A stretch of DNA of 18,078 bases. It comes from Gemmatimonadales bacterium (lineage in GTDB: Bacteria > Gemmatimonadota > Gemmatimonadetes > Gemmatimonadales > GWC2-71-9). Position numbers and translations under genes: made by a program. Below are positions 1-18,078 of this stretch, piece by piece. The stretch lies in the NCBI GenBank assembly GCA_039794085.1, contig JBDIWC010000067.1:1-18078 (forward strand), given 5' to 3'. Numbering within the stretch: position 1 is the first letter of the stretch; every line of letters starts with the position of its first letter. Under the pieces are notes generated by a model. That model was not told where the DNA came from and ran no database searches. It saw only the letters and a list, made by a program, of their open reading frames with translations.

Positions 1-10
1 TGAAGAGCCC

Positions 11-120
11 CAAGTGGGATGCCGTCACAGACGCCGTCACACGCACGGCCGGAGCGGGTGTCCGGGGGGCGCCCCAAATATTGTTGCCGTTTTGTGTTCA
101 ATCTTGTCCGTAAGGGACTA
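11..120 (+). repeat. Left copy of a ~110-bp diverged direct repeat (partner 17836-17945); possible MITE/IS end
   Basis: 81-120 is identical to 17906-17945 (TTGTTGCCGTTTTGTGTTCAATCTTGTCCGTAAGGGACTA). The ungapped alignment extends left to position 11 with 18 mismatches in 110 nt by hand count. Confidence 0.85.
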
Positions 121-140
121 TGTCCTACGTCCTTCTGTCC
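118..140. repeat. Short heptamer array of the TCCTAYG type
   Basis: CTATG TCCTACG TCCTTCTG TCC, the same family as 16272-16313. Confidence 0.6.
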
Positions 141-233
141 CCCTCCTTCCGCCGTTTGCGGCACCGGGACCCGGCCTGCGATGATTTGGTTACGTCGTGC
201 GGAGGGCCCGAGGGCACATTCTGGCATGACCCC

Positions 234-263
234 TTGCATTCCCTCTCTCGCCGAGCGTAGCGT
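234..263 (+). promoter_or_regulatory. Possible sigma-70 promoter giving a leaderless Uma2 mRNA
   Basis: TTGCAT (234-239), 18-nt spacer, TAGCGT (258-263). The ATG at 270 lies 6 nt downstream and there is no Shine-Dalgarno sequence. Confidence 0.35.
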
Positions 264-269
264 ATGGGT

Positions 270-830
270 ATGCCGAAGCTGCTCGAACCGTGGACTCGCG
301 AACAGGTCCTGGCTCTGCCGGAAGATGGGATGCGTCACGAGCTGGTGGACGGAGTCCTGCTGGTGAGCCCGAGTCCTCGACCGCTTCACCAGGTGGGTGT
401 GTGGACGCTGAACCGGATCCTCGACGCCTGGGTCCGGAAGCATCGCCTTGGGCTCACGGGTCTTGCCCCGTGTGATCTGGACCTCCGCAGTGGCCAGCTC
501 CTGCAACCGGACCTCTTCGTGATCCCGCTCGATGACCGAAAGGTCCCCCACAGATGGGACGAGTTCGGCATCCCCACCCTGGTGGCGGAGGTGGTGTCCC
601 CCTCCACGGCCCGGCAGGACCGGGGCATGAAGCGGGTCCGGTACCAGCGCTCCGGAGTGGACGAGTACTGGATCGTCGATCTCGACACCCGCACGGTGGA
701 GCGCTGGCGCCCAGGAAGCGAGCGCCCGGAGGTGTTCCGTACCACGATTGCGTGGCGCCCTCCCGGAGCCAGCGACCCCCTTCGGATCGATCTCTTGGCG
801 TATTTCGCGGAGGTCTGGGGCGAGGTTTGA
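270..830 (+). CDS. Uma2 (DUF820) family PD-(D/E)XK-like endonuclease
   Basis: Family motifs: W-T-x-E...LPEDGMRHELVDG-L-VSPSP-PLHQ, QPDL, LVAEVVSPST...DR..K...YQRSGVDEYWIVD. The start is either 264 or 270. Confidence 0.92.
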   Translation: MPKLLEPWTREQVLALPEDGMRHELVDGVLLVSPSPRPLHQVGVWTLNRILDAWVRKHRLGLTGLAPCDLDLRSGQLLQPDLFVIPLDDRKVPHRWDEFGIPTLVAEVVSPSTARQDRGMKRVRYQRSGVDEYWIVDLDTRTVERWRPGSERPEVFRTTIAWRPPGASDPLRIDLLAYFAEVWGEV

Positions 831-834
831 GGGA

Positions 835-940
835 TCAATGAGCAATGATCAATGATCAGGGAACAATGATCAGGGAATAATGATCTTCACCCAGGATTCC
901 CTTATTGTTCATTGTTCACTGTTCATTGGTCATTGTTCAC
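835..940. repeat. Inverted pair of heptamer arrays (NCAATGA-type x7 and TCATTGT-type x5.5) forming a long imperfect hairpin
   Basis: 835-885: tcaatga gcaatga tcaatga tcaggga acaatga tcaggga ataatga tc. 902-940: ttattgt tcattgt tcactgt tcattgg tcattgt tcac. Confidence 0.9.
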
Positions 941-1031
941 CGGTCGGGGCTATCTTACGGGATCGCCCACGCAGTGGTGCCTCCCGGATGGGGTGGCAGG
1001 CTGTGTTTCACCCTCGCCGAGGAGACGCCCG

Positions 1032-1232
1032 GTGGCACGACCCAACTACCAGTTTGCCAAGCGCCAGAAGGACCTGGAGAAGAAGCGCAAGAAGGAAGAG
1101 AAGCGTCAGAAGAAGCTGGAGCGGTCCCGGGCCGCCGCCGATGGCACGGGCGAGCCTGACGGATCGGAGGAGGAAACTGAGGACTCCTCAGAGGATCAGG
1201 ACAACACCGAGGACTCTGCGGCCCGGGAATGA
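1032..1232 (+). CDS. Small 66-aa hypothetical protein with a basic coiled N-terminus and acidic tail
   Basis: GTG start after GAGGAG (1019-1024). The sequence MARPNYQFAKRQKDLEKKRKKEEKRQKK resembles a widespread small-protein family, and codon usage is typical for this genome. Confidence 0.85.
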   Translation: MARPNYQFAKRQKDLEKKRKKEEKRQKKLERSRAAADGTGEPDGSEEETEDSSEDQDNTEDSAARE

Positions 1233-1247
1233 ATGGGCGGTGATCCC

Positions 1248-1272
1248 GGGGCGGGAGCGGCACCCGCCCCTT
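1248..1272 (+). terminator. Possible terminator hairpin
   Basis: GGGGCGGG-agcggca-CCCGCCCC, an 8-bp stem 15 nt after the stop codon. The U-tail is weak (TT only). Confidence 0.35.
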
Positions 1273-1382
1273 CAATCGGTGCAACATTCTGCACGGCTGA
1301 ATCGCCACGATGCCATGGGTTTGTCCCGGCCCTGGCGGCGAGACCCGTCGGGGATTCGTTGCGCGTCAAGCACTTGCGACGG

Positions 1383-1398
1383 TGGCACTGAATTCGCT
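1383..1398 (+). promoter_or_regulatory. Sigma-54 (-24/-12) promoter
   Basis: TGGCACTGAATTCGCT matches TGGCAC-N5-TTGCW with correct GG/GC spacing and one mismatch. An IHF-like TCAA-N4-TTG lies at 1366-1376 and the palindrome GTGCA-N6-TGCAC at 1279-1294. Confidence 0.6.
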
Positions 1399-1441
1399 CC
1401 GTAACCAACCGACAACTGAAGTTGATGTCCAACTGATTCAC

Positions 1442-1545
1442 TCGAACCGCCCGATAAGAGCACACCCGGAGTGATCCGGGGCCGCAAAACTGGAGGTCTC
1501 AACTACCCCTTGGGGTTGAGATAGCTCGGTGCCGAAGGCGATCGA
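1442..1545 (+). ncRNA. GEMM-I cyclic dinucleotide riboswitch, A20 variant (candidate GEMM-Ib, 3',3'-cGAMP-sensing)
   Basis: P2: GC-ACA-CCCGGA-[GUGA GNRA loop]-UCCGGG-GCC-GC, followed by AAA. P3: ACUGGAG-GUCUCAAC...GUUGAGAU-AG-CUCGGU, followed by GCCG. P1: CGCC-CG (1448-1453) pairs with CG-AA-GGCG (1533-1540). This matches the GEMM consensus GGCAAAcc-GNRA-ggGaCGCAAA...GGUCU...GAUAGC...UGCC. Confidence 0.88.
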
Positions 1546-1662
1546 CCCTCGCGGAGCGTGATGAATTCAGTGGCCCACACCGCATGGTGGGTCCCGGGGT
1601 TCGTTGCGCTCCGCTTCGTTTGTCGATCTGGTGATGCTCGAGATTGGGCGTGGGGAGGCAGG

Positions 1663-2076
1663 ATGAGACCCACGCTATTGCTGTCCCTTCTGGCTCTCGT
1701 GGCCGGGTGCGCCGCTGGAACCGAGCCGTCCTCGCCCTCCGTTCCGGCGGGAGCGGTGGCATTCTCACCCTCCCCTGCCTTCCGGGAGTGGTGGCATACC
1801 ACCGAGCAGTGCGCCGGGCTTTCCGGCAGCTTCGCATCGGTTCAGTGGTTCGTGGTGCCCGGGGTGCAGACCTTCGATCCCGGCACGGGGAACCCGGTGG
1901 TGGGAATGTGGTCCCGCGACGGGAGCCGGAGCCGCATCACCCTGGCCGGGGCCTGGCAGCACTCGGAATTCGTGGCGAGGCACGAGATGCTTCACGCCCT
2001 GATCGGCCAGTCGGGACACCCCGCCCTCTATTTCGAGACCCGGTGCGGGCTGACTTGGGGTCTGTGGGAAGTGTGA
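1663..2076 (+). CDS. Small (137 aa) lipoprotein with an HExxH zincin-like motif
   Basis: ATG after GGGAGG. Signal peptide MRPTLLLSLLALVAG|C with lipobox, HEMLH followed by a further His (SGHP), and two extra Cys that could form a disulfide. Confidence 0.8.
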   Translation: MRPTLLLSLLALVAGCAAGTEPSSPSVPAGAVAFSPSPAFREWWHTTEQCAGLSGSFASVQWFVVPGVQTFDPGTGNPVVGMWSRDGSRSRITLAGAWQHSEFVARHEMLHALIGQSGHPALYFETRCGLTWGLWEV

Positions 2077-2106
2077 CGTGTGAAGTTTGACGCGTGGAGT
2101 TCGAAC
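2068..2106 (+). repeat. Heptamer array (GAAGTNN type) containing the lipoprotein stop codon
   Basis: gaagtgt gacgtgt gaagttt gacgcgt ggagttc gaac. Confidence 0.75.
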
Positions 2107-2115
2107 GGGGATGTT

Positions 2116-2299
2116 GTCATCGCGAGGGCCCGCAGGGCCCGTGGCGATCTCGTGAACCGATGCCGATTTGACGAGACGCAAAATCGGCCATCACGCCGGA
2201 GCCGGACGGCTGATCCTGGCATGAAGGCCGGCGATCCTCATCCCGAGCCATCCTCCGCTCACGGGATCGCCACGGCGGCATTCGCCACCTCGCGATGAC
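2116..2299. repeat. REPIN-like inverted doublet of GTCA-headed REP elements
   Basis: 2116-2151 reads GTCATCGCGAGG-gcccgcagggc-CCGTGGCGATCtc. The reverse complement of 2263-2299 reads GTCATCGCGAGG-tggcgaatgccg-CCGTGGCGATCcc. Confidence 0.88.
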
Positions 2300-2311
2300 G
2301 GTATCTCCATC

Positions 2312-2346
2312 ACACTTCGAACTTCACACTTCGAACTTCAAACTTC
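2312..2346 (-). repeat. Heptamer array (GAAGTNN on the minus strand) abutting the DUF819 stop codon
   Basis: acacttc gaacttc acacttc gaacttc aaacttc. Confidence 0.9.
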
Positions 2347-2347
2347 C

Positions 2348-3493
2348 CTATTCCAGCCACTTCGTCACCCCCACCCCGATGAAGGTTCCGATCGCGTTGC
2401 CGAACGATCCGCAGAGAATCCCCGGCGTGATCAGTTCGTGCCAGCCGCGGGCGGCGGCGATCGGCCCCGCGGACGACGACCCGCCCACGCACGCGTTGCT
2501 CGCAATGATCAGCTCGGCCAGATCGAACCGGAGCAGGCCGCCTGCGCCGACGGTGACTCCCATGTGCACCGTCACGATGATCAGCGCAAAGGCGGTGATC
2601 GGGAGCGCCGACCCGAGCATGGCGCCGACATCGGCGGTGGCCCCCATGACAAAGAGGAAGATGTAGATCCCGATCATGCCGAGCTCCATGTGCCCGGTGA
2701 GGTGGCCGGTCAGGCGGGGTGCGAGATTGGCAGGGGCCAGGGCGAGGAGGGAGATGAAGAGGATTCCGAATCCGTCCAGCCCCGTGAGGTCCGCGAGCCA
2801 GAATCCCAGGGCACTGATCGCGAAAGCCAGGGCGAGGGCCAGACCCACCGAGAACACCCGGAAGGGGATGATGGGGCGCTCCGTGTGCCGGACGGTTTCC
2901 TCGCGGAACTCCGCCTCCTCCCGGTCGACGATCGCCGAGGGGATGCGACGGCGCAACCAGAGGAGAGAGGGGAGTGCCATCACGCCGATGATGTAGAGTG
3001 CCGTGACGATGTTGTCGGCCGCGACACTCGCCGCCATGCTGCTCCCGTTGTCGAATCCGGTGGCCTGGGCCACGGCCACGAAGTTGAGGCCTCCCCCGAT
3101 GTAGGTGGAGGCGAAGACTCCGGCCAGCGCCGGGGCGTCGGGACCGAGGGGAATCAAACGAATGGCGACCAACGCACCCAGGACCGTGCCCACCGTTCCG
3201 ATGCCGAAGGCCAGGAGCATTCGCCCCGTGTCCCGGAAGATCCGGCGCAGGTTGGCATCAAAGAGGAGCAGCGGGATGGAGATGGGCACGACATAGGTGA
3301 GGACTGTGTCATACGTGGCGCTGGCCCGGGGGATGATGCGCAGGTTGGACAGCACCATCGCCAGGAGGATGGCCACGAGCACACCCGACCGTCGGTGTCC
3401 CCAGCGGGTGTGCTCCGCCCAGGCCGCAAACGCCGCCCCGGCAAAGAGGACCGCCCACATGACGAAGCCGTTGTCGGCCGGGAAGAGCGGCAT
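2348..3493 (-). CDS. DUF819 family multi-pass membrane protein (putative transporter)
   Basis: About 10-11 hydrophobic segments with motifs PISIPLLLFDANLRRI, STYIGGGLNFVAV, AADN and IASNACVGG..A..AAARGW..L..PGIL.G..G.AIGT. The start is placed at MPLFPADN. Confidence 0.9.
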   Translation of the reverse strand: MPLFPADNGFVMWAVLFAGAAFAAWAEHTRWGHRRSGVLVAILLAMVLSNLRIIPRASATYDTVLTYVVPISIPLLLFDANLRRIFRDTGRMLLAFGIGTVGTVLGALVAIRLIPLGPDAPALAGVFASTYIGGGLNFVAVAQATGFDNGSSMAASVAADNIVTALYIIGVMALPSLLWLRRRIPSAIVDREEAEFREETVRHTERPIIPFRVFSVGLALALAFAISALGFWLADLTGLDGFGILFISLLALAPANLAPRLTGHLTGHMELGMIGIYIFLFVMGATADVGAMLGSALPITAFALIIVTVHMGVTVGAGGLLRFDLAELIIASNACVGGSSSAGPIAAARGWHELITPGILCGSFGNAIGTFIGVGVTKWLE

Positions 3494-3586
3494 CAGGCTG
3501 GTGTCCGCAAACGGGGGATGGAGTGGGTGTGGGACGGACCTTCCCATGATACCGTCCTCCCGCTGACACGGCAATGTGCTCGCCAC

Positions 3587-3615
3587 TTGCCCCTGACACG
3601 GCCCCGCCGTACGCT
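3587..3615 (+). promoter_or_regulatory. Possible sigma-70 promoter of the MBL gene, overlapping a 10-bp direct repeat
   Basis: TTGCCC-17 nt-TACGCT. CTGACACGGC occurs at 3563-3572 and 3593-3602. Confidence 0.35.
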
Positions 3616-3670
3616 TAGCGGAATCAAGCCCGCACTGTTCCCGGACGTCTCCCTCTCTCCCAGGTTTTTC

Positions 3671-5158
3671 ATGCACCCTGCCCTCCCCCTTTCGCTTCTC
3701 GTGCTGACCACCCTGTCCTGCACGCCCGCCGGATCCCCACCTCCCGAGCCCAACACCTCACCCTCGGAGCTCGTCGCGCGGGCTGTCGACGCGATGGGTG
3801 GTGCGGAGGCGATCCGGAGCGCCGTGACGACCGCCGAGTTCAACCGGGCCACCTTCGCTCTGGGCCAGGAGGAGACCCCGTTGTCGCCACCCCGTGCCAC
3901 CGTCGCCTTCGGGACTCTCACCGTCGACTGGGCGGGTGGACGCCGATCCCTCACTCAGGAGAGCCGGGCGGTGAACGGCACCGTCACCCGGCAGCGTCAG
4001 GTCATCTCCGATCGAATCGGGATGAACGAGGTGAACGGCAACTCCAACCCGATGCCACCCGGATTCGTGGCGGGGCAGCTTCGGACCCTGGAGACGGAGC
4101 CCCACCGCGTTCTTCTCGCCGTGCAGGAGGCACCGGATGAAGCCACCCCGCTACCGGCTCAGGAGTGGCGGGGGGAGTTGATGGATGGCATCCGGACTCA
4201 GGTGGGAGGCGACGACATGGAACTCTGGTTTGACCGGGTAACGGGACTGCCGGTGGTGGCCGTGACGGTGACCGATGACGGTGTTCTCGGAGACCGGGCC
4301 ACGGAGACCTGGTACACCCGCTGGCGTGCCGCCGATGGGCCCACGGCGATCACCCTTCCCTGGCAGACCGACGTGATGGTGAACGGACGCCTCGCCTCAC
4401 ACACCATCGTTACCGCGTTGCGAACCGATCCACCGGAGGCCGCTGCGTTCGCGATCCCGGAGGCGATCCGGCAGCAAGCCACTCCCGCACCGGAGGACGT
4501 GCCGGCCTCTCCTCCCGCCGTCACCGTAACCCTGGTGGAACTGGCACCGGGTGTGTGGCGAGCCGAGGGTGGGAGCCACCATTCCCTCGTCGTGGATCAG
4601 GGAGACGGGCTCCTCGTTGTCGAGGCGCCCCAGAACGCCGTGCGGTCCACCGCGGTACTCGACACCCTCGCCGCCCGCTTCCCGGACAAGCCGGTGAAGG
4701 CGGTGGTCAACAGCCATCATCATTGGGACCATTCCGGCGGGGTGCGCGGAGTTCTGGCCCGGGGGGTTCCGGTGATCACCCACGTGCGCAACGTCGCGTT
4801 CCTGGAGGGAATCGGACAGAGTCACAAGTCGGTGGCGCCCGACGCCCTCGACGAGGGAAGCCCGCTCCCCGCCATCACCGGCGTCACCGACACCGTCCTG
4901 ACGGGTGCCAGTGGCCCGGCCGTGCATCTCCTTTCCCTGCCCACGACGCACGTCGAAGGTATTCTCGCGGCGTGGGTTCCCGACGCGAAGCTGCTGTTCG
5001 TGGTGGACGTCGTGAGTCCTGGTGCCACCCTGCCCGCGCTCGGCAGCGCCGAAGTCGAGGCCTTGCTCACGGCGCGGGGTCTCGACGCCGAACGAATCAT
5101 CGGGGGACATGGCGGCATTGCGAGCCGGGCCGACCTCCAGGCGGCGGCACAGCGATGA
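3671..5158 (+). CDS. MBL-fold metallo-hydrolase lipoprotein
   Basis: Signal peptide and lipobox MHPALPLSLLVLTTLS|C. C-terminal MBL domain with NSHHHWDHSGG, THVEG, VVDV and GGHG, preceded by a beta-rich N-terminal domain. Confidence 0.9.
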   Translation: MHPALPLSLLVLTTLSCTPAGSPPPEPNTSPSELVARAVDAMGGAEAIRSAVTTAEFNRATFALGQEETPLSPPRATVAFGTLTVDWAGGRRSLTQESRAVNGTVTRQRQVISDRIGMNEVNGNSNPMPPGFVAGQLRTLETEPHRVLLAVQEAPDEATPLPAQEWRGELMDGIRTQVGGDDMELWFDRVTGLPVVAVTVTDDGVLGDRATETWYTRWRAADGPTAITLPWQTDVMVNGRLASHTIVTALRTDPPEAAAFAIPEAIRQQATPAPEDVPASPPAVTVTLVELAPGVWRAEGGSHHSLVVDQGDGLLVVEAPQNAVRSTAVLDTLAARFPDKPVKAVVNSHHHWDHSGGVRGVLARGVPVITHVRNVAFLEGIGQSHKSVAPDALDEGSPLPAITGVTDTVLTGASGPAVHLLSLPTTHVEGILAAWVPDAKLLFVVDVVSPGATLPALGSAEVEALLTARGLDAERIIGGHGGIASRADLQAAAQR

Positions 5159-5160
5159 AT

Positions 5161-5220
5161 GTAGGCGGTAGGCGGTAGGCGGTAGGGAAGTGCGAAGTGT
5201 GAAGTGTGAAGTCTGAAGTG
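5161..5220 (+). repeat. Two fused heptamer arrays, (GTAGGCG)x3.7 and (GAAGTNN)x5
   Basis: gtaggcg gtaggcg gtaggcg gtagg, then gaagtgc gaagtgt gaagtgt gaagtct gaagtg. The array begins 2 nt after the MBL stop codon. Confidence 0.92.
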
Positions 5221-5245
5221 GACCCCGGCGTTCGCCGGGGTGACG
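5220..5245 (-). repeat. GTCA-headed REP palindrome (partner 16235-16260)
   Basis: GGACCCCGGCGTTCGCCGGGGTGACG, 24/26 identical to 16235-16260. Confidence 0.85.
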
Positions 5246-5274
5246 CTCCGATATGCCGTCGGAATTCCGATTCC

Positions 5275-5302
5275 CTTCGTGGCTTCGTGTCTTCGTGTGA
5301 GA
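5275..5302 (-). repeat. Octamer element TCA-(CACGAAGN)3, reverse orientation
   Basis: cttcgtgg cttcgtgt cttcgtg tgaga. Confidence 0.9.
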
Positions 5303-5323
5303 CAGTACGCGCCGCCCGCAGTC

Positions 5324-7240
5324 TCAGCCCCCGGAGGCGGTCACCAGGATCGGCTGGCTGGTCAGCAGGGATCCGTTCGCTCGGCGCACCTCCAGGGAAT
5401 AGGACCCGGGGCGGGGGAATCGCACCTGCATGTCACGGGTCTCCCCGATGCTGACGGTGGTACGGGCCTCGCTCCGTGTCCGCTGCCACTGCGGGAGATC
5501 GTATCCATCCCGTGCGAGAGGGGTCCACCGGATCGGAACCCCTCCACCGACGAGCCAGAACTCGAGATTGGGGCCCCCCATCGAGATGTTCATCAGGCGG
5601 AACCGGTAGTCCGTGCCCGCCTGGAGTTCCCGCACCGGGTGCTCGGTGCGCCCATTCAGAATGGGGGCAAAGTCCGCGCCCTCCCCGATCTGAAAAACGA
5701 AGTCGTGAGCGGGATCCCACGATTCCCCGGGCTCCAGCACGAGCAGTGCACCCCAGAGGCCCCGGCTCTGCTGGATCAGGTCGTTGATGTGGGTGTGGTA
5801 CATGAAGCTCCCGCTCCGGGGCGGTGTCACCCGCACCTCGAACGTCCCCCCCGACCGGATCGCCGGAGCGGGGGACGTGGCGTATCCACCCACACCGACC
5901 ACACCGTCGAAGGGGCTCTCGATTTCGAGTCCATGCCAATGAACCGAGGTGGGCTGGGGCGTGTTGTTGTGCACCAGAATGCTGGTCGGTTCGCCGCGCC
6001 GCATCACGATCGTGGCCCCGGGAGCCTGGACTGAATCGGCCGAGGGGGGAGCGGCGCCCTCCTGGAGCACGTACCCGTAACGCCGGAGAGAGTCGGTCGG
6101 GGTCGAGTCGGACTGGATGTAGAGGTGAAGCTGGCGCCGGGCGCTCTCGGCGGGCGGGGTCCACCCCGGAGCGGGCCGGACCTGCATCGCGATCATGAGC
6201 CCTCCCATCCCCCGCTCGACATGATCGTCGGGATGGTCGAGATGGCCCATGAAAAGTTCGTGTTCCCGTTGTTCCTTCGTGGGGCGCAGCTCGGGCCCGA
6301 TCCCGGTATTCGGGGCCACGTGCCAGTTGAGATGGCAATGGAAAACCCACCCGCCGGGCCGGTCCGGGGAGAAGCTCATCCGCATCGTGGCCCCGGGGAC
6401 CAGACGTTGGGTTACCGCCATGGTGCGCTGGGACTCCCAGTAGACGGTGTCGCGGACCATGTCACCCAGGGCATCGAGCCGGAAGTAGAAGCCGTGGAGA
6501 TGGAAGGGGTGAACATCCGCGCTGGTGTTGATGATCCGCCAGTGAACCGAGTCACCCACCGTATACTCGAACCGCTCGGTCCGGGGCCAGGGACGGCCGT
6601 TGATCGTGAAGAGCTCATGGTCGAGGTTTGGTTCGCCAACCGAATCGCGAGTCTGGACCCAGAATCCGGCCACCAGGATTCGATCCTTCGGGGGCCCGGT
6701 GGTACCCGCTGGATCCACGACAAGGGCGCCGTGCAGCTGGCTGTCCTCGTAGACGCGCGTGGCCACGCTGTTGCCGGGGAATCCGCCCCAGTAGTAGTAG
6801 GTCCCCTCGACGTCCGCGGTGAAGGACGCGGTGCCGGTCTGCCCCGGGGAAAGGACCAGGGTGTCGAGCATCGTCTGGCGGCGCCCGGAGAGACCATGCA
6901 CCACGATGGTGGTATCCAGGGTATTGGTGACGGTCACCTGCAGGGGGGTACCCTCGACCACCCGGATCATCGGGCCCGGGATCTCGGGACCTCGTCCCAC
7001 CTCCTGAAAGGCGAGGATCCGTTCCTTTCCTCCCTTCGGCCCGGCCGGCTCCCACTCCCCCTCGACGACTTCCAGGGCAATCACGGTCGCGCTCTCCCGG
7101 ACCGTGCCGGCGGCGCGCAGGTTGTCATTCTGGGCGACCCGGGGGAGAACCCGCTCTCCGGACCCGGTCACCACGAGAGGCACGCTCAGGCCCAGAAGTC
7201 CAGCCGCAACAAGTCCCGTGACCTTCGGAGTCGAACGCAT
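5324..7240 (-). CDS. Secreted multicopper oxidase with four cupredoxin domains in non-canonical order
   Basis: Signal peptide, IPGPMIRVVEG, HPFHLHG, WVFHCHLNWH...HVERGM, SVHWHG, FMYHTH and YRFRLMNIS. Confidence 0.92.
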   Translation of the reverse strand: MRSTPKVTGLVAAGLLGLSVPLVVTGSGERVLPRVAQNDNLRAAGTVRESATVIALEVVEGEWEPAGPKGGKERILAFQEVGRGPEIPGPMIRVVEGTPLQVTVTNTLDTTIVVHGLSGRRQTMLDTLVLSPGQTGTASFTADVEGTYYYWGGFPGNSVATRVYEDSQLHGALVVDPAGTTGPPKDRILVAGFWVQTRDSVGEPNLDHELFTINGRPWPRTERFEYTVGDSVHWRIINTSADVHPFHLHGFYFRLDALGDMVRDTVYWESQRTMAVTQRLVPGATMRMSFSPDRPGGWVFHCHLNWHVAPNTGIGPELRPTKEQREHELFMGHLDHPDDHVERGMGGLMIAMQVRPAPGWTPPAESARRQLHLYIQSDSTPTDSLRRYGYVLQEGAAPPSADSVQAPGATIVMRRGEPTSILVHNNTPQPTSVHWHGLEIESPFDGVVGVGGYATSPAPAIRSGGTFEVRVTPPRSGSFMYHTHINDLIQQSRGLWGALLVLEPGESWDPAHDFVFQIGEGADFAPILNGRTEHPVRELQAGTDYRFRLMNISMGGPNLEFWLVGGGVPIRWTPLARDGYDLPQWQRTRSEARTTVSIGETRDMQVRFPRPGSYSLEVRRANGSLLTSQPILVTASGG

Positions 7241-7357
7241 TCGTCACCCTCGTCGTGAAGGAATCAGGCGAGCCACCGAGCCATCAATGTGTAAAGTTGC
7301 TGACAAATCCTACGGTACCGGTCGGGTTTGCGCAAGAACCCGGTCCGGGGTGCTCGG

Positions 7358-8917
7358 TGTCACACGAAGGCACGAAGTCACGAAGAAGAGAGGGGTTGGA
7401 GACGGGATCGGTGGATCGTGGGTGTTGGAGGGTCGGTCAACCAACAAGCCTTGGGGTGTTTGATCTCACGCGAAGACGCGAAGGCGCGAAGAAGAGAGTG
7501 TCGGGCAATTGGGGGCGCGGGAAGGCATACGGTATGCCAGGAGCATCAAGGGGTGGCTAGGATGAGGGAGGGGGCCCGCGCCAGGGTCCGCGTGTGACAG
7601 GGCAGCGCCGGGTGCCCACCACAACTCGAACGCCACTCATCGGTTCCTCGCAGGTTGGCGTGAAACAGTTCACTGCTGGTGACACGGGGGCTATCCTGTC
7701 CCTACGCGAATGTAACGCCGAACGGTTACAGGGCTCGGCTCGCGCGCTTGGCTCTCGTTTATCGGCTCCGGCCGGGGTGATTCCGGTTACCCGTCATGCA
7801 CGTTCAGGCTTTACAGTCTCACACGAAGACACGAAGGCACGAAGGTGAACGTGAAAGAGTGCCGCAGCAGGCATGCATCATTCTGGTGGAGTGGCCCCTG
7901 GCGCGAGATCATCACGTTCAGGCCCTCCCCTGCCGTCTCGCTCGAAGACACGAGGACGCCCTTCGTGCCTTCGTGTCTTCGTGTGACCACATCGTCCGCG
8001 CAGGTCGAGGCAGGATGTTCCGAGGCGCGTGATGGACCGTACGGTATGCCGAGGACAAAGAACACAGGGGAGGAGGCGGTTCATGCGGCCAGACGACAAT
8101 GCAAGGACCGAACTTGATCCCGAGCAGTTCTCCGCCATCGTGGTGGATGCCGCGTTCCATCTGCATCGGGATCTGGGTCCAGGATTGCTCGAATCGGTCT
8201 ACCAGGTGCTCCTGGCGCGGGTACTGGAAAGGCGTGGACTGCGCGTCGAGCTCCAGAAACCGGTCATTTTTGACTACGACGGGCTTCGCTTCGAGGGAGG
8301 ATTGCGGGTCGACCTCCTGGTGAACGGGAAACTTGTGGTCGAGTTGAAGTCGGTCGAGAAGCTGGCCCCGGTCCACGCCAAGCAGGTACTTACCTACCTC
8401 CGTCTCCTCGGGTTGCCGCTCGGGCTCCTGATCAACTTCGGCGCGGCTACCTTCCGCGAGGGCTGCAAACGCATCGTGAACGGCCCGCAGGCAGTTGCCC
8501 TCTCACAGCTGCGGGTGAATCGGCAGTCACCTCCGGCGGATGTCGGTTCGAGGCAAGTCGGTTGTTTGATCTCACACGAAGACACGAAGACACGAAGACA
8601 CGAAGGGGGTGACCGCCCGCTCGCATCGAAGCGAGATATTCCGAAATGGGCGATGGACTGTGCGGTACGCCGAGCCAAGGACACCGACGAAGAAGAGGCC
8701 ACGTCATGCAGCAAGCCGAAGATACGAGTAACGAAACTCAGTGTCGTTTCGGGGTAAAAGCGGCTATCCAACCTCACGCGAAGACACGAAGGCACGAAGA
8801 TGAATCGGAGGGGCAGGCCCATTTTATAACACGCCAAGCCATTCCCGATCGGATCAAGGCACTCTGAAGGAGATGGCGACGCTCACCCCCTTCGTGCCTT
8901 CGTGCCTTCGTGTGACC
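7358..8917. repeat. Cluster of eight TCA-(CACGAAGN)3-4 octamer elements around the GxxExxY gene
   Basis: Forward copies: 7358-7385, 7464-7491 (CGCGAAG variant), 7817-7844, 7936-7956 (degenerate), 8570-8605 (4 units) and 8772-8799. Reverse copies: 7961-7988 and 8890-8917. Confidence 0.92.
8083..8757 (+). CDS. GxxExxY protein (PDDEXK_3 nuclease-like) with a repeat-derived C-terminal read-through extension
   Basis: AGGAGG RBS at 8071-8076. Motifs LHRDLGPGLLESVY, RVDLLV..KLVVELKSVE, HAKQVLTYLRL and GLLINFG...KRIVN. The conserved domain ends at ~8481. Confidence 0.93.
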   Translation: MRPDDNARTELDPEQFSAIVVDAAFHLHRDLGPGLLESVYQVLLARVLERRGLRVELQKPVIFDYDGLRFEGGLRVDLLVNGKLVVELKSVEKLAPVHAKQVLTYLRLLGLPLGLLINFGAATFREGCKRIVNGPQAVALSQLRVNRQSPPADVGSRQVGCLISHEDTKTRRHEGGDRPLASKRDIPKWAMDCAVRRAKDTDEEEATSCSKPKIRVTKLSVVSG

Positions 8918-9007
8918 CCTCTGCTCTTCCCCCTGCCGGTTGACCCGCGCCCGCCGAGTCGCGATTCTACGGGGTTGTTCCTCTCCCCATCCCCTGGAGC
9001 ACTACCC

Positions 9008-12000
9008 ATGCGGCGACCCCTGATCGCACTCGGATCCCTGGCCTTTCTCCTTCTGTCCGCGGCACAACCGGCGCCGGCCCAGACCCTTCTCCTTCGCCAG
9101 CCCACGGTCAGCGCCCGGCAGATCGCCTTCTCCTACGCCAACAACATCTGGATCGTGGACCGCGCCGGCGGGAACGCCCACCGGCTCACCAGCTTCCAGG
9201 GCCAGGAAACCAACCCCAAGCTCTCCCCCGACGGACGCTGGGTCGCCTTCAGCGGACAGTACGGCGGCAACACCGACGTCTACCTCGTGCCCTCGGAGGG
9301 GGGCGAGCCCACCCGGCTCACCTGGCATACCTCGCCCGACCTGGTGCAAGGGTGGTCTCCCGATGGCCGGCGTGTGGTGTTCACCTCCACCCGTGCCGCT
9401 GCGCCGTCCGGAACTGCGGTCAATTTCTGGAGCGTGTCCACCGAGGGCGGGCTCCCGGCGCCGCTGCCGATGCACCGCGGATGGCAGGGGAAGTATTCCC
9501 CCGACGGATCCCGGTTCGCCTACCGGCTCGCCACCAGTTGGGATGACGAGCGACGCAACTACCGCGGGGGACAGAACAAGCCGATCTGGATCGTGAACCT
9601 TCCCGGTCTCGACCTGGAGACGGTGCCCTGGGAGGGGAGCAAGGACATCGACCCGGTGTGGGTGGGGGAGACGGTCTACTTCGCCTCCGACCGCGACTGG
9701 GTGAGCAACGTCTGGTCTTACAACACGCGCACCAGGACCGTCGCCCAGGTGACCACCTTCACCGACTTCGACGTGAAGGCACTCGATGCCGGCGGCGGCG
9801 CGGTGGTGTTCGAGCAGGGAGGCCGGATTCACCTCCTCGACCCGGCCACCGGCCGGAGTGCTCCGGTCAACATCACCGTCCGGGGCGACTTCCCCTGGCT
9901 CATGCCCACCTGGCAGCAGGTGCAGAACCGGATTGTGAACGCCGCCCTCTCCCCGACGGGCAAACGCGCCGTCTTCGAGGCCCGGGGGGAGATCTTCACC
10001 GTCCCCGCCGACAAGGGTGACTGGCGCAACCTCTCCAACAGCGCCACAAGCGCCGAACGGAACCCGGCCTGGAGCCCGGACGGGAAATGGATCAGCTGGT
10101 TCACCGACGCGAGCGGCGAGTACCAGCTCGTGATCGCTCCGCAGGACGGGCTCGGCGACAAGCGCACCATCCGGCTTCCCAACCCCTCGTTCCAGTACAC
10201 CCCGTCCTGGAGTCCCGATTCGAAGAAGCTCCTCTTCACCGACACCGGGCTCCGGCTTCAGGTCGTGGACGTGGAGAGCGGTCGCGTCACCCATGCCGAC
10301 ACCGACACCTACATGGCACCGGCCCGCACCATGGATCCGGTGTGGAGCCCCGACTCCCGCTGGATCGCGTATGCCAAGCGTCAGCCCAGCCAGTTCCACG
10401 CGGTGCATGTGTATGACGTTCAGGAAGGCCGCACGCACCAGGTGACCGACGGGCTCTCCGATGCCCTGTCGCCGACCTGGGACGCCTCGGGCAAGTATCT
10501 CTGGTTCCTCGCCTCCACCAACTTCGCCCTCAACACCGGCTGGCTCGACATGACGAGCTACGACCGGCCGGTGACCCGGGCCCTCTACCTGGCGGTGCTT
10601 TCCCGCACCGAGGCGTCACCCCTCGCGCCGGAGAGCGACGAGGAGGGGGTGGCCCCCGACTCCAGCGCCCGGCCCGGACGCGGGACCCCGGCCGCTCCCA
10701 CCGTCTCCATCGATTTCGACGGCCTGACCAGCCGGATCCTCTCCGTCGACGTGACACCGCGGAACTACGGCGACCTGCGCGCGGGACCGGCAGGCACGGT
10801 GTTCTTCCTGGAGAACCTCCCCGCCACCGGGGTCGGCGGCGGTCCTCCACCCGCCAACGCGCTCCATCGCTACCAGCTCAAGGACCGGGAAGCGAAGCCC
10901 TTCCTCCCCAACGTTCAGGCCTATACTCTCTCGGCCGACGGCAAGAAGCTGCTCTACCGCACCCCGGGGCAGAACGGCTCCTGGGCCATCGTCGATGCCG
11001 ACAAGGCCCCCCCGCCCCCGCAGGGTACCGTGGGCCGGCTCAACCTCGCCTCCCTCCGCATGCGGGTGGACCCGACGGTGGAGTATCCGCAGATGTTCGC
11101 CGAAGGGTGGCGGATCCAGCGCGACTACCTCTATGTGCCCAACGCGCATGGGTCGGACTGGCCGCGGATGAAGACGATGTACCAGCCGTTCCTGTCCCAC
11201 GTGCGGCACCGAGCCGACTTCAACTACCTGATGGACATGATGGGCGGGGAACTCGCCATCGGGCACAGCTACGTGCGGGGCGGCGATTTCCCCGACATCC
11301 CCAACGCCACCGTCGGATATCTCGGCGCCGACTACACCATCACCAACAACCGGTACCGGATCGCGAAGATCTACACCGGCGAGAGCTGGAACCCGCAGTT
11401 GCAGGCACCGCTCAGCGGGCCCGGCCTGAACGTGGCCGCGGGCGACTACCTGATGGCGATCGACGGCGTCCCCCTCGCGGGCACCGACAACATCCACCAG
11501 GTCATGGAGGGCCGAGCCGGACGCCAGACCGTTCTCACCCTCAATGCCCAGCCGTCACTCACCGGTGCACGACAGGTGACCGTGGTTCCGGTCGGGAACG
11601 AGAACGGGCTCCGGCAGTTCGACTGGATCGAGTCGAACCGGCGGAAGGTTGATTCCCTCTCCAGCGGCCGACTGGCCTACATCTACGTCCCCAACACCGG
11701 GCAGCCGGGGTATACCTACTTCAACCGGTACTTCTTTGCCCAGCAGCACAAGCCGGGCGCCATCATCGACGAGCGCTACAACGGCGGCGGTTCCGCGGCC
11801 GACTACATGGTCGAGGTGATGAACCGGAAGCTGCTCGGCTACTTCAACAACGCCGTGGGAGAGCGCCAGCCGTTCACCACGCCGGGCGCCGGGATCTGGG
11901 GCCCCAAGGTCATGATCATCAACGAGATGGCGGGCTCCGGCGGGGATCTTCTCCCTCACATGTTCCGCACACTCGGCATCGGCCCGATCGTGGGCCAACG

Positions 12001-12301
12001 CACCTGGGGTGGGCTGGTCGGAACCTGGGACACTCCGCCCTTCATCGACGGCGGCTCGATGATCGCCCCGCGAGGCGGGTTCTATGATCTGGAGGGGAAG
12101 TGGGCCGTGGAGAACGAGGGAGTGCCGGCCGACATCGAGGTGGAGAACACCCCGAAGGAGGTCGCCGCGGGACACGACCCCCAGCTCGAGCGGGCGGTGC
12201 AGGAAGCACTCCGGCTCCTGGAGCAGAACCCGGTGGTGCTGAAGCCCGAACCGCCACCACCGACCCACGGCCGCCGGAAGAAGCCCGGGAGTGGGGAGTA
12301 G
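9008..12301 (+). CDS. Tricorn protease-like S41 peptidase (PD40 beta-propellers, PDZ and catalytic domain)
   Basis: Signal peptide after GGAG, repeated P.WSPDG motifs, GELAIGHSY, IIDERYNGGG, INEMAGSGGD, GQRTWGGLVG, ENEGVPADIEV and DPQLERAV. Confidence 0.95.
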   Translation: MRRPLIALGSLAFLLLSAAQPAPAQTLLLRQPTVSARQIAFSYANNIWIVDRAGGNAHRLTSFQGQETNPKLSPDGRWVAFSGQYGGNTDVYLVPSEGGEPTRLTWHTSPDLVQGWSPDGRRVVFTSTRAAAPSGTAVNFWSVSTEGGLPAPLPMHRGWQGKYSPDGSRFAYRLATSWDDERRNYRGGQNKPIWIVNLPGLDLETVPWEGSKDIDPVWVGETVYFASDRDWVSNVWSYNTRTRTVAQVTTFTDFDVKALDAGGGAVVFEQGGRIHLLDPATGRSAPVNITVRGDFPWLMPTWQQVQNRIVNAALSPTGKRAVFEARGEIFTVPADKGDWRNLSNSATSAERNPAWSPDGKWISWFTDASGEYQLVIAPQDGLGDKRTIRLPNPSFQYTPSWSPDSKKLLFTDTGLRLQVVDVESGRVTHADTDTYMAPARTMDPVWSPDSRWIAYAKRQPSQFHAVHVYDVQEGRTHQVTDGLSDALSPTWDASGKYLWFLASTNFALNTGWLDMTSYDRPVTRALYLAVLSRTEASPLAPESDEEGVAPDSSARPGRGTPAAPTVSIDFDGLTSRILSVDVTPRNYGDLRAGPAGTVFFLENLPATGVGGGPPPANALHRYQLKDREAKPFLPNVQAYTLSADGKKLLYRTPGQNGSWAIVDADKAPPPPQGTVGRLNLASLRMRVDPTVEYPQMFAEGWRIQRDYLYVPNAHGSDWPRMKTMYQPFLSHVRHRADFNYLMDMMGGELAIGHSYVRGGDFPDIPNATVGYLGADYTITNNRYRIAKIYTGESWNPQLQAPLSGPGLNVAAGDYLMAIDGVPLAGTDNIHQVMEGRAGRQTVLTLNAQPSLTGARQVTVVPVGNENGLRQFDWIESNRRKVDSLSSGRLAYIYVPNTGQPGYTYFNRYFFAQQHKPGAIIDERYNGGGSAADYMVEVMNRKLLGYFNNAVGERQPFTTPGAGIWGPKVMIINEMAGSGGDLLPHMFRTLGIGPIVGQRTWGGLVGTWDTPPFIDGGSMIAPRGGFYDLEGKWAVENEGVPADIEVENTPKEVAAGHDPQLERAVQEALRLLEQNPVVLKPEPPPPTHGRRKKPGSGE

Positions 12302-12310
12302 GAAAGAGGG

Positions 12311-12331
12311 AGGCTCCTTGCTGCGTTCGGG
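12311..12331. repeat. REP-like element (partner 17484-17504)
   Basis: AGGCTCCTTGCTGCGTTCGGG versus AGGCTCCTTGCTTCGCTCGGG, 19/21 identical. Confidence 0.65.
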
Positions 12332-12375
12332 ACCGGTGCAAAGGTCGTCAGTACCTCGAGACTCCGGACGCAGGT

Positions 12376-12415
12376 TCCCCTCTCCCGTTTGCGGGAGAGG
12401 GGACAGGGGTGAGGG
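12376..12415. repeat. REP-like palindrome of the CCCTCACCCC...CCTCTCCC-loop-GGGAGAGGG type
   Basis: Perfect 12-bp stem TCCCCTCTCCCG-tttg-CGGGAGAGGGGA followed by CAGGGGTGAGGG. Confidence 0.8.
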
Positions 12416-12455
12416 CACATGTGGAGTACCGACACGCGCGAAAGGCGTTCCAAAC

Positions 12456-13841
12456 ATGTTGAGGCTCATGTTGCTGGCCGTTCTGCAGGGACCCGTATCG
12501 CCCTCGTTCGTGGCGGTGCGGGACTCGGTCGTGGCCCTGGTCGACGTCCGGATCATCGACGGCACCGGGGCGCCCGCCCGCGAGCACCAGACCCTCATCC
12601 TGCAGGGAGGCCGGATCGCCGCAATGGGCGACCGGACGACCACTCCGGTCCCCGCGGGAGCCCGGGAGCTCCTGCTCACCGGCCGCAGCGTGCTCCCCGG
12701 GTGGGTCATGCTTCACGAACACCTCTTCTACGTGGCGGGAGACGGGGCCTATCCCACTCATTCGGTCAGCTTCCCTCGGCTCTATCTGGCAGGCGGGGCC
12801 ACGACGATCCGCACCGCAGGCAACATGGGAGGGTACACCGACTTCAACATCAAGCGGATGATCGATTCGGGCCAGATCCCCGGACCCGACATCGAGGTGA
12901 CCGCGCCCTACCTCAACGGACCGGGCCTTCCGATTCCAGGGGTGAAGGCCCTGCGCAACGCCGATGACGCGAAGCGGATGGTCGAGTACTGGGCCGGGGA
13001 GGGCGCCACCAGCTTCAAGGCCTACATGCAGATCAGCCGAGCCGAGCTTGGGGCTGCCATCAAGGCGGCGCATTCACGGGGGCTCAGGGTGACGGGGCAC
13101 CTCTGTTCCGTCACCTACCGCGAAGCGGCCGATCTCGGCATCGACAACCTGGAACACGGGTTCTTCGCCGCCACCGATTTCGTGACGGACAAGGAGCCCG
13201 ATCGCTGCCCGGGGGCCACCGCGGGGCGTCGGGCGATGGCCAGTCAGAACCCGTCGAGCCCCGCGGTCCAGGAATGGCTCCGCCACCTGGTATCCCGGAA
13301 CGTGGCCGTCACCTCTACGCTCACGGTGATGGAAACGTCCGTGCCGGGACAACCCAAGGCGCCGGAGGGAGCGCTCGAGGCGATGCTGCCCCAGGCGCGG
13401 GAGCGGTATGAACGGACCTGGGCCCGCGTTGCCCGGGACTCGACCGGTCGCGCCCGGGCGGAATACGAGCGGCTCGCGGCCCTGGAACGGGAATTTGTTC
13501 GCTTGGGAGGATTGCTCGTGGTGGGGACCGATCCCACCGGATACGGCGGCGTGGTGCCCGGATATGCCAACCAGCGGGCGGTGGAGCTCCTGGTCGAGGC
13601 GGGGTTCACCCCGTTGGAGGCGATTCGCATCGCGACGCTCAACGGGGCAACCTATCTCGGACTCAAGGTCGGGATCGGGAGCGTCACCCTCGGCAAGGAC
13701 GCCGACCTGATCGTGATCACAGGGGCCCCGGATGAGCGCATCAGCGATGTGCGCAACGTGGAGCTGGTGTTCAAGAAGGGGATCGGGTACGACAGCCCGG
13801 CGATGTTCCGGTCGGTGAAGGGATTGGTGGGCTGGAAATGA
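12456..13841 (+). CDS. Amidohydrolase family protein, probably secreted
   Basis: IIDGTG, VLPGWVMLHEH, LAGGATTIRTAG, SFKAY, VTGHL, LEHG, VGTD, ATLNGA and GKDADL. Confidence 0.93.
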   Translation: MLRLMLLAVLQGPVSPSFVAVRDSVVALVDVRIIDGTGAPAREHQTLILQGGRIAAMGDRTTTPVPAGARELLLTGRSVLPGWVMLHEHLFYVAGDGAYPTHSVSFPRLYLAGGATTIRTAGNMGGYTDFNIKRMIDSGQIPGPDIEVTAPYLNGPGLPIPGVKALRNADDAKRMVEYWAGEGATSFKAYMQISRAELGAAIKAAHSRGLRVTGHLCSVTYREAADLGIDNLEHGFFAATDFVTDKEPDRCPGATAGRRAMASQNPSSPAVQEWLRHLVSRNVAVTSTLTVMETSVPGQPKAPEGALEAMLPQARERYERTWARVARDSTGRARAEYERLAALEREFVRLGGLLVVGTDPTGYGGVVPGYANQRAVELLVEAGFTPLEAIRIATLNGATYLGLKVGIGSVTLGKDADLIVITGAPDERISDVRNVELVFKKGIGYDSPAMFRSVKGLVGWK

Positions 13842-13843
13842 AA

Positions 13844-13921
13844 TTGGGCGGTAGGCTGTAGGCGGTGGGCGGTAGGGGGGAATTACATACGCCCGGGGGT
13901 GGGTGTTGGGTGTTGGGTGTT
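13844..13921 (+). repeat. Heptamer arrays (GTAGGCG-type x5 and GGGTGTT x3)
   Basis: 13844-13878: ttgggcg gtaggct gtaggcg gtgggcg gtagggg. 13901-13921: gggtgtt x3. Confidence 0.85.
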
Positions 13922-13944
13922 CGTCACCCGGTGTTCTCGACGTG

Positions 13945-14448
13945 TCAGCAGACGGGCGGGAACTTGCCCGGTTCGAGGGCCAGGTAATTCATGTACAGGG
14001 TGTCGGGCGGATTCCGGTCCGGGCGCCGAATGGGAGCGCGATCCTGGGTGGCGCTGCAGATGAAGGCTCCGTTACGGTTTGGGAGGGCGGTCAAGAACAC
14101 CTGGTGACGATACCCCGGTCCGAGCTGGAGTTCGGTTCGGACCTCCGCGAGCGTGTCTCCCGAGGCGTCCACCAGCACCGCTCGGAGCGGCCACAAACCT
14201 TCACCTGGTATGCCGACTGTCTCGCTCTCCAGGAGATCCCCTCCCGTGGACACGAAAGCTGTCCCCAGAAAGCCCACCTCCCCCCTGAGGCCGGCGACCA
14301 CCCGCACCTCCTGCACCGGATTCCCGGCAGTTCCGAACCAGGTCACCATCAGGGTGCCCCCCTCGGGTTCCTGGCACCCGACGAGACACCACGAGCCCAG
14401 GGTGAGGAGCCGGAGCCATCCTCTGTGAGAATTGTACCATGCGCGCAT
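13945..14448 (-). CDS. Hypothetical lipoprotein (~167 aa)
   Basis: Possible signal peptide with lipobox LVG|C, a beta-strand-like body and two Cys near the C-terminus. It fills the gap downstream of the TPR gene. The start is uncertain. Confidence 0.55.
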   Translation of the reverse strand: MRAWYNSHRGWLRLLTLGSWCLVGCQEPEGGTLMVTWFGTAGNPVQEVRVVAGLRGEVGFLGTAFVSTGGDLLESETVGIPGEGLWPLRAVLVDASGDTLAEVRTELQLGPGYRHQVFLTALPNRNGAFICSATQDRAPIRRPDRNPPDTLYMNYLALEPGKFPPVC

Positions 14449-14566
14449 GAGGACAATCTGGACTCTGGCTCGCCGTGGGTCAGTGATGCCCATCACCGAC
14501 ACCGGCCCCCAGTTCGATTGGCCACAGGTTGTGAGTGGTCGGGTCCCGGGTCGATCTGTACCCTTT

Positions 14567-14594
14567 CTTCGTGTCTTCGTGCCGTCGTGTGAAA
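14567..14594 (-). repeat. Solo octamer element, reverse orientation
   Basis: cttcgtgt cttcgtgc cgtcgtg tgaaa. Confidence 0.85.
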
Positions 14595-14620
14595 TTGTAC
14601 AAGGTGCCTGCCCGCCCACA

Positions 14621-14656
14621 CTCCTTCGAACTTCACACTTCACACTTCGAACCTCA
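14621..14656 (-). repeat. Heptamer array (GAAGTNN on the minus strand) overlapping the TPR gene stop codon
   Basis: ctccttc gaacttc acacttc acacttc gaacctc a. Confidence 0.88.
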
Positions 14657-16159
14657 ACGTCGCTGATTCACCGCGAGCCGGGAACGCGCCTCTCGGGCCG
14701 TCGCGACGTCTCCCGCGGCGGTCGCGGCGGCGGCGAGACCCTTGAGGGCCAGCGATCGGCCCGGGGCCAGGGCCAGCGCCTGTTCGAAGGCTCGCTGCGC
14801 GTCGGCGGGCCTGCCGTCCTCCAGCAGCCACTCGCCGAGCAACTCGAAGCTCGGCTTCACCACGTCCGGGGGCCCGAACTCCGCGGGCATCGCCGCTTCC
14901 GTCGCGGCCGCATGGCGGAGCATGGCGGTGGCGGAATCCCGTCCCCCCGCCCCCTCCGCCCGGACCAGACGCGCCTGGAACTGGAGCAGGAGGATGGCGG
15001 GGACCGACGGGTTCGCGCTGTAGAAATCGTCACGCGCCTCGGCGCCGACCGTGCCCGTGAGTGCCTCAAGATGCTCACGGGCACCAGGTTCGTCTCCCCG
15101 ATGGAAGGCCGCGACCCCCAGAGCATAGTGAATCATGGCCTGGGCCACGGGTCCGGAGGGACCCGGCACCACCGGCCAGCGGCTCACCGGATCGTCCCAC
15201 CGCTCGCTGTTGATCAGATAATGGGCCCGCATCGAGAGGAGATTCGGAGATTCTCCCCGCCGCCCCGAGGGGGTCGCATTGTCATGCACTCGGAGGAGGA
15301 GCTCGCGGGCATCGTCGAACCGACCCTGCTGCAGGAGTCCGTACCCGAGCCATGCCGTGTAATGTCCCGCCCGCCAACCCGCCCGATCAGGCCCGGCGGC
15401 CACCTCGTTCTGGGAGACCACCCGGTCCCACATTCCCAGGGCAAGAAAGATGTGGGTGGTCATGTGCTGCGCATGCGGTGCCGCGGGGGCGATGTCGATG
15501 TACCGGTTCGCGGCATGCAGGCCGAGGGGCGCGTGAACCGGATCGTCGAAGGCGTGGATGACGTAATGGGCGGCACCGGGGTGATCCTGATTCCGCCGGA
15601 ACGCTTCGTTGGCCACGGCCCCGGCCCGCATGTAGGTGGGGACGTGCCGCACCCCCTGGCTCAGGCCGATCAGGGCAAGGGCGTGAAAGACCTGAGCTTC
15701 ATCGTCATCGGGGAAGTCGGCCACCACCTGTTCCATGGCCCGGGCATAGAGGGTATCCCGCAGGGGCTTGGACCCGTCTCCATACAATGTTTCCACAGCC
15801 GCGAGCCAGGCCCGCTCCCGGGGAGTGGGAGCCCGGGCCAGTCGGGCCTCCCGGGTGGCGCCGAGACGCTGGAGCACCGTGCGGGCGGCATCGAGGTCCT
15901 GTTCGTTCCAGACCGGATGGGTGTGGGTCATCGCCTCACCCCACACCGCCATCACCAGGTTCGGATCGAGGGCCCGCGCCTCCCGGAACGCGGCGGCGGC
16001 CCGGTCATACTCGAAGCTGTGGAGGAGGGCCACCCCGCGGGTGAACACCTCCCGCGCCTCGGCGGACCCCGTGACCGGGAAGTGCACGGTGCCCACCTGG
16101 GCTGCGGCGGGGGCCAGCGTGATCGTGCACCAGGCGAGCAGGAACGTGACGGATCGCAT
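14654..16159 (-). CDS. Secreted tetratricopeptide-repeat protein
   Basis: Signal peptide ...APAAA|Q, GTVHFPVTGS.EA...F.RGVALLHSFEY, HPGAAHYVIHAFD, APHAQHMTTHIF.ALGMW and a C-terminal TPR (AFEQALALAPGRS). Confidence 0.88.
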   Translation of the reverse strand: MRSVTFLLAWCTITLAPAAAQVGTVHFPVTGSAEAREVFTRGVALLHSFEYDRAAAAFREARALDPNLVMAVWGEAMTHTHPVWNEQDLDAARTVLQRLGATREARLARAPTPRERAWLAAVETLYGDGSKPLRDTLYARAMEQVVADFPDDDEAQVFHALALIGLSQGVRHVPTYMRAGAVANEAFRRNQDHPGAAHYVIHAFDDPVHAPLGLHAANRYIDIAPAAPHAQHMTTHIFLALGMWDRVVSQNEVAAGPDRAGWRAGHYTAWLGYGLLQQGRFDDARELLLRVHDNATPSGRRGESPNLLSMRAHYLINSERWDDPVSRWPVVPGPSGPVAQAMIHYALGVAAFHRGDEPGAREHLEALTGTVGAEARDDFYSANPSVPAILLLQFQARLVRAEGAGGRDSATAMLRHAAATEAAMPAEFGPPDVVKPSFELLGEWLLEDGRPADAQRAFEQALALAPGRSLALKGLAAAATAAGDVATAREARSRLAVNQRR

Positions 16160-16234
16160 CGGACTTCCCTTGAGGATGGGGTGGTGTGATCGTATCACCG
16201 GAAACAGCGGGTGTCAAAGGAGGTCCTGGATGAT

Positions 16235-16260
16235 GGATCCCGGCGTTCGCCGGGATGACG
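16235..16260 (-). repeat. GTCA-headed REP palindrome (partner 5220-5245)
   Basis: GGATCCCGGCGTTCGCCGGGATGACG. Confidence 0.85.
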
Positions 16261-16271
16261 ATCGTCGAAGA

Positions 16272-16313
16272 TCCTATGTCCTATGCCCTATGTCCTACGT
16301 CCTCTGTCCTGCG
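16272..16313 (-). repeat. Heptamer array (TCCTAYG x6) encoding the MscS C-terminus and stop codon
   Basis: tcctatg tcctatg ccctatg tcctacg tcctctg tcctgcg. Confidence 0.9.
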
Positions 16314-17375
16314 TTCCATGCCTTCCGCTCCCTCGCGCTCCACAAAGATCGTCTGCGTCGGATACGCGAACTCGATCCCCTCCTGTTCGAAGCGCTCATG
16401 GATCTGCAGGTAGATCGCCTGCTGGATGTCCATGTAGACCCCGTATTCCGGCGCCAGGACGTACCACGCGGTCTCGAAGTCGATCGAGTAGGCGCCATAG
16501 GCGGAGAGGTGGCTCCGGTCGAACCGGGCCTTCTCCTGCAGGGTGATCGCTTCCCGGATGATGTCGGGAATGAGGCGCAGCTTGTCCCGTGGTGTCTGGT
16601 ACGTCACACCGAGCGTGAACACGACCCGCCGTTCGAACATCCGCTTGTAATTGCGGACCCGGCTGGAGAGAAGGTCTGCGTTGGAAAAGATCAGCTGCTC
16701 CCCACTGAGGCTCCGGAGCCGGGTGGTCTTGAGGCCGATGTGCTCGACCGTCCCCATCATGTCGCCCACGATGATGAAGTCGCCGAGGACGAACGGCTTG
16801 TCGAGCACGATGGCGAGGGAGGCGAAGAGGTCGCCGAGAATGTTCTGCACCGCGAGGGCCACAGCGATGCCGCCCACGCCGAGCCCCGCCACGAGCGCCG
16901 TGATGTCGATCCCGAGGTTGTCGAGCGCCAGGAGCAGCACGGCGGCCCAGAGCACCATCCGGACCAGGAAACTCATGGCCCCGACCATCGTGGCGGCTCC
17001 CGGATCGTCCTGGAGTCGTTCCTTCTTGTAGTGCTCCAGGAAGAACCGGGTGCCGACGCTGGCCGCCAGTCCCGCCTGGAGGAGCGCCACCAGGACCAGG
17101 CCCGTCAGCAGGTTGGCATGAATCGCGGACGGAAGAGTGAGCGCGTTGCTCCCCACATAGAGCGCGATGCCGAGGAGGAACCAGGTGCGGATGGCTCCGA
17201 GCACCTCGGCCACCAGATCGTCGAGCTGGGTGGTGGTTTTTCGGGACCAGCGGACCACTTGAGCGACGATCAGGCGACGGGCCGCCGTCAGGATGATCCA
17301 GGTGACCAGGGCGATGCCGGCCGCCACGGCCCAGGTTCGGAGCGAATTGTCGAGGAAGAGGGTGTCGAAGTTCAT
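16281..17375 (-). CDS. MscS family mechanosensitive ion channel
   Basis: LVAGLGVGGIAVALAVQNILGDLFAS..I.LDKPFVLGDFI, GTVEHIGLKTTRLRSLSGEQLIFSN and GIEFAYPTQT. Confidence 0.95.
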   Translation of the reverse strand: MNFDTLFLDNSLRTWAVAAGIALVTWIILTAARRLIVAQVVRWSRKTTTQLDDLVAEVLGAIRTWFLLGIALYVGSNALTLPSAIHANLLTGLVLVALLQAGLAASVGTRFFLEHYKKERLQDDPGAATMVGAMSFLVRMVLWAAVLLLALDNLGIDITALVAGLGVGGIAVALAVQNILGDLFASLAIVLDKPFVLGDFIIVGDMMGTVEHIGLKTTRLRSLSGEQLIFSNADLLSSRVRNYKRMFERRVVFTLGVTYQTPRDKLRLIPDIIREAITLQEKARFDRSHLSAYGAYSIDFETAWYVLAPEYGVYMDIQQAIYLQIHERFEQEGIEFAYPTQTIFVEREGAEGMERRTEDVGHRA

Positions 17376-17574
17376 GAATGGGAACCAACCCCACCGTCCG
17401 GCATGAGTCAAGGAAGCCGAGTTTTCCGAGGGGTTCCCACTTCGAACTTCAACTTCCAGAAGGGCTCTTGCGGGGCTCGGTGCAGGCTCCTTGCTTCGCT
17501 CGGGGTGATGCTCCGATGTACGGCTCGGGACCCGTCTTCCCGTCATCGGAGCCGGGAGTGTCGTCAAACCGCTC

Positions 17575-17594
17575 GAGTACGGGTACGTGTACGG
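17575..17594. repeat. Hexamer array (GNGTAC)x3
   Basis: gagtac gggtac gtgtac gg. Confidence 0.55.
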
Positions 17595-17660
17595 CCCCCT
17601 TCCCCCTATTCCCTGAGCCGGCAGAGCCGGAACCAAGGAGGTGCCTCGGGGTCGCGTGGG

Positions 17661-17783
17661 TTCCCCGGGGCTTTCGCCCCGGGCTCGGCGGCGAGAGGCC
17701 GTTCACACGGCCGGGTGTTCGTCGGGGCCACCGGTGACGTGAGCCACCTCCCCTGGCCGAGCAAGGGGCGTCAGCCCCGGGAA
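17661..17783. repeat. Inverted doublet of GGGGC-loop-GCCCCGGG REP hairpins
   Basis: The reverse complement of 17661-17685 is AGCCCGGGGCGAAAGCCCCGGGGAA. 17760-17783 reads AGCAAGGGGCGTCAGCCCCGGGAA. Confidence 0.6.
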
Positions 17784-17835
17784 AAACCAATCGCCGGGTC
17801 ACGGCGCTCAGCGTCGCGGATACACCAGATGCCTC

Positions 17836-17945
17836 AAAGTCGGATGCCCTCTCAATCGCTGCCAAACGCACTGCTGGCGCGGGTTCCCGGGCGTCGCCCA
17901 AAATGTTGTTGCCGTTTTGTGTTCAATCTTGTCCGTAAGGGACTA
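17836..17945 (+). repeat. Right copy of the ~110-bp direct repeat; possible right end of a ~335-bp non-autonomous element (17609-17943)
   Basis: 40-bp perfect core shared with 81-120, ending GGGAC-TA at the edge of a heptamer array. Confidence 0.8.
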
Positions 17946-18078
17946 CTCCCCACTACCATGAGAAGGTCTTTCGTCAAGGGGCACCTTGGTGCCCTTTCGC
18001 TCCCTCTCTGCCAAGGGTGGGGACAGACTCCCTCCTCCCTGGACGGTGCCCAGGTCCTCGGATGCTTCTCCTGTCCCC

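Follow-up and report, generated by a model that had tools for sequence, protein, structure and literature searches.

A20 GEMM-I riboswitches, an Asn-type iron-sulfur GGDEF enzyme and an RxxQ HD-GYP enzyme point to a possible cGAMP pathway in a little-studied Gemmatimonadales family

Introduction

Which cyclic dinucleotide is read by a c-di-GMP-I RNA that carries A instead of G at position 20, and does its host have enzymes that could make and degrade 3',3'-cGAMP? The question was raised by a locus in a Gemmatimonadales genome (assembly GCA_039794085.1, contig JBDIWC010000067.1), of which a stretch of 18,078 nucleotides, hereafter the window, was analysed. An initial annotation of the window had described a GEMM-I riboswitch with A20 and suggested a cGAMP regulon in the host. 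By itself, the window RNA is another member of a well-known class. Ser/Thr Hypr enzymes account for only 0.17% of GGDEF domains (PMC9140294), and a wider occurrence has been reported for Rxx(Q/N) phosphodiesterases than for the cGAMP synthases known so far (bioRxiv 10.1101/600031). In this study, we examined the aptamer and its leader, the candidate enzymes of the host genome, and the distribution of all three across the order.

Results

Identity and fold of the aptamer

Comparison of the whole window with 4227 Rfam families by cmscan gave a sole match, c-di-GMP-I (RF01051), at 1449-1536 of the + strand. It covers model positions 1-87 and scores 48.3 bits (E 6.5e-07), above the gathering score of 35. 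The covariance-model search proposed in the initial annotation thus found the expected family, and the full GEMM-I fold described there was recovered at every named position, including P1 and its AA bulge. The aptamer occupies 1448..1540 (+). P1 pairs 1448-1453 with 1533-1540 around the bulge at 1535-1536, J1/2 covers 1454-1459, P2 covers 1460-1485 with a GUGA loop at 1471-1474, and P3 covers 1488-1530. In Vc2 numbering, which we take to hold for the positions other than 20, 47 and 92, the sequence places G14 at 1453, G21-C46 at 1460/1485, C22-G45 at 1461/1484, C44-G83 at 1483/1524, A47 at 1486 and C93 at 1533. A20 at 1459 and C92 at 1532 were confirmed from the sequence and the Rfam alignment, and for C92 also from relatives; position 20 reads the alpha nucleobase of the ligand (it is G in c-di-GMP switches), and C92 pairs with the beta guanine (PMC6140456). 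Positions 20, 47 and 92 of GEMM-I are those named in PMC6140456 and PMC5888326.

The fold was well preserved in 23 related aptamers, where 96.7% of 609 cells expected to pair were paired and both sides had changed in 8 of 27 pairs. The covariation score was 0.191, compared with 0.092 after shuffling (0/500) and at most 0.052 for slid partners; the rows are kin, and the comparison is not a probability. This set comprised 23 of 25 rows, one near-duplicate and one row with a very long P3 having been dropped. A20, G21, C22, C44, G45, C46, A47, G83, C92 and C93 were invariant across the 23 rows, which had been selected for A20-G-C-A, a choice that bears on this invariance. The RNA at 1448-1540 is certainly a switch of the GEMM-I fold. 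The claim of an A20 GEMM-I RNA outside Geobacter, in a Gemmatimonadota genome, was borne out, and the class was found family-wide. The names carried by homologous proteins place the host in the Gemmatimonadales.

Concerning the ligand, G20, the mark of c-di-GMP-selective GEMM-I, is absent and replaced by A1459, and A20 with C92, the mark of GEMM-Ib, are both present. The Gs1761-like P2 base (C21, G46), which contributes to selectivity with no agreed requirement, is absent, as the aptamer has G21-C46. P2 of Gs1761 is reported to open with C15-G40 (PMC6274999), and the likeness to Geobacter GEMM-Ib that had been suggested beyond A20 was not upheld. Because its P2 opens with G21-C46, the aptamer resembles the bispecific Vc2 G20A type. 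According to PMC6140456, Vc2 G20A binds c-di-GMP at 53 nM and cGAMP at 120 nM, and Cbe 1-2, a natural A20 RNA, prefers c-di-GMP (30 nM, compared with 463 nM for cGAMP); A20 alone does not guarantee selectivity, as the initial annotation had cautioned. By analogy with these RNAs, the RNA at 1448-1540 very probably binds cGAMP as well as c-di-GMP. The aptamer cannot be classed as a selective GEMM-Ib member; it would be a switch that works like GEMM-Ib in a Hypr-type pathway. c-di-AMP is disfavoured as a ligand because C92 pairs with the beta guanine, and it was rejected on this ground and on the lack of a DAC match in the host genome.

Promoter, leader and controlled gene

A sigma-54-type promoter (TGGCAC-N5-TCGC) was recognised at 1383..1397 (+), with the -24 GG at 1384-1385 and the -12 GC at 1396-1397, from which the RNA would start near 1409. 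The motif lies 45-81 nt upstream in 16/25 aptamers of the class of the window aptamer, against a genome background of 0.004 per 150 nt, and 5/46 other aptamers have it. An RpoN-box protein is encoded on contig C16 of the host genome, and no sigma-70 promoter was found at the leader. Upstream of the promoter, an ORF of 66 aa at 1032-1232 is basic and then acidic and has no Pfam match.

The aptamer lies on the same strand as the controlled gene, 123 nt before its start codon, with a conserved switching strand downstream. Between them, a long spacer hairpin at 1540..1629 (+), with an inner helix at 1551-1616, was obtained from the fold of 1430-1680 (z -3.55); in this model it probably returns the switching strand to the aptamer and is not a terminator. 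An intrinsic terminator at 1595-1623 was considered as the main mechanism and rejected, with one match found against 0.6 expected and the hairpin present in both states. A further reason was that the same-genus orthologue folds an equivalent hairpin from different sequence and without a U run.

The switching strand occupies 1631..1654 (+), as judged from predicted pairing and relatives. In the predicted ligand-free state, 1643-1650 is held by the 5' strand of P1, and 1631-1639 covers A20 by pairing with 1458-1465. After release, 1647-1654 is predicted to pair with the start of the coding region, at CCCACGCT (1669..1676, +), which comprises codons 3-5. The resulting hairpin would loop out the start codon and the ribosome-binding site GGGGAGG (1652..1658, +). 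The strand was present in 17/19 loci analysed, its 3' end always at the ribosome-binding site, and a GGAG-type site followed it immediately in 17/17. Positions 10-15 of the strand pair in 17/17 loci, five of these six being fixed by the choice of anchor, and position 16 is paired in 13/17 with three pair types. Across the 17 loci, the longest helix between strand and codons averaged 6.7 bp, compared with 5.5 bp in synonymous recodings (0/500); these loci are kin, and the figure is not a probability. The second partner in the first codons was seen for both the lipoprotein genes and the unrelated STAS genes.

The direction of the switch was less clear from the energy model. Opening of the ribosome site was costlier in the bound state in 15/17 loci when the window -13..+12 was used, and cheaper in 10/17 with -20..+12; the copy studied here favoured ON with both. 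Accessibility of the Shine-Dalgarno sequence alone, tried as a readout in 19 loci, did not separate bound and free states. We moderately favour a model in which the ligand switches translation of the lipoprotein OFF, and hold to it no more firmly because the energy model is divided between the two windows; switching ON would be the somewhat less likely direction.

The controlled gene (1663..2076, +) encodes a predicted lipoprotein of 137 aa, recognised from 22 homologues and sequence motifs. It has a lipobox with Cys16, and HEMLH-x7-H and Cys50/Cys128 are invariant in 28 sequences. No match was found in Pfam, NCBIfam or PDB; its neighbours in the Atlas are dominated by Gemmatimonadota, and the nearest named clusters are peptidase-like at only 0.81. 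On account of the HEMLH-x7-H motif, a small zinc peptidase is probable. When the lipoprotein was used as query in a related-locus search, the one locus obtained was weak and unrelated. The arrangement of switch, switching strand and lipoprotein was repeated in four other genomes (G002, G018, G019 and G020). In two RNA runs of one study, 17% and 12% of words were found, and a contig from the RNA run of a related strain spans 1359-2090; such contigs carry no strand, start or level, and expression is therefore not claimed. A paralogue of the lipoprotein, 51% identical (G000:C1:54676-55287, L084), has no upstream aptamer match and adjoins a tRNA-like gene. Directly 3' of the lipoprotein gene, a palindromic-type repeat occupies 2101-2295 of the window; it matched the genome in 99 BLAST rows, and many contigs of the RNA runs carry it. 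Stand-alone Uma2 and PDDEXK_3 nuclease-fold genes lie at 264-830 and 8086-8757 of the window, in low-coding, repeat-like DNA.

Other aptamers in the host and its relatives

The host genome (94.7% complete) has three aptamers, namely the window copy, a second A20 copy and one G20 copy. The additional A20 copy, which the initial annotation had suggested looking for, was found on contig C84 before a STAS gene that is followed by an ABC ATPase, ccmB and ccmC, and the G20 copy lies on contig C19 before another predicted lipoprotein. In relatives, c-di-GMP-I matches were found in 32/41 genomes searched, and the 71 matches comprised 42 A20, 28 G20 and one unreadable; these counts take in an unpublished genome (G016), on which the conclusions do not depend alone. 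P2 opened with G21-C46 in 70/71 of these Rfam matches, G20 and A20 alike. In relatives, A20 and G20 switches alike were mostly followed by STAS genes or by genes for secreted, Ig-repeat or pilin-like proteins.

Another type of A20 aptamer, marked by a GAAA loop and G48, was common and often tandem, in pairs or triplets about 155-175 nt apart (L193:5734-6000 in G022; also G043, G077 and G118). In G022 the tandem pair lies ahead of a gene homologous to the unnamed one after the iron-sulfur GGDEF gene of the host. In genome G033 (L047/L126), an A20 switch lies directly before a GGDEF gene of the canonical Asp/Arg kind; no cGAMP synthase was recognised in this genome, and the two may form a feedback link.

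Candidate cGAMP synthase

A Hypr GGDEF enzyme with Ser/Thr, expected if a cGAMP regulon of the known kind were present, was found among 0/9 GGDEF matches of the host genome (94.7% complete). The CD-NTase search likewise gave no SMODS or DncV-like match in this genome, the DncV model being silent in control genomes too, and no DAC-family enzyme was matched in it. Four of the nine GGDEF matches are canonical, with Asp and Arg304, two are receiver-GGDDF proteins with Asp, one lacks the motif, one is a decayed GGEEF domain with Asn on contig C4, and the last is an enzyme on contig C21. Taken literally, the test set in the initial annotation thus weakens the cGAMP reading, whereas the presence of an Asn-type GGDEF enzyme and an HD-GYP enzyme with RxxQ strengthens it.

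Aligned with GacA (6D9M), the C21 enzyme (G000:C21:60527-62212) has Tyr at Tyr304, Asn at Ser348 and an intact GGDEF. The catalytic Asp, Lys and Asn are in place, and the residue before Tyr304 is Thr instead of Asn. Its domains are a 4Fe-4S dicluster, a hydrogenase-like and an FeS domain, linked to the cyclase. It therefore has two of the three Hypr marks, GGDE[F/Y] (as GGDEF) and a residue other than Arg at 304 (Tyr), and Asn at the third; because Ser/Thr is lacking at 348, it was not classed as a Hypr member. For comparison, 94% of predicted diguanylate cyclases have Arg as residue 304, and the route to a cGAMP cyclase has been described as a GGDEF enzyme acquiring R304Y and D348S in either order (both PMC6456294).

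The departure from Asp is a conserved one. Position 348 was Asn in 57, Ser in 3 and Asp in none of 60 distinct orthologue domains, with GGDEF in 60/60; natural Ser orthologues are found in G022, G088 and G101. Position 304 was Tyr or Phe in 19, Val in 1 and Leu in 1 of 21 genome orthologues. Database homologues had Asn348 in 120/120, Phe304 in 98, Tyr304 in 22 and GGDEF in 119/120. Among 217 domains in the best 150 hits of a sequence search, 204 had Asp (184 with Arg304) and 12 had Asn (9 with Tyr/Phe304), and one member of the enzyme clade in the domain tree (P0204) had Asp. To judge from these sequences, Asn at 348 of the iron-sulfur GGDEF enzyme is selected. In a quick tree of 32 rows, the Ser348 forms sit in two separately supported clades. 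The outgroup orthologues have Asn, and the Ser clade of MASE1-GGDEF proteins contains one nested Asn member in the domain tree. Asn and Ser therefore interchange. Descent of the Asn clade from a Ser-type Hypr enzyme was considered and was not seen in the domain tree, in which deep branches are weak and GacA is absent. Asn is also found in decayed GGDEF domains (contig C4 and L132). The C4 domain, which has Arg304 and several decayed motif residues, was rejected as a synthase and taken as degenerate.

The iron-sulfur GGDEF gene was present in 68/73 host-family genomes and 4/77 others of the phylum sample, and it adjoins a sigma-54 activator gene in 19/21 loci. In the host (G000:C21:58597-64751, L083) the order is sigma-54 activator, iron-sulfur GGDEF, an unnamed 230-aa protein and a membrane HD-GYP with RPYR, and the cluster sits downstream of hslV-hslU-argF-gcvT-like genes. 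The gene is apparently shortened in two host-family genomes (L245 in G145, L247 in G071); in G071 (99% complete) GEMM-I and RPYQ matches are absent too, a single instance in which all three parts are missing.

The receiver-GGDDF proteins on C1 and C10 were considered as GSU1937-like synthases and rejected, both having Asp348 where GSU1937 has Ser. This family, with Asp348 and no Arg304 (G000:C1:47435-48439, C10:27264-28259, L137-L140), was shared by the host genome and each of the four sister-family genomes examined. Relatives also have MASE1-GGDEF proteins, a family that carries the full Hypr signature (Tyr304/Ser348/GGDEF), at 9 loci in 8/41 genomes, one locus being cut by a contig end before the motif; it was not found in the host genome. 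Its loci (L072, L075, L076, L078-L080, L082, L173 and L174) fall in all three families of the order. As the MASE1-GGDEF genomes of the third family are nearly without GEMM-I, cGAMP there would need protein receptors.

Candidate cGAMP phosphodiesterase

Among nine HD_5 matches, a receiver-HD-GYP enzyme on contig C68 has RPYQ where PmGH has RPYK, with HD and GYP intact; it therefore carries the PmxA-type mark Rxx(Q/N) with intact HD-GYP motifs. This signature of cGAMP phosphodiesterases occurs in 4.69% of HD-GYP domains, and five of six tested enzymes with it degraded cGAMP, three of them selectively, as reported in bioRxiv 10.1101/600031. By the RxxQ signature, the C68 enzyme would be a candidate cGAMP phosphodiesterase. 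Three host-family orthologues outside the RPYQ pattern also have Q, and the closest sister-family homologues have R.

Distribution across the order

The order survey covered 130 genomes at least 90% complete, 59 of the host family and 59 and 12 of two sister families; it and the phylum and outgroup counts include G086, on which the conclusions do not depend alone. The A20 pattern was found in 44/59 host-family genomes and in 14/59 and 1/12 of the sister families. An Asn/Ser/Thr-type cyclase was found in 54/59, 1/59 and 6/12, respectively, RPYQ in 43/59, 0/59 and 0/12, and all three patterns together in 27/59 host-family genomes. This contrast is one of three kin groups, not of independent counts.

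Outside the host family, the parts were distributed differently. Among the 14/59 sister-family genomes with A20, P2 was paired by eye in 12, one had a Ser-type cyclase match, and about 11 were without such a match. Four of them (98-100% complete) have Asp in all GGDEF domains whose motif is intact, and Q or N was found in 0/10 readable of 22 HD matches. In one of these four (G025), an A20 switch precedes the same STAS gene as the C84 copy of the host. Two outgroup genomes with the Asn enzyme have G20 switches only (5/5). A20 was matched in three outgroup families that lack a match to the iron-sulfur enzyme, one of these A20 matches being G172, which was not relied on alone. A loose motif search over 6 phylum genomes was abandoned, as many matches being obtained in the control. 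A20, cyclase and RxxQ thus coincide inside the host family and not outside it, and because their distributions are uncoupled there, A20 in the order can predate the candidate cGAMP enzymes or be independent of them.

Discussion

Considering all the above results, we propose a plausible model for this locus. A sigma-54 promoter, recognised by its motif, would drive an mRNA leader that folds, by comparison with relatives, into the A20/C92 GEMM-I aptamer. By analogy with other A20 RNAs, its pocket would accommodate 3',3'-cGAMP and also, with A20 protonated, c-di-GMP. Without ligand, the switching strand would be held by the 5' side of P1; ligand would lock P1 and free the strand near the ribosome-binding site, where pairing with codons 3-5 would close the ribosome site and AUG in a hairpin and turn translation off. 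The part of writer would fall to the iron-sulfur-sensing GGDEF enzyme, which combines Tyr304 and GGDEF with Asn in place of Ser348, and that of eraser to the receiver-HD-GYP enzyme with RxxQ. The readers would be the A20 switches, in the window and before the STAS-ccm genes, beside G20 switches for c-di-GMP.

That A20 occurs twice, with an Asn/Tyr cyclase and an RPYQ enzyme, amounts to three changes at known base-reading positions in one genome, which supports reading of cGAMP, and the coexistence of G20 and A20 copies was counted in the same direction. We slightly favour the view that cGAMP is read by the RNA, either by itself or along with c-di-GMP. From these sequence signatures, cGAMP is rather likely to be present in cells of the host family and unlikely in the sister family, the host family being favoured because of the matched enzyme changes, the interchange of Asn and Ser, and the true Hypr signatures in close relatives. 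That the 3',3'-cGAMP pathway of the host family is complete, comprising a redox-sensing Asn cyclase, an RxxQ phosphodiesterase and sigma-54-driven A20 riboswitches, can be put forward as a tentative proposal that falls somewhat short of probable.

The strongest competitor, which we regard as a real possibility though not the one we would expect, is that the RNA is a c-di-GMP switch in which A20 merely lowers affinity, so that copies with A20 and with G20 would respond at different levels of c-di-GMP; the Asn cyclase would then be either a receptor or a diguanylate cyclase of weak activity, and RxxQ would be incidental or serve another source of cGAMP. The binding data for Vc2 G20A and Cbe 1-2 (PMC6140456) and the G21-C46 pocket of the aptamer agree with it, as do the four canonical Asp/Arg diguanylate cyclases of the host, the A20 switches of near-complete, all-Asp sister-family genomes (one before the same STAS gene), and the likeness of G20 and A20 targets in relatives, which are surface and secreted proteins. 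However, it leaves unexplained why a cyclase that is conserved and looks intact should avoid Asp and Arg at the two positions that read guanine, why the Asn cyclase has toggled twice to Ser, and why this cyclase shares its family range with an HD-GYP orthologue that has changed from K/R to Q.

It is improbable that the product of the Asn enzyme is a different dinucleotide (c-di-AMP for the most part, or a mixture) that is not the main ligand of the A20 RNA, and that the enzyme is unrelated to the switch. On chemical grounds Asn could pair adenine from both sides, the host genome gave no DAC-family match, and enzyme and A20 switch are uncoupled outside the host family; yet the invariant C92 wants guanine, RxxQ marks the turnover of cGAMP and not of c-di-AMP (bioRxiv 10.1101/600031), and Ser-type Hypr enzymes make mainly cGAMP (PMC9140294). 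Least likely by far is that the window aptamer is a decayed or silent duplicate, a reading suggested by its modest score of 48.3 bits and by one P3 pair that has lost a base. The one-base gap in P3 is common to 11/23 rows, though, the switch recurs with its switching strand and lipoprotein in G002, G018, G019 and G020, and the promoter is intact.

Returning to the cGAMP reading, these results point to a cGAMP pathway in a little-studied Gemmatimonadales family. If it were true, a widespread uncultured lineage would gain a second messenger tied to redox sensing, and Asn/Tyr(Phe)/GGDEF would be a second signature of cGAMP synthases, marking a hitherto undescribed type of writer. Should Asn function as Ser does, the search rule for cGAMP synthases would widen, and a missing enzyme would be supplied for some A20 switches and for RxxQ enzymes in genomes scored as lacking one. 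Within the literature searched, to which the founding PNAS and Cell Reports papers did not belong, no cGAMP signalling was reported in Gemmatimonadota; queries of Gemmatimonad- with cGAMP and GGDEF gave no paper, and with riboswitch and c-di-GMP only unrelated ones. The same searches found no report of Asn at 348 tested for activity, and neither Gemmatimonad- nor S347N appears in the supplements of PMC6456294; the supplements of the founding papers may list such genomes or Asn variants already.

The window RNA and its candidate partners can be compared with several known systems. With Vc2 of Vibrio cholerae (RF01051) the aptamer shares the whole fold, G21-C46, C22-G45, C44-G83, A47 and C92, and with A20 its pocket is the same as in Vc2 G20A, to which both ligands bind (PMC6140456). 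Unlike Vc2, it has a natural and conserved A20, a GYRA loop with a UCUC/GAGA partner in P3, a sigma-54 promoter, and, at the ribosome site, a switching strand that has two partners. The Geobacter GEMM-Ib RNAs (Gs1761, Gm0970 and pilM) share A20 and C92, occur in several copies beside G20 copies, and include one copy before cytochrome c maturation genes. They differ low in P2, which opens with C-G in Gs1761 and has U.G in pilM, whereas the aptamer has G-C and C-G. In addition, pilM is a transcriptional ON switch, whereas the window switch looks translational, and in contrast to the Geobacter hosts, no Ser/Thr synthase was found in the host genome. Cbe 1-2 of Clostridium beijerinckii, likened here by description and not by sequence, is likewise a natural A20 GEMM-I RNA outside Geobacter; its measured preference is for c-di-GMP, whereas the host of the window RNA has candidate cGAMP enzymes.

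Among the enzymes, the C21 protein shares Tyr304, GGDEF and the catalytic Asp, Lys and Asn with the Hypr GGDEF enzymes (GacA/GSU1658, Bd0367 and GSU1937). It differs from them in having Asn instead of Ser/Thr, Thr instead of Asn before Tyr304, and a 4Fe-4S dicluster, hydrogenase-like and FeS input module in place of a receiver or GAF domain. The MASE1-GGDEF proteins of relatives share the full Tyr/Ser/GGDEF signature with the Hypr enzymes, and the C21 clade does not group with this Ser-type clade in the domain tree. With the PmxA-type phosphodiesterases, the C68 enzyme shares RPYQ at the RxxK position of PmGH and intact HD and GYP motifs, by an alignment to PmGH that left PmxA out; unlike PmxA, it is a receiver-HD-GYP enzyme with no membrane or Cache domain.

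Follow-up and report, generated by a model that had tools for sequence, protein, structure and literature searches.

Introduction

RAYTs are HUH (Y1) transposases, able both to cut DNA and to re-join it. As described in the accessible part of one report, a RAYT gene is flanked by repeats that also occur without a gene, in inverted doublets, and these REP doublets are thought to derive from an ancestral autonomous element (PMC3116915). The Ssn/NTS/SRM systems, as far as the available text of a second report goes, pair a small single-domain nuclease gene with a cognate dispersed repeat, comprise many enzyme-repeat pairs and have expanded genome-wide in some hosts; the cognate repeat flanks 71% of Ssn genes on one side and 42% on both, the enzyme is of the GIY-YIG type, and the repeat is a 20–50-nt hairpin in itself (PMC11893778). 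A third precedent concerns repeats only: the 'class 2 predicted global regulator binding sites' of Geobacter metallireducens consist, in the portion of the report at hand, of three tandem TCTCCGTS[Y] units that form inward inverted pairs, mostly 85–195 nt apart and intergenic, and were read as IHF/HU-type sites; its site tables, to the extent accessible, name no link to GxxExxY genes (PMC2700814). The function of the PDDEXK_3/GxxExxY family is given as 'Unknown' in the available part of PMC3424549, and the mostly open-access literature that we searched, including the accessible text of 10.1101/2021.01.26.428298, held no account of a link between GxxExxY genes and repeats.

Here we describe a locus of a Gemmatimonadales bacterium (GCA_039794085.1; G000, 4.16 Mb) that lies in the 18,078-nt stretch JBDIWC010000067.1:1-18078, hereafter the window, and in which an earlier note had seen a REPtron-like system. 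It is real and non-random, a system of a repeat with its predicted cognate nuclease, and not a REPtron. As in REP/RAYT systems, a cognate repeat flanks the gene in relatives, is dispersed in the genome and is also found without a gene in inverted doublets; however, the enzyme is of the PD-(D/E)XK and not the HUH type, the gene matching only PF13366 and TIGR04256 with Y1 genes lying elsewhere; its repeat arrays, or arms, are direct tandem octamers that form stems only between two arms, whereas the core of a REP is palindromic; and strict doublets make up the smaller part of the family (13 among 131 arrays; by a looser score, 41 arrays have an inward partner against 4 with an outward one). The system shares with Ssn systems all the general features listed above, but has a PD-(D/E)XK protein, of which activity is only predicted, in place of a GIY-YIG enzyme (profile and structure searches found no GIY-YIG domain in it), three direct octamers in place of a self-hairpin, and arms that often overlap coding sequence. 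The Geobacter unit reads CACGGAG on the other strand and has the same three-unit inward layout, but differs in unit variant and head. Terminal inverted arms and internally deleted non-coding derivatives also recall insertion sequences and MITEs, which differ in that here no DDE or other transposase and no target duplication were seen, and the arms are iterated and partly in frame. Unlike ORF-bearing rRNA intervening sequences, the locus does not lie within an rRNA gene: the window has no rRNA match and the neighbours are protein genes.

Results and discussion

The window carries an intact gene for a predicted GxxExxY nuclease

The ORF at the centre of the locus (Table 1) matches TIGR04256 at 121.8 bits (cut-off 35) and PF13366 at 122 bits (cut-off 22). 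Aligning 48 proteins revealed that G34, E37, Y40, E87, K89, Q101 and Y105 are invariant and that D77 is conserved in at least 90%; we take the Q101/Y105 pair to resemble the QxxxY motif of the RecB family. With D77, E87 and K89 all present, the D...ExK motif is intact, as the earlier note had it. The predicted structure (pLDDT 90) has a restriction-endonuclease-like fold, and, among the matches listed, its best structural neighbours are the Cas4/RecB-like proteins SSO0001 (4IC1) and Pcal_0546 (4R5Q) together with Uma2/DUF820-like proteins. Foldseek gave a best E of 1.7e-3 at a probability of 1.0, with no match at E <0.001, and structural comparison by VIA gave Z 7.8–8.1 at an rmsd of 3.3–4.5 over ~100 aligned positions with 12–23% identity, although a Z near 8 may mean only a common arrangement. 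Cas4 is a nuclease that acts on single-stranded ends; the window protein has a fold in common with Cas4/RecB-like nucleases, and a shared fold shows no function. Homodimer prediction for the window protein scored 0.00 and gave no verdict either way, and a promoter scan found no sigma-70-like promoter for the gene. These features identify the window gene as an intact GxxExxY gene for a predicted nuclease of the PD-(D/E)XK fold.

Octamer arrays surround the gene but do not form its ends

Searching the window for TCA(CACGAAGN)3 with at most 3 mismatches returned 10 rows, as against 0 in 200 shuffles. The row at 8580 is a shifted duplicate of the four-unit array beginning at 8572, leaving 9 distinct arrays (Table 1), 7 of them within 7360–8915; the ten copies reported earlier, eight of them in 7358–8917, would be reached by adding the decayed array at ~7934–7957, which belongs to repeat family D6. 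Both reported inverted pairs were confirmed, each folding into a hairpin (z of -6.85 for the pair 7819/7986 and -5.46 for 8774/8915), both reverse copies do terminate in GTGTGACC, and the pattern search recovered the solo arrays near 5275 and 14567. By contrast, the two arrays closest to the gene, 7961 on the minus strand and 8572 on the plus strand, face outward, and the flanking doublets, said to bracket the gene, are not its canonical ends; array 8572 is even located within the unconserved tail of the ORF. Positions 8582–8615 are 91% complementary to 8880–8913, and the 7360/7466 pair is a separate cluster that lies ~2.5 kb farther off in the sister genome (G001).

Across the whole genome, the eighth base of the unit, taken earlier to vary freely, is instead biased (A 147, G 52, C 19 and T 3 of 221). 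The supposedly fixed CACGAAG varies at its second base, reading CACGAAG or CGCGAAG, while the TCA head is largely kept, its three bases being retained in 119, 127 and 124 of 131 arrays. We name arm types by their unit: GAAG for C[AG]CGAAG (CRCGAAG), which is the window type, and GGAG; some arms are built of 9-mers. Rfam contained no family matching the octamer arrays.

Table 1. Features of the window, with group II intron sites elsewhere in the last row
Feature	Position	Strand	Basis or remark
109-nt direct repeat, 84%, near both contig ends	12-120 and 17837-17945		
Uma2-family nuclease gene, then inverted heptamer-array pair	264-830 and 830-939		
c-di-GMP-I riboswitch	1449-1536		48.3 bits; upstream of ORF 1558-2076, which belongs to no known family
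Heptamer tandem arrays	2064-2346, 5161-5220, 13847-13921, 14630-14661, 16272-16310		
REP-like palindrome	5219-5248 and 16234-16263		104 genome copies at <=4 mismatches
Solo array	5275..5300	-	Pattern search
Array of separate upstream cluster	7360..7385	+	Not at that place in G001
CGCGAAG-type array	7466..7491	+	G001 counterpart split by group II intron
Initial 11 codons of a gene found whole in G001	7608..7640	-	Junction of ~2.5-kb difference
Array, left arm of upstream gene-less doublet	7819..7844	+	Pattern search, hairpin fold
Decayed array directly before 7961 array	7934..7957	+	Repeat family D6; decay differs in G001
Tract with only 8 differences from G001 (99.3%)	7959..9042	.	Alignment
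Array, right arm of upstream doublet; left edge of near-identical G001 tract	7961..7986	-	
Shine-Dalgarno-like GGAGGAGG preceding ATG at 8083	8069..8076	+	Sequence
GxxExxY gene, 224 aa ORF; nuclease domain 8125-8478	8083..8757	+	Profile matches
Decayed canonical 3' arm inside ORF	8493..8520	-	Peptide L-R-V-N kept, DNA repeat lost
Four-unit array, three units in G001	8572..8605	+	Pattern search, G001 alignment
Diverged copy of gene leader and first ~9 codons (7993-8112)	8614..8735	+	Local alignment
Array inside downstream stub element; can pair with 8890-8915	8774..8799	+	Pattern search, fold
Array closing downstream stub element or doublet	8890..8915	-	Pattern search, fold
Solo array, present in G001 too	14567..14592	-	Pattern search, G001 comparison
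Group II intron sites	G000:C19:9724-11685; G001 L109/L110; G000:C15 near 110		

Relatives of the gene sit in an arm-gene-arm cassette

We compared the window with 160 related loci, 80 from GTDB genomes (many bacterial phyla and three archaea) and 80 from metagenomes, and found the usual unit to be a ~450-bp cassette composed of an inward octamer arm, the gene and a second arm. An octamer triplet lies at most 300 nt from the gene in 60 of the 80 GTDB relatives, whereas each farther 300-nt bin held at most 4 matches and Markov controls gave 0–1 of 80; the proposed enrichment of the repeat beside GxxExxY genes is thus borne out. Upstream arms on the plus strand were present in 34 of these 80 loci and downstream arms on the minus strand in 58. 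A cognate repeat on both sides of the gene, an arrangement also seen among the Ssn systems, was found in 32 of 80 GTDB relatives by the strict pattern and in 62 of 80 metagenome loci by a looser pattern run without a control, which detected at least one arm in 78 of 80.

Many 3' arms are read in frame as S-x-R-L-R-V-N. Where an arm occupies that register (36 loci), conservation extends to its third codon positions; the constraint therefore acts on nucleic acid. Many relatives sit tightly between co-oriented genes. Their neighbours are diverse: by best Pfam hit, 132 of 154 flanking ORFs from 77 loci represent about 60 families, with restriction-modification or RhuM genes adjoining 19 of the 77 loci. 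A check for carriage on phages or plasmids gave matches in 0 of 50,697 phage records and in 4 of 72,556 plasmid records, and pointed to no vehicle.

The window copy lacks arms at its own ends

Judged from its sequence, the window copy is atypical in that no repeat arms are left at its own ends. At 8493–8520 the DNA matches 15 of 26 consensus positions, in the same register that holds an intact arm in 36 of 80 relatives; the 5' arm has presumably been lost as well, since no arm is found at the usual place. Past about residue 146 the ORF tail is unconserved read-through: the G001 ORF, with one octamer fewer, is shortened to 173 aa, and the tail is therefore not conserved. The leader copy within this region aligns at a local score of 82 (shuffle mean 21, maximum 39 of 1000), with 68% identity over 112 nt, and is enclosed by 8572–8615 and 8880–8915, which can pair; its position inside pairing arrays makes 8572–8915 probably the stub of a tandem second cassette copy.

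The window gene is positioned between divergent genes, and the locus occupies the same site in G000 and G001. The tract that is nearly identical between them is surrounded by divergence of ~5% downstream and >10% upstream; when 26 other G001 loci were tried, 23 gave a 600-nt alignment and one reached 99%. The near-identical tract suggests a recent exchange of the cassette region, although ordinary homologous recombination may also account for it. With its in-frame 3' arm decayed, its locus shared with the sister genome and 8572–8915 probably a stub of a tandem second copy, the window copy is likely a settled descendant. In a same-genus genome (G002, 90% complete), a genome search found neither a GxxExxY gene nor arrays, in a tally that took in the unpublished G016; G002 was ruled out as an empty site because the whole 5.3-kb interval is absent.

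A difference of ~2.5 kb at 7608–7640 brings the 7360/7466 arrays near the cassette. In G001, ~2.5 kb with extra genes lies between the 7466-type array and position 7608; the genes missing at window 7492–7607 (L110; G001:C17:12000-14500) presumably encode relatives of a short-chain dehydrogenase, a MoaD-like protein and a BNR-repeat protein. A second near-identical tract (L154, G001:C102, against G000:C23) extends over 600 nt at 99.8% and has no GxxExxY gene.

Arm type follows the protein clade

Several observations link the repeat to the protein: firstly, of the 68 loci that could be typed, 59 carry one arm type at both ends, compared with a shuffle mean of 23 and maximum of 33; secondly, arm type changes 19 times on the protein tree as against 39 when shuffled, on a tree from a quick search of 123 columns with 42 of 82 branches open, on which kin are not independent and single-count arm labels (e.g. 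L052, L064, L068) may be noise; thirdly, the window protein falls in a 35-row group (SH-aLRT 98) that holds 20 of the 22 GAAG rows. The closest relative, L192 (82% identity), has intact CACGAAG arms at both ends, and all 12 relatives with at least 72% identity, among the 160, have GAAG arms; Fisher tests on arm type among the 160 overstate the association, as kin are not independent. Geobacter-type CACGGAG units flank the genes of L060, L065 and L122. As judged from these alignments and trees, arm type follows the protein clade and not the host, and the predicted co-variation of repeat and protein is upheld.

The same separation is seen within G000, which carries 5 full and 3 truncated GxxExxY genes (profile search): a different repeat unit stands beside each full paralog, and the C76 paralog, with GGAG arms, is placed among the GGAG rows of the tree. 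We also surveyed 251 genomes of the phylum, in tallies that include the unpublished G081 and G172. GxxExxY is encoded by 87 of them overall and by 17 of the 19 that have a strict array, including all 11 with at least 5 arrays (kin again not being independent), so that the expected co-occurrence was found. A close-clade gene was detected in 15 genomes, 8 with at least 5 arrays and 7 with no strict array, while G018, G166 and G203 have 5–23 arrays and no close-clade match.

Arrays are dispersed through the genome

G000 contains 131 arrays of at least two C[AG]CGAAG units, in 68 clusters, as compared with 0 in the reversed genome, and only 7 of the 131 lie within 1 kb of any GxxExxY gene. Singletons number 40, and neighbouring arrays face the same way in 49 cases, inward in 13 (the strict doublets) and outward in 1; a looser score assigns an inward partner to 41 of the 131 arrays and an outward partner to 4, and 44 lack any partner within 450 nt. 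A separate 9-mer family in G000 occurs mostly as doublets. For 65 of the 131 arrays, against a random mean of 12, an unrelated heptamer array stands no more than 300 nt away, and general repeat hot spots therefore contribute to their distribution. Period-7 arrays number 717 in G000, and several heptamer families co-cluster with octamers in fast-changing intergenic mosaics.

Shared sequence ends at the 5' arm, and some derivatives keep their arms

To examine element ends, we paired related cassettes that have both arms and are at least 78% identical in DNA, which gave 114 pairs from 42 loci. The sequence in common starts at most 12 nt from the head of the 5' arm in 91 of the 114 pairs and ends at most 12 nt from the 3' arm in 73, a result that is partly trivial, as homology at ~80% identity will tend to stop at conserved arms. 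Among 19 disjoint pairs, 10 have long common flanks and represent the same locus, and 9 come from different loci. In the latter, the left end falls at most 14 nt from the 5' arm head in 9 of 9, while the right end falls within 12 nt in 5 and 37–112 nt out in 4; identity reaches 97–98% in two of the nine despite their different neighbourhoods. A comparison of arm identity within and between loci was set aside, the pairs having been pre-selected for identity.

Derivatives with arms are found in more than one clade. Three truncated G000 copies (C76:1295-1483, C37:10865-11053 and C37:11531-11719) have both GGAG arms intact and one common deletion junction; L169 (G001:C194) is a truncated GxxExxY copy between 9-mer arms, and the orthologous site in G000 (C62:1867-1871) has kept the arms and lost the interior, a gene-less doublet derived from a truncated gene; L203 holds tandem stub copies. 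The truncated derivatives share 25–200 nt of sequence beyond their arms. Truncated copies of two clades stop near profile position 51–53, equivalent to about residue 60 of the window protein and directly before the 3' arm, which is possibly a preferred deletion point. At L168 (G001:C55), a GxxExxY gene with ACAGGATG-type arms is accompanied by a 5' stub copy; its counterpart G000:C79:5346-5464 keeps one ACAGGATG-type array and lacks the gene. A fragment common to G000:C76 upstream of 2060 and to C37:11300-11430, in both cases upstream of GGAG-type copies, reads like what we take to be part of a restriction endonuclease gene.

Clean filled and empty sites were not found between the genomes: among 24 array sites screened in G000 and G001, 7 of them aligned in detail, there was no precise arm-to-arm insertion, and the 7 differed by mosaic duplications whose ends are not at arms. 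The C76 and C94 paralog sites were rejected as empty sites, being replaced or rearranged in G001 and not precisely empty. No target-site duplication was seen at 13 doublets (by eye) or in 6 related pairs. In a search for excision across 6800–9600, contigs of four DNA runs showed no interpretable event: every joint connected two repeat copies, most had short sides, and we treated them as repeat artefacts.

A candidate mechanism and its alternatives

Any account has to accommodate the arm-gene-arm anatomy, the match between arm type and clade, the boundaries at the 5' arm, and the truncated and gene-less derivatives. Since the repeats bracket relatives of the gene in many bacteria and archaea and reach 131 copies in G000, the enzyme likely recognises the repeats and helps to spread them. 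The idea that GxxExxY mobilises or processes its repeat has thus come through the computational tests of the link, while its analogy to a REPtron is limited to the overall logic. We see an even chance that a GxxExxY protein recognises the octamer of its own clade and cuts near the TCA head, with host repair copying the cassette and its derivatives. The protein would bind the iterated octamer, the cut would fall near the outer TCA head of an arm, and host repair, in place of transposase-style joining, would carry copies of the cassette, and of derivatives with deletions, into further intergenic sites; the 131 CRCGAAG arrays would be, or would once have been, targets in trans for the window enzyme. 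PD-(D/E)XK hydrolases work without a covalent intermediate and are unable to re-join DNA on their own, and spread would therefore need host repair, which fits the ragged ends and the missing target duplications.

A broader proposal is offered tentatively, and we expect it to prove wrong somewhat sooner than right: such cassettes could add to REP/RAYT and NTS/Ssn a third type of system that joins a repeat to a nuclease, minimal, transposase-free and built on ~130-residue, Cas4-like, clade-specific enzymes. Each clade would read its own tandem 8- or 9-mer, cut at the arms and co-opt host repair, and so spread the cassettes together with their gene-less derivatives. The window locus would then be a domesticated master copy without arms that passed recently between two species and seeded more than 100 arrays.

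The nuclease could alternatively be domesticated in the manner of Ssn, cutting single-stranded or hairpin DNA at the repeat and modulating recombination or incoming DNA, while the repeats spread mainly through host duplication. We judge this unlikely as the whole story, and it is compatible with cutting and host-repair copying as set out above. The window gene lost its own 3' arm yet kept all its catalytic residues, it stands at one site in both G000 and G001, Cas4 is among its closest folds, and 19 of 77 loci have restriction-modification or RhuM neighbours; Ssn/NTS, in the accessible account, has the same gene-repeat logic (PMC11893778). However, the distribution is patchy, G002 having neither gene nor arrays, near-identical cassettes occur in different neighbourhoods, and frequent decayed copies fit selfish turnover.

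Arrays that are operators, bound and not cut either by the protein as a passenger or simple autoregulator or by a host factor, would multiply by slippage and local duplication in intergenic hot spots. Mosaic indels not bounded by arms, the co-clustering with heptamers (65 against 12 expected), the excess of same-direction neighbours over inward pairs (49 against 13), the operator-like overlap of arms with the start region and, in the available text, the reading of a sister family as regulator sites (PMC2700814) all point this way. Set against them, the catalytic residues are invariant, the second, inverted 3' arm is conserved at synonymous positions, arm type tracks clade with different repeats beside paralogs of one genome, and inward partners outnumber outward ones by 41 to 4; we regard an operator role as rather improbable.

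The arms form long stems, and many relatives lie tightly between co-oriented genes, as would suit an RNA-level intervening sequence, in which pairing of the arms in the mRNA leads to excision or protection of the cassette and lets it ride operon junctions harmlessly. Yet mismatches between the arms show no sense-strand G-U bias (29 G-U against 37 A-C, p=0.39, 45 loci), the window copy lies between divergent genes and has no 3' arm, most G000 arrays are not in doublets, and spread would be left unexplained, making this reading quite doubtful. Finally, mobilisation of the arrays in trans by a Y1/HUH transposase, with GxxExxY as cargo, is very improbable: G000 does have 5 Y1_Tnp matches, but no GAAG array lies within ~4.9 kb of them, single arms are not palindromic, and arm type follows the GxxExxY clade across phyla.

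The clade-specific arms give the widespread GxxExxY/PDDEXK_3 family a defined candidate substrate, and the G000 paralogs with their different arms provide a built-in specificity control. If recognition by the nuclease and copying by host repair is the correct account, it would explain abundant intergenic tandem-octamer repeats that were earlier read as regulator sites, show a way for repeats to spread that relies on a PD-(D/E)XK enzyme and needs no transposase, and could be a source of very small nucleases that recognise many different sequences by nature.

Other features of the window and genomes

Several further features were noted. The Uma2-like gene of the window is followed by an array pair, and 6 of the 11 Uma2-like genes in G000 have no array nearby. 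At G000:C34:9908-10851, a four-helix-bundle (23S_rRNA_IVP) gene is followed by four tandem fragments of itself, like the stub arrays of GxxExxY. Group II introns with an RT-like ORF lie inside GAAG arrays in two places, at the step CG^CGAAG, and beside a related 9-mer array in a third.
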